The position numbers and the translations under genes were made by a program. The notes below the pieces were generated by a model that was not told the DNA's origin, ran no database searches, and saw only the letters and a list, made by a program, of their open reading frames with translations. A stretch of 64,000 bases of DNA, taken from positions 185,783-249,782 of the forward strand of contig JAPDJH010000001.1 of NCBI GenBank assembly GCA_029259175.1, in the 5' to 3' direction. How positions within the stretch are numbered: the first letter of the stretch is position 1; each line of letters starts with the position of its first letter. Origin of the DNA: Hadesarchaea archaeon (GTDB taxonomy: Archaea; Hadarchaeota; Hadarchaeia; Hadarchaeales; Hadarchaeaceae). This document shows positions 1 to 64,000 of this stretch, in pieces.

Positions 1-39
1 ATATTTAAAAATTTGAGGGGGAGACGCAAAAATAGATAG

Positions 40-795
40 ATGCGACTGGGAATCGCAGAGTTCTCTCTCCCCGGACAGGGGCTGGAAGAAAAACTGCAAA
101 CAGCCGAACACAAGCGGCTATGGATAGAGGTCGCAAATGACGGGGTGCCTTGGAAGTGCTGGAGGTGGAAATCCCTCCTGCCCTCTTACCGCGTGCGGGT
201 GCGCTCCGTACAGGCCTTCTTGCAGCATCGGCTCAGCTTGTTGTCCAAATCCGAAGTGGAGCGAAAAGCCGCTCTGAATCATGTGATACAAACAATCGAG
301 TTCGCGTCATTGGTGTCCGCCAAGCACGTGGTGGTGGTCCTATGCTACGGGAAACCTGAAGTCGAGGATGCTGATGAACAGAGCGTACGTGCTTTGGGCG
401 AGATGGCGAAGGTGGCCGAGGACGCGGGAATCACCTTGGGGCTGGAACCTTTGGATCATGCGCGGACGAACTATAGACCGACGACCGAAGCGGTGTGGGA
501 AATCGTCAAGCTCGTAAACAACGATCACCTGAAACTCATGATAGATACCGGACACGCGTGGAATAACGGAGAGAACGTTGTAGAGATATTGGAAAGATTC
601 AGAGACGTGGTATCGGAGATTCACTTAAAAGATTCGGAATCAAAAGCACCCGGACTGGGAGCACTAGACTTTGAGCCGATAGTTAACGTCTGTGCTAACG
701 CCAAAGGGTTGAAATGCTTAGAGTACTGCCCCAGGTCGAATCCAACAGCCGAACTCGAAAAAGCTCTGCAGACCGTTGCAAAGCTCAAGCAGTGA
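40..795 (+). CDS. Sugar phosphate isomerase/epimerase (xylose-isomerase-like TIM barrel)
   Basis: LGLEPL, MIDTGH, EIHLKD, PGLGALDF and LEY metal-binding motifs of the AP-endonuclease-2/IolE fold. Confidence 0.8.
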   Translation: MRLGIAEFSLPGQGLEEKLQTAEHKRLWIEVANDGVPWKCWRWKSLLPSYRVRVRSVQAFLQHRLSLLSKSEVERKAALNHVIQTIEFASLVSAKHVVVVLCYGKPEVEDADEQSVRALGEMAKVAEDAGITLGLEPLDHARTNYRPTTEAVWEIVKLVNNDHLKLMIDTGHAWNNGENVVEILERFRDVVSEIHLKDSESKAPGLGALDFEPIVNVCANAKGLKCLEYCPRSNPTAELEKALQTVAKLKQ

Positions 796-1804
796 TTACA
801 ACCTTCAAACACTCTTTTGCCTCAACCACCAATCGGAATGCTTCTTGGATGCGGTCGAGAGGGAAGCGATGTGTAATGAGATCTCGAAGTGGCAGAGCGT
901 TCTTCGCCAGTAAATCCAGTGATTGCTCCAAGTCGCGCGGAGCCGCTCCGTACGAGGTGAGCAAACGGATCTCGTTGCGCCAGTACTCGGTCACGGGGAT
1001 TCTAAGCTGAACCTCGGGGGGCGGGACCGCGAAGAAAACAACCGATCCTCCGCGCTCGACACACTTCAAGGCCTGCTCCGCGGCACTAGGAGCTCCGGTG
1101 CACAAGATCACGTGATCGGCCAGACGTCCACCGTTAAGCTCGCGGAGTCCTTTTGGCACATCGGTTCGGGCGTCGAGGACTGCGTCCGCCCCGAAACGGC
1201 TCGCAGCTTGTTTGCGATACTCCGAGATATCCGTGGCGACCACCAACGAAGCCCCCTGGCGCCTAGCCAGCATCACGTGGAGCAGTCCAGAAACCCCGCT
1301 TCCCAAAACGAGAACCGAGTCCCCGGCCTGCACGCCTGAGAGTCGTTGTGCTCGAATCACACAAGCAAGTGGCTCCAACAGAGTTCCGACCTCATAGGAG
1401 ATGTGAGGTGGAAGGTGGTACACGCCGCGCTCAGCGTTGATCGCCGGCACCCGGATGTACTCGGAAAATCCTCCCGGATCGTAATTGGTGGTGTGAAGTG
1501 TTTCACAGGCCGTTTCATGACCGCGCGCACAGTAACGACAAGACCCACACGGAACGTGGTGGGAGACAAAAACACGGTCCCCCACTTTGACCCGCGAAAC
1601 GCCCTCGCCCACTTCCACTACCTCACCCGTTGCTTCGTGTCCAAGCACGCGCGGGGCCTTGGGAACTCTATACCACTCGAGCACATCACTTCCACATATC
1701 CCGCACGCGTGCATTTGCATCAAAAACTCTCCCGGGCCTATCCGTGGAACCGGGCGCTCCTCAATCCGGATATCGCGGTTGTTGTAGTATACGGCCACTC
1801 GCAT
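785..1804 (-). CDS. Zn-dependent alcohol/polyol dehydrogenase (iditol/threonine dehydrogenase family)
   Basis: CGICGSD, GHE, CxxCxxC...C structural Zn site, GSGVSG Rossmann motif; start taken at MRVAVYY. Confidence 0.9.
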   Translation of the reverse strand: MRVAVYYNNRDIRIEERPVPRIGPGEFLMQMHACGICGSDVLEWYRVPKAPRVLGHEATGEVVEVGEGVSRVKVGDRVFVSHHVPCGSCRYCARGHETACETLHTTNYDPGGFSEYIRVPAINAERGVYHLPPHISYEVGTLLEPLACVIRAQRLSGVQAGDSVLVLGSGVSGLLHVMLARRQGASLVVATDISEYRKQAASRFGADAVLDARTDVPKGLRELNGGRLADHVILCTGAPSAAEQALKCVERGGSVVFFAVPPPEVQLRIPVTEYWRNEIRLLTSYGAAPRDLEQSLDLLAKNALPLRDLITHRFPLDRIQEAFRLVVEAKECLKVVITA

Positions 1805-1852
1805 TCCGCTCAAAAACACCTTCTCATAGGAAGAATAAGAGCTTTCCAACTG

Positions 1853-2938
1853 TTAGCTTCGGATGCTCTTTGAAACTGCAAGGCCCGCAAGAGTTAACGC
1901 ACACGCAAACAAAAACACCGCTCGCATCCCGAAGAACTCAGAAATGGAGCCCCCTAACAACGGGCCAATCACCGCCGCGAGACTTATGGTCGAGCCAAGA
2001 ACCCCCGTGGACGTCGCTCGCTCTACATTTTTTTCCAGCAAGTGCAAAAGAGAGCCAACGTAGAGGGCGCTCCACGCTATTCCAAGTAGCAACTGGACTG
2101 GGATGAGCTGAAGATAGGAGAAGCTAAAATGGTACGAGGCAAACACAACAGCTGAGAGCAAGAGTCCGAGTCTTAGAAGCTGTCCACCTTCTCCGCCCCG
2201 AGCTGTTCGCCCAATCAGACCCATGAACAGAAACTGGCTGCCGGTGTTCAGAGCCATAATCAGTCCCACCCAAAAAATGCTGGCTCCGAGTTCTTCCCGC
2301 AGAAAGAGGGGGAACACGATCCACATGGCCTGAGCCCCCGTGTGCCTCAACAAATAAGAAGCGTAAACTGCCGAATTCTCGCGAACCACCGTCCAGAACG
2401 GCCGTATGCGCACCAGCGGTTCCCGAAGCTCGCGAAAACCGAGCGACAACAAGAAGCCTGTAAAGAAGAAGAGGCCTGAAACGGCAAAAGCCAAAAACCA
2501 GTCGGAGAGCAGTCCTCCAAGCAGATAACCCGTGAACCATCCGAGCGAGCCAAATCCGGCGAACCACCCAACGCGCCGCCGATACCCGGAGCGGCCCGAG
2601 ATATAGGCGAGCAAGGGAAAAGTGAACACCCCGATAGACAAACCGGCAAACCACCGGACTAAGACCATCGAAAACAGATCGTGCATGAAGACTTGGAGTG
2701 TGAATGTGAGAGCCGCCAGAGCGAAACCGGCTTGGATGAAGATCAAACGACGGCGTGTCAGATCAGAAAGGCAGCCGAAGAACGAGTAAGAAAAGAGAGA
2801 AGCGATACCATACGCCGTTCCAACTGTTCCGAGCTCTACAAAGGAAAGGCCGAGATCCCGGGCCAGCAAGGGCACGAACAGCCAAGAGAGCGATACCCCC
2901 ACATTGCCAAAAAACATTAACGAATAGGCTGTGCGCAT
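1853..2938 (-). CDS. MFS transporter
   Basis: About 12 hydrophobic segments; GCLSDLTRRR motif A; GPLLGGSISEFFG. Confidence 0.85.
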   Translation of the reverse strand: MRTAYSLMFFGNVGVSLSWLFVPLLARDLGLSFVELGTVGTAYGIASLFSYSFFGCLSDLTRRRLIFIQAGFALAALTFTLQVFMHDLFSMVLVRWFAGLSIGVFTFPLLAYISGRSGYRRRVGWFAGFGSLGWFTGYLLGGLLSDWFLAFAVSGLFFFTGFLLSLGFRELREPLVRIRPFWTVVRENSAVYASYLLRHTGAQAMWIVFPLFLREELGASIFWVGLIMALNTGSQFLFMGLIGRTARGGEGGQLLRLGLLLSAVVFASYHFSFSYLQLIPVQLLLGIAWSALYVGSLLHLLEKNVERATSTGVLGSTISLAAVIGPLLGGSISEFFGMRAVFLFACALTLAGLAVSKSIRS

Positions 2939-2984
2939 GGAGACCCTTTAACCCGTAGGACTGCGCCTTTTTAGAGTAGTTGTC

Positions 2985-3791
2985 TCAGCCAGATGTCGTG
3001 GCTCGCTTAGTCTCCTCAAAGACCTGCTGAGCCTCCTTGGGGGTCGCGTTCTCATGAATGATGGCCCGGATCGCTTTGGCCATCGCTACCGGGTAGTCGT
3101 GCTGCCAGATGTTCCGACCGAGGTTGACTCCAATCGCGCCCTTTTGAATGGCATCGTACACCCAATTGAAAACCTCGAGTTCTGAATCCACCTTCGGTCC
3201 GCCGGCGATTACAATTGGTACGGGGCACCCGTCGACCACTTTTTCGAAACCCTCCTCGCAGTAATAGGTCTTGACCACTCGCGCGCCGAGCTCTGCGGCG
3301 ATTCGGCTGGCGAGGGCAAGATAGCGGGCATCGCGTTTCTCCAGCTCCGCTCCCACGGCTGTCACGGCCATGGCCGGTATTCCGTAGTCCTCACACTCGT
3401 CCACTAAGCGGGCGAAGTTGAGTAGGGTCTGGTGTTCCCCCGGTGCCCCAACAAAGATCGACATAGACACAGCGCAGGCGTTGAGCCTTATTGCCTCTCT
3501 GACCGAGGTGATCTGACCTTCTTGGTCCAGCTCGGCGCGGCGAGCCATGCTCGTCCCGCCCGAGACCCGAAGGATAATTGGTTTGTCCACCGTGGGGTCA
3601 ATGCAGTTGCGGAGAATGCCGCGCGTCAGCATTATCGCGTCAGCATACGGTAGAAGGGGCTTGATGGTCTCACCCGGCTTCTCCAGCTTGCGGGTTGGCC
3701 CTTGGAAATACCCGTGGTCGATCGGGATGAACAGCGCTCGGCCGTCGCGCTGAATCAACTTGGAGAGCCGGTTGCGCATTCCCCAGTCCAT
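2985..3791 (-). CDS. lsrF: LsrF/DhnA-type class I aldolase/thiolase
   Basis: MDWGMRNRLS N-terminus, DHGYFQGP, AAELGARVVKTYY, IAGGPK, GRNIWQ. Confidence 0.85.
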   Translation of the reverse strand: MDWGMRNRLSKLIQRDGRALFIPIDHGYFQGPTRKLEKPGETIKPLLPYADAIMLTRGILRNCIDPTVDKPIILRVSGGTSMARRAELDQEGQITSVREAIRLNACAVSMSIFVGAPGEHQTLLNFARLVDECEDYGIPAMAVTAVGAELEKRDARYLALASRIAAELGARVVKTYYCEEGFEKVVDGCPVPIVIAGGPKVDSELEVFNWVYDAIQKGAIGVNLGRNIWQHDYPVAMAKAIRAIIHENATPKEAQQVFEETKRATTSG

Positions 3792-3918
3792 CCGGTCACC
3801 TCACGCAAGTGATTTGGCTTCCACAGTTATAAGTTTAGCCGGTGAATTTCTTACCCGCGCTAAGGTTTTCCCCTTTTGGAACGATATCGTTTAAGCCGCA
3901 GATCTTGCCGAAGCCATG

Positions 3919-4137
3919 CTATGGCTGTTGCTTGGGCCGGACGATCAGATACCCGTGATCTATGAGCCAATAGTGGAACTCGCGCGCGCTGTGTAAACAC
4001 CCCTGTTTACAGATTTCGCGGATGCGCTCGTATTCCTCCGAGCCTTTCTCTTTGGTGTCGAGCAGTCGCTGGACGGGGCACCCCACATCTCTGCAGAACT
4101 CCCGGCTGCGGTACTCCTGGTAGCCCTCGGGAATCAT
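3919..4137 (-). CDS. Small Cys/His-rich hypothetical protein
   Basis: 72 aa MIPEGYQEY...FCRDVGC...ICKQGCLH...FHYWL; probable metal binder. Confidence 0.6.
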   Translation of the reverse strand: MIPEGYQEYRSREFCRDVGCPVQRLLDTKEKGSEEYERIREICKQGCLHSAREFHYWLIDHGYLIVRPKQQP

Positions 4138-4294
4138 CGGATGAACTAACAACTCAAAAGGTAAAAAACAGTCGGAAAACTCGGATTTCAAAACCATCAG
4201 ACTGAAAGTCTCGGTGCGCGAACATCGAAAAACTGAATCGAATCCCCTTTCAGGGTAAGGATTAAAACCCATCGTTCAATGAAGAAATGATAGC

Positions 4295-4456
4295 ATGCCC
4301 GTGTGTAGCTCGTGCAACCGCGAGATCCCGCCAGCCGAAGTGGCCGTTCACTTCCCGTGCCCCAACTGCGGAGAGACAGAAATCTGGCGGTGTTCCAAGT
4401 GTCGCCAGCTGAGCAAGGAGTACACCTGCTCGGCGTGCGGGTTCACCGGCCCGTGA
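4295..4456 (+). CDS. Small Zn-ribbon protein (DUF1610/HVO_2753-like), absent from the ORF track
   Basis: Own translation [53 protein letters not shown]; four CxxC; usual archaeal position upstream of EF-1beta. Confidence 0.9.
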
Positions 4457-4465
4457 GGTGAGCGA

Positions 4466-4726
4466 ATGGCAAAAGTCGCTGTCACTCTCAAATTGATGCC
4501 CGAGGGTCTGGATGTTGACCTCGGTCGCCTCGAGCAGCAGGTGCGGGAGCTCGCGGAGGTGTACTCGGTGTCGAGAGAGCCCATAGCTTTTGGACTTCAG
4601 GCTCTCAAAGTCACCGTGTTGGTGGAGGACGCCGCCGGAGCCAGCGACCAAGTGGAGGAAGCCCTGACCAAGCTCCCGGGTGTGAGCAACGTCCAAGTAG
4701 TCAGCTTAACGCGTGTGCTGGAGTGA
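4466..4726 (+). CDS. ef1b: Archaeal elongation factor 1-beta
   Basis: LKLMPE...EPIAFGLQAL...VEEAL signature; GAGGTGA RBS upstream. Confidence 0.95.
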   Translation: MAKVAVTLKLMPEGLDVDLGRLEQQVRELAEVYSVSREPIAFGLQALKVTVLVEDAAGASDQVEEALTKLPGVSNVQVVSLTRVLE

Positions 4727-4728
4727 CT

Positions 4729-5751
4729 TTAGAGCTCCCAGTACTCTCTCAGCGCATGCTTCAGTCTTTCTATCGATGGTGGTGCTTTTCGTTTTTTTGG
4801 CGCGTCAAACCGCTCCCCCTGCATGGCCTTTACCATATACGTGGCACTCTCGCCTAGAGCCTGCAAGTCATATCCGCCTTCCAACACCACGAGCACCCTA
4901 TGTTTGCACAGACGCCCAGCTACGTCACAGACCACGCCCATCATCCAGCCGTACATCTCGGAAGAAAGCAGAAGAGAGGTGAGCGGATCGCGCTGGTGCG
5001 CGTCAAATCCCGCTGACACCGCTATGAACTCCGGCTTGAACTGCTCAGCGAGGGGTACAAAAACGTCCTCTATGGCCGTCCGATACTCCGCGTCCCCGCT
5101 TTCAGGCAGCATGGGGACATTGGCCGTGAACCCTTCTCCTTCTCCCACTCCTATCTCATCCACTCTTCCCGTTCCCGGGTACAGGGGCGATTGATGAAAA
5201 GAAATGTAGAACACCTCCGGGTCCTCAAAAAAGATGTCTTGCGTGCCGTTTCCGTGATGGGCATCGAAATCCAAGATGAGCGTGCGCTTGAGACCAAACT
5301 CCTGCTGGATTTTTCGGATCGCTATCGCGATATTATTGAAGTAGCAAAACCCTCCTCCAGCGCTTCTGAGAGCGTGGTGTCCGGGTGGTCTGACAAGAGC
5401 AAAGGAGTTCTGAACCTCTCCTCTCCACGCCGCTCTCGCACCCTCGATCGCTCCTCCCGCGGAGAGCAAAGCGAGCTCATAGGTCTGCTTTCGTGTGGGC
5501 GTGTCCCCATCTATCGGGATCTCCGAGGCGCTGAGCCTTCGAACCAGCTCAACATATTCAGCGCTGTGAACCGCGCGCACATCTCCTACCTTTGCCGGCT
5601 TTGGCTGTCGGACGGGAGTGGATGGAGAATCCCAGAGTCCAGCCCTTTCCAAGCCATCGATTATCGCGTTCAGGCGTTCGGCTCTCTCCGGATGCCCCCA
5701 CCCAGTATCGTGCTCCAGATACCGGGGAGTGTAAACGAGCAAAGTCTTCAT
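4729..5751 (-). CDS. Histone deacetylase family protein
   Basis: HPERAER, RPPGHHA, GFCYFNN, DFDAHHGNGTQ, SAGFDAH, LEGGY. Confidence 0.95.
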   Translation of the reverse strand: MKTLLVYTPRYLEHDTGWGHPERAERLNAIIDGLERAGLWDSPSTPVRQPKPAKVGDVRAVHSAEYVELVRRLSASEIPIDGDTPTRKQTYELALLSAGGAIEGARAAWRGEVQNSFALVRPPGHHALRSAGGGFCYFNNIAIAIRKIQQEFGLKRTLILDFDAHHGNGTQDIFFEDPEVFYISFHQSPLYPGTGRVDEIGVGEGEGFTANVPMLPESGDAEYRTAIEDVFVPLAEQFKPEFIAVSAGFDAHQRDPLTSLLLSSEMYGWMMGVVCDVAGRLCKHRVLVVLEGGYDLQALGESATYMVKAMQGERFDAPKKRKAPPSIERLKHALREYWEL

Positions 5752-6422
5752 TTCTTCTCCTCCAGCTCCGCGCGTTTGATGAGGTAATAACCGCGGGTTC
5801 CCATCCACTGCTTTTCAGCCTCCAGAATTCTTATCTTTTTCTTGAAAATCGGACCATCGACAACAAAGGTTTCGTATTCGCCGCCTTCCCCCACAGGATT
5901 TATTTGATAGCGATGACAGATCCGCAAGAATTCTTCTACAGCGGGGGCATCAAACGTCCTGCCGAGCCAGCGCTCGTCTAAACCATGGGCTGCGACTCCG
6001 GTGATCAGAATTTCGAATCCCGAATCGACTTCCGCTTTCAGCACCTCTTCGGGCTGGCGCCCCCAGAGTGGTGCTATGGACTCCAAACCCAACTCCCTGC
6101 AGACGCTGTCGATTCTCGATTTTTGATATCGCGACGCCACCGCACCGCTGACGACCCCTTCAGCATCGGCCTCCGCGAGCGCTTGCTTGAGAATCTCCAC
6201 CTCCCGTTCCGGGTCCGTGGCGCACCTCACCTGGCGAAGGGGCAGACCCACGGCTTCCGCAAAGATTCCCACGAGCTCTGCGTTGGGCCAGTGAAACATG
6301 TATGAGTCCGGATCCACGGGCAAGAGCGCAACGATTTCTGCCACTTGATGACCCTCACGAAGCGCCTCATACAAGGCGAATGTTGAGTCCTTTCCGCCAC
6401 TGCAAAGAGCCACCACGCGCAC
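5748..6422 (-). CDS. dph6: Diphthine--ammonia ligase
   Basis: SGGKDS PP-loop, DSYMFH, GEGGEYET. Confidence 0.9.
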   Translation of the reverse strand: MRVVALCSGGKDSTFALYEALREGHQVAEIVALLPVDPDSYMFHWPNAELVGIFAEAVGLPLRQVRCATDPEREVEILKQALAEADAEGVVSGAVASRYQKSRIDSVCRELGLESIAPLWGRQPEEVLKAEVDSGFEILITGVAAHGLDERWLGRTFDAPAVEEFLRICHRYQINPVGEGGEYETFVVDGPIFKKKIRILEAEKQWMGTRGYYLIKRAELEEKK

Positions 6423-6456
6423 GGGACAAAATATCCGGGAAAGGATTTACGTTTTG

Positions 6457-8427
6457 TTATCGCTGAGTTTCGACCCCGTAATCAAAAACTGGCTCGCGGA
6501 GCATGAAGAGCCGGGCGTGAGCCGCTTGCTCTGCCAAGGGGAGCGGCAGAGACTCCAGCTCCCTCAGCACTTCAGCCGTCTGAAGGATCAACCGCTGCAA
6601 ATCACCTTCTTCCATTCCGCTCTCGTTCACGAGCTCGTTCCAAGCCATTCGGGTGCTGGCCCACTGGCTGGCAATTGCTGCAGCCGTGACCGCAGGGCTA
6701 CGCTTCCCGCCGCGAAAGGGTTCACCAAAAGCAGACGGGTCTATTCCGTACCTCCGCTCTAGTGCGTCAAGCTCGCGCGCCAAGTTGCGCAGAGGCCGGA
6801 TGTCCGGTCCCTTCAGAGCGCTGCGTGACGAACGCTCCGCAGCCATTGCTCCGGCCCACCCGGCGAGTTCCTCCGGATCGAGTTCGTCCATCAGTCCTCG
6901 GCGTATCGCCTCACAAATCAGCAGTGAGCGCTCATGCCTGACCAGCAAGGCCCACTCCCCCTGCTCTGTGGGCTCGTATTCCGCCGAGAGATAACCCAGC
7001 TCCTGGAGAAGTTCGGCTCTGGCCCTGAACTGGTAGATCAGTTCTCGTCTGAGACGTCTGCGCTGCTTTCTGCTCCGACGGCTCAGTTGATAGAGAGCTA
7101 GGCTCCGATCAACCACGGTTACTGCCTCCTGCAGATCGTGCTTGGCCAACAAGTTGAGCACCTGGTAATAGCGCACGCGAAACGCCGAGAGGAGCTCTTC
7201 TGGCTCGCTTTCCGCAAGTTCGCGCGCCAGACGGAGGTCCCGCGAAGAGAACGGCAACACGATTACGAATCCTACTTTGTCCTTTCCCCGGCGGCCAGCG
7301 CGCCCCGTCATCTGGTGGAATTCCAGTGCCGTGAGCGGTCGTCTCCCCTCGGGACCACCAACCCAAAGAGTCGGGAGCACTACTGTCCGGGCGGGAACAT
7401 CGAGACCAGCAGCCAAAGTGGTGGTCGCGAAAACTGCGCGCACCATTCCCCGTGCCAACATTCGCTCGACGGCGATTTTCCAAGCAGTGAGGTGTCCGGC
7501 GTGGTGGGGGGCCACTCCGGCGTCGATCAAAACTCCGGAGAAGTGGTGGGTTCGCAATATCGTGAACTCCTGAGCCAGTTCTCGGTAAACCCGCTCCCGT
7601 TCGTGCGCTCCAGCCACTCGAACCCCGCGAAAGCGTGATGCTGCCCAGTCGCAGTCCCTCCTTCGAGGCAGAAAAATAATCGCAGGCAACAAGTGGTGAC
7701 GCTCCAGTTGTTCCACCGTCCACACGGGATCGAATCCGCGGTGGAAAAGGCCGCGGGCCTTCCACGGATTTCTCATGCCAGAAAGGGGGAGAGGGCGTCC
7801 AAAACGGTCCATCCATCCGTAGCGTAGCGGAACTGGACGCTGATCGCTACTCACTTGGATCAGAGCGGGTCTGCTTCCTCGCACCTCCTCCATCCATCCG
7901 ACTATCTCCTCGGCGTTTGCTATGGTGGCCGAGAGGAGCAAAAGCTTGGTCCGCGGGGGCGCGAAGATGATTACCTCCTCCCACGTCACTCCGCGTTCCA
8001 GTTCTCCGATGTAGTGCGCCTCGTCCAGCACCACGAGAGCCGCGTCGACTTCCCCACTGTAGAGATGGTTACGCAAGATCTCGGTTGTCGCGACCAGTAG
8101 CGGGGCTCCAGCGTTCTCATGGCGCTCCCCCGTGAGGATTCCCACGCGGTCAGGACCAAACAGTCTGCGGAAATTGTCGTATTTCTGGTTGCTCAGAGCT
8201 TTGAGAGGGGTGGTGTACCAGCAGCGTGCGCCGCGTTCTAGCAGACGGGCAATCGCTTGTTCTGCAATCCACGTCTTGCCGCTGCCCGTGGGCGCAACGA
8301 CGACCGTGTCTCTGTGCAGGACCTCCTGAAGCGCTTGGGTCTGAAACGGCGATGGAATGAAGGGGCCGGGCTCCGCCTCACCGAGACCGCGAAGGAACTG
8401 TGCCGAGAGTTTTCCAAGTCTAGCCAT
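6457..8427 (-). CDS. Ski2/HelY-like SF2 DEAH helicase
   Basis: APTGSGKT, TTPLKALSNQK, DEAH, LSAT, HHAG, QMTGRAGRRG; C-terminal DSHCT-like EGDL. Confidence 0.9.
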   Translation of the reverse strand: MARLGKLSAQFLRGLGEAEPGPFIPSPFQTQALQEVLHRDTVVVAPTGSGKTWIAEQAIARLLERGARCWYTTPLKALSNQKYDNFRRLFGPDRVGILTGERHENAGAPLLVATTEILRNHLYSGEVDAALVVLDEAHYIGELERGVTWEEVIIFAPPRTKLLLLSATIANAEEIVGWMEEVRGSRPALIQVSSDQRPVPLRYGWMDRFGRPLPLSGMRNPWKARGLFHRGFDPVWTVEQLERHHLLPAIIFLPRRRDCDWAASRFRGVRVAGAHERERVYRELAQEFTILRTHHFSGVLIDAGVAPHHAGHLTAWKIAVERMLARGMVRAVFATTTLAAGLDVPARTVVLPTLWVGGPEGRRPLTALEFHQMTGRAGRRGKDKVGFVIVLPFSSRDLRLARELAESEPEELLSAFRVRYYQVLNLLAKHDLQEAVTVVDRSLALYQLSRRSRKQRRRLRRELIYQFRARAELLQELGYLSAEYEPTEQGEWALLVRHERSLLICEAIRRGLMDELDPEELAGWAGAMAAERSSRSALKGPDIRPLRNLARELDALERRYGIDPSAFGEPFRGGKRSPAVTAAAIASQWASTRMAWNELVNESGMEEGDLQRLILQTAEVLRELESLPLPLAEQAAHARLFMLREPVFDYGVETQR

Positions 8428-8521
8428 CTTATGTGATTTGGTGTATGTTTCCTAAAAAATCCGCAGGCGTCAGGGTTTCCCGTCAGACTTATAATTCAAA
8501 CGGTTTGGGCCAGTTCAACCT

Positions 8522-9751
8522 TCACAATCCGAAAGCTCTCAAAACACTACCCTTCAATCCCGCGAAATACAAAATACAGGGAACCATGATCACGCCCATG
8601 CAGTGCGTCCGTTTAACATGTACAAATCCCGGAAGCATGCCGATGGCCGTCGCGGTACCGAACACCAGCAGACCGAGGGGTCCAGAATAGAAGAACACGA
8701 GAGCAGTAACCAAACACAGAACCGCCGAGCACAGGACTCGATAGGGCACGTTTTCGATGCGCACCGCAATAACTCTTGCCAGCCGGAGGGTGAGCACCGC
8801 CGCCATGCCGCCGACCATAAGGGCTACACCCACCAGAAACAGTAGCTCCCTGAGATCCACATCTATCAGCTGGCCCACGGCGACAGCTGCACCACTTCGT
8901 GCGCGACCGATGGCGTAGAGAGCCACAAAAGAAAAAAGGGCTTTAGACGTGTTCACGGAGCTTACCGCTGTCAGGAACTCTTCCGTGCCACTGGATCCCG
9001 TTGCCAGTTGCGCGAGTATCGTGCCCTGCGAGGGGCCTATCCCGGGGATCACCCCCGTGATCGCTCCCGCAGTGGTGCCGGCGATGAGTGGCCGAATGGC
9101 CTCGCCGGTGGAGAAATCCTCGCTCCCCGTGTATTGCTCTGGCAGAACGCTCCCCGAGAGAATGCTTGGAAGCAACACGCTTGCACCGAAAAGTCCCGAA
9201 AGCAGCGGCATGAGCGCCACATCGCCACTCATGAGTCCGGTGTCCAAAGTGAAGAGACCCAGCAAGCCGGAGAGGAAAAAGATGAGCAGAGCCCACCCGA
9301 TTCTGACGGGCGTCCGCTCCAACACGATCATAGTCGCTATCACTGCGGACAACAACCAATGCATCCCGGGACGGATCAGGTTGTAAGCAGGCCCCACAAG
9401 CAACAAAAATGGTAGAAGCAGGGCTGCGCTAAGCATCAGTCCTCCCAAGCAGCCCCAGGTGGTGAGCCTCACAGCGTGGACACCGCGTCCTTCGAGCAGC
9501 AAACGATGGGCCGGGAGAACCGAGAGTTCTGTTCCTTCCTCCGGCACGCCGAGAAAAGTGGAGGGAATATAGCTGACAAACACGTTTGTTATCGACATGG
9601 CGACTATGAGCGCCGCAAAATCAGTGGATCCCGATCCGCCAGCCAGCAGAACAAACATTGGGGTCAAATTGTTGACGTGGAGCCCGGGGATGAGGCCCGT
9701 TACTACTCCGAGCCCCACGCCGACGAGGGAGCAAAGCAGAAACTGTAGCAT
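8522..9751 (-). CDS. TctA-like (DUF112) membrane protein
   Basis: TGLIPGLHVN, PSTFLGVP, LSVLPAH, many TM helices. Confidence 0.8.
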   Translation of the reverse strand: MLQFLLCSLVGVGLGVVTGLIPGLHVNNLTPMFVLLAGGSGSTDFAALIVAMSITNVFVSYIPSTFLGVPEEGTELSVLPAHRLLLEGRGVHAVRLTTWGCLGGLMLSAALLLPFLLLVGPAYNLIRPGMHWLLSAVIATMIVLERTPVRIGWALLIFFLSGLLGLFTLDTGLMSGDVALMPLLSGLFGASVLLPSILSGSVLPEQYTGSEDFSTGEAIRPLIAGTTAGAITGVIPGIGPSQGTILAQLATGSSGTEEFLTAVSSVNTSKALFSFVALYAIGRARSGAAVAVGQLIDVDLRELLFLVGVALMVGGMAAVLTLRLARVIAVRIENVPYRVLCSAVLCLVTALVFFYSGPLGLLVFGTATAIGMLPGFVHVKRTHCMGVIMVPCILYFAGLKGSVLRAFGL

Positions 9752-9752
9752 T

Positions 9753-10421
9753 TCAGGCGCCTTCCACTGTCTGCACGCATCCAGGACTGGTTATGCGAAG
9801 CTCGGGAACACCGTTGTACAGCTGGAGCCATCCGCTCGCTCTCACCATGTCGCCCACATCCACGGGAGGAAAACCGTTGCCGGCGATCCATCCCGGCACG
9901 AAGACCGTCAAGCGTGCCGTGCCTTCTCCGAGCGTGAGCAGCAAGTGCCCGGAGCCCACTATATCGCGCTCCACAACCACGCCCTGAACCTTCACGGGAC
10001 TGCCCACGTTGTCTGCTGACACCTCGGAGACGGATACGGGAGCCGTGTGAACCACGCGGACATCCGCTGGCTCGGAGGGAACCACCTCGAGATCCTCCCG
10101 GTAGAGCTTCACTTCACCGCGCACTTGAACAAAGTCTAGCAATTCTACCGGATCTTCCAATGCACTTCTGATACGATTGAATATGGGAACGCTCACGACA
10201 CCACCGGAGTTGTCCTGAAGTTTGAGAAAGAGGTGTCCATCATCGGTCGTGCGGAGATCCACGACTTGTCCGGATATCACCACTCGAGTGCCGACAAAAT
10301 CGTTGTCGAGGGCAGCTATCGGTGTCAATCGGGGGCGGACGGAGAGCCCGGCGCCGTACACGGCTGCGAGGCCTACCAGAGAGCACACCAAGCTAAGGCG
10401 AATCATGACGTGGTCATTCAT
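9753..10421 (-). CDS. Membrane-anchored tandem OB-fold protein
   Basis: N-terminal TM; two OB repeats (GHLFLKLQD...GEVKLYREDLEV and GHLLLTL...GWLQLYNGVPEL). Confidence 0.75.
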   Translation of the reverse strand: MNDHVMIRLSLVCSLVGLAAVYGAGLSVRPRLTPIAALDNDFVGTRVVISGQVVDLRTTDDGHLFLKLQDNSGGVVSVPIFNRIRSALEDPVELLDFVQVRGEVKLYREDLEVVPSEPADVRVVHTAPVSVSEVSADNVGSPVKVQGVVVERDIVGSGHLLLTLGEGTARLTVFVPGWIAGNGFPPVDVGDMVRASGWLQLYNGVPELRITSPGCVQTVEGA

Positions 10422-10519
10422 CGAACCCGCTACCGTTTTGAGATGAAGGTTGCTTATAAAGCGGAAAAAAGGCTCAATCGATGCCTCTATAAATTGTGGA
10501 GTGCAAGTTCATCGGTTCC

Positions 10520-12010
10520 ATGCGGAGACTCCTTGGGATGATCGCGGCGGTGCTGGTGCTGGCATCGCTTCCAGGGGTGAAGGCACAAAGCGTTGAGGAA
10601 TCAGCCATATATGAAATAACCATCGACTATGTGTTTTCCAATAGCTCCAATTACACGGCGAAAAACGTGGTTGCAAGGATCTATCTCTTCGACAACTGGA
10701 GCGGGTGGACTGAACAACGTGTTTTGGGGGAGTCGATTATGCTAGATGACACACCTATTCACCCGAAAATCCACGACGAGAAAGACAACCGATGGGTAGA
10801 GGTAGAGCTCGGAACTCTGGGAGCACGTACGTCTAAAACCGTGCACGTTACCCAAGTCGTGAAGGTGGAGACCGTCGAGTTCACAATCGACCCAACACTG
10901 GTCGGGAGCGGATACCCAGAGGAGCTCCAAGAATTCGTTCAGCCAGTGCCCAATCTCTTCCAAAGCGATGACCCGAAGATCCAGACGCTGGCTCAGGAAT
11001 TGACTGAGAACACTCAAAATCCATATCTGCAAGCCCAGCAAATTTTCAATTTCGTTGTGGAGAACATAACATATGAGACGCAAACGAAGGCACATAGTGC
11101 CCTTTGGACTCTTAACGAGGGCAGAGGGGACTGCGACGACTTTTCCGCCCTCTTCGTAGCGTTGGCCAGGGCAGCGGGCATACCTGCAAAAGTCGTTTCG
11201 GGCTATTTGTTTTCTGAGAACGCCCTGATCGATCATTCGGTAAACACCGATTACGCCGGACACGCATGGGCCATTTTCTACGTGCCAGGGTATGACTGCT
11301 GGTTCCCCGTTGACCTCACTGTTCCAGCGCGAATAGAAGAGCTTGGAGAAATAAATGGGCGCCCCTACATGAGAGGAAAAGCCATCGGCTCATTCGGCGA
11401 TATCAACTTCTATCATCTCGTGGGAGCGATTACAAGTGGGAAAGAAGTCGTCCAAAACAACGAAATCAAATGGCCGGGACCTGGTCAGGCGAGCGTCACG
11501 TGGAGCTATACAGAGCCCTATAACCCAAACGTCACCATAGACACCGGTGGAACGGTGACCCCCGTTCTGCTCTTGGATCTAGAAACCACTGCGGCCACCC
11601 AGATAAAATCGGATGGGAGCTTGGACTTCACCGTGAGAGTGAAGAACCGAGGCACTTCTGACGTTTCATCGGTTCGGGTCACTCTCGAATACGATCCGGA
11701 AAATTTTGAAGCGGTAAACGTCGAAAACGAAAAAAACACGCTCAAAAGCGGTGAAGAGTGGGAGTCCGTGCTGACCCTGCGGGTGCGAGACAACGCCTAC
11801 GGAGAAAACCACATCGTTGGGGTGCGAGCCACGTACACCTCTGATTACGAGGGGGTGGAGAAAAGTTACGCTGCCAGCTCCGAGGTGCTCCTCTCCATAC
11901 CGCCCAAACCTCCGGCGATAGTGCTGGTGGACTATCAGACCCTGCTCCTGTTGATCGCAATAGCCGTGGCTGTCGGAGCCATTGCGGGGGCGGTGGCGCG
12001 CAAGAGGTGA
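10520..12010 (+). CDS. Secreted/membrane-anchored transglutaminase-like protein with C-terminal Ig/CARDB-like domain
   Basis: Signal peptide, GDCDDF catalytic Cys, GIPAK, GHAW, WFPVD, C-terminal TM with ARKR tail. Confidence 0.8.
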   Translation: MRRLLGMIAAVLVLASLPGVKAQSVEESAIYEITIDYVFSNSSNYTAKNVVARIYLFDNWSGWTEQRVLGESIMLDDTPIHPKIHDEKDNRWVEVELGTLGARTSKTVHVTQVVKVETVEFTIDPTLVGSGYPEELQEFVQPVPNLFQSDDPKIQTLAQELTENTQNPYLQAQQIFNFVVENITYETQTKAHSALWTLNEGRGDCDDFSALFVALARAAGIPAKVVSGYLFSENALIDHSVNTDYAGHAWAIFYVPGYDCWFPVDLTVPARIEELGEINGRPYMRGKAIGSFGDINFYHLVGAITSGKEVVQNNEIKWPGPGQASVTWSYTEPYNPNVTIDTGGTVTPVLLLDLETTAATQIKSDGSLDFTVRVKNRGTSDVSSVRVTLEYDPENFEAVNVENEKNTLKSGEEWESVLTLRVRDNAYGENHIVGVRATYTSDYEGVEKSYAASSEVLLSIPPKPPAIVLVDYQTLLLLIAIAVAVGAIAGAVARKR

Positions 12011-12031
12011 AGTGGGCCATCAAAACTTTAT

Positions 12032-12667
12032 ATGAGCGCTCAGAGAGTGGTATCGATGTACGGTTTTAGCGGCACGGTGGTCGGAATCCGATGCAAGGAC
12101 GGGGTAGCGCTAGCATCCGACTCGAAAGGAGTTGCGTACTATCACGTGCTCAGCAAGCGAGTGAAAAAGGTCTTCAAGCTGGAGGACCGGATCGGGGCGG
12201 CCATTGCTGGGAGTCCGGGAGACGTGCAAGCGTTTGTCAATCTGCTGCGAGCCGAAGCTAATCTCTACCGGATTCACCACGACCGACCCATCACCCCGCG
12301 GGCGCTTGCACACCTCGCTTCCAACATCCTGCACGGGCGGCGCATCTTTCCCTACTTGCTGGAGGGGATGATCGGAGGGATGGACCAAGCGGGGCCCGTT
12401 CTGGTCTTTCTGGATCCCGTGGGAGGAAAACTAGAGGAGAAAGAGTTCGCGGCTGCGGGAACGGGCGCCTCTGTCGCCTACGGAGCTCTGGAGAAAGATT
12501 TCAAGGAGCGAATGAGTGTAAGCGAAGGAGCAAAACTCGCAGCTCGTTCGATTAAGAGCGCTATAGAACGGGATGCGGCCACGGGTGAGCGCACGGTTGT
12601 GGCCGTGGTGGACGCTCAAGGATACCGGGAACTATCGGATGCTGAGGTCCAGAAGCTTCTGAAATAA
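12032..12667 (+). CDS. psmB: Proteasome beta subunit
   Basis: GTVVGIRCKDGVALASD, AGSPGD, AAGTG, AIERDAATG. Confidence 0.9.
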   Translation: MSAQRVVSMYGFSGTVVGIRCKDGVALASDSKGVAYYHVLSKRVKKVFKLEDRIGAAIAGSPGDVQAFVNLLRAEANLYRIHHDRPITPRALAHLASNILHGRRIFPYLLEGMIGGMDQAGPVLVFLDPVGGKLEEKEFAAAGTGASVAYGALEKDFKERMSVSEGAKLAARSIKSAIERDAATGERTVVAVVDAQGYRELSDAEVQKLLK

Positions 12668-12682
12668 TGCGAGCGTGCAGGA

Positions 12683-13852
12683 ATGCGGCTGACTTTTTCC
12701 GATGCTGTAATCCTAGAAGGTGAAGAGCTGGAGCCCGTTCGCGGTTCTTTGGAAATCGAGAACGGACGAATAAAATCCGTTGGCGGGGCAAAACGTGGAG
12801 TCAATCTAAAAGGGGCCATAATTATGCCGCCGTTCGTGAACGCGCACACACACATCGCAGACTACGGGTGGAAAGAGGGATACCTGGGCAGAACCCAGCC
12901 AGAGGTGGTTGGCCCAGCGGGGATCAAACACCAAGTGCTGTCGAAAAGCGGCACAAAAGCTGGAAGGGCTGTTCGCTCTGCCCTGGAGAGCATGTTGCGT
13001 ACTGGAACTGTTTTCCACCTCGACTTCAGAGAAGGGGGTGTGCGCGGAGTTCGATTTCTGCGAGAGCTTGGAATCCAGCCACTGAAGACCATGATTTTAG
13101 GAAGGGGCGATACACGGAAGGAACTCCGGCGAGTGCTACGGATCGCGGACGGGATAGGTCTCCCGTCCATCAACACGCTCTCAGAGCCCGTCATCAGAAA
13201 TATTGCCGCGGTGTGTAGGCAGAAACGCAAGGTGTTTGCCCTCCATGTGGACGAGACGGCCGAGGAACACGAACGCTCTGTTGAGGAGTACGGGTGCAGC
13301 GAGCTGGAAAGAGCGCTAAAGCTGAAGCCCTCGTTTGTGGTTCACGCCACCCACGCTTCCACGTACGAGCTCGAGCTAGCTAGGCAGGCAGGAGTGCCTG
13401 TCGTGTTCTGTGTGCGCTCCAATTTCTTGTTGGGGGCGGGAATCCCTCCACTGGCGCTTGCGCTTGAAATCGGAGTGGAGAGCTGGATCGGAACGGACAA
13501 TGGAATGGTTTGCGAGCCCAACATGTTTGAAGAACTCATGGCCGCGTGGCAATGCGTGCGCAGACAGAATCCGCGGGCCGGACGTGAAGAAGCACTTGCC
13601 CTGCTGCAGGGGGCCACGGGAAGACCCATCAGCAAGCTGGTCAAAAAAAGTGGCTGGATCGAAAAAGGCGCTCCAGCGACCTTTATGGTGTTGGCTCGAG
13701 GGCACAACTTGCAGTTCTTGGAAGATCTGCACGCCGGGATCGTGAACAGAGCTAGGGCTGAAAACATGGCGGCGCTTTTCGTCGAAGGGAAAGCGTTTTA
13801 TTATGGAAAACACCAAGAAAAAGCGAAGATTTTGAAGACTAGGAACGGATGA
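12683..13852 (+). CDS. Amidohydrolase (cytosine/MTA deaminase-like)
   Basis: NAHTHIAD, DFREGG, LHVDE, VHATH, IGTDN. Confidence 0.85.
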   Translation: MRLTFSDAVILEGEELEPVRGSLEIENGRIKSVGGAKRGVNLKGAIIMPPFVNAHTHIADYGWKEGYLGRTQPEVVGPAGIKHQVLSKSGTKAGRAVRSALESMLRTGTVFHLDFREGGVRGVRFLRELGIQPLKTMILGRGDTRKELRRVLRIADGIGLPSINTLSEPVIRNIAAVCRQKRKVFALHVDETAEEHERSVEEYGCSELERALKLKPSFVVHATHASTYELELARQAGVPVVFCVRSNFLLGAGIPPLALALEIGVESWIGTDNGMVCEPNMFEELMAAWQCVRRQNPRAGREEALALLQGATGRPISKLVKKSGWIEKGAPATFMVLARGHNLQFLEDLHAGIVNRARAENMAALFVEGKAFYYGKHQEKAKILKTRNG

Positions 13853-13856
13853 GAAG

Positions 13857-14693
13857 ATGAAAGTAAAAGACGTGATGACAGAAACCGTGAAGTGGGTGGA
13901 GATTCCGGGCACCCGGGCTGACGCGCTCGAGCTGATGAAAAAGCTCGGAGTGGAAGCGGTGCCGGCTGTGAAGAAAAGTACTGAAGAATACGTGGGGATG
14001 GTAGAGCTCCACGCTCTTTTTGAGAAGCCGGACGAGGACCAGTTGGCCCTCCTGGTCAACCGCAATGTCCCAACGCTATCGCCAGAAGACGATTTGTCCA
14101 AAGCGGCGAAGGTCTTCTTGGAGCGGAGGGAGAAGCGGCTCCCGGTGGTGAAGGACAACCGGGTGGTGGGAGTGCTTGCCGTGCGAGACGTGCTGGAACG
14201 AGTTCTGCTGAAATCGGAGATCCAAACCCCCGTGTCGGAGCTGATGCGGCCGCACATTATCGCTGTGTGGGACGGAACACCTCTTCCGGTTGTGGCCCAG
14301 CTCGTGCGACTGTCGGGCTTCAGAGAACTCCCAGTGATTGACAGTAGTGGAAAACTGGTGGGTATGATCAGCGACGCAGATCTGGTAAAGCTCAGCGATG
14401 TGGAGCTGGACTCGAAAATGAGCCAGATGGTAGGACGGAGCGAGAGCGACAGCTGGGCGTGGGACACGGAGGCGCGCATTTACATCACGAAGAAAGAACT
14501 GAAGCTGCCGGATAAACCAGTTCGAGAGGTTATGAGAAAGGAAGTGGTGACGGTCGGAAAGCGCACACCCGCGACCAAAGTGGCCAAGCTGATGCTCGAG
14601 GAACGGGCAAAACAAGTGGTGGTTCAAGATCCAGATGAGAGACTGCTGGGCATCGTGCGTGACGTGGATTTGCTCAAAGCCCTCCTGAAATAA
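13857..14693 (+). CDS. CBS domain protein (four CBS)
   Basis: VKDVMT, LPVV...VVGVL, LPVIDSSGKLVGMI, VREVM. Confidence 0.9.
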   Translation: MKVKDVMTETVKWVEIPGTRADALELMKKLGVEAVPAVKKSTEEYVGMVELHALFEKPDEDQLALLVNRNVPTLSPEDDLSKAAKVFLERREKRLPVVKDNRVVGVLAVRDVLERVLLKSEIQTPVSELMRPHIIAVWDGTPLPVVAQLVRLSGFRELPVIDSSGKLVGMISDADLVKLSDVELDSKMSQMVGRSESDSWAWDTEARIYITKKELKLPDKPVREVMRKEVVTVGKRTPATKVAKLMLEERAKQVVVQDPDERLLGIVRDVDLLKALLK

Positions 14694-14743
14694 AGGGCTG
14701 GGAACTTTTTTAGGATGCGAGCCCTTATCCGTGGTGTGAAAGC

Positions 14744-16261
14744 ATGAACCAGAAGGGCGATGAGGTACTAGAGACGGCGCTCCGGCGCGGTTTTATCTGG
14801 CCCTCGTTTGAGATCTATGGGGGCGCGGCGGGGTTCTACGACTACGGGCCGCTCGGATCGGCGCTGAAAAACAACATCATAGCGGAGTGGCGACGGGTCT
14901 TTGTTGTGGAGGAGGGGTGTCTGGAAATCGACACGCCAACAGTGGTTCCGTTCGAGGTGCTCAAGGCCAGCGGCCATGTCGACCACTTCTTGGATGCAAT
15001 GGTGGAATGCACGCGGTGCAAAGGTGCGTTCAAAGCCGTTGATCTGCTGAAAGAACAAGCGGGTGTAGACATGGAGGGCAAGAGTGTGAAAGAGATGAGC
15101 AAAGCCATACGGGAACGCGGGGTAAGGTGTCCTGACTGTGGGGGTGAGCTGGGAGAGGTGTTCGAGTTCAACGCCATGTTCAAGACAGCTGTGGGGCCCG
15201 GAAGCAAGCGACAAGCGTTCCTTAGACCGGAGACCGCGCAAGGAATTTTTGTGGACTTCAGAAGGCTGTACAGGCACGGCCGTGGAAAGCTTCCGCTGGG
15301 AGTGGTGCAAATCGGCAGAGGATATCGGAACGAGATCTCGCCGCGACAGGGGATGATTCGATTGCGTGAATTCACCATGGCGGAGGCGGAGGTCTTTTTT
15401 GACCCGAAAAACCCGGTTCACCCCGGTTTCGAGCGGGTAGCGAGTGAAAGGTTGAGGCTGTGGTTAGCCAAGGACCAGAGCGCGGGTAGCGAGCAAATCA
15501 CAGAAGTCACAGCAGCAGATGCTGTAAGGCAAAAGCTCGTTTGCAATCAGCTCATGGCCTACTATCTGGCGTTGACGGTGCAACTCCTGCGGAGACTGGG
15601 GATTCCGGAGAGTGCGGTTCGGTTTAGGGAGCAGTTGCCGGGCCAGCGGGCCCACTATTCTGTGGAGACGTGGGATGCGGAAGTCCACACACAACGGTAC
15701 GGATGGATCGAGATCGCGGGATTCGCGTACAGAACGGACTACGACCTTTCTCGGCACATGCAACACAGCGGAGAAGATCTGACGGCGTTTATCGAGGAGC
15801 GCAAGGAGAAAGTGGTCTGCCATGTGGTCGAGCCCTCGTTCGGGATTGACCGGATATTCTACTGCGTGCTGGAGCACTCGCTCGCGACCGAGGGGAAACG
15901 CAAAATCCTCAAGCTGAAGCCGTACATCGCTCCGATCCAGGCAGGGGTATTCCCGCTGGTGACCAAGGACGGGCTGCCAGAGCGGGCGCGGCAGATCGAG
16001 CGAGAGCTGAGAACGGCTGGACTCAGGGTGGAATACGACGAAAGCGGATCGATTGGGCGCCGCTACGCGCGAGCGGACGAGGTGGGGGTTCCGTTCTGCG
16101 TAACAGTGGATCACCAGACGCTGGAGGACAACACCGTCACCATACGGGACCGAGACACGGCAAAGCAGGTACGGGTGTCTATTGAAAACCTAGCAGAAGT
16201 CCTAAAACGACTGATAGAAGGAACGCTCAGCATTGAATCGCTAGGCGGCCAAGAAAGTTGA
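14744..16261 (+). CDS. glyS: Glycine--tRNA ligase (archaeal/eukaryotic type)
   Basis: IYGG...YDYGPLG, LRPETAQGIF, RNEISPRQG, EPSFGIDR, SIGRRYARADE. Confidence 0.97.
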   Translation: MNQKGDEVLETALRRGFIWPSFEIYGGAAGFYDYGPLGSALKNNIIAEWRRVFVVEEGCLEIDTPTVVPFEVLKASGHVDHFLDAMVECTRCKGAFKAVDLLKEQAGVDMEGKSVKEMSKAIRERGVRCPDCGGELGEVFEFNAMFKTAVGPGSKRQAFLRPETAQGIFVDFRRLYRHGRGKLPLGVVQIGRGYRNEISPRQGMIRLREFTMAEAEVFFDPKNPVHPGFERVASERLRLWLAKDQSAGSEQITEVTAADAVRQKLVCNQLMAYYLALTVQLLRRLGIPESAVRFREQLPGQRAHYSVETWDAEVHTQRYGWIEIAGFAYRTDYDLSRHMQHSGEDLTAFIEERKEKVVCHVVEPSFGIDRIFYCVLEHSLATEGKRKILKLKPYIAPIQAGVFPLVTKDGLPERARQIERELRTAGLRVEYDESGSIGRRYARADEVGVPFCVTVDHQTLEDNTVTIRDRDTAKQVRVSIENLAEVLKRLIEGTLSIESLGGQES

Positions 16262-17209
16262 AAGCAGGGGGAGGACCACGAACAAGAAGAACAGAGTGGG
16301 ATAGAACATAAGGGCTCCGTACAGCTTGGTGTCCCGCTTAAAGTTGTGGGCCAAGACCAAGTTGAAAACCGCTGGCGGCATGGATGACTGAAGGAGTGCG
16401 GGTTTCGGAGTCAGATCGCGGGTGATATCGAGGCCCAAGGCCACTATGAACACGTAAGCCAGAACGGGACTGACGACAAATCTGAAGGCGCCGACTGAGA
16501 GAAGTTCGTCTTTGTACTGTTTTGGGCTGGTAATGGTCGTTTGGTATCCTACGAGCAGCAACATGAGGGTGAAAAAAACAGGGGCCACGTATTGATCGAA
16601 AGACGTGTAGAGAGAAGAGGGAAGAGGAGCGCTGAAGACCACGAAGAGCAGTGCCGCTATGAGGGCGAACACTGCTGGAAAGGAGATCACGCTGATGGTC
16701 AGGGCGCGGGGCTCGACTTTCCGCTTGGACAGCAGGGTGAGCAGAACGGTTCCGAGAATCACGTGCGGGATGCCGACACCCATGGCATAGAGAGCTGCTG
16801 GACCGAGGGCTGATGATCCGAGCACGGCATAGATCACGGGGAAGCCGAGATAGGTGACATTCATATAGCCGGAGTTGAGTGCTAAAGCCACTGTGCGCTC
16901 ACGGCTGTCGCCAACGCGCTTGGAGATCATGACGGAAACAACAAAGCAAATGCCGGAAACTAGGAAACCGATAGCGAAGGAGTTGCTGAAGCCCAGCACA
17001 TCCGCGGGAGAGTAACGGGCGATGGAGAAAAACACAACCACAGGCAGGATAATGATTATCGTGTAGGCGTGGAGAAAACGGAAAAAGCGCGTGACGGGGA
17101 GGCGAAGGGTGGGATAGCGTTGACCGGCCCAGTTGAGACATATGCCAGCTATAACCAGCACTAAAACATAGCTGAGTTTACCTAGGAGCTCGAGCGTGAG
17201 TACCCCCAC
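16241..17209 (-). CDS. AEC (auxin efflux carrier) family transporter
   Basis: NVTYLGFP, SSMPPAV motifs; about 10 TM. Confidence 0.85.
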   Translation of the reverse strand: MGVLTLELLGKLSYVLVLVIAGICLNWAGQRYPTLRLPVTRFFRFLHAYTIIIILPVVVFFSIARYSPADVLGFSNSFAIGFLVSGICFVVSVMISKRVGDSRERTVALALNSGYMNVTYLGFPVIYAVLGSSALGPAALYAMGVGIPHVILGTVLLTLLSKRKVEPRALTISVISFPAVFALIAALLFVVFSAPLPSSLYTSFDQYVAPVFFTLMLLLVGYQTTITSPKQYKDELLSVGAFRFVVSPVLAYVFIVALGLDITRDLTPKPALLQSSMPPAVFNLVLAHNFKRDTKLYGALMFYPTLFFLFVVLPLLSTFLAA

Positions 17210-17215
17210 ACCTCT

Positions 17216-18562
17216 CTACATGTGCTCCTTTTCAACCTTTTTCAGGGCCTCCTCAAAGATCTCGAGTCCAACGTCTGCTTGTTCTTGAGTCAGAACAAGA
17301 GGCGGTGCCAGACGCAAAGCGCACTGCCCGGCGCCCAGCAGGATGAGACCGCGTTTGAATGACTCGGTAAGCACGGCATTTCGCAAATCGGTTGCCGGTT
17401 CTTTGGTTTTGCGGTTCTTAACGAATTCGATTCCGATCATCATTCCTTTGCCGCGCACGTCTCCGATTATTTCGTGTTTCTCCGCGAGTTCCTCGAAGCG
17501 ACGGATGAGATATCCGCCAACACGCTCCGCGTTCTTATCTAGTTTTTCCTGCTCCATGATGTCGAGAACTGCAAGGGCTGCTTTGCAGACCACAGGGTTT
17601 CCGCCTAGGGTGTTCTCGTGGGCTCCCTGCTCCCAGTCCATGAGTTCCGCACGGCAAACGGTTGCACCGCACGGCAATCCGGCTGCTATGGCTTTAGAGA
17701 GAGTGATGATGTCTGGCTCCACATTCCAGTGCTCGCAAGCAAACCAGCGGCCGGTGCGGCAAAAACCAGTTTGCACCTCGTCAGCGACAAAAATGATGTT
17801 GTTGTCGCGGCAGAGCTTCGCAAGAGCTGGCAAATATTCATCGGGAGGTACTATGTATCCGCCTGCTCCTTGGATGGGCTCAACCACCAAGCACGCAAGA
17901 TCGTCTGGGGGTATCACCTTCTTGAGCAGAATGTCTTCGATGTACCCCACGCACCAGAGACCGCAGCTGGGGTATTCGAGCTTGAAAGGACACCGGTAGC
18001 AATAGGCATAAGGAACGTGGAAAACGCCTTGCATCATCCCTTTAAAGTGACGGCGGGCAGCCACCGAGGTGGTGGTGAGTTGGAGAGAGCCCATGGTGCG
18101 CCCGTGAAAGCCTCCGATGAAGCCGATCACGTAGAAATTGCGGGTGTGCCACTGGGAGATCTTGAGAGCAGCTTCTACGGCTTCGGTGCCGGAGTTGCAC
18201 ATGAAAACGCGTTTGGGGAAATCCCCTGGAGTGAGCTCACAGAGACGTTCCATGAGTTCTACTTGCGGGACTGTGTAAAAGTCACAGCTGTTGACGAAAA
18301 TGAGCTTGTCACTCTGCTCCTTGATGGCCTGAACGACCCGGGGATGCTTGTGGCCCACATTGGTGACAGCAATTCCTGATCCGAAATCGAGGAAGATGTT
18401 GCCGTCGATGTCCTTCACCCACACACCTTCCTCCTCGACACCCACCAGAGGGGCTGTTCGGGTCAGCGACGGCGAGCTGACTTTGTGGTCGCGCTCGATG
18501 AAAGCACGGGCTTTCGGGCCTGGCGGTTCAACCACTATTTTCGGTCGGTTCACCTTTTCCAT
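17216..18562 (-). CDS. Class III aminotransferase (acetylornithine/4-aminobutyrate aminotransferase family)
   Basis: NSGTEA, FHGRT, EPIQG, DEVQTG, PDIITLSK, NTLGGNP. Confidence 0.92.
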   Translation of the reverse strand: MEKVNRPKIVVEPPGPKARAFIERDHKVSSPSLTRTAPLVGVEEEGVWVKDIDGNIFLDFGSGIAVTNVGHKHPRVVQAIKEQSDKLIFVNSCDFYTVPQVELMERLCELTPGDFPKRVFMCNSGTEAVEAALKISQWHTRNFYVIGFIGGFHGRTMGSLQLTTTSVAARRHFKGMMQGVFHVPYAYCYRCPFKLEYPSCGLWCVGYIEDILLKKVIPPDDLACLVVEPIQGAGGYIVPPDEYLPALAKLCRDNNIIFVADEVQTGFCRTGRWFACEHWNVEPDIITLSKAIAAGLPCGATVCRAELMDWEQGAHENTLGGNPVVCKAALAVLDIMEQEKLDKNAERVGGYLIRRFEELAEKHEIIGDVRGKGMMIGIEFVKNRKTKEPATDLRNAVLTESFKRGLILLGAGQCALRLAPPLVLTQEQADVGLEIFEEALKKVEKEHM

Positions 18563-18595
18563 TATACCCTCCGACGGGTTGAAGATATGCGTGTT

Positions 18596-18690
18596 AATAT
18601 ATATTTTTTCCGACGAATTCTCCCTCTTTCTTTTGTTTATTTTGAAATATATCTTTTAGTATACATATCTTTAAATATATCTTTTCTATT
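18596..18690. promoter_or_regulatory. AT-rich divergent promoter with repeated (A)ATATATCTTT-like boxes
   Basis: AATATATATTT, AAATATATCTTT, ACATATCTTT and AAATATATCTTT between the divergent aminotransferase and wHTH regulator. Confidence 0.5.
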
Positions 18691-18710
18691 ATACGCTTGG
18701 AGGAGAGAAA

Positions 18711-19220
18711 ATGAAGCGGAAAAGAGGAGGAGAAGAATTAATTTTTCAAGAAAAGCCGGTAGCGGCCTTGCTGGTGCTGAAAGAGATAAAAGAAGGTGCG
18801 TACCAGACGCTGGTCGCGAAAAGAGTGAACACCACCTACGCTCACACCGTGAAGATCATGAATGAGCTGGAGCACCTGCGGCTGATCAGGAGCGAACAAG
18901 CGGGACGGATGAAGTTCATAAAACTCACGGAGCTGGGGCTCGAAGTTGTAGAATCATTGGAAAGGATAAAGCGAATACTCAGACTATGTGAGGTAGCCAG
19001 AGAGATCGACGACTTGTATGAAAAAGAGGTAAAGGGAAAACTGCGGCAGGAAATAAGAAAAGAGCGGGTTCAAAGAGAAGCAGATAAGCTGAGACGGCGG
19101 CTGGAAGAGTTCTTTGAGGGAGATCCCCAGTTGGCGGTGATCGCGCGAAGACTTAACACCCGGCTAAACGAGGTGTTGAGCGAAGCCATTGGACTGCCGC
19201 CCAGTCCAGCGGCCATCTAA
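18711..19220 (+). CDS. Winged-helix (MarR-like) transcriptional regulator with helical C-terminal extension
   Basis: AKRVNTTYAHTVKIMNELE...GRMKFIKLTELG wHTH pattern. Confidence 0.75.
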   Translation: MKRKRGGEELIFQEKPVAALLVLKEIKEGAYQTLVAKRVNTTYAHTVKIMNELEHLRLIRSEQAGRMKFIKLTELGLEVVESLERIKRILRLCEVAREIDDLYEKEVKGKLRQEIRKERVQREADKLRRRLEEFFEGDPQLAVIARRLNTRLNEVLSEAIGLPPSPAAI

Positions 19221-19428
19221 AAAGTTTTAGCAGATCTCCAGCCAGGAGAGTGGTTTATAAAGGATTGAAAAATCCCGCGATGTTTTGGCATTTGAGGGGG
19301 ACGTATTGCCCCATTCTAAAACAGACTTAGAAATCAGCGGGGTAAGAACTGACCGAAAAGCGGGGCTGGAAGATAAATTCCAAAACAGTTTTAGAAAGGC
19401 TAGGCTGAATTGAGAATAGGGAAGCAGA

Positions 19429-19722
19429 ATGGCATTGGAGGACGTAGCGAGGCTGCTGAGCCCGAAAACGCCCCAGAACGCGGTGCGGCTGCTGGAGTGC
19501 TTCCGCGGTGGTGAACCCAAAACGAAGGAGGACCTGGTGCGCGAGTCGGGGCTGAGCGAGTCGATGGTGGAGTTCTACCTTACGCGCATGCGGCGGTGGT
19601 ATATGCTGACGGCTAGGCGTGAGCGTGGCGGGCGGACGCTGTACGAGCTGAACCCAGAGGCCTTCCACGCACGGATCGACACCCTGCTGGTTGACCCGGT
19701 GCGGAACTTGGTGAGGAGGTAA
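19429..19722 (+). CDS. Small winged-helix DNA-binding protein
   Basis: TKEDLVRESGLSESMVEFYLTRMRRW...GGRTLYEL helix-turn-helix-wing pattern. Confidence 0.6.
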   Translation: MALEDVARLLSPKTPQNAVRLLECFRGGEPKTKEDLVRESGLSESMVEFYLTRMRRWYMLTARRERGGRTLYELNPEAFHARIDTLLVDPVRNLVRR

Positions 19723-19742
19723 AGGGAAGAGGTTGAAACTAA

Positions 19743-19985
19743 ACACGCGCGACATATTGTGGGGGTAGAAAAACGGCACAGCTCAGGTGTAAGGTCTGCC
19801 ACCGCAAGATAAAGGAGGGTGAAAAATTCTACGTGTGCGGCGAATGCGGCAAGGTCTACTGCGAGGAGTGTGCCGAGAAGAATCCAACGATCAAATCGCT
19901 GGGAGTATGCCCGGACTGCGAGGAGGTCTATGAAACTGAGGAGGACTACTGGGGCTGGGGTGGCGAGGAGTTTGAGGAGTGGTAA
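19743..19985 (+). pseudogene. Small Zn-finger protein reading frame lacking a canonical in-frame start
   Basis: Own translation ...LRCKVCHRKIKEGEKFYVCGECGKVYCEECAEKNPTIKSLGVCPDCEEVYETEEDYWGW; four CxxC; upstream GTG is out of frame across a G5 run. Confidence 0.55.
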
Positions 19986-20185
19986 TAGGACTGGAGACCA
20001 GAAATAGAGCCGGGGAGAGGAAGCGTCCGAAGAAGGGGTGGCTCACGGTTGGCAGGGAGGGGAGAGAGCTACGGGACTGGAGGCTGATCCGGAAGAGCGT
20101 GCGGCTCGGCTCTTACGACGACGAGGAAGGATAAAAACACCTCACAGCTCGGGAAGGGTACTCTTGCGGTCGGCTGAAGCGACCG

Positions 20186-20326
20186 TTAATCGCTGGCACC
20201 GAAGATCATGAAGAGGAAAGCCACCAAGAGCACCGCTATCACGAACCACAGCGCGACGAGCGACACAAGGCCGATAGCGGCGGCTTTTAGGACTCTCAGC
20301 AGGGTTCGCTTCCGCCTGCTCCTCAT
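20186..20326 (-). CDS. Small single-TM membrane protein (46 aa)
   Basis: Own translation MRSRRKRTLLRVLKAAAIGLVSLVALWFVIAVLLVAFLFMIFGASD; GGAGGAGG RBS-like sequence upstream. Confidence 0.5.
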   Translation of the reverse strand: MRSRRKRTLLRVLKAAAIGLVSLVALWFVIAVLLVAFLFMIFGASD

Positions 20327-20693
20327 CGATTAGCCCTCCTCCCTTGGCTCGGACTCGGGTGGTTGCCCCCGATGCTCCTCGTCGACGCGCGGCTGCTGGT
20401 CAAGGTTGTGGAAGAGGTGAGAGAGGTGTTCAACCGGGAACGGATCGGCGTCCACCGCGAAATTTCGGGGCTCGGGTGCGGATGGAAGCACCAGCACCGC
20501 GGCCCTCACCTCCAGCAGCAAACACAAGACCTCCATTTTTATCTCCTCCATTATGGGTGCGAGTTATTGACATTTCGGACTTGACGGCTCGCCATGTTTT
20601 TTGTTGGTCAGATATGGTCTCTAGCTTCCCCTCTCCAAGGGTTTGACATCGCTTACAAACAACCTGATAGGGATAGCACGTGTCTTTAAAATC

Positions 20694-20725
20694 AACCTAA
20701 CTTATATAAATTTATAAGTTGGGTT
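20694..20725. promoter_or_regulatory. Inverted-repeat operator overlapping the TATA box of the AbiE-like pair
   Basis: AACCTAACTTATA-N6-TATAAGTTGGGTT (13-bp arms, 1 mismatch), ending 14 bp before the ATG. Confidence 0.7.
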
Positions 20726-20739
20726 AATCAACGAGGAAG

Positions 20740-21390
20740 ATGGAGAAAAAAAAGATACCGCTCCACTTGAAAATCAGGCGTCGGTTCCACCGCGAGATCG
20801 CCTGGGCCCAAGATGTCATAGTAGAAGTGCTTTACTCCGTCTTCCCGCGGGCGGTTCTACACGGTGGAACAGCCATATGGCGGTGCTACGGCGGAAACCG
20901 GTTTTCGGAGGACCTAGACGTGTACCTCGAGAAAAGAATTGAAAAAGTAAACCAACTCTTCGACGAAATCAAGAGAAGAGGATTCGAGATTCAAAAGCGT
21001 AGGGTGAAGGAAAGCTCCCTGTTCTCCACGCTCCAGTTGGGAGGTGCTCGAGTTAGGCTCGAGGGGCTTTTTAAACGGGTGGGCGGGGTGCTACGCGAGT
21101 ACGAAACGTGTGAAGGAAATCTGCTCACGGTTTATGCGCTGAGCCCCGAGAAGTTGCTTGAGGAGAAAGTGGAGGCATACCTAGCAAGATACAAAGTCCG
21201 CGACCTATACGACGCCTTTTTCCTGCTGAGGCTCGTGGAGAAATCGAAAAACACCGTTTCAGCAGTTTCGAAGATGATCAAAGGTTTCCGGACGCCCGTG
21301 GATGAAAAGGAGCTCAAAACGGTGGTGCTTTACGGAGCCGTCCCGAGTGCTCGGGAGATGTTTGAATACATGAAGAGGTGGGTCAAGTGA
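20740..21390 (+). CDS. AbiEii-like nucleotidyltransferase toxin (type IV TA)
   Basis: LHGGTAI...RFSEDLD...EK...RDLYD motifs. Confidence 0.9.
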   Translation: MEKKKIPLHLKIRRRFHREIAWAQDVIVEVLYSVFPRAVLHGGTAIWRCYGGNRFSEDLDVYLEKRIEKVNQLFDEIKRRGFEIQKRRVKESSLFSTLQLGGARVRLEGLFKRVGGVLREYETCEGNLLTVYALSPEKLLEEKVEAYLARYKVRDLYDAFFLLRLVEKSKNTVSAVSKMIKGFRTPVDEKELKTVVLYGAVPSAREMFEYMKRWVK

Positions 21391-21977
21391 AGGGGGAAAC
21401 CATCCGGCGAGTCAGGGAGCTATTACGGGAATCCCCGGTGGTTCACATTGCGTCTGTTTCACGGCTGGTGAAGAGCACAGGATATGCCTATCTGCTGATG
21501 AACTACCTCGTAAAACGGGGGGAAGCGAGACGGATCACGCGGGGGTTTTACACCATCCATGAAGATCCGGCTTTGCTCGTATACTGTCTGAAGCCCGCGT
21601 ACTTGGGTCTCCAAGACGCGATGAGTGTGCACGGCCTCTGGGAACAGGAAACGGTTCCAGTAGTGATCACGTGTCGCAAGGTCAGGAGCGGGCTGAGAAC
21701 CGTGATGGGGCAGAACGTGGTGATCAGGCGGATTTCGAAGCGATACTTTTTCGGGTATGACTATGTGGAGCGAGGAGGGTTTCACCTTCCGGTGAGTGAT
21801 GTGGAAAAGACGCTCATCGACCTCGTGCACTTCGGGGAGATGAGGCCAGAACTGGCGGAGGAGTTCCGGGTGCGGGTAAACCGCGAGAGGCTCCGGACCT
21901 ACCTGTGCGCGTATCCAGAGCGGGTGAAGCGGGAGGTCTGGAGACTGCTGAGTGGCCGCATGGAGAGTCAGACCTAA
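21387..21977 (+). CDS. AbiEi-like antitoxin/regulator
   Basis: N-terminal wHTH RITRGFY, AYLGLQDAMSVHGLWEQ, YFFGY, SDVEKTLID; overlaps the toxin stop. Confidence 0.85.
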   Translation: MKGETIRRVRELLRESPVVHIASVSRLVKSTGYAYLLMNYLVKRGEARRITRGFYTIHEDPALLVYCLKPAYLGLQDAMSVHGLWEQETVPVVITCRKVRSGLRTVMGQNVVIRRISKRYFFGYDYVERGGFHLPVSDVEKTLIDLVHFGEMRPELAEEFRVRVNRERLRTYLCAYPERVKREVWRLLSGRMESQT

Positions 21978-22354
21978 GGGGAGTTCATCTGGGCATTTCG
22001 TTCACATCTAGCGCCTTATCTAACCACATTAGAGGAGGTTCCGTGTAGGGGGAAACTTTATGGGAAAATTTTCCCCCTGTGTGGGCACGAACCAGAATTC
22101 TCTTGGTGCCTCGGAGGTTTTTATGTCCCCCACACAGATCGCCCACCTGCGAGGCGCACGGTTCTCTCACTAAAGCGGTGGTTCAGCAGGGAACAGGAGA
22201 AATCGGTTGTCTCAGCTCACCTCTCGTTTCTTGTTTCCGCGTATTAGCATGATGTGATGTGGTATGTTTACAAATGCACCTGCATAACGTGAAAGTCCGA
22301 GATTTGGCAACCCGGAATCGCTGATGGGGAGGTAAACAGGAAGCCAGGGCATGC

Positions 22355-22470
22355 TTGAAGCGGTTTTTCCGAAAACGCTTCCTACTCTACCGGCTGTTTC
22401 CGAGCACCCATGAAAACCTCATCGTGCGCGGCCCGCGGCAGGTCGGGAAAACCGAGTTCTCTGCAAGTCC
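22355..22470 (+). pseudogene. N-terminal fragment of an AAA_14/COG1373-type ATPase
   Basis: LIVRGPRQVGKT Walker A typical of this family; similarity ends immediately after it. Confidence 0.55.
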
Positions 22471-22526
22471 ATTCCGAGCTTCCTGCTCGTGCTTCGAGTG
22501 CCAGACAAGCTCTCACTTGGAAAAAT

Positions 22527-23417
22527 CTACGCTCTAATGCTAAAGAAACCCATGCCGAACGAGGCTTTCGCGCCCGCTCCCAGCACCTCGCCCACGCGCA
22601 GCAGCCAGCGCGCGCTCTCATCCAGCTCGTCGAACTCGTAGCGGGCGATCCCCGTCCACGCCCAGAACTCACGGCGTCCCGAGCGCTTGGAATAGCCAAC
22701 GAGACGGTGGCGGTGGCGGGCCACGGGTTCGACCGTTCCGCTGCACGAGAACCCGGGCACGCTCTCACCGGTGCCGTACTCGTTGACATAGAGAACCAGA
22801 CGACGGCGGATCATGCGGAGAAGGTGCTCTGGCTTCGGTGGAAACTCGCGAGGGCAGTCGATGGGGGTGCGGAACCCGATTTCGAACTCGCTCCCGCGAA
22901 CGGGTGTGAGTTTTCTCATATCCACTGGCTCGAGGTTGCCCGGGTAGATGGTGCCGCCGTCGAATACTGGTTTGCCCGAGTGCTCACACACGGCGCGCTC
23001 TACCTCGAAGCGGTTTTTGCCGTGGTAGCGGGCCTCGCCCAAGCCGTGCGAGCCGAACTGTTGCAGAGCCAAGAGCACGTGGGGGAGATTGCGAAGGAAA
23101 TTGCCGAACATCAGCAGTTTGAGTTCAAGCTGACCTTCGCGTTCAAAGGTGAGGGGCTTGCCGAAGAAAGGAGGAACCATGATAATCGGTCTAGGTGGTG
23201 CCGAGCGCCCGCGCTTCGCGTACGGACGCTCATAGGTCTGATAGTACAGGCACTCCGCCGCGCGTTCACAGTCGGCGCACTCGTGCATCGGACGGAAGCA
23301 CACGATGCGGCGGAGGTGTTGACCCAAGCCACCCCGAAAGGCCGAACCGAGCCAGCGCGGAAGTTCGGCCTCGCCGAAGCGCAGGGTGAGCTGGAGGCTG
23401 GCGAGCTGGAGCACCAA
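22527..23417 (-). CDS. cas6: CRISPR-associated endoribonuclease Cas6
   Basis: GSAFRGGLG, CxxC..CLY, FRTP, C-terminal Gly loop GAGAKASFGMG; AGGAGG RBS before TTG/GTG at 23417/23414. Confidence 0.9.
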   Translation of the reverse strand: MVLQLASLQLTLRFGEAELPRWLGSAFRGGLGQHLRRIVCFRPMHECADCERAAECLYYQTYERPYAKRGRSAPPRPIIMVPPFFGKPLTFEREGQLELKLLMFGNFLRNLPHVLLALQQFGSHGLGEARYHGKNRFEVERAVCEHSGKPVFDGGTIYPGNLEPVDMRKLTPVRGSEFEIGFRTPIDCPREFPPKPEHLLRMIRRRLVLYVNEYGTGESVPGFSCSGTVEPVARHRHRLVGYSKRSGRREFWAWTGIARYEFDELDESARWLLRVGEVLGAGAKASFGMGFFSIRA

Positions 23418-23527
23418 GATAATCCTCCTAACAAAATTGTATTCAGAAAAATGGTTTAATCTTTCTAGCATACTTGTTTGTCGGGATAATTTTTTTAAGT
23501 TATTGGAAAGAAGAGGTTTTGATCTTA

Positions 23528-23863
23528 ATGGAAAAAGAAAAATTCACCATTGATAAAGTTTATAGCTGGGCCTATGCGACGGCCTCAACAATCCTTGAAA
23601 AAAGAAAAGAAGATGGTACCGAACTCATAAGAAGACTTGTTTTCGCGATACGAGGAGAAGAAACTCCGGGACGTTTTTTGGACAAGCTTGCAACCACACT
23701 CATAGAATATCGAACCAACAGGGCCTATGAATTACCTGTAAGTATTCCGAAGTTCTTAACAACAACAAGTCTCATAGGAGATATCTTTCACTATGTTCGA
23801 GCAGCAATTTTAGCTGGTTTACTTGATGCTATGGCCTCGAGACAAGGAGGGAAAGCAACGTGA
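23528..23863 (+). CDS. Type I Cascade small subunit (Cas11/Csa5-like)
   Basis: 111-aa all-helical protein first in the effector operon, overlapping the cas7 start; assignment mostly positional. Confidence 0.6.
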   Translation: MEKEKFTIDKVYSWAYATASTILEKRKEDGTELIRRLVFAIRGEETPGRFLDKLATTLIEYRTNRAYELPVSIPKFLTTTSLIGDIFHYVRAAILAGLLDAMASRQGGKAT

Positions 23864-24762
23864 CCAAGGTTGCGCAAATCTCTGTGCTTACAAAAATAGC
23901 TGGAAATGTGAACGCCGATGAGGTAATTGGACAAAGGATAACGCTCAAGAAGTTTTACACTTCAGAAGGAGGAATAAGACCATTTGTTTCCGCAAGAGCG
24001 ATTAAGTTTGCAATAAGACAATGTCTCAAAGAAGAGTATAACTTTAACATCGATCCTTTCCAGTCTGTTAAAGGTCGTCTTCTCGATAAAGGAGATCCAA
24101 GGCAATATGTAGATGACGATCTTTTTGGATTTATGGTTGCAGAAACCCGCGAAGAGCTTGCCAGAAGAAGACAGGCCCCAGTTGCTCTCTCATATCTGAG
24201 AGCACTACGCGACACAGCCATTAAAGCGGAATTTGCGTTGAGAGCACCAAGACCGGGCGGTGCTGAGGGTAATCCGCTTCCATTCGAAGTTGAAGTAGCT
24301 GAATGGATAGGAAGAGTTGACTGCTTAATTTATGATTATATTGGAAAATGGCAAGGAACAGAGAAAGAAGGTGTGAAAGCTGGTGAGAAATTTATCAGTG
24401 ACGCAGAGAGAAAAAACAGATTGAAAGCTTTTCTCGAAATATTTATGACTCCAAAATTTGTCTTAGCTAGAAGAACAAACTCTTTAGTAATTCCAGAACA
24501 CCTCGTAGCTTTGGTGACTCTCTCAGAAAAGGGCCCCTGGCCGATATACCAGTATCTCGATTACGAAATGGAAGCTGGTAAATTGAAGGTAAATGTAGAC
24601 ATGTTGTCCAAGCTACAAAGCAGAAAATTCGCCATTCGCGAAATAAAGCTCGTTGATTATGTTGGAGTAGTTCCGAGAGAATGTCCAATAAAGTCGATTC
24701 CTGCCGAACAACTTCCTAATGTTGTAAAAGAAATTTCGGACTTCATAGTTAAGAGTGAGTAA
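23860..24762 (+). CDS. cas7: Type I Cas7 (Cst2/DevR/Csa2-like)
   Basis: NVNAD...TLKK, PFVSARAIK, DDDLFGFM, RRQAPV. Confidence 0.9.
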   Translation: MTKVAQISVLTKIAGNVNADEVIGQRITLKKFYTSEGGIRPFVSARAIKFAIRQCLKEEYNFNIDPFQSVKGRLLDKGDPRQYVDDDLFGFMVAETREELARRRQAPVALSYLRALRDTAIKAEFALRAPRPGGAEGNPLPFEVEVAEWIGRVDCLIYDYIGKWQGTEKEGVKAGEKFISDAERKNRLKAFLEIFMTPKFVLARRTNSLVIPEHLVALVTLSEKGPWPIYQYLDYEMEAGKLKVNVDMLSKLQSRKFAIREIKLVDYVGVVPRECPIKSIPAEQLPNVVKEISDFIVKSE

Positions 24763-24764
24763 AA

Positions 24765-25442
24765 ATGTATGCTCTGCTTGCCGAGGTCTCTTTCTGCGAA
24801 GCTCATTTTAGGGAACATTTCACAGAAGTTAATCCCTTAACATACCCAGCGATGTTACCAACAACTGTCGCTGGATTGTTTGGCGCGATGCTAGGTTGGG
24901 ATAGAAAAGAGGCTGAAAAAAAAGCGAAAGATTTTCTATTCGGATCTAAACTAATTGAACTAAAGGGGATTACTCACGAATTGGCTAGAATAACCCAATA
25001 CAAAGCGGGAAAACCGAAAATTCCGTCCCCCCTTGTTAAAGTAGAACTCTTGGTAGAACCCAAATTCTTGATAGCTATGGCTGGGAAAAAAGAAAGGATT
25101 TTGGAATGTGCCCAGCAACTAAAAAATGGGATGAGATACCTCCCATATGGAGGGAGAAACGAACACTTCCTTAGAGATATTGCGACTAATGACGTGTTGC
25201 AAGAGGTTACGCGAGGAAAAATCATAGAAAATTATGCTCCTATTGATTGGGTAGAAGAAGTGAAAGTTAAAGAAAGTAGGGGATGGGTTCGAACCCACAG
25301 AGTATTTCACAAAATCAATAGAGCCTCTGAATGGTTTGTATTTGGCTACTTATGTACTATACACCTGAAGAACACGGTGCCACAGGTTGAAAGAATCGGT
25401 CTTTACTCACTAAATAATTTTTACTGGCATATGAAAGTATGA
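24765..25442 (+). CDS. cas5: Type I Cas5
   Basis: AHFR...LTYPAMLPTTVAGLFGAMLGW; PYGGRNE. Confidence 0.9.
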   Translation: MYALLAEVSFCEAHFREHFTEVNPLTYPAMLPTTVAGLFGAMLGWDRKEAEKKAKDFLFGSKLIELKGITHELARITQYKAGKPKIPSPLVKVELLVEPKFLIAMAGKKERILECAQQLKNGMRYLPYGGRNEHFLRDIATNDVLQEVTRGKIIENYAPIDWVEEVKVKESRGWVRTHRVFHKINRASEWFVFGYLCTIHLKNTVPQVERIGLYSLNNFYWHMKV

Positions 25443-27574
25443 TGCCCGAAGAATACGATGCTGCCATTATTGGACTAAAGAAGATATTTGAAAGAGAAAG
25501 AAAGCCCCTTTCCGAATGTCGTACGCATGACAGGCACTCAGTTTATGAACACAGCAAAGAAACCGAAGAAATTTTCAAAGAACTTGTTAGAAGATTTGAT
25601 CTCCACCGCAAATATCTCGTGCTTTTGGGCACATTCATAAGTCTTTTTCATGACATCGGGAAACCTAAGGGAAAATATCACGCGAAAAAAGCCGTAGAAA
25701 AATTACTGGAGCAGAAAGAACACTTCTGCATGCTGGATCTTTACACTTTTTATCTTGGAACATATTTGATTCGATGCCATCACGGAAGTCTCAGAAAACC
25801 TCATGAGCTTCAGCTTCCAAGTCCCCTCGATAGACTCAATATGCAAAATCTGTTAGAAAAAATTAAAGAAAAACACGGTGTTGACCATCTCGAAATTGCC
25901 GATGTGTTTGGAGTTTTTAAGTTAGCCGATGCACTTTCTGCTTCCGGAGAAAAATATGATAGATTCATTCGAAGTTTGAAATTGGATCCTCATATTATCC
26001 AAAAAATAATAGTTGCAAAGGATGGCACAAGTTTGGACTCCGAAAGATGGAAACAACAGTTGAATCTATCACGCCTTCCATCCCTCGCTATGCTAAGAGC
26101 ACCGACAGGTTGGGGTAAAACTACGGCTTCCCTTCTTTTTTTCAGCAACGCAAACATAAAACGTCTATTTATTCTCCTTCCTACAACCACAGCGATACGA
26201 AAGTTCCACGATCGGCTGGAGAAAGTTTTTGGGAAAGGGAATGTGGGAAGATATTATCACCTATATCTCGCAGAAGTAGGTGAAGAAGAAGATTCGCTTA
26301 AGTCTTATTATTTCGTGAAGAGATTTCTTTCTCCCATTATGATAACGACAATAGATCAATGGCTTCTCACCTTCTTGCAAGTGGGCTCATATCATGTAAA
26401 ACGTCCAGCTTTCCGATGTGCAGGAATGGTTTTTGATGAAATCCACGTTCTTTCTCCAATTGGGTTGATGCTTGTTTCGGCATTGCTTAAAAAATTTGCC
26501 GATAGATACAAGATGCGTTGCCTATTTATGTCAGCTACTTTTCCTAAGGCATACCGCGATTTTTTGTCCGAAACTATTTCTCCATATTTTGAAGATCATT
26601 TGGGCGAGTACTCGAAGCTGAGACGAGTCCTTTATGAGTTAACAAACGAATCTCCTGAGGCTCTGCTGGATCTAGTCAAAGAGCAGATGTCCAAGGAAAA
26701 AAAAGTACTAGTCGTTGTGAACACTGTACCAAGAGCTATCCAAATAGCCAAAAAACTGGAGAAGGAGTTAGATAGCAATGATGTAATACTGTTGCACGCA
26801 AGATACACGTATGACGATCGATTACATTGGGAAAGACAGATAAATGGGAGACTCAAAAATAATCGACCGCATGTGCTCGTTTCCACCCAAGTTTGCCAAG
26901 TCTCGCTGGATGTTTCTTACGATTTTTTAATCACGGAAATAGCTCCTTTCGGCGATATAATACAAAGATTCGGCCGTATCAACAGGAGAAGTAAAAAAAC
27001 TTACGCTAAAAATGCATGTATCACATTAAACACTATGCGAGAACCTTTTCCATACACAAAATCGGAGCTAGAGACTTCTCGTAGCATACTGGAAAAATTT
27101 GAAGACGACAAGTTAACCAACGAAAAGGAATTAATAAATGAGCTCGATCAGATGTTCGATAAAGATCAATTTTATGGTATAGGGAGGGATATCCTCAACG
27201 GCGAAGACCCAGAGAGCTGGTTCAAAGATTTGGAAGATTTTTTAAAAACTCAAGAGTTTTTTTCATTGGGCTTACAAAGCCCAGTTGAGAAGATTTTCAG
27301 GTTGTTAGGCTCCAGAGAGGAGTTTACTTTTTTATCTTTGCCAAGTCCGGAAATCTGCGCAGACACAAACGTTCAAGCAGAAATCACAAAGATACTTGAG
27401 AAAATATCTGAAAAAAAGGAAAAATTTGAAGAAAGGGCGGAATGTCTCTCTCGCCTGATGAAGTTTTTAGTTCCGGTTCCAAACACGTACTTAGATTATA
27501 AAAAGTCAGTTATGGGTTTTCCGCAAATAGCAAAAGGAAAATATACTTCAAGATATGGACTTGAATTGCGGTGA
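25439..27574 (+). CDS. cas3: Cas3 (HD nuclease fused to SF2 helicase)
   Basis: HS, FHDIGK, CHHG, ADALSAS; APTGWGKT, DEIH, SAT, LLHARY, QRFGRINR. Confidence 0.95.
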   Translation: MMPEEYDAAIIGLKKIFERERKPLSECRTHDRHSVYEHSKETEEIFKELVRRFDLHRKYLVLLGTFISLFHDIGKPKGKYHAKKAVEKLLEQKEHFCMLDLYTFYLGTYLIRCHHGSLRKPHELQLPSPLDRLNMQNLLEKIKEKHGVDHLEIADVFGVFKLADALSASGEKYDRFIRSLKLDPHIIQKIIVAKDGTSLDSERWKQQLNLSRLPSLAMLRAPTGWGKTTASLLFFSNANIKRLFILLPTTTAIRKFHDRLEKVFGKGNVGRYYHLYLAEVGEEEDSLKSYYFVKRFLSPIMITTIDQWLLTFLQVGSYHVKRPAFRCAGMVFDEIHVLSPIGLMLVSALLKKFADRYKMRCLFMSATFPKAYRDFLSETISPYFEDHLGEYSKLRRVLYELTNESPEALLDLVKEQMSKEKKVLVVVNTVPRAIQIAKKLEKELDSNDVILLHARYTYDDRLHWERQINGRLKNNRPHVLVSTQVCQVSLDVSYDFLITEIAPFGDIIQRFGRINRRSKKTYAKNACITLNTMREPFPYTKSELETSRSILEKFEDDKLTNEKELINELDQMFDKDQFYGIGRDILNGEDPESWFKDLEDFLKTQEFFSLGLQSPVEKIFRLLGSREEFTFLSLPSPEICADTNVQAEITKILEKISEKKEKFEERAECLSRLMKFLVPVPNTYLDYKKSVMGFPQIAKGKYTSRYGLELR

Positions 27575-28529
27575 GAGAATTCCATTAGATCTTTCGAAAC
27601 TGTTACAAAACCCAGATGACAGACGCATGGTTCGATCAATTCTCCTTAAGTTAACATCACAGTTTGTCCAGCCGGGGAAAGCTAGGGAACTTAGAACAAT
27701 TGTTCAGCAAAGTACTCAAAACTTAAAAGTAGCGATTGAAAATTTTTCCCAATATTTCGAGGAGAGGGGCTACTCAGCTTCGATTGTCCCCACCATGCTT
27801 TCTTCTTCTGAAGCAAGCAACTTCCGCATATTTCGCCCTAAGCTTTCAGCAAATGAAGTTGTGCAGTTATGGTTATCGACCCTTTCAGGTATTCAGCACG
27901 GAAATTTTGTCATCAGTTTAGAGAACGTTGATGAAAGCACTTATCTACACTTTCGCAACAGACTGCGTCAAAGTGGGGTAATATTAGACCCAAAAAGCTC
28001 GGGAGGTTCATATAGACTGAACGAAAGAGAACTTCGACGTTCTTACGGCGGATCACTTCCATTACAAGAAGCATCCATCCTAGGTTTTGCATTTCTCAAT
28101 TACCTCGCTTACTTTGAGAAAAAGGGAAGAGGAAAACTTGAAGATATCTTTGACGCTTGGAAACTCAACGATACATCAATGTTAATAATTTCGTACTTGC
28201 CACCAAGGGGCGAAAAAGGCGAGATTAGGATATACTCAAAACTACACATCTTCTTCACAAAATGGTACACTAAGTATTTTGAAAAGGAAGACGAAATCCC
28301 GTACTTGGGTTCATTTATTTCCTCACTCTACATCCCGGATCCAAACTATCGAAACATTTCAAGGTCACTTCTTGATAAATTTGTTCACTATCTGCTTCAT
28401 GGAAACATAAACGGAGAACTTCTAGACAAGATTGTGACATTAAAGATCACGGCATCTTTAAGCAAAAAGCTCAATAGTATGGTAAACTCGTTCTCACAAG
28501 CAAAGAAATTTTTCAGCAACTGTCCTTAA
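27555..28529 (+). CDS. Probable Cas8-like large subunit (short, 324 aa)
   Basis: Last gene of the effector operon, overlaps cas3, same AT-rich composition; no other Cas8 candidate; no diagnostic motif recognised. Confidence 0.5.
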   Translation: MDLNCGERIPLDLSKLLQNPDDRRMVRSILLKLTSQFVQPGKARELRTIVQQSTQNLKVAIENFSQYFEERGYSASIVPTMLSSSEASNFRIFRPKLSANEVVQLWLSTLSGIQHGNFVISLENVDESTYLHFRNRLRQSGVILDPKSSGGSYRLNERELRRSYGGSLPLQEASILGFAFLNYLAYFEKKGRGKLEDIFDAWKLNDTSMLIISYLPPRGEKGEIRIYSKLHIFFTKWYTKYFEKEDEIPYLGSFISSLYIPDPNYRNISRSLLDKFVHYLLHGNINGELLDKIVTLKITASLSKKLNSMVNSFSQAKKFFSNCP

Positions 28530-28549
28530 AGTAACAGATTGAAAATTTC

Positions 28550-29908
28550 CTTTCAATCCTCACTTTTCGAGGCTTGCTATTGAAACCCCTTCAAAATTAT
28601 TGAAAAGTTGTATTACAAACGGTTCTTTCAATCCTCACTTTTCGAGGCTTGCTATTGAAACAAAAGAGGGAGGAGTGGTTTGGGGGATGAGAATGGGCTT
28701 TCAATCCTCACTTTTCGAGGCTTGCTATTGAAACATCGACCTGAAAATTGTCGTTCCAAAACAGAACTTTCAATCCTCACTTTTCGAGGCTTGCTATTGA
28801 AACCCATAAAGCGCAAGGGGGCCCTCACCCGCCAGCTGCACCTTTCAATCCTCACTTTTCGAGGCTTGCTATTGAAACGGTACTTGGGCACGGTTCCGGC
28901 GCGCGCGGCCAAGCGGGCTTTCAATCCTCACTTTTCGAGGCTTGCTATTGAAACCTGTGGAACGCCGACTACTGCCAGCTCGCCCAAGTGGCTTTCAATC
29001 CTCACTTTTCGAGGCTTGCTATTGAAACCGTAAAAACCAAACACCCCGATGTTCCGATAACGGTCTTTCAATCCTCACTTTTCGAGGCTTGCTATTGAAA
29101 CAGGACGGGCAAAGAGGTTTACGGTATTCGGGTGGTCTTTCAATCCTCACTTTTCGAGGCTTGCTATTGAAACGCCAGTTGAACTTCCCTTCATAGCAAC
29201 CCGTCCTCGCCTTTCAATCCTCACTTTTCGAGGCTTGCTATTGAAACACAACGGCCCCGAGGAAATAGCCGTACATAAGGGGGACTTTCAATCCTCACTT
29301 TTCGAGGCTTGCTATTGAAACAGTGGATAGAGCCCGAGCCGAGCACGAGCGTAGGGAGCTTTCAATCCTCACTTTTCGAGGCTTGCTATTGAAACAACTT
29401 CTCTGCAGGATCGGGGGCGGGACCGGGGATCTTTCAATCCTCACTTTTCGAGGCTTGCTATTGAAACCTGGGATACGGCCCATTCAACAAAGGCGATGTG
29501 ATCTTTCAATCCTCACTTTTCGAGGCTTGCTATTGAAACGAGCGCGAGGCCCGAGCCGAAATCCGCCGCAGGGCCGCTTTCAATCCTCACTTTTCGAGGC
29601 TTGCTATTGAAACGCGGTTGGACTTCCCCGCCCCCTGAACCCCCCACAGGCCTTTCAATCCTCACTTTTCGAGGCTTGCTATTGAAACGCGCGGCGGACC
29701 GACGCTGGGGCGGACACCGAGTACCCTTTCAATCCTCACTTTTCGAGGCTTGCTATTGAAACAGCTGTGTGCCCTGACCCTAAAAAACATGGATCTCTTT
29801 CAATCCTCACTTTTCGAGGCTTGCTATTGAAACATGAGGCGGGTGAGCTTGGCCATGCGCGGCAAGGTTTTCTTTCAATCCTCACTTTTCGAGGCTTGCT
29901 ATTGAAAC
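28550..29908 (-). CRISPR. CRISPR array, 19 identical 37-bp repeats and 18 spacers (32-39 bp)
   Basis: Repeat on + is CTTTCAATCCTCACTTTTCGAGGCTTGCTATTGAAAC. On - it is GTTTCAATAGCAAGCCTCGAAAAGTGAGGATTGAAAG, with a CCTC/GAGG stem directly before the 8-nt ATTGAAAG handle, which supports minus-strand transcription. Confidence 0.99.
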
Positions 29909-30002
29909 CCCGGCGCGCGTCCAGCAAAATCTCGGCCACTCTGGAGAAAAACCTTTCGCCCCCGTGAACTTCGATTTTTGCTCCACTGATTTATAAAGAA
30001 GT
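29909..30002 (-). promoter_or_regulatory. Probable CRISPR leader
   Basis: Non-coding gap between the cas4 stop and the first repeat, with TTTATAAA near 29990; the other array end has only 20 bp before cas8. Confidence 0.6.
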
Positions 30003-30584
30003 TCACAGCCTCCGGCAGTACTTCACCACCTCGCAGTACCCGCACCGCTCCACGCTCACCGGCCTAGGCGGCGAATCGCTCTCCACCACCCGCCGCATCC
30101 GCTCCAGATCCCGAACCAGCTGCCGCTTGTCTTCCGGGCTCACCCAGACCGAAAGCAGGCACCTTGCCGGGAGCACGTAAATCACAGCCCTCCTGATCGC
30201 CGCCCCGAACTTGCGTTCCAGCAACAGCACGTATGCTGTCATCTGCTTGCGCCAAGCCCTCGAAACATAGGTGAAATCCGAGTACTTCACCTCCACCGGC
30301 ACCAGTTCGCCGTTCTTGAGCCTCAAAACCAGATCCGCCTTACCGAACAGGCCGAGTTCCTTGTCCTCGAGCGGCACATCGTGCAAAATCGCGGCAACCT
30401 CTTCCTCGGGAAAGCCAAACACGGTGCGTCTGCGCTTGCTCCGGCCAGGTTCGCGCTCGTGTTGTCTCTGCCCTAGCTCCATCTTTTTCCGCTCAGGAGG
30501 ATAAAGGCCTAGTTTTCGAATGAAGTAGAGCTTGCGTGGGCAGTAGAAGTACTGATACACCTCCCAGACCGAGAACTCCATCAA
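30003..30584 (-). CDS. cas4: Cas4
   Basis: YCPRK, GKAD, PVEVK, QMTAY, C-terminal CGYC...C Fe-S ligands. Confidence 0.95.
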   Translation of the reverse strand: MMEFSVWEVYQYFYCPRKLYFIRKLGLYPPERKKMELGQRQHEREPGRSKRRRTVFGFPEEEVAAILHDVPLEDKELGLFGKADLVLRLKNGELVPVEVKYSDFTYVSRAWRKQMTAYVLLLERKFGAAIRRAVIYVLPARCLLSVWVSPEDKRQLVRDLERMRRVVESDSPPRPVSVERCGYCEVVKYCRRL

Positions 30585-30654
30585 AATTACTCACAACGAT
30601 TTTCAATTAATAGGGCGCCCCAACGGGTTGAAAAAACTCTAACTACTATTCCGT

Positions 30655-30680
30655 GTTAGCTAATGGTGGTTAGCTAACCA
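30655..30680. promoter_or_regulatory. Tandem palindromic operator-like site
   Basis: GTTAGCTAAT followed by the perfect 14-bp palindrome TGGTTAGCTAACCA upstream of cas4. Confidence 0.45.
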
Positions 30681-30835
30681 TGATTGTAAAAAGAAAGGAA
30701 ATGAGAGAACTCCCCAAAGCGAGAGACTAGCTTTTACGAACCTTCGTAGCAAAAACGGCAACCCAAAAGCTACGTCATGCACGCTCGCTCGCATGGCAAC
30801 TGCGAACCTTCATAACCACGCGCCCGAAAACCCCT

Positions 30836-30955
30836 TCAGAAATCTTCCTCCCGCATCTGATCCAACAACCGCTTTAACTCCTCCGGGCGCACACTTTTCG
30901 GTTTAGTCTCCACCACTACGCGCTTCTTGTCACTTTCCCGCCTCGATGCTCGCAT
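30836..30955 (-). CDS. Small charged ORF (39 aa), possible antitoxin remnant
   Basis: MRASRRESDKKRVVVETKPKSVRPEELKRLLDQMREEDF; acidic helical tail resembles archaeal antitoxins. Confidence 0.3.
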   Translation of the reverse strand: MRASRRESDKKRVVVETKPKSVRPEELKRLLDQMREEDF

Positions 30956-30992
30956 ATGAATTATATCCAGCATGAAAGATTTTAGATTTTTT

Positions 30993-32018
30993 TCACCACC
31001 GTTGCCAGAAGCCCTCGTACCGGGCCTCCTCGCCGCGCAAGAACTTGGCAAGCCTGCGAGCCTGATACAGAATCGCGTCACTCCACCTGAACTTACGGTC
31101 GCCGACCCGAACCTCGGACTCGAAGCGCTCCAAGAGCTCCTGCAGATAGAACCGCCTGACCTCGTCTCGCATCTGGCATATTCCCTGCACCATTTCAAAT
31201 CTGGCATGCGATACCATCCGCTTGCTCACAAGCTTCACCACCAAGCGGTCGACCAGATGAGGTCTGAACTCCTCCATAAGATCCAAAACCATGCTCGGCT
31301 TCCCTGGTCGATCCGCGTGCAGAAACCCACCGTATGGATCGAGCCCTGCATAGTGTACGCCACGCCAGACCTCACCAAGCAAAACCCCATACCCGTAGTT
31401 CAGCATAGCGTTTACTGGATCCCGGGCATAGCGTCCGCTCCGGCCTCCGAATCCAAGAGAGCACAAAATCCTCCCGAGAGCATCCCAGTACGCTTGAGCA
31501 GCCCGTCCTTCTACGTTCATCAGCTCTAACCTCACTTCTTCCACGCTTTTCCCCTTTATCTCAGCTATTTCACCCACCAGCGCCCGGATATGCTGAGCCG
31601 CGCCGTAGAGCACCTCGGCCGTCTTCGTGTCCGTGTCTCTGCGCTTCTTGGCAAGCGTTCCCAAAACAGCCGCTTGATTCTTCAGCTTGGCCTCAATTAC
31701 CGCCTTTGCAACCGTTGCTCCACGTTCATCCAAGTACGCGTAGTACTGCTGACGTCTAGTGTTCACCGTGCGCATTTCAGGTGGTGACAGCCTCGCTTGC
31801 ACGTTCCCTCTCAAATCGACCAACAACACGTCAACTCCGTGTTCAGCCAGCAAAGCGAGCGCGTCCGTGCTCACACTCCCCTTCCCCGATATGACCACCT
31901 GCTCCAGCTCCCGCGGTTGTAGGCGGGCCACAGTTCTGCCCTCCTCTCTAACGATAATCGTCTCGCCCTTCCGCCCGAGAAACTTCCCGAAGCCATCGAC
32001 GACCAGCCTCACTCGCAC
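30993..32018 (-). CDS. cas1: Cas1
   Basis: EGRAAQAYW, DPVNAMLNYGY, GLDPYGGFLH, DLMEEFR; GTG start after GGAGGT. Confidence 0.97.
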   Translation of the reverse strand: MRVRLVVDGFGKFLGRKGETIIVREEGRTVARLQPRELEQVVISGKGSVSTDALALLAEHGVDVLLVDLRGNVQARLSPPEMRTVNTRRQQYYAYLDERGATVAKAVIEAKLKNQAAVLGTLAKKRRDTDTKTAEVLYGAAQHIRALVGEIAEIKGKSVEEVRLELMNVEGRAAQAYWDALGRILCSLGFGGRSGRYARDPVNAMLNYGYGVLLGEVWRGVHYAGLDPYGGFLHADRPGKPSMVLDLMEEFRPHLVDRLVVKLVSKRMVSHARFEMVQGICQMRDEVRRFYLQELLERFESEVRVGDRKFRWSDAILYQARRLAKFLRGEEARYEGFWQRW

Positions 32019-32896
32019 ACCTCCAGAAACATGCAGCTGGGCGGGCATTGTTTGGCCTTCCCCGGATCTCTGCGTTGGGCCACCAGCTCCAGCTTGCGGT
32101 CGCGCTCCTCCAGCCACCAGTTCCGGAGATCGTCGTTGATGAAGAAGATATCGCGCTCCACCACCACCCTGCCGTTGCGGAAGTTGACGAGCACTGAACA
32201 CCCAACATCCACGGGCACTTCGTAAAGGCTCTCGAACACCAGTGCGTAACCCGTGGGGTACAGCCTGTAGAAGTCCCTCCGTGGTCCGCCCACCTTGACA
32301 TCGAAGACGATGTGACGCAGATAGTCGTAGCAGTCGACGCTCAGGGTTCCGCTCAGCCCCAGCAAGGTCCCGCTGAGCTTGTGCTCGACCAAAAAGGGCA
32401 GGGCGGTCGCGAGCACGTCCTGTTCGCTCGCATAGGGATGGGCGGCTCGGATCTCTTGGTAGGCGGCTCGCGCCTGGCTGAAGGAGAACTCCCACAAGGG
32501 CTCCAGACATTCCCGGAAGGCCTCGGCCCCCTCCAACTCCGGTTTTCGGCGCTCCAGCTCATGGGCCCACCACTCCTCAAAACTTATCCCGAAGTTTCCG
32601 CGCCTCACTTCGGAGAAGAGGTGCTCGAGCAGGTTGTGGGCGCTCGCACCCAGCAGGATCTCGCGCGTGCGCTTAGCGGCCCTGCGCTCCACATACATCA
32701 GGTACACGTCACGCGCCGTCTCGCAAAAGCGGCCGCAGACCGCAAACATCGAGATCCGCTCCGGATAGTACGGCCTCAGCGGCTCACGCCACCAGTTCCA
32801 CCCGCGGAGCTCCGGGCTCACGCCCACCTCGCGAGCCAGCGGCTGCACGCGGTTGATCAGGTACTTGTGCTCTTGGGCCGTCAGGAAAAAGACCAT
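32009..32896 (-). CDS. csa1: Type I-A Csa1 (Cas4-family)
   Basis: VSPELRGWNW, FCETARDVYL, LLGLS, GYALVFES, LRNWWLEERD, C-terminal Cys cluster. Confidence 0.9.
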   Translation of the reverse strand: MVFFLTAQEHKYLINRVQPLAREVGVSPELRGWNWWREPLRPYYPERISMFAVCGRFCETARDVYLMYVERRAAKRTREILLGASAHNLLEHLFSEVRRGNFGISFEEWWAHELERRKPELEGAEAFRECLEPLWEFSFSQARAAYQEIRAAHPYASEQDVLATALPFLVEHKLSGTLLGLSGTLSVDCYDYLRHIVFDVKVGGPRRDFYRLYPTGYALVFESLYEVPVDVGCSVLVNFRNGRVVVERDIFFINDDLRNWWLEERDRKLELVAQRRDPGKAKQCPPSCMFLEVCE

Positions 32897-33007
32897 CTGT
32901 TCCCCCAATTAAAGTGAACCGCTGGAGTTTTATCCAGTACTCCCAGAGAAATTGAATAGCACCTTCCCACTAATCGGGTCGCCAAACTGCGGATGGAAAA
33001 TCACAAA

Positions 33008-33043
33008 CTTTAATCCTCGCTTTTCGAAGGGCACTATTGAAAC
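33008..33043 (-). CRISPR. Solitary degenerate CRISPR repeat SR1
   Basis: + strand CTTTAATCCTCGCTTTTCGAAGGGCACTATTGAAAC aligns end-to-end with the array repeat, same orientation. Confidence 0.85.
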
Positions 33044-33150
33044 CTGAAACTTGGTCGGCGGGATAAACCGGTACTTTGCTGAGCGGAAGTGGATCTGATG
33101 CAGCCATGTGTATTCCCAAGGCTGGACCCCTCTGAAATGATTAAACCCTT

Positions 33151-33169
33151 ATATGCATATGTATGCATA
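33151..33169. promoter_or_regulatory. Tandem TATGCATA palindromes, likely TA autoregulatory operator overlapping the promoter
   Basis: ATATGCATAT-G-TATGCATA immediately after CCCTT(ATAT), ending 10 bp before the antitoxin ATG. Confidence 0.6.
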
Positions 33170-33179
33170 GTTAATACCG

Positions 33180-33425
33180 ATGGGAAGTGTGGTCATACGC
33201 ATAAGCCCGGAGACGCGTGAACTCCTCAAGCAGCGAGCTGCCAAGGACCAGACCTACGACCAGATTATCCAAGAGATGGTAGAGGTCTACGACGCACTGA
33301 TGGCAGAGTTCGAACGCATGCTTCGTGATACCCCGGAGCGGGAATGGATCAGCCATCGGCAACTTCTCAAGGACTTGGGGCTGACCGAGGAAGAAATCGA
33401 GCGCGAACGGGAGAAGCTTGATTAG
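33180..33425 (+). CDS. Ribbon-helix-helix-type antitoxin
   Basis: VIRISPETRELLK...TYDQII N-terminus; acidic C-terminus; overlaps the toxin. Confidence 0.75.
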   Translation: MGSVVIRISPETRELLKQRAAKDQTYDQIIQEMVEVYDALMAEFERMLRDTPEREWISHRQLLKDLGLTEEEIEREREKLD

Positions 33426-33693
33426 ATATCATCCCTTTTTCGAGCGGCAGCTGGGGAAGCTGCCCCGTGGCCTTCAGCGGCGCATCTTGGCGCGAATTGT
33501 GGAATATCATGAGACCGGGCGGGGAGACGTTCGAAAGATCCTCGGTGATCTCGAGGCGCTGAGGGTTGGAAGTTATCGGATCTATTTGGGTTGGGTGGGG
33601 AACGAGCTCAGGGTGGTCTCCGTCTTCCACCGTAGGGTCGTATACTCCAAACACCTGCTCAAGGCTGCCCTCCGGAGGCTCAGGCGGGAGTAA
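33418..33693 (+). CDS. RelE/ParE-family toxin
   Basis: FERQLGKLP...GDVRKILG...LRVGSYRI...VFHRRVVY; basic, 91 aa. Confidence 0.85.
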   Translation: MIRYHPFFERQLGKLPRGLQRRILARIVEYHETGRGDVRKILGDLEALRVGSYRIYLGWVGNELRVVSVFHRRVVYSKHLLKAALRRLRRE

Positions 33694-33792
33694 CTCTCGA
33701 GGAGATCGGTCTTCGTGCAGAAAAGCGTGCGAAGGAGTGCTAGCAATCACCACCGTCGGGGCTGTGATCGGGAGGACAGATCGGTGCTTCAC

Positions 33793-33825
33793 CTTTCAAT
33801 CCTTTTTGAGGCCTGCTGTTGAAAC
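33793..33825 (-). CRISPR. Solitary degenerate CRISPR repeat SR2
   Basis: + strand CTTTCAATCCTTTTTGAGGCCTGCTGTTGAAAC; the array repeat with an internal 4-nt shortening, same orientation. Confidence 0.85.
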
Positions 33826-33859
33826 GGGGAGAGGGATCCGATAGACACACGTTGCGTGC

Positions 33860-34049
33860 CGTCCGCCGAGTAGCCAAACGCCTCCGCCCCGAGCCGCTGG
33901 AAGACCACCTTCCCGACTTTCTCCGCGGCCTGTTGCGACAGAAAGCAAACCCACTCGTGAAACCCGCCACGGAGTTCGGACTCGGCGTTCTCCGGATTTC
34001 GCTCGGCCTGCCGCATCCAGTCCGCGCTGCGCTCTGCCGCCGCCCACAT
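33860..34049 (-). pseudogene. Truncated HEPN-domain protein (N-terminal half)
   Basis: ERSADWMRQAERN...GFHEWVCFLSQQAAEK...LGAEAFGYS is a HEPN N-terminus; the frame then runs into SR2 and stops at 33789. Confidence 0.7.
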
Positions 34050-34092
34050 CCCTTGGCGTCCCCTGTGCTCAAGGCTAGGCGCCACCGAGCCC

Positions 34093-34377
34093 TTAAACCA
34101 CCCGCACGTCCTCTGCACGAGCCGGTTCGAGCCGCTCCCGAGCGACCGCGCACCACAGGCGCACACAACGTTCGCACAGGGGTACCACGTAAATCCGGTC
34201 GCGCTCGCTCCCGATGAACTCGGGCAGCTCCTTCAACAGCGCGTGGCGGTCGTGGGGGTTGAGCTCACCGCAGAACGCGCTCAGCTGTACCCGCTGCAAG
34301 CCGTAGTCAAAAAGCCGGTTCGCCAAACGCTCGCGCATCCGGTCAGAGCTTATGTCGTAGATCACCAGCGTCTGCAT
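34093..34377 (-). CDS. cas2: Cas2
   Basis: LVIYDISSDRMR...YGLQRVQLSAFCG...VPLCERC. Confidence 0.95.
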   Translation of the reverse strand: MQTLVIYDISSDRMRERLANRLFDYGLQRVQLSAFCGELNPHDRHALLKELPEFIGSERDRIYVVPLCERCVRLWCAVARERLEPARAEDVRVV

Positions 34378-34471
34378 CTCGCCGCCCCGGAAAAAATGGA
34401 AGACCCCACTTATCCGAATTTTTATCGTTGGTTTTATAACCACCCGCTGCAAGATTGAAAAGGCGGCCCCC

Positions 34472-34801
34472 ATGACTCGCAAAACGGGTAAGGCCCTTCA
34501 GCGCGCGCGCCAGCAGATCCGGGCGGCAAAACTCGCACGTGCAAAAAGGGAGCTGGCCGCGGCGGGGATTCCGCTGACCTTCAAGCGACCGCCAGCGCAC
34601 GTCCTCAAAGAAAAGGGAGAAGAGCTCCGCAAGCTCTATCTCGAGATGTACCAAAAAGCACCGCCCGCGGACGAGGAGGGATGGGTCACCCCCGACGAGG
34701 CCACGGAGGAAGAAACGGAGGAAGGCGGGAGCACTGAAAAGTCAGAGAGTGCGCCGCCAGCGAAAGAAAAAACCGAGCCAACAGAAGCGGCCGGAAGCTG
34801 A
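34472..34801 (+). CDS. Hypothetical protein with basic N-terminus and acidic disordered C-terminus
   Basis: 109 aa with coding-like composition; TTTTATAA upstream. Confidence 0.6.
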   Translation: MTRKTGKALQRARQQIRAAKLARAKRELAAAGIPLTFKRPPAHVLKEKGEELRKLYLEMYQKAPPADEEGWVTPDEATEEETEEGGSTEKSESAPPAKEKTEPTEAAGS

Positions 34802-34851
34802 CCGTTCCATTTTATAGGCCGTGAGAAGAAACACTATACGGCCGTGATCGA

Positions 34852-35115
34852 TTGAAGCGATACAAGCGATTGGGAAGCCTCGGAAAGACCGAGAAGGGTG
34901 AGCTCGTTCTCGTGAATCGTGAAGGGCAGGCGTTTCTGGCTGGCGATCTGGCCATCGCCATATGGAACATGTGCGACGGCAAAATCAGCATCGAACAGAT
35001 CGTGGTGCGGATAAGCAAAATCGCTTCGGTGGACGAACAAGTCGCCAGGCCCCTGATCGAAGGAGTTCTTCAGCAAATGGAGCGAGTCCAGCTGATGGAA
35101 GTAATCAAGGAGTGA
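34852..35115 (+). CDS. PqqD/RiPP-recognition-element family protein
   Basis: LVLVN...AIAIWNMCDGKISIEQIV...VLQQM..VQL: three beta strands plus three helices, PqqD pattern. Confidence 0.75.
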   Translation: MKRYKRLGSLGKTEKGELVLVNREGQAFLAGDLAIAIWNMCDGKISIEQIVVRISKIASVDEQVARPLIEGVLQQMERVQLMEVIKE

Positions 35116-35839
35116 GTGGCTCGCTCGGCACGCCGGGGATGGCCTTTCCGTGCGAGGTCACGTTGACCAGGGGGGCGCCCAGATCCGTAGCCAGCCAGGA
35201 AAGGAGTTGTTCACAGATTCGGAGTTTTGCCCGGGTTCGCCGCGGATTCCTGCTGCCGGAGTGCTTGCCGATGCGGTCGCCCAGATCCATCCCGGCCAGC
35301 ATGATCTTTGATGCTCCAAGCTCGTGGGCCATGAAGGCCGCGCGGTCCCCATCGGTGAATCCGCCGAAATTGAAGAGCTTGCCAAAGGGCTTCACTTGGG
35401 TGGTACCCAACGCTCGAATCCCGCTGCGCAGTTCGTGTCCGATCTCCATCAGTTTCGAGACGTTATCCCCATGGGCGTGCACGACCAGCCAGGCGCCGGA
35501 ACGCCACGCCCTCAGCAAGTCCTTGAGATCGCCGTCCAGGTCCGTCACCACCACATCAGGGACTCGGTACTGTAGGAGAACCGAAGTCGCTCCGTCTGCG
35601 GTGATTATGGTTGCGTTCCGGAAGCCGCGGAGGCTCAGGGAGAGAGCGTCCTCTTCGAGTGACGGGCCCGCACCAAAGACCACGCAGGGGTGGCCTCGGA
35701 TCAGCCGGCGCAGTCCCTCTAGGTCCGGCTCTGAAAGGAGGGCGTTGAGAGTGCGCGCTGCCTCCGTGTCGGCCCGCTCGTCCAGCTCGAGTTCGCGGAC
35801 GATGCGCTGGTAGCGAGGTTTCCAGAGCGACCACTTCAC
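35105..35839 (-). CDS. mptE: 6-hydroxymethyl-7,8-dihydropterin pyrophosphokinase (DUF115)
   Basis: GAGPSL, ADGA, VTDLDG, VHAHGDN, GTTQ, NFGGFTDGDRA. Confidence 0.9.
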   Translation of the reverse strand: MKWSLWKPRYQRIVRELELDERADTEAARTLNALLSEPDLEGLRRLIRGHPCVVFGAGPSLEEDALSLSLRGFRNATIITADGATSVLLQYRVPDVVVTDLDGDLKDLLRAWRSGAWLVVHAHGDNVSKLMEIGHELRSGIRALGTTQVKPFGKLFNFGGFTDGDRAAFMAHELGASKIMLAGMDLGDRIGKHSGSRNPRRTRAKLRICEQLLSWLATDLGAPLVNVTSHGKAIPGVPSEPLTP

Positions 35840-36029
35840 CTGACCACCGGAGCTTCATAACTGGAAACCTTTCGAACTAAAAAAAGATAGTTGGTCGAGA
35901 AAGAAAAACACAATCACGCTCTGGTTAGCTGTCAGCTTAGAATCCAATTCTAGAAATATTAACATTGTTTTGGTTTCTATTCCAGCTTCAGCAATTACAT
36001 GAGCATCCCGCAAAACATAAATCTGCTTA

Positions 36030-36506
36030 TTATGGCTGATAATAGCAAACGCGAAGCTCAGGGTCGTAAACCTTGGGCTCCGGAAGCCTGCGGGCTCGCT
36101 CGGGCGTGATCCCGTCCGCGCGTCGCCACCCGTGCATGAGGGCGTTTGCGCGCAATCCGAGGTCAACCTTGCGCAGCAAGCAATTGGTGTCAGCCTGAAC
36201 CTCCTGGATCTTCTTCAGGGTGCACGCGGTGTCCCTTTGCACGCGTTTGATCTCCTCCTGGGTCCGGCTGATCTTGACCAGGCAGCGCTCGAGCTTCCGG
36301 AGGATGCGCTGGGTCTGCCGGCTGTAAGTCTCGATTATCTGCCGGGTCTGCCGGTTGGAGTTCCGGATGATGTGCCGGGTCTGCCGGTTCGAGGTCTCAA
36401 TCGTAGCTTGAATTATTCGCTGCGTCTGATAATTGCTCAGCACCACGGTTACGATTATCGGCAGGGTTATCGTCAGCACGGCCGTGAGCGCCTCCATCAC
36501 ACCCAT
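36030..36506 (-). CDS. Membrane-anchored coiled-coil protein with 11-residue repeats
   Basis: N-terminal TM, then [33 protein letters not shown]. Confidence 0.65.
36303..36401. repeat. Three imperfect 33-bp tandem repeats (coding)
   Basis: GGGTCTGCCGG core recurs at 33-bp spacing. Confidence 0.75.
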
Positions 36507-36661
36507 TGCTTTTTCACCTTCCGGGCATTTCTCGCTTTCGCTTTGCGCAGGCGTTGCTTTTAAAGGGAAAAAATCCAGCCGCACACACTCGAATCCGACG
36601 GCAACCCCTCCCGCATCACCCTTTTATCTCCATGCACTCATTACACTCTGAGGTGATCCGA

Positions 36662-37648
36662 ATGGCCAAAATCTATTACGACAGAGACGCCGATCTCGGC
36701 GTGCTCAAGGACAAGACCATCGCCATCATCGGCTACGGCAACCAGGGCCAGGCACAGGCGAACAACCTGCGCGATTCCGGCTGCAAGGTCATAATCGGAA
36801 GCATACGCGACGCCAGCTACGATCAGGCGGTCCGCGACGGCTTCGAGGTCTACGACATCCCGGAGGCCGCCAAGCGGGGAGACATCGTCCACATGCTGAT
36901 CCCAGACGAGTACCAGGCAGAGGTCTACCAGCGCGACATAGCCCAGCACATGACGCGCGGCAAAGCGCTGTGCTTCAGCCACGGCTTCAACATCCACTTC
37001 AAACAGATCGTCCCGCCCTCCGACGTGGACGTGATAATGATCGCCCCGAAGGGACCCGGAGCCATCGTGCGCCGAATGTACCTCGAGGGCTTCGGGGTCC
37101 CAGGATTGCTGGCCGTCCAGCAGGACGCCACGGGTCAAGCAAAGCAAATCGCTCTGGCGCTGGCAAAGGGCGTAGGGCTCACCCGTGCAGGGGTCATCGA
37201 GACCACCTTCAAGGAAGAAGTGGAGACCGATCTCTTCGGCGAACAAGTGGTCCTGTGTGGAGGGGTCTCGGAACTCATCAAAGCCGGTTTCGAGACCCTC
37301 GTCGAAGCCGGCTACCAGCCCGAGATCGCGTACTTCGAGTGTCTCAACGAACTCAAACTCATCGTCGACCTCATCTACGAGCGCGGAATGGAGGGAATGT
37401 GGGCCGCGGTGAGCAACACCGCCGAGTACGGCGGCCGCACGCGTGGACCGCGTCTCATCGACCCCCACGTCCGGGAGACCATGCACAAAATACTCGCCGA
37501 CATCCAGAGCGGGGCCTTCGCCGAGGAGTGGATCAAGGAGAGCAAGAGCGGCTGCCCCAACTTGAAGCGAATGCGAGAGGAGGCCAAAACACACCTGATA
37601 GAGCGGGTGGGCCGGGAACTCCGCAAACTTGCAGGAATCGAAAAGTAA
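36662..37648 (+). CDS. ilvC: Ketol-acid reductoisomerase
   Basis: [38 protein letters not shown]. Confidence 0.97.
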
Positions 37649-37653
37649 AGGCC

Positions 37654-38820
37654 CTAGCTCTCGAGAGCACGCCTGTACGTGCGCAGAAGCTTGCGTATGG
37701 TGTTGCGCCAAGTGAACTTTTGCACGCTTTTCTTTCCGTTTTCACTCACCCGCTTTGCAACTTGAGGGTGCTCGAGCACATAGCAGATCCCGCGCGCTAT
37801 CGACTTCGGATTGGGATTGACCTTGACCCCGTTGACGAGGTGCTTCACGTTTTCCGCCAGCCCCCCGACATTCGTGACCACCATCGGACGCCCCGTCGCC
37901 CACCCCTCGAGCAGCACTATGCCGAAGGGCTCCTGCCGACTGGGAATGCACATCACATCACAAATGTTGAGCAGATTGACGTACTTTCGATACGGTATCC
38001 ATCCCAGGAACTTCACCTTCTCCATGAGCTCGTACTTCCGGGCTTTGCGCTTCAGCCGCCTGCTCATGGTCCCCGTCCCAGCAAAGAGGAAAAGCACGTC
38101 CTCGTGCCGCCGCAGAACTTCCGGCACCGCATCCAAAAGCAAATCCGGCCCCTTCTGGTACTCCAGCCGCCCCATGAACAGAATGGTTCGAACGTCGAGG
38201 GGGATCCCGTACTTCTTTTTGACTTTCTCCGCATCCATCGAGATCTGGTACTTGGAGGGGGTGATGGCGTTGGGAACAACATCTATTTTTTCCTTGGGTA
38301 TCTTGCACACGCGCACGAGCTCCTTCTGCATGGTCTTGGACACCGTTGTCACCCGATTGGCTATCTGCCCCCCCAGACTCTCCCTCGCACAGATTTCGTG
38401 AAAGAGCCGGTCCTCCCCCATCCCCCCTCCGCGCCGCGAGTACTCCGTCGAGTGATAGCTCACCACGATCGGATATCCCCTCTTCTTCAGCTCGAAGAGC
38501 GCATCGACAACGTGCCAGTCGTGTCCGTGAAAGATGTCGAACTTTCCGCTTCCGCGCACAACACGCCCGATCTCGTTCAGCATCGCGCGCGACATGTTGG
38601 TGAAGAACTCCAGAATGTTCCGTCCCGGATCAAAGACGCACCGGTAGTAGTGCACGTTGTTGATCTTGGAGTGCCGGGGCTGGCCCTCCCTCCACCGCGT
38701 GAAGAGATACACCTCGTGCCCGCGCTTGGCGAGCTCTTCCGCCATTCGTGTGACGATTACCCCTAAACCCCCAACGTGGATCGAGTAAAGCGATTCCCAC
38801 GACAGTACGGCTATACGCAC
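37654..38820 (-). CDS. Glycosyltransferase family 4
   Basis: LSWE...VGGLG, HGHDW, GRLEYQKG, EPFGIVLLE; GTG start at 38820 (the ORF-track extension is antisense to ilvD). Confidence 0.92.
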   Translation of the reverse strand: MRIAVLSWESLYSIHVGGLGVIVTRMAEELAKRGHEVYLFTRWREGQPRHSKINNVHYYRCVFDPGRNILEFFTNMSRAMLNEIGRVVRGSGKFDIFHGHDWHVVDALFELKKRGYPIVVSYHSTEYSRRGGGMGEDRLFHEICARESLGGQIANRVTTVSKTMQKELVRVCKIPKEKIDVVPNAITPSKYQISMDAEKVKKKYGIPLDVRTILFMGRLEYQKGPDLLLDAVPEVLRRHEDVLFLFAGTGTMSRRLKRKARKYELMEKVKFLGWIPYRKYVNLLNICDVMCIPSRQEPFGIVLLEGWATGRPMVVTNVGGLAENVKHLVNGVKVNPNPKSIARGICYVLEHPQVAKRVSENGKKSVQKFTWRNTIRKLLRTYRRALES

Positions 38821-38946
38821 TGGCTTCCCTCCTCCTCTCTCTCGCTTGCTCGATAAATGCCTTTTCGTCCTAAGACCCGCTGACGCGGTTGTTGCTTCCG
38901 TGAAAATTAAATACTCGGACACCGAGCCATCACGGGAGGCTGGACA

Positions 38947-40605
38947 ATGAGGCTCCGGAGCCGAGCGGTGGTTGAGGGCCTGGAGAGTCTTCCGCGCCGC
39001 GCTCTTTTGAAGGCCGTGGGCGTATCCGACGCAGAGCTCAACCGGCCCTTTATAGCCATAGCGAACTCCTACAACAACATCGTGCCGGGTCACTACCATC
39101 TCCAGCAGCTCGGACAGGCGGTCGCGGCGGGTGTGCGCGAAGCTGGAGGAACACCCTTCGAGTTCCACACGATCGGCATCTGCGACGGGATTGCAATGGG
39201 GACCCCAGGTATGAAGTACTCCCTTCCCTCGCGCGAAATCGTTGCGGACAGCGTAGAGGCCATGCTCGAAGCCCACCGCTTTGACGCTGTCGTGTGCGTC
39301 GCGAGCTGTGACAAGATCGTCCCAGGCATGCTGATGGCGATGGCGCGTGTGGACATCCCCGCCATAATCGTCACCGGCGGCCCGATGCTGCCCGGTTTCC
39401 GAGAAGGCCAATCCCTCGATGTGATAAGCGCCTTTGAGGCCGTCGGCGCGGTGAAAGCCGGCCGGATGAGCACGCGCGAGGCCTACGAGATAGAAGAACT
39501 CGCCTGTCCCGGCTGCGGATCCTGCGCGGGAATGTTCACCGCCAACACCATGGCGTGCTTGGCAGAAGCGCTGGGTCTCTCCCTCCCCGGGACTGCAACC
39601 GCGCACGCAGTGGACGCCCGAAAGATCCGCTTGGCCAAGAGAGCGGGAACCCAGATCGTGAAGCTTGTGAAGCGTGGGCTCACACCACGCAAGATTCTCA
39701 CGCGAAAGGCCTTTGAGAACGCCGTGGCCGTGGACATGGCCCTCGGCGGCTCGACCAACACGGTGCTCCACCTTCCAGCGATCGCGCGCGAAGCCGGGAT
39801 AAACCTGAGCTTGGACGTGTTCGACCGCATAAGCAGGCGGACCCCCCACATCTGTGCAATCAGACCGAACGGACCGCACACGATGCTCGATCTCGACCGT
39901 GCCGGAGGAGTCCCGGCCGTGATGAAGCGATTGGGGAAGCTCATCTGTGGAAGCCCTCTGACGGTAACCGGACTGCGCGTTAGGGAGAACCTCAAGCACG
40001 CCCGGATCCTCAGCGACGAGATCATCCGCCCACTCAACCGCCCGTACCGCAGGGAAGGGGGGATCGCCATTCTCTACGGTTCGCTCGCACCCAAGGGGGC
40101 GGTGGTGAAATACGCTGGTGTTTCACCCAAGATGTTTCGGCACCAAGGGCCAGCACGCGTTTTCGATTCAGAGGAGGAAGCCGTGGCCGCCATATATGCG
40201 AGGCGCATAAAGCCCAAGGACGTGGTCGTCATCCGGTACGAGGGTCCGAAGGGCGGCCCGGGAATGCGCGAAATGCTTGCACCGACTTCAGCCATAGTGG
40301 GAATGGGCCTCTCAGAATCGGTGGCGCTTGTGACTGATGGCCGATTCTCCGGGGGAACCCGCGGAGCATGTGTGGGCCACGTTTCTCCAGAAGCCGCGGA
40401 GGGCGGGCCCATAGGCGTGGTCCAAGACGGCGACGAGATCCTGATAGACATCAAGCGCAGACGGCTGGATCTGCTCATCGATGACCGGGAGCTGAAGCGC
40501 CGGTTGAAAGACTTCAGCCCACCACGACCAAAAACTAGACGCGGATACCTCGCTTATTACGCGCGAACCGTCTCCTCCGCATCCGAGGGTGCCGTTCGTT
40601 TGTGA
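38947..40605 (+). CDS. ilvD: Dihydroxy-acid dehydratase
   Basis: [44 protein letters not shown]. Confidence 0.97.
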
Positions 40606-41179
40606 GAGCCCGTTGCATGTGTTTTGCGGATATCACCAGCATCCCCCCGACGAGTACTCCCATAAAGATTTTCACCGATATCAGTTCGGAGGAGACAGCG
40701 TATGGATATAAAACGACCTCACGGGTGTCCGGCGGGGCGAGGTTAACACTCGTCCCGTTTTCAATGATTCGAAAGCGCGTACGAAGCCTTACGGTCGCTG
40801 TGGGTGCCGCCGTGCAAATGCAAGGTTTGAGCGAGAGTTCGAGCGCATACGTTTCGCTGCTCCCGCCGTCTACTTCGACCCACACCTCGTTGGGATACCA
40901 CCCGCCCTCGTTCAGCAGAACAACATCGTAAAACTCTGGTGGGGGATAGAGAATCGAGGGGTAAAAACCGTACACGTAGGTGCGCAGCCACCCCTCGACG
41001 CGGTTCTCGCTCATATTGATCACCTGCACCTTGGTTTGGATCTTCTCGCCCGGATGGACGACCGCGGGGTAGTCCACAAAGCGAATGGAAACCCCCTCCA
41101 CGTAGCGGTCGATGGCCCCAACTGGGACAGCAGACGATAGGAGAGCGACAAGCAACAGTAGAAAGAGCGCTCGCTTCAT
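40535..41179 (-). CDS. Secreted/membrane-anchored hypothetical protein
   Basis: Signal peptide, Ig-like beta region, C-terminal TM; converges on and overlaps the ilvD 3' end. Confidence 0.6.
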
Positions 41180-41241
41180 CTAACATCGTGTTGAAACATA
41201 AAGAGTTAAATACTCTCCACTTCCCTAACATTTGAGACAAA

Positions 41242-42504
41242 ATGCCCATGACCATTACTGAAAAAATACTGGCAAAGGCCTCCGGGCGAAAAGAGGTGGC
41301 ACCCGGAGACATCGTGGAGGCGCGCGTGGACGTGGCGATGGCACACGATCTAACCGCCCCGTTGGCCATCGATAGTTTCCGCAAAATGGGCGCCAAGCGG
41401 GTGTGGGATCCGGAGCGCGTGGTGCTGCTGTTCGATCACCAGACCCCCGCTAGCTCCATAGACGCCGCAATGAACCACCGCATGATCAGAGAGTTCGCTC
41501 GCGAGCAAAACATCAAGCACTTCTACGACATGTTCGCGGGGGTGTGCCACGCCGTACTGCCCGAGCGCGGATTCGCCCAGCCCGGTCGCGTGGTCATAGG
41601 CGCGGATTCTCACTCCGTCACCTACGGGGCGTTTAACTGCTTCGCAACCGGCGTCGGATCCACTGACATGGCCGCAATTTTTGCAACAGGCAAGCTGTGG
41701 TTTCGGGTCCCCGAATCCATCCTCGTGACAGCGAACGGCAGTCTCAAACCACCAGTGGTTTCGAAGGACTTGATTCTCCACATAATCGGAGATTTCGGAA
41801 TGGACGGTGCCACTTACAAAGCGGTCGAGTTCAAGGGCGAGACTTTCTCGAACATGAGCATGGACGCTCGCATGACCGTGTGCAACATGGTGGTGGAGAT
41901 GGGTGGGAAGAACGGCGTGATGGAGGCCGACACGATTACCCAGCAGTACTTGGAGGAGCGGGGTGTCAAATCGGTGAACCCTGTGACCAGTGATCCGGAT
42001 GCCCAATACGTGGAGACCCGCGAATACGATGCCAGCGCTTTGGACCCCCAGGTCGCCTGCCCACACTCCGTCGACAACGTGAAATCGGTGCGGGAAGTGG
42101 AGGGAATAGAAGTCGATCAAGCGTTCATCGGCACATGCACCAACGGCAGGCTCGAAGACCTAGAAATCGCCGCCAAAATCCTGAAGGGCCGAAGAGTCAG
42201 TGCTCGTGTGCGTCTGATCGTAGTCCCCGCCACGTATGAAGTCTATAGGCAGGCGCTCGAGCGAGGTCTGCTCAAGATATTTGTGGACGCCGGGGCCCTT
42301 GTCGAATCTCCCGGATGTGGTGCGTGCATGGGATGCCATATAGGTGTTGTAGGCCCTGGAGAGGTGAGCATCTCCGCGTCAAACCGCAACTTCAAAGGCC
42401 GGCAGGGGAGTCCCGAGTCGGAAGTCTATCTGGCCTCTCCAGCCACCGTTGCAGCTTCCGCGGTAGAGGGCAAGATAACTGACCCGAGGGAGATGTATGG
42501 CTAA
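41242..42504 (+). CDS. leuC: 3-isopropylmalate dehydratase/homoaconitase large subunit
   Basis: FDH, GADSH, IGTCTNGR, PGCGACMG, NRNFKGRQG. Confidence 0.9.
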   Translation: MPMTITEKILAKASGRKEVAPGDIVEARVDVAMAHDLTAPLAIDSFRKMGAKRVWDPERVVLLFDHQTPASSIDAAMNHRMIREFAREQNIKHFYDMFAGVCHAVLPERGFAQPGRVVIGADSHSVTYGAFNCFATGVGSTDMAAIFATGKLWFRVPESILVTANGSLKPPVVSKDLILHIIGDFGMDGATYKAVEFKGETFSNMSMDARMTVCNMVVEMGGKNGVMEADTITQQYLEERGVKSVNPVTSDPDAQYVETREYDASALDPQVACPHSVDNVKSVREVEGIEVDQAFIGTCTNGRLEDLEIAAKILKGRRVSARVRLIVVPATYEVYRQALERGLLKIFVDAGALVESPGCGACMGCHIGVVGPGEVSISASNRNFKGRQGSPESEVYLASPATVAASAVEGKITDPREMYG

Positions 42505-42988
42505 GGCCTGGGTGTATGGAGATCACGTGAGCACGGATGACATCATCGCGGGACGCTATTTGGCGAAGCACGACCCCCAGGAGTGGGGGCGCCACGCGAT
42601 GGAGAACATCGATCCCGAATTCTCGAAGCGCGTCAGCCCGGGCGACGTTATTGTGGCTGGCAGAGATTTCGGGTGCGGGTCAAGCCGCGAGCAAGCCCCC
42701 ATTGCACTCAAAGCAGCCGGGATTTCGGCGGTGGTTGCGGAGTCGTTCGCGCGCATTTTTTATCGCAACGCCATCAATCAGGGGCTCCCCGTTTTGACCT
42801 GTCCCGGTATCCGCAAAGAGTTTAGAAACGGGGACGAAATCGAAATCGATCTGAAAGGCGGTGTTGTGCGCAACCTGTCCGCGGGCAAGGAGTTCAAGGT
42901 GAGCCCCCTTCCTCCGTTCATAATGGAGATCTTGGAAGCGGGAGGGCTTGTTTCCCACCTCAAAAAGAAGCTGGAGGGAAAGCGATGA
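42497..42988 (+). CDS. leuD: 3-isopropylmalate dehydratase/homoaconitase small subunit
   Basis: STDDII, FGCGSSREQA, FARIFYRNAINQG. Confidence 0.9.
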   Translation: MAKAWVYGDHVSTDDIIAGRYLAKHDPQEWGRHAMENIDPEFSKRVSPGDVIVAGRDFGCGSSREQAPIALKAAGISAVVAESFARIFYRNAINQGLPVLTCPGIRKEFRNGDEIEIDLKGGVVRNLSAGKEFKVSPLPPFIMEILEAGGLVSHLKKKLEGKR

Positions 42989-44304
42989 GCACACGTCCTG
43001 AAATCGAACAGCTGGAGGCGGAGCGACGGAAATACTTGGAGCGCATTCAGCGGCTGATGTTTACCGATTTCGATCCGCAGCGCTGGGAGGAGCTGCGAGA
43101 AACCCTGTATGCCACTGTTCCGCTCAACGCCGACGTGATAATCGATGACTGCACCTTCCGGGAGGGCATCCAGATGGCGGGTCTGGTCACACCGCACCCA
43201 TCGGACACCTGCACCATGGCCACCATGCTGCGCGACGTAGGTGTGGAGCGTCTCGAAGTTCTCTTCTATACCAAAACCGACCAGGAGGCCGTCAAGCTGA
43301 TGCGGGACGAGGGGCTCGGCCCCATGTTGGCCGGATGGTGCAGGGCCAACACTGCCGATATCGATCTCGCCCGCAAGCTGGAATTGGAGCAAGTGGGGAT
43401 CTCTCACCCCGTTTCCTATCTCCACTTCGTTAAGTGGCCCCACCTACCGTTGAACGACTTGATCGACCGGGTGGTGAAGGCGGTCCAGTACGCGCACGAC
43501 CACGGGCTCCGAGTTTTCGTCCACGGGGAGGACAGCACGCGGGCGCACTGGGATTTCGAGCGCCTCTTCATAAACGAGGTGGCCGCGGCTGGCGCCGAGG
43601 TGTACCGGATCTGCGACACGGTGGGGTGCGGGATCTCCGACCCATCCGTTCCACCACCTCAGGGAATCCCGATGAAGGTCAAGCTCATCAAGGAGGAGAC
43701 CCGGATACCATACGTGGAGATACACGCACACGACGATCTCGGAAACGCTGTGGAAAACACGATGGCTTTCTTGCGGACAGCGGCCAAGTACTACGACAAA
43801 GTTTATGCCAGCACCACTTTTTTGGGAATCGGAGACAGGGCGGGGAACGCCGAGACAGAGAAGATCATCATCAACTGCTACATGATTCACGGGATTAAGA
43901 AGTGGAACCTTGCACCGTTTCGCGATCTCGCTCTGCTCTTGGCATCCGCGACAGGATTCAGCCTTCCGCTCAACAAGGCGTTGGTCGGAGATTCGGCGTT
44001 TGCGCACGAGTCGGGAATCCACCTGCAAGGGATCAAGCAGCTGCCGGTGACCTACGAAGTAGTCCCGCCGGAACTCGTGGGGCAGGAGCGGATAATCGTT
44101 ATCGGAAAACGCTCCGGAAAACATGGGATCAAGATGAAGCTGGAAGAGATACTCAAACGAGAAATCCCCGATGATGATCCCCGATTCAAACAGCTAGTCG
44201 AGATTATCACGAGAAAGTTCAGAGAGGGCCGCCGCAGAACCCCCCTGCGCGAGGACGAGTTCCGGGCGCTCGCACACCGGGTGGGATTCGAAGTAGAGTC
44301 GTAA
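42985..44304 (+). CDS. DRE-TIM acyltransferase (homocitrate/isopropylmalate/Re-citrate synthase family), no regulatory domain
   Basis: DCTFREGIQ, EDSTRA, CDTVG, HAHDDLG, GDRAGNA, AHESGIH. Confidence 0.85.
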   Translation: MSTRPEIEQLEAERRKYLERIQRLMFTDFDPQRWEELRETLYATVPLNADVIIDDCTFREGIQMAGLVTPHPSDTCTMATMLRDVGVERLEVLFYTKTDQEAVKLMRDEGLGPMLAGWCRANTADIDLARKLELEQVGISHPVSYLHFVKWPHLPLNDLIDRVVKAVQYAHDHGLRVFVHGEDSTRAHWDFERLFINEVAAAGAEVYRICDTVGCGISDPSVPPPQGIPMKVKLIKEETRIPYVEIHAHDDLGNAVENTMAFLRTAAKYYDKVYASTTFLGIGDRAGNAETEKIIINCYMIHGIKKWNLAPFRDLALLLASATGFSLPLNKALVGDSAFAHESGIHLQGIKQLPVTYEVVPPELVGQERIIVIGKRSGKHGIKMKLEEILKREIPDDDPRFKQLVEIITRKFREGRRRTPLREDEFRALAHRVGFEVES

Positions 44305-44370
44305 CGGTCCTGCGAAGCCAGTGAAACCACAAATCAAAAAACTCTCTCCGTTGTATTGTGAGGGGACATC

Positions 44371-45453
44371 ATGCACCGGGTAACCCTGATTCCTGGAGAC
44401 GGTGTTGGTCCTGAAGTCATCGATGCCGCCCGTCGGTGTGTGGAAGCCACCGGCGTCCAGATCGAGTGGGAGGTGGTCGAGGCGGGCGCAAGTGTAATGG
44501 AGCGGTATGGAACACCTCTCCCCGAGCACGTGCTGGAGTCCATTCGAAAAAATCGAGTCGCGCTGAAGGGACCCATCACCACTCCCGTGGGCACCGGATT
44601 TCGGAGCGTGAACGTGGCGATACGAAAAGCTCTCGACCTCTATGCGTGCGTCCGGCCGGCCAAGCTGTACCCCGGGGTTCGCTCGCCCTACAGGAACGTG
44701 GACTTGGTGGTGGTACGCGAGAACACGGAGGATCTCTACGCGGGGATCGAGTTCGAGCGAGGGAAACCCGAAACCGCCGAGTTCATCGCTTTTGTGGATG
44801 AAAAACTGAACGAGCGGATTTCGTCGGACTCCGGTATAAGTCTGAAGACCATATCGATCCGGGCCTCCGAGCGGATAGTTCGCTTCGCTTTCGAGTACGC
44901 CCGGAAGCACGGGCGCCGCAAGGTCACGGCCGTCCACAAAGCCAACATCCTGAAGTTCTCAGATGGTCTGTTCCTTCAAGTCGCGCGTAAAGTGGCGGAG
45001 GATTATCCGGACATCGAGTTTGAGGATCGAATAGTGGACAACATGTGCATGCAGCTCGTGCAAAAGCCCCATCTGTACGACGTGATCGTCGCACCCAATC
45101 TGTACGGCGACATGTTGTCGGACCTGTGCGCCGGGCTCGTGGGGGGTCTAGGAGTTGCGCCCGGTGCGAACGTAGGAGACGAGTGCGCAGTCTTCGAACC
45201 AACGCACGGGTCGGCCCCCAAGTATGCTGGCAAGAACAAAGTCAATCCGACTGCAACAATCCTTTCAGCGGCCATGATGCTGGATCACCTAGGAGAGCGC
45301 GATGCAGCTGAGCGAATCCGAAGGGCTGTGGCGAAAGTCATCAGGGAAGGAAAACACGTGACGTACGATTTAAAACCCGATCCCAACGACCCGACTGCCG
45401 TTGGCACGAGAGAAATGGCCGATGCAATAATCACCGCGATTAAATCCGGTTAG
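44371..45453 (+). CDS. Isocitrate/homoisocitrate dehydrogenase family (NAD-IDH-like)
   Basis: [15 protein letters not shown]...[26 protein letters not shown]. Confidence 0.88.
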
Positions 45454-45980
45454 AGCGGAAACGACATCGCTATCGAAGAGAAGGTTGTGAAGATCAGAAA
45501 AACGAAAGACGTGATTCCAAGCAATCTCCTCTCCCACGTGAGAAGATTTTCCAGAACCGTTTTATTTTCCTTTGTTTTTTTCAAAGCAAGGCAGAGAGAA
45601 GAACTCACGACGGCTACCCAGAGGACGATAGCCAAGACGGTTGCTACGAGAGTCCAAGAACCGAGGCTCTCCAAGTTCAGAAAGACGAACAGCCACAGAA
45701 GACTGAGCGCGCCGAACGCCAACGACGCTATAAACCAGAAGCGCACCCAGCGAGTGATTCTGAGAGCGAATGATTTTCTCCCAGCCCTCTCGATGGCCGA
45801 TCGGATGGCTTGAATGCGGAAGTTGGAAACAAACATTAGGAGGCCGGGAAGGTTCCAGCTCACTATGAACCACTCTCGCTCCCCGGAATTGCTGAGCACA
45901 TCGGGGAAGCGGGGGAGCACGAAAACCACGAACGAGAGGAAAAATATTGCGCTCAACAAGGTGATCGCTATCTGACCCAT
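45450..45980 (-). CDS. Hypothetical membrane protein
   Basis: About 5 hydrophobic segments; start uncertain. Confidence 0.5.
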
Positions 45981-46065
45981 GCGGCAGACGGGCGCAACAC
46001 GCATGCGAATCTCCCGGCATGTGAGGTTTAATAAGGCGGATGATAAAAATCCTACGGCTGGTTGA

Positions 46066-47205
46066 GTGACGTACAAGATCGCTGTTATTCCGGGAGATGG
46101 TATAGGTCCCGAAGTCATCCGCGAAGGAGTGAAGGTCTTGGAAAAGGCCGCCGAGGTTACCCCCGGTTTGGATTTTGAATTCGTCTACTATCCGTTTGGT
46201 GCTGATCACTATCTGGAGACCGGACAGTTGCTCCCGGAGCGAGCGTTGGAGGAGCTTTCGGAGTTCGATGCCATATACTTGGGCGCTCTCGGAGACCCCC
46301 GAGTCCCGCCCGGAGTGCTAGAGCAGGGAATACTGCTCAAGCTGAGATTCTACTTCGAGCAGTATGTGAACTTGCGCCCGGTGAAGCTTTACCCAGGGGT
46401 TCCGTGTCCGCTCGCCGGAAAGGGACCGGAGCACGTGAACTTTTACGTGGTTCGCGAGAACACCGAGGACTTCTATGTGGGTGTTGGAGCACGCGCGAAA
46501 GGAAAGAAAAAGGTAAAGCACGAGATACGGCGCTCGATCTACCGCGCAAAGTTCGGCGTGGACATCGACGTGGATAAAGACGAGATAGCCTATCAGATCG
46601 GCGTGGTTAGCCGGAAGGGCGCCGAGCGGGTCATCCGCTATGCGTTCGAGCTGGCGAGACGCAAGCACAAGCGCAGGGTGACGTCGGTTGACAAGGCCAA
46701 CGTGCTTTCTCATGTGTACTCGCTGTGGAGAGAGATCTTCGAAGAGGTCGCTAAAGACTATCCCGATATCGAAACAGAATTTGCTTTTGTGGATGCGATC
46801 ACGATGTGGTTCGTCAAAAATCCAGAATGGTATCAAGTGGTGGTCACGCCCAACATGTTCGGCGATATAATCACAGATTTGGGTGCGATGATTCAGGGCG
46901 GACTTGGTTTGGCACCAGGTGGAAACATCAATCCCGAGGGCGTCAGCATGTTTGAGCCAATACATGGGTCGGCGCCCAAACACGCGGGTAAGAACGTTGC
47001 AAACCCGATTGCTACAATTTTAGCCGGACAGATGATGCTCGAGCATTTGGGCGAGCAAAAAGCCGCTGATCTGGTGGAGCGCGCCGTAATCGAGGTCCTC
47101 CGCGAGGGAAAGGTCAAAACCTACGATTTGGGTGGGAAATCCTCGACCTCCGAGATGGGCGACGCCATAGCGGCCAAAGTAAAGGAATTGGGTAAAAACG
47201 GGTGA
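46066..47205 (+). CDS. leuB: 3-isopropylmalate (or tartrate) dehydrogenase
   Basis: [42 protein letters not shown]. Confidence 0.8.
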
Positions 47206-47317
47206 GCATATCTTCGTTTACCGAAGTTAAAGCGCAACGATCCACTCAAAAAATGAGAGAACGTCTAGAGAAAAGACAAAAACTCCTTCGTTTTAACGAT
47301 AATGGAGATGAACGAAG

Positions 47318-47893
47318 ATGCAATCGAAAACCCCGCCCAAACGTTTGATCGTAGCCATCACTGGAGCTAGCGGTGTGATTTATGGAGTGAGATTTCTGGA
47401 AGTTTGCCGGGAGCTGAAAATAGAAACCGATTTGGTGGTATCGAAAACCGCTGAGTCGCTCCTCGATATCGAACTAGCTAAGACACGAGCTGAACTTGAG
47501 AAGCTGGCGTATTCGAGCTATCCGCCGGATGATTTTCAAGCCCCGATCGCGAGCGGTTCTCAGGCACGCGATGCTATGGTGGTGATCCCGTGCTCTATGG
47601 GAACCCTTGCAAAGATAGCCAATGGAATCGCCGATAATCTAATCGTGCGGGCGGCCGACGTTTGCCTGAAGCAACGCAAACCGTTGGTGTTAGTCATTCG
47701 CGAGACTCCTCTAAATCTGATTCACGTGATCAATATGGAGCGGCTTATACGGGCGGGAGCGGTGATTGTGCCAGCCAGCCCTGCGTTTTACCACAAACCC
47801 AAACAGATTCGTGATTTGATTGATTTTGTTGTGGGTAGAGTCTTGGACGTGCTCGGTGTTAAGCACTCCTTGTATTCCAAATGGAAAGAATGA
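47318..47893 (+). CDS. ubiX: Flavin prenyltransferase
   Basis: ITGASG, IASGS, PCSMGTL, RAADV, RETP, PAFY. Confidence 0.95.
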   Translation: MQSKTPPKRLIVAITGASGVIYGVRFLEVCRELKIETDLVVSKTAESLLDIELAKTRAELEKLAYSSYPPDDFQAPIASGSQARDAMVVIPCSMGTLAKIANGIADNLIVRAADVCLKQRKPLVLVIRETPLNLIHVINMERLIRAGAVIVPASPAFYHKPKQIRDLIDFVVGRVLDVLGVKHSLYSKWKE

Positions 47894-47942
47894 GAAAGGG
47901 CATTTATCGTAGAATGGCAAAGTCAGTAGGGGAGGGCATGAG

Positions 47943-49100
47943 ATGAAGGTTCCTCCGTCTCGCAGGTTTGAGTGCTCGCGGTGCGGATACGCGGACTACC
48001 GCATGTCCGCACGTGAGATAGGTTCTGAGAGCCCGGAGCACTGTCTGAAGTGTGGAGCACTAATGCGAGTAGCAGATGAGGGACTACCAACCGATATCGA
48101 GCGAATAGTTAAAGAAGTCGCAAAACGCTTCGAGATCGAGGACTTCATTGCAACCCACGAACGAGCGGAATTCGAGGTTTTTGCCCCTAATGTGAGAAAA
48201 TCTTTTGATTCGCTTCTCTCCGTACTCAGGCCTCGCGGATATCTCGTGGCTTTACGTCGCGGACCAGATGTGCTCCGATTGACGGTTCTGCGCTTTTCCC
48301 CAGTAAGCCGCAGAAGTGCTTTGATCAGCATGTTGCTTTTTGGACTTACAGTGCTCTCGACTTTTTTTGCGGGTGTGGTGTTTCTCTTCGGTAACTTTCT
48401 CGACGCCGCCCTGTTTTCAATCGCCTTAATGTTGATCCTCTCTGCGCACGAACTGGGCCACAAGATGGCGGCGATGGAGCACGGCATCGACGTCTCACCT
48501 CCTTACTTCATCCCAGTCCCCTTCTTCTTGGGCACCTTGGGAGCGGTGATGAGCATCAGAAGTCCTCCTCCATCCAAGGATTCGCTGGTAGAAATGGGTG
48601 CAGCGGGTCCCATCGCGGGCTTCCTGGTAGGTTTATGCATGTTGCTGATAGGTCTGGCCAAGTCCGTGCCGGCCTCGGCAGGAGAGGGGATCTTCTTTGC
48701 CCCCTTGGCGTTTGTGTTGCTGGAGTTCGTTTTCTTTGGCCACCCGACATCGGCTCTCCGGTTGCATCCCTTGGCCTTTGCTGGGTGGGTGGCCCTCTTT
48801 CTCACCATGTTCAATCTGTTGCCGGCGGGACAGCTTGATGGGGGTCACGTGGCGCGAGGACTTATGAGCGAGACGCGCCACTACGCGCTTACCAGATCGC
48901 TCGGTATGGCCCTGATAATGTCGGGCTTTGTAATCCCAGAATTTCCCTTCTGGGTCTGGGGTTTCCTGATTTTCTTTGTTTTCAGGCACTATCACCCTGG
49001 AGCGCTCAATGAGATTTCGTCCATTTCCCGTCGCACGAAGTGGCTGGTTTTGACAACAGCCATCGTTTTTGTTTTGTCACTTCCAGTGCCACTGAGGTGA
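47943..49100 (+). CDS. Site-2 protease (M50) with N-terminal Zn ribbon
   Basis: HELGH, AGP, NLLPAGQLDGGH; two N-terminal CxxC. Confidence 0.92.
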   Translation: MKVPPSRRFECSRCGYADYRMSAREIGSESPEHCLKCGALMRVADEGLPTDIERIVKEVAKRFEIEDFIATHERAEFEVFAPNVRKSFDSLLSVLRPRGYLVALRRGPDVLRLTVLRFSPVSRRSALISMLLFGLTVLSTFFAGVVFLFGNFLDAALFSIALMLILSAHELGHKMAAMEHGIDVSPPYFIPVPFFLGTLGAVMSIRSPPPSKDSLVEMGAAGPIAGFLVGLCMLLIGLAKSVPASAGEGIFFAPLAFVLLEFVFFGHPTSALRLHPLAFAGWVALFLTMFNLLPAGQLDGGHVARGLMSETRHYALTRSLGMALIMSGFVIPEFPFWVWGFLIFFVFRHYHPGALNEISSISRRTKWLVLTTAIVFVLSLPVPLR

Positions 49101-49104
49101 GGAA

Positions 49105-49737
49105 ATGGCACGCGGTCTTTTCATCACACTCGAGGGTATTGACGGATGTGGAAAAAGCACCCACGCCCGATTGCTAGCGCGGTGGCTGCGCAGGAAAGGG
49201 TTTTCTGTTCTGTGCACGGATGAGCCCACAGATGGTCTCGTGGGGCGAACAATCAAGCGCATACTGAAGGGAAAACTTCACGTGCCAGTCGAGGTCGAGG
49301 TGTTTCTTTTTTCAGCAGACAGAGCGTGGCACCTTGCGAATGTGATTTTGCCCGCTCTCGAGCGGGGCTGGGTGGTGATCAACGAACGATATGTGGGATC
49401 CTCGCTGGCATATCAGACGGCAAGGGGAGCAAGCGAGAGATTGGTTCGGAAAGCCAATGCTTTGGCGGCGAATCCAGATTTGGCATTCTTCATCGATGTT
49501 TCTCCGGAAGTCGCGGCGAAAAGGGTTAGGCGCGATCGCAAACCAGATGAGTTCGAGCGAGACACCGAGCTCCAGCGGAGGGTTCGGCAGGGTTATCTGA
49601 GACAGGTGAGGCGTGGTGAGCTCCGCTATGTGGACGGGAACAGGTCGAAGGAAGAAATCCAGGCAGAAATCCGAGAGGCGGTGGAGAAAAAGCTCAGATC
49701 TACATGCTTATCTGGGCGGCAAAAGGCAGGGACTTGA
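49105..49737 (+). CDS. tmk: Thymidylate kinase
   Basis: EGIDGCGKST, FSADR, RY..SSLAYQ. Confidence 0.95.
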   Translation: MARGLFITLEGIDGCGKSTHARLLARWLRRKGFSVLCTDEPTDGLVGRTIKRILKGKLHVPVEVEVFLFSADRAWHLANVILPALERGWVVINERYVGSSLAYQTARGASERLVRKANALAANPDLAFFIDVSPEVAAKRVRRDRKPDEFERDTELQRRVRQGYLRQVRRGELRYVDGNRSKEEIQAEIREAVEKKLRSTCLSGRQKAGT

Positions 49738-51007
49738 ACACTTCGGTGGCCGCCCGCTCAACTTTTTCTCTGTGTTCTTTGGTGGTGTAAACGCGAACAA
49801 CGTCCACATATCCCTTCAGAACGTTGATGAGTCGTGAGTACTGCGAGACTGGAACGAGTTCTCGTTTTCCGCTAGCAGTTGTGTGAAACACTGGGATCTC
49901 CATAGGGTCGATATCGCGCGGGTAGTACGGAATAGAGTCCAGCGTGGGCACGTCCACGGTAACGTACTCGGGATCGACGCCCGCCTTTTGCGCGATTTCC
50001 TCCTCTTTTTGTTTGCGTACCACCTCGTCGCTCAACAACCGTGCCACATACGGATCGCTTATGTGTACCGTCCGCTGGTAGGCCGCCTTCAGGAGCTGGC
50101 GGCGATCTAGCTGGCCCATCATCTGTTTTGCGAGCTCGGCGGCTTTTCGTTCCTCGGCGTTCGAAAATTTGGAGGGATCGAGAGTCCGGAGCTTGGTGAG
50201 CACGTAGGCGTCGTCCATCCGCAGGAATTCCTCCACCGAGCCAAACGTGCTAAACCCTGCGATTTCGTGCGCGTGATCCATAGCCTTGTGAAGCAGGATC
50301 TCCGCGGCTCGCACGGCGTGGTGGTAGTATACCGCCAGAAACATCTCGTAGCGGGCGATCATGAAGGCTTCCAAGGCGTAGAGGGCTTTGAGATCGATGG
50401 CGATGTCCTCTTGGTATACGCTCATGGCTTGGATGAGCCGGTTGATATCAATCCGGCCGTACTCCACTCCGGTGTAATAGGAGTCGCGCACCAAGAAGTC
50501 AAGCTTGTCGGCGTCGATCTGGCTCGCGATTATCTGGTGCAGATATCTTTTTTTCGCCGATTCCTTTTCGAACACGAGATCGACCACATCTTGTGGAGAG
50601 TATCCGATTTCGCTTATAGCGTCGGCCAGCTCGCTCTTCTTGATCACCTGTTTTCCCATCTCCTCGTGGTTAAGACCACGGTGCTTTACCAAGATCTCCT
50701 CGAAAGAATGAGAGAATGGCCCATGTCCGATGTCGTGGAGCAAACCAGCAATTCGGATGAGCTGGTGATCATCTTCGGAGATCTCTCCGGTTTGGGAGAG
50801 CACGTCGGCTATGGCTCCCGCCACGTGCATGGTTCCCAGAGCGTGGGAAAAGCGGGTGTGGTCAGCCCCAGGGTATACCAGACAGGCAATGGAAAGCTGT
50901 TTGATGCCTCTCAGCCTTTGGACTGGCCATGTGTCGATTATCCGCTTTTCCGCGTCGGTGATGGCAATATATCCGTGGATCGGGTCTCGAACGTATTTGA
51001 GGGTCAT
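49700..51007 (-). CDS. HD-domain phosphohydrolase (SAMHD1/dNTPase-like)
   Basis: RDPIHG, QRLRGIKQL, HTRFSH, LHDIGHGPFSH, DADKLD. Confidence 0.92.
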   Translation of the reverse strand: MTLKYVRDPIHGYIAITDAEKRIIDTWPVQRLRGIKQLSIACLVYPGADHTRFSHALGTMHVAGAIADVLSQTGEISEDDHQLIRIAGLLHDIGHGPFSHSFEEILVKHRGLNHEEMGKQVIKKSELADAISEIGYSPQDVVDLVFEKESAKKRYLHQIIASQIDADKLDFLVRDSYYTGVEYGRIDINRLIQAMSVYQEDIAIDLKALYALEAFMIARYEMFLAVYYHHAVRAAEILLHKAMDHAHEIAGFSTFGSVEEFLRMDDAYVLTKLRTLDPSKFSNAEERKAAELAKQMMGQLDRRQLLKAAYQRTVHISDPYVARLLSDEVVRKQKEEEIAQKAGVDPEYVTVDVPTLDSIPYYPRDIDPMEIPVFHTTASGKRELVPVSQYSRLINVLKGYVDVVRVYTTKEHREKVERAATEVFKSLPFAAQISM

Positions 51008-51182
51008 CACAGAATTATTCGGTGTTTTATCTTTTAAGTCGCATGCGGGGTTATCAAAAAAACAACAGGGGTGTTGATCGATCTCTTGTGGAGGCGCCGC
51101 GAGCAAATAAGTTGACCCCGCCTCAGCCTCTATCCAACCCAACCGTTAAAAATCTTCTTACCTTTCAATTCAGGGTGTTCGG

Positions 51183-54100
51183 GTGACTCGCCGCGTGTGC
51201 TACTGGCTGGACGAACAACAGCGCTTCGTGGTCGAGAACTACAACTGGGCTACTCCTTTCTCCAACTTCTTCCCGGGCATCAGCGGAAAGTGGGGGATTC
51301 CGATGTGGATCTTCTACGTTAGTCGGGGACAAGCCATATGCAGTATGGGCGTGCGGGATAAGGATCACTCTATCCTCGAGTTTCTCTCCTTCAACCGGGC
51401 TCTCCAGCTGATCTACCAGCAGGGGTTCCGGACCTTCATAAAAGCTGGCGGAAAGACCCACGAACCCTTCCGGAAGGTCCAGGACCCGAAGATCGAACAG
51501 CGCATGATAATCGCTTCGGAGGAGCTGGAGCTGGTCGAGGTTAACCGGAAGCTGGGGCTTGAGATCAGGGTTCTTTATTATCCGGTGGTGAACGAGCCGA
51601 TCGCGGCTTTGGTGCGTGAGGTTCGGATTCGAAATCTGAAAAGCAAGAGCGTTCGGTTGGAGGTGCTCGATGGTCTGCCGCGAGTCATTCCCTACGGAAC
51701 CACACAGGAGCACCTCAAGACCATTCCGCGCCACATCGAAGGAATGATGGGTGTGGATGACCTCGATGGGATCCCGATCTTTAGGCTCAAGCAGACCCCC
51801 GCCGATATCTCCAAAGTTGGAAAGATCGAAGGGGGCAATTTCTACTTCACGATTACTGAAGACAGAAAGATACTCAGCCGCAATGTGGTGGTTGATCCCG
51901 CCGTGGTTTTCGGGGAGCCCGAAACGTATTTCGACCCGGTAGGCTTTGAACGGAATTCAGTGCGGAAGTTGTTGGCTTGCAAACAGGTGCGGGAAAACCG
52001 GACTCCCTGCGCCTTCACAGCGCTGGAGATTGCGATTTCTCCCAAGCAAGAATTCGTGTTCCGCACGGTTATCGGAAGCTTTCCGAACGAGAGACGAATG
52101 CGAGAGTTCTTGCGTTCCGTGAAGCGGCGTGGATTCTTTGAAAGAAAGCGCGAGGAAAACCGCCGGGTGATAGGAGAAATAAAGGGCTATGCCTTCACAG
52201 TTTCCAGCTCTCCGGAGTTCGATGCTTACTGTGGGCAGAACTTTTTGGATAATGTGTTACGGGGAGGAATGCCTATCGTTTTCGGTAGCGGGAAGAACAA
52301 GCGAGTGTTCTACGTCTTTTCCCGCATGCACGGGGATTTGGAGCGAGACTATCACTTCTTCGTGCTCGAGCCGAACTATCTCTCTCAGGGCACCGGACTG
52401 TACCGTGACCCGCTCCAGAACCGCAGGCGCGACGTTTGGTTCTTTCCCGAAATCGAGGACTTCAATCTGCGTCTCTTCATGAGTCTGCTCCAGCTCGACG
52501 GCTACAACCCCCAAATCGTTTCGAGACTCACCTACACGGTCGAGAACACAGCGGCGGTCGAACGATTGCTGAGACGAATTCTTCCATCCAAGCGAGTAAA
52601 GGAACTCATGAAATACCTGAGCTGTCAGTTCACACCGGGAGAACTCGTGATGAAGCTGGAGGAAGCGGGCTTCCGCGATAAGAAGCTATACGAGCACATC
52701 CTCGCTGAGATCCTTGCTCATTCTCGCCTCAACGATGTAGGCGCTCTCCACGAGGGCTTCTGGGTTGATCACTGGACCTACAACTTGGACCTTATCGACG
52801 CCTTCTTGGAGATCTATCCCGAGCGCTTGGAGGAACTGTTGCTAACCAAGGAGTATTTCTTCTATGACAACCCAGATGTGGTTCTCCCAAGAAGACTGAA
52901 GCACGTGCTCGTCGATGGAAAAGTCCGGCAGTACTGTGCTGTGATCCGCGATCAGAAGAAATTAGAGTTGATTCGGGGTCGGCGGGAACTCCCCACCCTG
53001 GTTCGCACGGCGTACGGGCGCGGGAGGGTGTATAGGACAACCCTGTTGGTCAAACTCCTTTCACTGCTAGTCAACCGCATGGCGACCTTGGATCCCCGGG
53101 GTTTAGGGATAGAGATGGAGGCCGATAAGCCGGGGTGGAACGACTCTGCGAACGGTTTGCCGGGTATCTTTGGTTCTTCTCTCTGCGAGACGCTGGAACT
53201 GATAAGGCTCTGCCGTTTTCTGCGCAACGCCATTCCGCAAATAAAGCGCTACCGGGAGATCCCGATTTACGAAGAGCTGGTGGACTTCATGCGTGGCTTG
53301 GAGCGAGCCATCCAGCGCAGGTTGAAGGGTGGTTCACCATTCCGCTACTGGGACGAGAGCAACGGCCTCAAGGAGCTCTATCGAGAACGCACAAAGTTTG
53401 GCATTAGTGGTCGGGAGCTCAAGGTTTCTTTAAAGCGTGTCCAGCGGTTTTTAGATCTATGCCTAAAACTGCTAGAGAACGTATTTGCTCCAGAAAACCT
53501 CAAACGAATAATGAACCCCCGAGGGATTCCGTATACTTACTTCATTAATGAGGTAGCGGACTACGAGGTCATTTGGAAGGACCCAAAGAGAAAAATACCC
53601 CTCTGTGGTCCTTCTGGCCATCCATGTGTGCGTGTGAAACGCTTCAAGCCGCGCCCGGTTTCCCTTTTCCTTGAAGGCCCGGTTCACATGCTCAGAGTGG
53701 AGCCGCAACGGGCCGCAGCGATTTACAGAGCCGTTCGGCGCAGTCCGCTGTATGACCGGAAGTTACGCATGTTCAAGGTCTGTGAATCATTGGAGCACGA
53801 GCCGTTCGAGATCGGGCGCGTGAAAGCTTACGCACGCGGCTGGCTTGAAAACGAGTCAGTGTACCTGCACATGGAATACAAGTGGTTGCTCGAGCTAATC
53901 AGGAGCGGACTTCACCGCGAGTTCTTCGAGGAAATCCGGCACGCGCTAGTCCCGTTTCTGGATCCACAAGTGTACGGAAGAAGCATCTTGGAGGGGGTCT
54001 CGGCCATTGTGAGTAGCGCATTCCCGGATGAGCGACTTCACGGCCGAGGGGTTCAACCAAGGCTTAGCGGAGTCACTGCCGAGATGATCCACATGTGGAC

Positions 54101-54476
54101 TCTGATGGTTGCCGGACCGTCCCCCTTCAGGTTAGAGAACGGTGGACTCGTGCTCGGCTTGCGGCCGATTTTGCCCGGGTGGATGTTCACCAAGAAGAGA
54201 GTGAAGCGAACGTACTATGAACCGGGGGGCAAACCAAAAACGGTAGAGATGCCAAAGAACTCTTTTGCTTTTAGATTTCTCGGTCGGTGTTTGGTCGTGT
54301 ACCACAACCCGAAGCGTCTGGACACTTTCCAAGAGGGGGTCCGGGTGGTCTCCTACAAGCTTCGGTATCGAGACGGCCGCGAAGTGGAGGTGAAAGGCGA
54401 GACGTTAGGCTCCAGGTTGGCGAGAGATATCAGAGAGGGCCGGGTGGAGCGAATCGACGCGCTCATCTCACGCTGA
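51183..54476 (+). CDS. Large glycoside phosphorylase, GH161-like (beta-1,3-glucan phosphorylase clan)
   Basis: FSNFFPGISG..GIPMW.FY..RGQ, SRMHGDLERDY, WVDHWTYNLD, MEADKPGWND..NGLPG, GWLENESVYLHMEYK. Confidence 0.7.
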   Translation: MTRRVCYWLDEQQRFVVENYNWATPFSNFFPGISGKWGIPMWIFYVSRGQAICSMGVRDKDHSILEFLSFNRALQLIYQQGFRTFIKAGGKTHEPFRKVQDPKIEQRMIIASEELELVEVNRKLGLEIRVLYYPVVNEPIAALVREVRIRNLKSKSVRLEVLDGLPRVIPYGTTQEHLKTIPRHIEGMMGVDDLDGIPIFRLKQTPADISKVGKIEGGNFYFTITEDRKILSRNVVVDPAVVFGEPETYFDPVGFERNSVRKLLACKQVRENRTPCAFTALEIAISPKQEFVFRTVIGSFPNERRMREFLRSVKRRGFFERKREENRRVIGEIKGYAFTVSSSPEFDAYCGQNFLDNVLRGGMPIVFGSGKNKRVFYVFSRMHGDLERDYHFFVLEPNYLSQGTGLYRDPLQNRRRDVWFFPEIEDFNLRLFMSLLQLDGYNPQIVSRLTYTVENTAAVERLLRRILPSKRVKELMKYLSCQFTPGELVMKLEEAGFRDKKLYEHILAEILAHSRLNDVGALHEGFWVDHWTYNLDLIDAFLEIYPERLEELLLTKEYFFYDNPDVVLPRRLKHVLVDGKVRQYCAVIRDQKKLELIRGRRELPTLVRTAYGRGRVYRTTLLVKLLSLLVNRMATLDPRGLGIEMEADKPGWNDSANGLPGIFGSSLCETLELIRLCRFLRNAIPQIKRYREIPIYEELVDFMRGLERAIQRRLKGGSPFRYWDESNGLKELYRERTKFGISGRELKVSLKRVQRFLDLCLKLLENVFAPENLKRIMNPRGIPYTYFINEVADYEVIWKDPKRKIPLCGPSGHPCVRVKRFKPRPVSLFLEGPVHMLRVEPQRAAAIYRAVRRSPLYDRKLRMFKVCESLEHEPFEIGRVKAYARGWLENESVYLHMEYKWLLELIRSGLHREFFEEIRHALVPFLDPQVYGRSILEGVSAIVSSAFPDERLHGRGVQPRLSGVTAEMIHMWTLMVAGPSPFRLENGGLVLGLRPILPGWMFTKKRVKRTYYEPGGKPKTVEMPKNSFAFRFLGRCLVVYHNPKRLDTFQEGVRVVSYKLRYRDGREVEVKGETLGSRLARDIREGRVERIDALISR

Positions 54477-55430
54477 ATAAAACAGGAGCATGACAGCCAG
54501 ATAGCCGAAATAGAGGAGCAGGAGCACCATTCCCTGCCAAGTCGTGAGCCGCTTTCTCCTAAACACAAAAGCCGTCAGGAGAGTCGCAGACAACAGCATC
54601 ACCGGATTGCTAACTTGGATTGCCTGCGAGTCCACCAGGAGGGCGCTTCCCTTTGCAGCGGTAGCCAAAGACGCGCTTCCCACGATGAGCCCGATGTTGA
54701 ACACATTAGAGCCTATGATCGTGCCGAGCGAGATGTCGTAGAACCTCTTCTTAGCTGAAATGAGGACGGTTGCGAGCTCCGGCAGAGACGTCCCGATGGC
54801 GATTATGGTGAAGCCGACTGCGGCCTCCGCCTCGAGTTTCGAAAAACCAGCAGAAATCAGGAGGCTTTCCGCTATCCCAGCTCCTCCGTAGATCAGAAGC
54901 CTCGCTCCGATGAAGAGACCCGCCGCCGAAAGACAGAAAATCCCAACGAGCTGTTTCAGATTTGCACGCCGTTTGGGCGCAGGGTTTCCTTCCTTTTTCC
55001 AAGCAATCCACACGAAGAGTGCGAAGAGAATCAAAAGCATGGTCCCCTCAGACCACGTGATGCTTTTATCGAGGGAGAGGAGCACCAGTACTGCACTGAT
55101 GATTAAAAGGAAGAGCGAGTCAATCAGATTTCCCCGCTCTATTCTAGCGACTCCAAAAAAAGCGGCTATGGCGAGCACCACTGCGATGTTGATGATGTTG
55201 GATCCGACCACATTCCCGTAGGATATTCCATAGTTTCCGAGTGCTGCTGCGATGAGAGAGGCGAAGAACTCTGGAGCCGAGGTGGCGAAGGCAATCAGAG
55301 TGAGCGCTATGAAGACTCGGGAAACCCCCAAAGCCTGCGCTATTCTGCGAGCGGATTCCACGAAAATATCGCCAGCCTTGCCGATGATGAGGACTCCCAA
55401 AACGAGGGCGCCGACGTACTGCAGCATCAA
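54468..55430 (-). CDS. Calcium/sodium antiporter (YrbG-like)
   Basis: ATSAPE...GNVVGSN and GTSLPE...GTIIGSN alpha repeats. Confidence 0.92.
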   Translation of the reverse strand: MMLQYVGALVLGVLIIGKAGDIFVESARRIAQALGVSRVFIALTLIAFATSAPEFFASLIAAALGNYGISYGNVVGSNIINIAVVLAIAAFFGVARIERGNLIDSLFLLIISAVLVLLSLDKSITWSEGTMLLILFALFVWIAWKKEGNPAPKRRANLKQLVGIFCLSAAGLFIGARLLIYGGAGIAESLLISAGFSKLEAEAAVGFTIIAIGTSLPELATVLISAKKRFYDISLGTIIGSNVFNIGLIVGSASLATAAKGSALLVDSQAIQVSNPVMLLSATLLTAFVFRRKRLTTWQGMVLLLLYFGYLAVMLLFYSA

Positions 55431-55519
55431 GTCCCCCGGCTTATCTCACGCTCAGATGATAAAAGAATGCGTTCCCTTGCTCGTTTCGCGAGAATCACAC
55501 GTTTTCTCGTTTGCGGTCC

Positions 55520-56407
55520 TCAAACCCCTCGGACTTGGAGTTTCTCCTCTTCTCTGAGTGTTCGGATATCGATGCCCTTCATCGGCTGGGGGAGATTCAT
55601 GCAGGCTTCCAGCACTTTTTCTGGGTCGTCATAATGGCGGGTCGCTTCAACGATGGCGCGGGCCATGCGCGGCGGATCGCTGGACTTGAAGATCCCCGAG
55701 CCGACAAAGACACCGTCGACACCGAGCTGCATCACCATGGCGGCATCGGCTGGAGTCGCTATTCCTCCGGCGCAGAACCAGACCACGGGCAGTCGCTGGA
55801 GACGGGCGGTTTCCTTTACGAGCTCGACTGGAACCCGGTACTCGCGGGCTTTAGCTTCGAGCTCGTCATCGCTCATGTCGGCCAGCTCGGCGATCTGGCG
55901 CTTGGTCAGTCGGATGTGCCGAATGGCCTCCACGATGTTGCCTGTCCCGGCCTCCCCCTTGGTGCGGATCATTGCGGCCCCTTCGTTGATTCGCCGCAGC
56001 GATTCACCGAGGTCGCGCGCGCCGCACACAAAAGGAACCTTGAACTTGCGCTTATCGATGTGGAACTCCTCGTCTGCTGGGGTTAATACCTCTGACTCGT
56101 CGATCATGTCAACGCCCAACGCTTCCAGAACTTGGGCCTCGGCGAAGTGACCGATCCTGCACTTGGCCATCACAGGGATCGTGACGGCGTCCATGATTTC
56201 TTTGATAATGGCTGGGTCGGCCATTCGCGCCACCCCGCCGGCCTTCCGGATATCGGCTGGCACGGCTTGGAGGGCCATGACGGCGACGGCTCCGGCCTCC
56301 TCGGCAATAATCGCTTGTTCCGGAGTGGTAACGTCCATGATCACTCCGCCCTTCTGCATACGGGCAAAGCCGCGCTTGAGCCGATCCGATCCGAAAATGA
56401 TCTCCAT
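55520..56407 (-). CDS. pdxS: PLP synthase subunit
   Basis: [37 protein letters not shown]. Confidence 0.97.
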
Positions 56408-56456
56408 CTTTCCAATCCTCCTGTTCGCGATTTCTTATCCACTTTTGGTTTGGCGC

Positions 56457-57467
56457 CTATTTCAACCTTTCCCACGGAGCCGGGGAGAATACTCGCCAGA
56501 GGTGGTCCTGCTTTGGATAGCGGGTGCGCTTGCCGTCGAGCAGTCTGGTTTCTCGGCTGCGAACAATTCGGCCGATTTTACTTGCTTGGATGCCAGCGCG
56601 CCGCAAGCGTTTGACGATGATATCGGCTCGCGTTGGTTTGGCTGTTATCAGAAGCGCTCCAGAACTTATGAGCCGCAACGGGTCTATCCTGAAGTACTTG
56701 CATATTTTTGTGGTCTCTGGCTCGACAGGGATTTTGGAGCCTTCCACTTCGAAGCCGACACCAGAGGCCTCGGCCAGCTCGTGGAGCCCACCGAGGACAC
56801 CTCCTTCAGTGGGGTCGTGCATGGCGCTGGCACCCAGCTTGGCGGCGATGAGGGCTTCTCGTACGATGCTTATCCGGCGCAAAAAGTGCTGGGCCTTGAT
56901 GACCAGTTGACGCCCCATCGCCTTGGCAAGTTCATCCCCGCGGTCGCTGGCGAGGACGGCAGTACCCTCGATTCCGGCGGATTTGGTCAGAATGATAATG
57001 TCACCTGGTTTTGCACCAGCAGGGGTGACAAGCCGTTTTCTTGAAGTTTCGCCTATCATAGCTCCCGACACGATTGTCCGATCGATTCCAGGAGTCACCT
57101 CGGTGTGCCCACCCACGAGCGAGATTCCGAGTTCGTCACAGGCAGACTGAATTTCCTTCGCGAGCCTCATGAGCTGCTGACCCGTGGATCCTTCGGGAAG
57201 AAAAATTGAGGACAGAAACCAGCGCGGCGCAGCGCCCAAGACGGCGACATCGTTTGCGTTGATGTTGACAGCCAGCCAGCCGAGGTTTTCGAGCGCCCCC
57301 GTGATGGGATCGCTTGATAGCACCAGAATGCGGGATTTGAAACTGATGGCCGCCGCGTCCAGTCCGGGACCGGGACCGAGGATTACGCGCCTGTCGCGTA
57401 TCTGGACCAGCGGGAACAACCACTGCTTGAGTTCTGCCGGCCCAACCTTTCCAGAACGCAGTCTCAT
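56457..57467 (-). CDS. AIR synthase-related (HypE/PurM/ThiL superfamily) protein
   Basis: SSDPITG, NANDV, GGHTEVT, MHDPTEGG, SSGALL. Confidence 0.85.
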   Translation of the reverse strand: MRLRSGKVGPAELKQWLFPLVQIRDRRVILGPGPGLDAAAISFKSRILVLSSDPITGALENLGWLAVNINANDVAVLGAAPRWFLSSIFLPEGSTGQQLMRLAKEIQSACDELGISLVGGHTEVTPGIDRTIVSGAMIGETSRKRLVTPAGAKPGDIIILTKSAGIEGTAVLASDRGDELAKAMGRQLVIKAQHFLRRISIVREALIAAKLGASAMHDPTEGGVLGGLHELAEASGVGFEVEGSKIPVEPETTKICKYFRIDPLRLISSGALLITAKPTRADIIVKRLRRAGIQASKIGRIVRSRETRLLDGKRTRYPKQDHLWRVFSPAPWERLK

Positions 57468-57628
57468 CGGAAAAACTTGTGTTCACGCGTATAAGTCTGC
57501 TGAGCTTTGCTCGTGGCAATGAGGGTGAGCGAGCACGATTTTTCAAAGATTTTTCCTTCTCCGCAAAAAGTTACTTTGAGAAATGATTAAATACTTTGAA
57601 AAAATATATTTTATTTTGAGGAGAAAAA

Positions 57629-57871
57629 ATGGCAGTGAAGATCAAAACAAAAGTCTCGAGCGGATTCCAGACGGTCCTACCTGCCGAGATAAGGGAAAGA
57701 TTTGACGTGGGTCCGGGCGATGAGGTGGTGTGGACAGTAATCGGCGACGAGATACTCGTGAGGGTCAGGAAAAAGAGCGGGAAAGACCCTCTTTCGAAAC
57801 TCATTGGCGCGTTTCCCACAAAGACCAAATCCGATGCGACGGCCGAAATAGACGCGGTGGTCTACGGGTAA
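57629..57871 (+). CDS. AbrB/MazE-type antitoxin (VapB)
   Basis: TKVSSGFQTVLPAEIRERFDVGPGD. Confidence 0.88.
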   Translation: MAVKIKTKVSSGFQTVLPAEIRERFDVGPGDEVVWTVIGDEILVRVRKKSGKDPLSKLIGAFPTKTKSDATAEIDAVVYG

Positions 57872-57875
57872 GTCC

Positions 57876-58283
57876 ATGTACCTGATAGACTCAGGTGTTT
57901 GGATAGGGGCTGCCAATCCAAAGGACGCTCATCACAGGGAAGCCGCGGCGGTGCTGAAGACTATTCTGAAGGGAAGACTGGGGAAAGTTTACATCACGGA
58001 CTTCATCTTCAGCGAAGTGGTCACATACATTAGGCGAAAAATCGGGCAAAAGGAATCCATCGAAGTTGCAAAAATGCTACTTGATTCAAGACATGTCGAA
58101 ATCTTGCACACCGATGAAAACATCTTCAATGCTGCGTACCACCTGTTTGAGAGATACGCGAGGCTCAGCTTTGCGGACGCCGTGAGCGTTACTGTGATGA
58201 GAGATCGGGGCATCCGTCATATAGTGTCGTTTGATCGAGGCTTTGACGGCGTTCAGGGAATCGTCAGGCTCGAAGCGGTTTAG
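57876..58283 (+). CDS. PIN-domain toxin (VapC)
   Basis: IDSG, SE, LSFADA, SFDRGFD. Confidence 0.9.
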   Translation: MYLIDSGVWIGAANPKDAHHREAAAVLKTILKGRLGKVYITDFIFSEVVTYIRRKIGQKESIEVAKMLLDSRHVEILHTDENIFNAAYHLFERYARLSFADAVSVTVMRDRGIRHIVSFDRGFDGVQGIVRLEAV

Positions 58284-58470
58284 TGGTGGCGCACGGCGAT
58301 AACCAATCGAGATCTGGCAATTTACGCTGGAGTTTGGACCAAACACCGGCGTCCCAGCAGCTTCATCGGTAGCGAATTCCTGTGGGTTGTCGGGATCTGT
58401 TTTTCCGAGTTTGCAACAGAGCTGAAATTCGTAATGCATTTAAACCCCCCCGGAGTTTTCTTGGACATCC

Positions 58471-59481
58471 ATGAGAAAACGGACTGGTGTTCTCTGCTGC
58501 TCGCTCGCGATCGCGATACTTTTGATTGCAGGGGCTGGCTTAGCACAAGCGGAGACCCAAGAGAAAAAAATCACGTTTTCAGAGACTTTCGATACCGCAA
58601 TAGGATCAGTGAACTTCTCGTGTAGCGTGTACGCCGAACTTCAAGTTCCGAGCGAGGTGGAAGCTGGGAGTTCTGCGACAGGCACCTTGAGCATAACACC
58701 TGGCCCGGCTTCCATTTCCTTCACGTTTTCTTACGGCGGGATCGAGTACCCAGTTTCATTACCTTATTTCGAGACACCGCTCGGCGACATGGATGTTAAG
58801 GTGGCGAGTTTGGGAATAGGAGATGTGGTTGTGCGCTTCTCAACGGACGTGGGGGCCTCCCTCGGGGGGAGTGTCCCAATAGCCGGAAGTAACATGCTTA
58901 TGTTTTCTGGTTCTTCGTCTAAAACCTTCGAGTTTACAGCGCCTGATCGCCCCGGCGAATTCGAAATTTCGACTTCATATCAATACGAGGGCTCCTTCTC
59001 GATAGTGCTGAGCACGTTCCTCGGCGAGTACGAGATACTGCCGAGCTACACTATCGGCTACATGAAGAGCCCCGATACGCTCGTGGTTCCAGTTAAAGTT
59101 TCCCCATCCAAGAGTTTGCTGGTTGGGACGGGAATCGCCGTCCTCATCCCTTCGCTCGCGGCATATGCCGTTCTGCCAGTTCACCGAGTTTGTCGAGCAG
59201 CCGGCGCGATCCTGACAGCAATAGTACTTGGCTTCCTTATTTACTCAGAGCCGCTTCGTTCACCCGGAGATGTGGTGTCCGCGACTTTTATTCTCCTATT
59301 GTTTGTCGGCATCGTTTTCCTCCCCATCAGAATAGCAATCCTGCGGAGGCGGAGAAAGGCGCTCGAAAAACTGGCCCCAAAGGTCATCGAAAAAGTGCTG
59401 GTCGTGTGCCCGAAGTGCGGCAAGCGGGTTTCAGCCGAGTCGAAGTTCTGCCCCGAATGCGGAGCAAAGCTTGGCTCTTGA
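58471..59481 (+). CDS. Membrane protein with extracellular domain and C-terminal zinc ribbon
   Basis: Signal peptide, 3 TM, CPKCG...KFCPECG. Confidence 0.75.
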   Translation: MRKRTGVLCCSLAIAILLIAGAGLAQAETQEKKITFSETFDTAIGSVNFSCSVYAELQVPSEVEAGSSATGTLSITPGPASISFTFSYGGIEYPVSLPYFETPLGDMDVKVASLGIGDVVVRFSTDVGASLGGSVPIAGSNMLMFSGSSSKTFEFTAPDRPGEFEISTSYQYEGSFSIVLSTFLGEYEILPSYTIGYMKSPDTLVVPVKVSPSKSLLVGTGIAVLIPSLAAYAVLPVHRVCRAAGAILTAIVLGFLIYSEPLRSPGDVVSATFILLLFVGIVFLPIRIAILRRRRKALEKLAPKVIEKVLVVCPKCGKRVSAESKFCPECGAKLGS

Positions 59482-59495
59482 GAGCCCGGCTGGCT

Positions 59496-59924
59496 TCACG
59501 TTTTTATTCTGGAAACTGCGGTCTTGAAATCGAGCCGCGTGAGCTCTTCAACCACATCGAAATCTGCATCATCAGACACGATGGTGAAAATACTGTGGTT
59601 CAGGCAACAGGCGGCGTGGATGGCGTCCCGGGGTCTGAGACCGTATCGCTGTACAAGATCTATTGCCTTTCTCATGTCAAAAGCAGTTGTGTCAACGATT
59701 TTGAGATTTGGGAACTCTAATACTCGTTTGGCCCACTCGATTGCTGCCGCCTTGCCAGCATTCTTCCACACAACCCAGAGAACTTCATCGACTGTTAGGG
59801 AACACGTCAAACCTTTTAGCTTACCCCTCGCCAGTGCTTCAAGGATTTTTCTTGCCATTGTTGTCTTTCTATCCGCCGTGTAGATCGCTGGGTAAATGAA
59901 AAGATTAGAGTCGCAGTATATCAT
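59496..59924 (-). CDS. PIN-domain toxin (VapC)
   Basis: DSNLF, DE, PRDAIH, SDDADFD. Confidence 0.9.
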   Translation of the reverse strand: MIYCDSNLFIYPAIYTADRKTTMARKILEALARGKLKGLTCSLTVDEVLWVVWKNAGKAAAIEWAKRVLEFPNLKIVDTTAFDMRKAIDLVQRYGLRPRDAIHAACCLNHSIFTIVSDDADFDVVEELTRLDFKTAVSRIKT

Positions 59925-60172
59925 GGGTGTTCCTCAAATTGAGAGTAGTAGAGCTCGTCCCAATCTATCTTTGCCGGTGCCTTTTTCTTATGCTTAACAA
60001 TGCTCAGCAGTTCGTCAACGAATTTTTTCGGGTCGACTCGTGGGTAGATCAGAATAGCATTTTCCTTCGCGTCGAACATCACCTCGTCGCCCGGAGCGAT
60101 CTTGAACTCTTCTCGCAGCTCTTTGGGAATTACCACCTGTCCTTTGGGTCCAACCTTCGCTTTGACCTTCAT
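59921..60172 (-). CDS. AbrB/MazE-type antitoxin (VapB)
   Basis: KVGPKGQVVIPKELRE...PGD. Confidence 0.9.
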   Translation of the reverse strand: MKVKAKVGPKGQVVIPKELREEFKIAPGDEVMFDAKENAILIYPRVDPKKFVDELLSIVKHKKKAPAKIDWDELYYSQFEEHP

Positions 60173-60273
60173 TTTCCTACCTCTATGTATAACTAAGTAA
60201 TACTACTCATTTATACTTAACTGAAAAGAAGCTTCATTCGCTCCGGGTGCTGAGCCCTTCAGATGGTGGCAAT

Positions 60274-61383
<1,110 letters not shown>

Positions 61384-61455
61384 TTAAAAAATCGGGATGG
61401 TCTCAAATACGGAAGTGCTTTCAGCAGACCATCGGCCATCAGTTTTTGTCGGCGA

Positions 61456-61899
61456 TCACCGTTTACTTTTCCTCCCAAACCACCATTTTACAAACCTCTC
61501 GGAGAGCCGGCGGATCTCTTCGGCGTCGGCGATGGCCTTCTCTGCATCGCGCTTATCGAAGAGTTTGGATGGGGGAATTTTCCTGATTTGGTCACCGTAC
61601 CTTGCGATTATCCGCTTGCCAGCCAACCCAGAGACTACCTCCGCCACGTGCCTGGCCCGCTTCCTGAACCATTCGGGCAGCCGCGGATCCTTTTCCAACT
61701 TGAGCACTAGGGCGCTCACATCGTGAATGGGCGGGTATTTGATCGAGAGAGTTTCCATCACCGCCTTCACCGCGAATTCGACGCATTCTTGCGAGTAAAA
61801 GATCGAAGTGCTGTATCTCCCCTGTCCGAGAGCGCGCCGTCCGGAACTTAAGCGATCCTCCGCTTCTTCGAGATAGTATTTCACGAATTCCTCGCTCAA
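61456..61899 (-). CDS. HEPN-domain protein (MNT-HEPN toxin)
   Basis: YLEEAE...SQECVEFAVKA...HDV...RIIARYG; TTG start overlapping the MNT stop. Confidence 0.85.
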   Translation of the reverse strand: MSEEFVKYYLEEAEDRLSSGRRALGQGRYSTSIFYSQECVEFAVKAVMETLSIKYPPIHDVSALVLKLEKDPRLPEWFRKRARHVAEVVSGLAGKRIIARYGDQIRKIPPSKLFDKRDAEKAIADAEEIRRLSERFVKWWFGRKSKR

Positions 61900-62630
61900 A
61901 GAGCTGCCACCTCCCCTCTCTCCAAGGCGGGAGCCAGCACCCAAACGGGCTTTCCATCGAGTTCTTCTCTCTTCGATTTCAGTCTCCGGAGATGAGTCGA
62001 AAGCTCGGCCAGCTTTTGAGTTAAGAGGTCGCCCCTGTCGAGGAGTACAACCACATGGCGTGTCATGTCGAGGTAGATGTCGTGGAAATCCCTTGCTTCC
62101 TCGGGGGTATACAGAATGGGTGAAACCGGAGCAGGTAGCAACCAATGTTCCGGCAACGCGTAGAACTGGAGTTTGAGTCTGGATATTTCATCTTGGCGCT
62201 CCCCGACTTTTTTCGGGAGACCCTCGATTACGAGCAACAGGTCGATGTCGCTAGAGGGGGTCGCGTTCCCCCGTGCAATTGAGCCAAACAGTGCAGCGGA
62301 CACCAAGCGCTCCCCGTAGTGTTTCACAACCAGCTCCATGAAGCACTTCAGCGGCCGGATGAACTCCCTCTGAGGGACTCTATCGAGATTTCTTTCAATT
62401 TCCCTTAGGATAGCAATCCGCTTGAAGACCATGGACGGCTCCACCACGCGATACTGGCCTCTTTTCAGCCGGTTTATCCAGCCCATCCGCACCAACCGGC
62501 TCAGAATAAGCGTGGCCTTGGTTTCCGTAACTCCTAAAACCTCTGCAGCATCCTTTGGGGTAAGAATCTTTTTCGATTCTGTGCACAACACACAATATGC
62601 TTCACCCAGCCAAGCCGGTGGCCATTTCAT
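61896..62630 (-). CDS. Minimal nucleotidyltransferase (MNT) antitoxin with N-terminal wHTH
   Basis: LFGSIARG....SDIDLL; N-terminal AAEVLG...LSRLVRMGWINRLKRGQY. Confidence 0.88.
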   Translation of the reverse strand: MKWPPAWLGEAYCVLCTESKKILTPKDAAEVLGVTETKATLILSRLVRMGWINRLKRGQYRVVEPSMVFKRIAILREIERNLDRVPQREFIRPLKCFMELVVKHYGERLVSAALFGSIARGNATPSSDIDLLLVIEGLPKKVGERQDEISRLKLQFYALPEHWLLPAPVSPILYTPEEARDFHDIYLDMTRHVVVLLDRGDLLTQKLAELSTHLRRLKSKREELDGKPVWVLAPALERGEVAAL

Positions 62631-62711
62631 TGTATCATGTACTATTGGTACATATACTATTTATACATTTTGGAGGAAAGTGATGTAAACGCTGTGGCAG
62701 AAGTGGATTTG

Positions 62712-63854
62712 ATGTTCTTGCCTGCACCCAAGCGCGGCTGGCGGGTTCGGTGCGAGCTTTGTGGACGCGAGGCAGAGGAAATCTCCAAGACGCTGCGTGT
62801 TTGTCCGACCTGTGTGCGCGAACGTTTCGATGACGCGAGGCCTTACATCGAGGAGGCTCACGCCAAGGTTAGACGGCGTTATGGTTTGCCAGAAAAACCA
62901 CCGCGGGCCGAGAACGGGCGGCGCTGCACCGGCTGCGGCAATGCCTGCGTTATCCCACCGGGCGGGATAGGATACTGCGGCGCGGTTGAGAACAAGGGCA
63001 ACAGATTGGTGCGCCGATTTGGAACCCCGGAGCGCGGTCTGCTCCAGTACTATTATGACCCGTTGCCCACCAACTGTGTTCCGGCTGACTTTTGTGCGGG
63101 GTCGAGCGGAGCCGGGTATCCCAAATGGTGCAGAACACCCCGGGGGGACATCGAGTGGGACAATCTGGCCGTCTTCCTCGGTAGCTGCACTTATTCGTGC
63201 CTGTTCTGTCAGAACTACAGCTTTCGGGAGCTCACGCGCGCAGGCAAACCGGTGATGAGTGCCGAGGACTTGGCGGCGAAGGCCACGGAGCGGGTCGGGT
63301 GTGTGTGCTATTTCGGGGGCGACCCCTCGAGTCAGATGCCCTTTGTGATTGCGTCGGCCGAACTGATCCGCGAACGGGCCGAGCGCGAGCACCGGATTCT
63401 CAGGGTTTGTTTGGAGACCAACCTCAGCATGAATCCAAGAGATCTGGATCGCTTCATCGAGCTTTCGCTGGAGAGTGGCGGAGGAATAAAAATGGATTTC
63501 AAGTGCTGGTCGAGCGAGATCCTCTACGCCCTTTCCGGCATCGAGCACCGGCTGGCCTACGAGAACTTTAGGCAATTGGCGAAACGGCACGGGGAGCGGC
63601 CCGAAGTCCCACTGGCGCGCGCAAGCACTTTGCTCGTTCCGGGGTATGTCGACGAGGAAGAAATCCGGGCGATTGCCTCGTTCATCGCGGACCTCGACCC
63701 CACGATCCCTTACTCGCTGTTAGCCTTCCACCCGCAGTACTTCATGGATGACATGCCGTACACGCGGCGCAAAGATGCCGAGCGGTTTCTCCAGATTTGT
63801 AAAGAGGAAGGGTTGCAAAAAGTTCGGCTAGGTAACCCTTGGCTTTTGGTATGA
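62712..63854 (+). CDS. Radical SAM protein (PFL-activase-like/AmmeMemoRadiSam-like)
   Basis: CTYSCLFC, FGGDP, ETN, STLLVPGY; additional N-terminal Cys clusters. Confidence 0.88.
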   Translation: MFLPAPKRGWRVRCELCGREAEEISKTLRVCPTCVRERFDDARPYIEEAHAKVRRRYGLPEKPPRAENGRRCTGCGNACVIPPGGIGYCGAVENKGNRLVRRFGTPERGLLQYYYDPLPTNCVPADFCAGSSGAGYPKWCRTPRGDIEWDNLAVFLGSCTYSCLFCQNYSFRELTRAGKPVMSAEDLAAKATERVGCVCYFGGDPSSQMPFVIASAELIRERAEREHRILRVCLETNLSMNPRDLDRFIELSLESGGGIKMDFKCWSSEILYALSGIEHRLAYENFRQLAKRHGERPEVPLARASTLLVPGYVDEEEIRAIASFIADLDPTIPYSLLAFHPQYFMDDMPYTRRKDAERFLQICKEEGLQKVRLGNPWLLV

Positions 63855-64000
63855 AAAGTACGATTTTTACACGGGCTTGTAGAAAAATTTTTCCGTTCTT
63901 GAAATGAAACAATACTCGGCGAGAGGGGCGCGGCGGTTCCTCATCGGAACCGTGTGAGGTGCACCCGCTCTCGCCTCTCTTCTAGCCCGAGCGCGCAAGG

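Follow-up and report, generated by a model that had tools for sequence, protein, structure and literature searches.

Two stray CRISPR repeats bracket a protein toxin-antitoxin operon within the adaptation operon of a Hadesarchaea archaeon

A CRISPR-cas locus of a Hadesarchaea archaeon was analysed in a window of 64,000 nt, by which we mean the whole stretch of DNA that was studied. The genome to which it belongs is assembled in 23 contigs (1,306,024 bp) and is approximately 91% complete. The adaptation genes of the locus lie in the order cas2>csa1>cas1>cas4 on the minus strand. An earlier note on this DNA had described an intact toxin-antitoxin (TA) pair, held as a 'giant spacer' between two solitary CRISPR repeats inside this region, and had suggested that cleavage at the repeats by Cas6 could couple the TA to the CRISPR system. 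The features of the locus, in window coordinates, are given below.

22527..23471, minus strand, cas6 candidate (PF10040 CRISPR_Cas6, 34.8 bits, above the cut-off)
28550..29908, minus strand, CRISPR array of 19 identical 37-nt repeats and 18 spacers of 32-39 nt
29909..30002, minus strand, leader with a TATA box between the arms of an inverted repeat
30003..30584, minus strand, cas4 (PF01930 6.5e-21; TIGR00372 8.3e-34)
30993..32006, minus strand, cas1 (PF01867 6.3e-81; residues 1-337 matched by relatives)
32009..32896, minus strand, csa1 (PF06023 1.1e-76; TIGR01896)
33008..33043, minus strand, ectopic repeat A, identical to the array repeat in 30 of 37 columns
33055..33092, plus strand, relic (38 nt) of a LeuA-family (isopropylmalate/citramalate synthase) gene, from its 3' end
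33149..33179, plus strand, TA promoter/operator, a TATA-like box and an ATGCAT..ATGCAT palindrome
33180..33425, plus strand, antitoxin of the DUF7557 family, 81 aa (PF24434 1.2e-5, 25.1 bits against a cut-off of 25)
33418..33693, plus strand, toxin of predicted RelE fold, 91 aa, with profile and structure matches to RelE
33681..33787, plus strand, right flank, weakly colinear with the LeuA codons upstream of the left relic (nhmmer E 3.7)
33793..33825, minus strand, ectopic repeat B, identical to the array repeat in 31 of 37 columns
33864..34049, minus strand, 5' fragment of a HEPN toxin gene, a pseudogene (PF05168 profile positions 3-49 of 117)
34093..34377, minus strand, cas2 (PF09827 4e-17; TIGR01573)

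The array repeat reads GUUUCAAU...GGAUUGAAAG on the transcribed, minus strand. The direction of the array was taken from the TATA-bearing leader between cas4 and the first repeat, which aligned in all five loci compared (the window, L013, L014, L015 and L016), and from the degenerate terminal repeats that the relative L016 carries at the cas4-distal end of its array. In the window only 20 nt separate the cas4-distal end from the stop codon of cas8b. A DNA search of 65 genomes with the array matched repeats alone, and no spacer gave a match at an E-value of 0.001. The start codon of csa1, the ATG at 32896, was fixed by alignment with relatives. In the cas6 candidate the PF10040 match covers window positions 22548-22850 (G000:C1:208330-208632); its match to TIGR01877 is weak, and the profile search gave no match to PF01881. 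An AbiE pair lies upstream of cas6, and a further insert of about 400 bp occupies the cas1-cas4 junction, where it is missing in all five relatives having that junction. Scans of the window with Rfam (gathering thresholds) and for tRNAs found nothing.

The array repeat was searched by fitting alignment on both strands of all 23 contigs, approximately 2.6 Mb of strand. Nineteen matches scored 37, and these were followed by A at 22 and B at 21, as against best background scores in the whole genome of 14 (one match), 13 (one) and 12 (six). The claim of the earlier note that two diverged copies of the array repeat are present was thereby confirmed. A and B are ectopic, standalone copies of the locus's own repeat, and both scored best against that repeat, not against six repeat variants from four relatives. 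They lie between csa1 and cas2, in the orientation of the array and of the adaptation operon, at 3.1 and 3.9 kb from the array; the orientation given previously held when the direction was read from the conserved leader, as did the distance of 3-4 kb. The interval between the two copies is 749 bp, compared with 32-39 nt for the array spacers. Aligned with one another, A and B score 11, lower than either scores against the array repeat.

Seven columns are changed in A and six in B, while all 19 array repeats are identical, and both ends of the repeat are retained in each copy. In A the 5-bp hairpin is kept, both changes in the stem preserving pairing, and the 8-nt tag reads AUU-AAAG, one base being lost. 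In B the tag is intact, a perfect 8 nt (AUUGAAAG), and four bases of the stem-loop are deleted, leaving a hairpin of 3 bp. The folding of A is unremarkable, since 57 of 200 shuffled sequences fold as well, and that of B is no better than the shuffles, 133 of 200 folding as well. Compared with the leader and with the distal flank of the array, the flanks of A and B gave no score above shuffles, and no eroded partner repeat was found in register 20-60 nt from either copy. Some constraint on the pair is possible, given that both ends, the pairing of A and the 8-nt tag of B are kept, and yet A and B presumably lack repeat function.

The TA pair is intact and antisense to the cas operon. The antitoxin ORF comes first and overlaps the toxin ORF by 8 nt, and the promoter/operator motif in front of them is common to all three related cassettes, as compared by eye. 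PF24434 was matched by eight of nine members of the antitoxin family. The best fold matches of the antitoxin model (pLDDT 81.8) were ParD and PrpA ribbon-helix-helix antitoxins, at E-values of 3-8 which are not significant, and the protein is probably a ParD-like ribbon-helix-helix antitoxin. A profile of eight homologues matched RelE chains in the PDB (2khe 1.9e-5, 3bpq 2.9e-5, 1wmi 0.0047), and the Pfam family ParE_toxin was matched by five of the eight toxin family members. With the toxin model (pLDDT 93.8), the top Foldseek matches were the RelE structures 3bpq and 2khe, followed by 4fxe and 1wmi; the fold predicted for the toxin is that of RelE/ParE. The alignment of eight toxin sequences has invariant Arg and Tyr columns, which may correspond to the catalytic residues of RelE. 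The content previously assigned to the cassette stood as regards the promoter/operator, the RelE fold and the antisense position on the plus strand, the ribbon-helix-helix character of the antitoxin being only suggested.

RelE homologues were found in 20 of 64 other genomes of the order. No repeat-like sequence was present at any of the 19 related TA loci fetched from the order (score of at least 12) or at either of two related metagenome TA loci (score of at least 11). Among close RelE relatives sought in a collection of genome contigs, there were 356 pattern matches and none was confirmed. The two nearest cassettes (L018 and L043) stand at 60% and 65% at the amino acid level, and DNA similarity to both starts at 33149, ie at the promoter. 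We infer that the cassette is a mobile unit and that the TA is autonomous.

The interval between the repeats does not hold exactly one cassette, as had been claimed. Extra DNA separates the cassette from A (about 105 nt, on the left) and from B (99 nt, on the right), and the left part includes the LeuA relic, which reads ..GINRYFAERK and was detected at an nhmmer E-value of 3.6e-6 in the 64-kb window. Six places in other genomes match this relic at 90-94% identity over 30-33 nt, compared with 27 of 33 identical positions in the genome's own leuA-like gene, and the relic is nearer to the genes of other genera than to that of its own genome. With such a gene end just inside A, the 'giant spacer' would be captured foreign chromosomal DNA, and not a single clean cassette. 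The nhmmer E-value of the right flank is not significant alone. The right flank and the left LeuA copy overlap over about 25 nt, where they form an imperfect direct repeat (18 of 25), and the score of left against right was reached by 23 of 1000 shuffles. Its score against the genome's own leuA was reached by none of 1000 shuffles, and that against the leuA of genome G006 by 243 of 1000. A donor context holding both genes was not found, there being no LeuA near any of 21 TA loci and no TA at any of six leuA loci.

B does not adjoin cas2 either, as the truncated HEPN gene (34049 to about 33864) intervenes. Homologues match residues 6-63 of this fragment, ie approximately the first 60 residues only, whereas the full-length relative at L039 runs to about 125 aa and then into a nucleotidyltransferase. 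No nucleotidyltransferase (MNT) follows the truncated HEPN, which is thus not a full HEPN-MNT toxin-antitoxin system.

In all four relatives with a cas2-csa1 junction the gap measures 48-90 bp, and it contains no repeat-like sequence (score of at least 14) and no TA or HEPN match. One genome (G002) was excluded from this count as its csa1 comes after an HD-nuclease-like ORF (named by eye) and not after cas2. The earlier note had proposed a search of this junction for repeat-TA-repeat; the arrangement was present in none of the four, and repeats were present at none of 21 related TA loci. Nor was a full second array, from which the same note allowed that A and B might have eroded, seen at the cas2-csa1 site of these relatives. 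Seven loci fetched from other genomes of the order carry stray repeats of the array-repeat family, and two of these loci adjoin MNT or MNT-HepT toxin-antitoxin genes. Around one stray repeat, in G007, synteny with the window locus is only partial: MptE is matched close to it, ADH and DeoC are some 31 kb away, and JAB is on a different contig. The arrangement in the window has the look of a chance product of gene shuffling in one species.

The assembly was compared with independent samples. A DNA run from another study (X5) gave contigs over 31812-33731 with two differences and over 33722-34161 with none, and a third study (X8) gave the arrangement in pieces, including pieces across B. The arrangement was seen in samples from three studies in all, and neither joints nor alternative alleles were reported in the four runs compared. 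In an incomplete assembly of 23 contigs one might suspect that array reads had been wrongly joined to a TA contig, CRISPR repeats being prone to misassembly. The presence of the arrangement in two independent metagenome studies argues that it is no such artefact, and A and B are degenerate, not identical to the array repeats; the chance of a misassembly is practically negligible. Between strains, differences amounted to 1 in 302 nt in the TA and 2 in 550 in the cas genes, which are conserved (p 0.002 and 0.0005, respectively), and to 7 in 151 nt in the HEPN pseudogene and 3 in 129 nt in the region of B. The divergence of the B region is indistinguishable from that of the pseudogene (p 0.35), ie the region is not detectably constrained between strains. 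In the RNA runs X7 and X9 the contigs come without strand or ends, none covers 32828-33494, and DNA carry-over is possible. A contig spanning 33495-33831, across B, shows only presence in an RNA library, and these contigs give no evidence either way on transcription or cleavage.

The interruption of CRISPR arrays by IS elements is known, and recombination between spacer and protospacer was reportedly described by Varble and colleagues in 2019. The locus resembles both in having long non-spacer DNA between two repeats and in allowing a crossover with incoming DNA. It differs in that the repeats are outside the array, no transposase or inverted ends are present, and the evidence for a crossover, a leuA segment in two copies, is weak for one of the two. 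With the type II RelBE and ParDE cargo of defence islands it shares small overlapping ORFs with the antitoxin first, a toxin of predicted RelE fold, a probable ribbon-helix-helix N-terminus in the antitoxin, a palindromic upstream operator and occurrence in unrelated genomic contexts. The differences are that the antitoxin belongs to the uncharacterised family DUF7557 and that the present copy has CRISPR repeats on both sides and is antisense in a cas operon.

Standalone repeat units offer a closer comparison. According to Shmakov et al. 2023 (PMC10120712), 43% of I-A and 51% of I-B loci contain repeat-like sequences; stray repeats, like TA cargo, are known to be frequent in type I loci. The paper describes degenerate copies of the array repeat outside the array, between type I cas genes, where cargo genes are shuffled and TA modules abound, which is also the setting of A and B. 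Here, however, there are two, 749 bp apart and in the same orientation, around a full protein TA operon and foreign DNA. Such units are often judged there to be non-functional remnants or recombination substrates, and function is recognised by conservation at the same place in related loci; none of the four relatives conserves A or B. Regulatory crRNA-like elements in type I loci (PMC8501985, PMC9458426 and 10.1101/2023.03.10.532045) include the mini-arrays CreA of CreTA, CreR and crlRNAs. These likewise have two divergent, degenerate repeats in a TA-associated type I cas locus, the upstream repeat keeping the tag and the downstream repeat keeping the 5' part and the hairpin. Their spacer is 20-60 bp long and partly matches a promoter, whereas the present interval is 749 bp of coding DNA in which no promoter match was found. 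In CreTA, moreover, the toxin CreT is an RNA repressed by Cascade, and not, as here, a 91-aa protein of RelE fold with a protein antitoxin. A literature search, with the supplementary listings of repeat-like sequences in PMC10120712 outside its scope, yielded no earlier description of two CRISPR repeats on either side of a protein TA. What seems new here is two stray repeats bracketing a protein TA; stray repeats and TA cargo in type I loci were already known.

The explanation we prefer, to which we give a probability of about 0.55, is that A and B are decaying ectopic repeats within a species-specific patchwork insertion around an autonomous TA, and are footprints of the arrival of DNA; that they are now drifting is part of this explanation as a whole. 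The cas2-csa1 junction would have received an insertion of about 1.17 kb holding both, in the order truncated HEPN, B, about 750 bp of foreign archaeal DNA, A and some 80 nt more. The further insert at the cas1-cas4 junction and the AbiE pair upstream of cas6 fit such a patchwork. The foreign piece would comprise a self-contained DUF7557/RelE type II TA operon and the end of a neighbouring LeuA-family gene. The TA is most likely self-sufficient, with an antitoxin that would repress the palindromic operator and neutralise a RelE-type mRNA interferase, and its link with CRISPR would be positional only, in that loss of the adaptation region is made costly. The foreign DNA may have entered by recombination at a pre-existing stray repeat or mini-array, possibly by crossover of a leuA-derived spacer with a matching incoming DNA circle, or by insertion into a small relic array. 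The weak leuA similarity of the right flank, together with the failure to find a leuA-TA donor context, counts against the crossover. A relic mini-array or oversized insertion, offered as an alternative in the earlier note, is the more likely kind of story, and it must also cover the truncated HEPN gene and the foreign leuA fragment. Some observations count against regarding the repeats as debris. Two stray repeats of the same orientation tightly bracketing one insert show more order than expected, the hairpin of A and the tag of B form the pattern that a B-spacer-A transcript would need, and the arrangement persists in samples from three studies.

It is unlikely that the repeats act on the TA through RNA. 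Cas6 would cut a read-through transcript from cas2 at B and A, and the product, an RNA of about 785 nt that carries a 5' tag of crRNA type and is antisense to the entire TA operon, would lower expression of RelE and the antitoxin; the cas2 mRNA would be uncoupled from the csa1-cas1-cas4 mRNA, and the cell would depend on Cas6 or on expression of the cas operon. The repeats are sense-oriented for such a transcript, a cas6 candidate gene is present, and the pair-preserving changes that keep the 5-bp hairpin of A, the exact AUUGAAAG tag of B and the RNA-library contig across B, which shows presence only, are all in keeping with it. Set against these are the 3-bp hairpin of B, the ease with which shuffles match both folds, the absence of the layout from all four relatives and from all other TA loci compared, and the lack of detectable constraint on the B region. 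The RNA contigs tell neither strand nor ends, DNA carry-over being possible, and the 111 nt downstream of A may contain a separate promoter for csa1 (judged by eye only). A full addiction module, in which the tagged long antisense RNA restrains RelE and loss of cas6 or silencing of the cas genes frees the toxin, is decidedly unlikely. The interpretation of the earlier note thus survived in its anatomy, the sense-oriented repeats being real and the antisense TA intact, and lost ground on functional coupling, with the arrangement in none of the four relatives, repeats at none of the 21 TA loci, 4 nt missing from the hairpin of B and one base from the tag of A.

Direct repeats of the system's own repeat flanking apparently foreign DNA, within the adaptation operon itself, could also mean that Cas1-Cas2 with Csa1 and Cas4 put a foreign fragment of about 750 bp at a pre-existing stray repeat and duplicated the repeat, as happens in ordinary spacer integration, the copies having since diverged. 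Off-site integration by Cas1-Cas2 was reportedly described by Nivala and colleagues in 2018. The integrase measures spacer length, which argues against 750 bp, far from the 32-39 nt of the array spacers. Long independent decay from a single copy would also be needed, as A and B resemble each other (11) less than they resemble the array repeat (22 and 21); no leader-like sequence lies nearby, the junction of the relatives has no repeat to act as a target, and the truncated HEPN gene is left unexplained. We consider such an origin quite improbable. Highly improbable is a role for A and B as two independent guides, each heading a crRNA-like RNA whose pseudo-spacer sends Cascade to the TA or a cas promoter. 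Elements of this kind occur widely in type I loci, and a role in regulating protein TA cargo is predicted for them (PMC10120712 and the three further papers cited above), and A does lie in the divergent csa1/TA intergenic region. No second repeat occurs 20-60 nt from either copy, however, and there is no conservation in relatives. The 11-nt seeds of four candidate pseudo-spacers (position 6 free), scored without a known PAM, gave 5-10 scattered genome matches each, which is chance level, and no match fell in a promoter of the TA, cas2, csa1, cas6 or the leader. For a type III reading of a guide derived from B no effector was found, the Cas10 families TIGR02577 and TIGR02578 having no match in the 91%-complete genome.

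The evidence favours the reading of the repeats as footprints over that of sites cut by Cas6. Were Cas6 still to cut them, the locus would show a new means of making a protein toxin depend on a healthy CRISPR system. It would then be an equivalent of CreTA with a protein as toxin, working through RNA processing and not through Cascade binding. If the repeats are only footprints, the locus would be a clear natural example of how CRISPR-cas loci acquire cargo: what appears to be a piece of another archaeon's chromosome, with its TA operon, sits precisely between two copies of the locus's own repeat, inside the adaptation operon. It bears on how TA modules become enriched in CRISPR loci, and on whether stray repeats serve as sites of recombination or integration.

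The window lies within contig C1 of a genome of 1.31 Mb (23 contigs, approximately 91% complete). Ribosomal protein S28e, a family matched among the controls by the four archaeal ones alone, marks the organism as an archaeon. The CRISPR-cas locus and the toxin-antitoxin (TA) cassette lodged in it are laid out as follows. Cas10 was searched for in the genome and was not found.

CRISPR-cas locus, stray repeats and TA cassette (window positions).
cas7, cas5, fused HD-helicase cas3 and cas8b, + strand
22527-23471, minus strand, cas6 candidate
28550-29908, CRISPR array, 19 identical 37-nt repeats
30003-30584, minus strand, cas4
30993-32006, minus strand, cas1
32009-32896, minus strand, csa1
33008-33043, stray repeat A
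33180-33425, + strand, DUF7557 antitoxin ORF
33418-33693, + strand, RelE-fold toxin ORF
33793-33825, stray repeat B
34093-34377, minus strand, cas2

Because the ends of the repeat look alike in both readings, the direction of the array was checked separately. A 94-nt stretch separates the cas4 stop from the first repeat and is alignable in all five loci compared, while the other end of the array begins 20 nt past the cas8b stop; in the relative L016 it is the repeats farthest from cas4 that are degenerate. The conserved leader on the cas4 side, the short distance to cas8b and these distal repeats imply that the array is read on the minus strand, as are cas2, csa1, cas1 and cas4. Its repeat RNA reads GUUUCAAU...GGAUUGAAAG and has a hairpin of 5 bp immediately 5' of the 8-nt tag. 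The leader core (29909-30002; relatives' loci L013-L016) is strongly conserved across four genera and consists of a TATA box, TTTATAAA, within an inverted repeat, GTGAACTTC / GAAGTTCAC, which may be a regulator binding site. In L015 (G025:C2, ~7490-7527) the conserved leader leads into one repeat and no array, the array having either collapsed or never grown.

The whole genome was searched on both strands by fitting alignment to the repeat. Scores are 37 for each of the 19 copies in the array, 22 for A and 21 for B, with everything else at 14 or less. A has 30 of 37 identical columns; its 5' linker carries four changes, its stem two that preserve pairing, and its tag has lost one base. B has 31 of 37, with two substitutions and a loss of four bases that reduces the stem to 3 bp; its tag is intact. 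Both are nearer to the genome's own array repeat than to each other or to six repeat variants from relatives. Each is in the sense orientation for a minus-strand transcript, so the geometry described in the earlier note is right.

That note also had the two repeats bracket exactly one cassette. The repeats are real, but cas2 does not adjoin B and the inner flanks are not empty. A HEPN gene begins 43 nt past cas2 and matches its homologues over only about 60 residues (34049 to ~33864), the similarity ending 38 nt before B; in one relative the full-length HEPN protein runs to about 125 aa and then into a nucleotidyltransferase. On the other side, 11 nt past A, the 3' end of a LeuA-family synthase gene occupies positions 33055-33092 (..GINRYFAERK; nhmmer E 3.6e-6 in the window). 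Six places in other genera match this relic at 90-94% identity over 30-33 nt, and the genome's own leuA-like gene (C1:88969-90516) matches it at 27 of 33 positions; the DNA is therefore of foreign origin. Weak colinearity links the right flank, 33681-33787, to the leuA codons immediately preceding the left piece, and this flank overlaps the left copy by ~25 nt (18 of 25 identical). Its score against the genome's own leuA was reached by 0 of 1000 shuffles, against 243 of 1000 with the leuA of G006, another genome; its nhmmer E is 3.7, and the left-versus-right repeat score was reached by 23 of 1000 shuffles. The right-flank similarity is thus suggestive only.

The antitoxin ORF belongs to Pfam DUF7557; its own match is at threshold, and 8 of 9 family members match (best E 7e-11). 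In its structural model an unstructured N-terminal stretch precedes two helices, and the best fold matches, which are not significant, are ParD/PrpA ribbon-helix-helix antitoxins. The toxin ORF, overlapping it by 8 nt, has no Pfam match alone. A profile of eight homologues matches solved RelE proteins (E 2e-5), five of the eight match ParE_toxin, and the confident model (pLDDT 93.8) finds RelE structures as its first structural matches. The two closest cassettes are similar to this one at the DNA level from 33149 onward, which takes in a common TATA-like box and an ATGCAT palindrome. With both ORFs complete and these upstream elements shared, the TA is intact and carries its own predicted promoter. 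The closest genomic homologue, L018 (G006:C56, ~1150-1479), adjoins an ORF that by eye is TnpB/IS605-OrfB-like.

Close csa1 homologues (66-78%) occur in six other genomes. In the four loci holding both genes the cas2-csa1 gap is 48-90 bp and contains no repeat, TA or HEPN gene; G002 was left out of this count, csa1 there following a different gene. Of 64 other genomes in the order, 20 have RelE homologues. Repeat-like sequence was found in none of 19 fetched TA loci and neither of two metagenome loci; no TA locus had leuA nearby, nor any leuA locus this TA. The repeat-TA-repeat arrangement for which the earlier note proposed a search is therefore absent from the four junctions and 21 TA loci, and the layout is specific to this species.

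An assembly artefact was ruled out by sequencing runs from other studies. Contigs of run X5 cross csa1-A-TA and TA-B-HEPN fragment-cas2 with 2 and 0 differences, respectively, and run X8, from a third study, contains parts of the locus from a strain that differs slightly. The X8 strain differs at 7 of 151 nt in the HEPN fragment, compared to 1 of 302 in the TA (p 0.002) and 2 of 550 in cas genes (p 0.0005). The piece containing B, with 3 differences in 129 nt, is indistinguishable from the HEPN pseudogene (p 0.35). In X5, and in RNA run X7 from the same sample, the sequence just past the cas4 stop (30003) is unlike the window's leader, and the 3' part of cas4 (30158-30268) has 12 differences in ~110 nt; that strain therefore seems to differ at the leader/array junction, although A, the TA and B are retained.

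Stray repeats are common elsewhere. Shmakov et al. (2023; PMC10120712) find that 43% of I-A loci and 51% of I-B loci have repeat-like sequences outside arrays, and give a length of 20-60 bp for mini-array spacers. They describe TA genes as enriched cargo, predicted to be under mini-array control, and regard many single repeats as spurious or as remnants. With our array as query, isolated repeats of the same family were also matched in other genomes of the order. Seven such loci were fetched, six with one repeat and one with a pair 70 nt apart (a two-repeat mini-array), and MNT or MNT-HepT genes adjoin two of them. L053 (G037:C10, ~4429-6339; a genome of another family) has a solitary repeat, 36/37 identical to this array's, with an MNT-HepT pair and a Cas6 fragment of 119 aa ~600 nt downstream; it appears to be what is left of a lost sister CRISPR-cas locus. 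Six more genomes of the order (L054, G056; L055, G029; L056, G007; L057; L058; L059) have the repeat outside arrays; among these, one repeat lies 165 nt from an MNT gene and one between ADH and JAB-MptE genes, only partly syntenic with the window. In the window itself, an AbiEii-like nucleotidyltransferase toxin (PF08843, 5.6e-16) with a weak AbiEi-like ORF (20740-21977, + strand) just upstream of cas6 is another TA module taken up by the same CRISPR-cas locus. There is also a ~400-bp insert between cas1 and cas4 (30585-30992), absent in all five relatives with the junction, where the genes abut. It comprises a minus-strand ORF of 39 aa (30836-30955) and ~250 nt of non-coding sequence in which a TTAGCTAAC motif recurs; its 39-nt piece 30836-30874 is also on another contig in X5. 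A 33-nt unit is repeated in tandem at 36295-36393 (3 copies, 74% matches).

The earlier note suggested that Cas6 might cut at B and A, releasing an antisense RNA of the TA. The features retained by each repeat are consistent with such cutting, and for that reason we still allow the model a small chance, but none of the checks gave positive evidence for it. Neither a leader-like sequence nor a second eroded repeat at spacer distance was found beside A or B, and the would-be pseudo-spacers gave chance-level seed matches only, none in local promoters. The RNA data are unstranded contigs, one of which covers 33495-33831 across B and shows neither strand, ends nor transcription.

As to how the DNA arrived, one possibility is that a leuA-derived spacer in a small relic array recombined, by a single crossover, with a matching circle of incoming DNA; this would account for the duplication of a leuA segment and for A and B having originally been ~36 nt apart. 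The data also fit an unrelated insertion beside an old leuA-derived spacer, or an aberrant integrase event. Most economically, A and B are read as ectopic repeats in decay, which mark the entry of foreign DNA with an autonomous RelE-type TA into the adaptation operon, at a hotspot for cargo.
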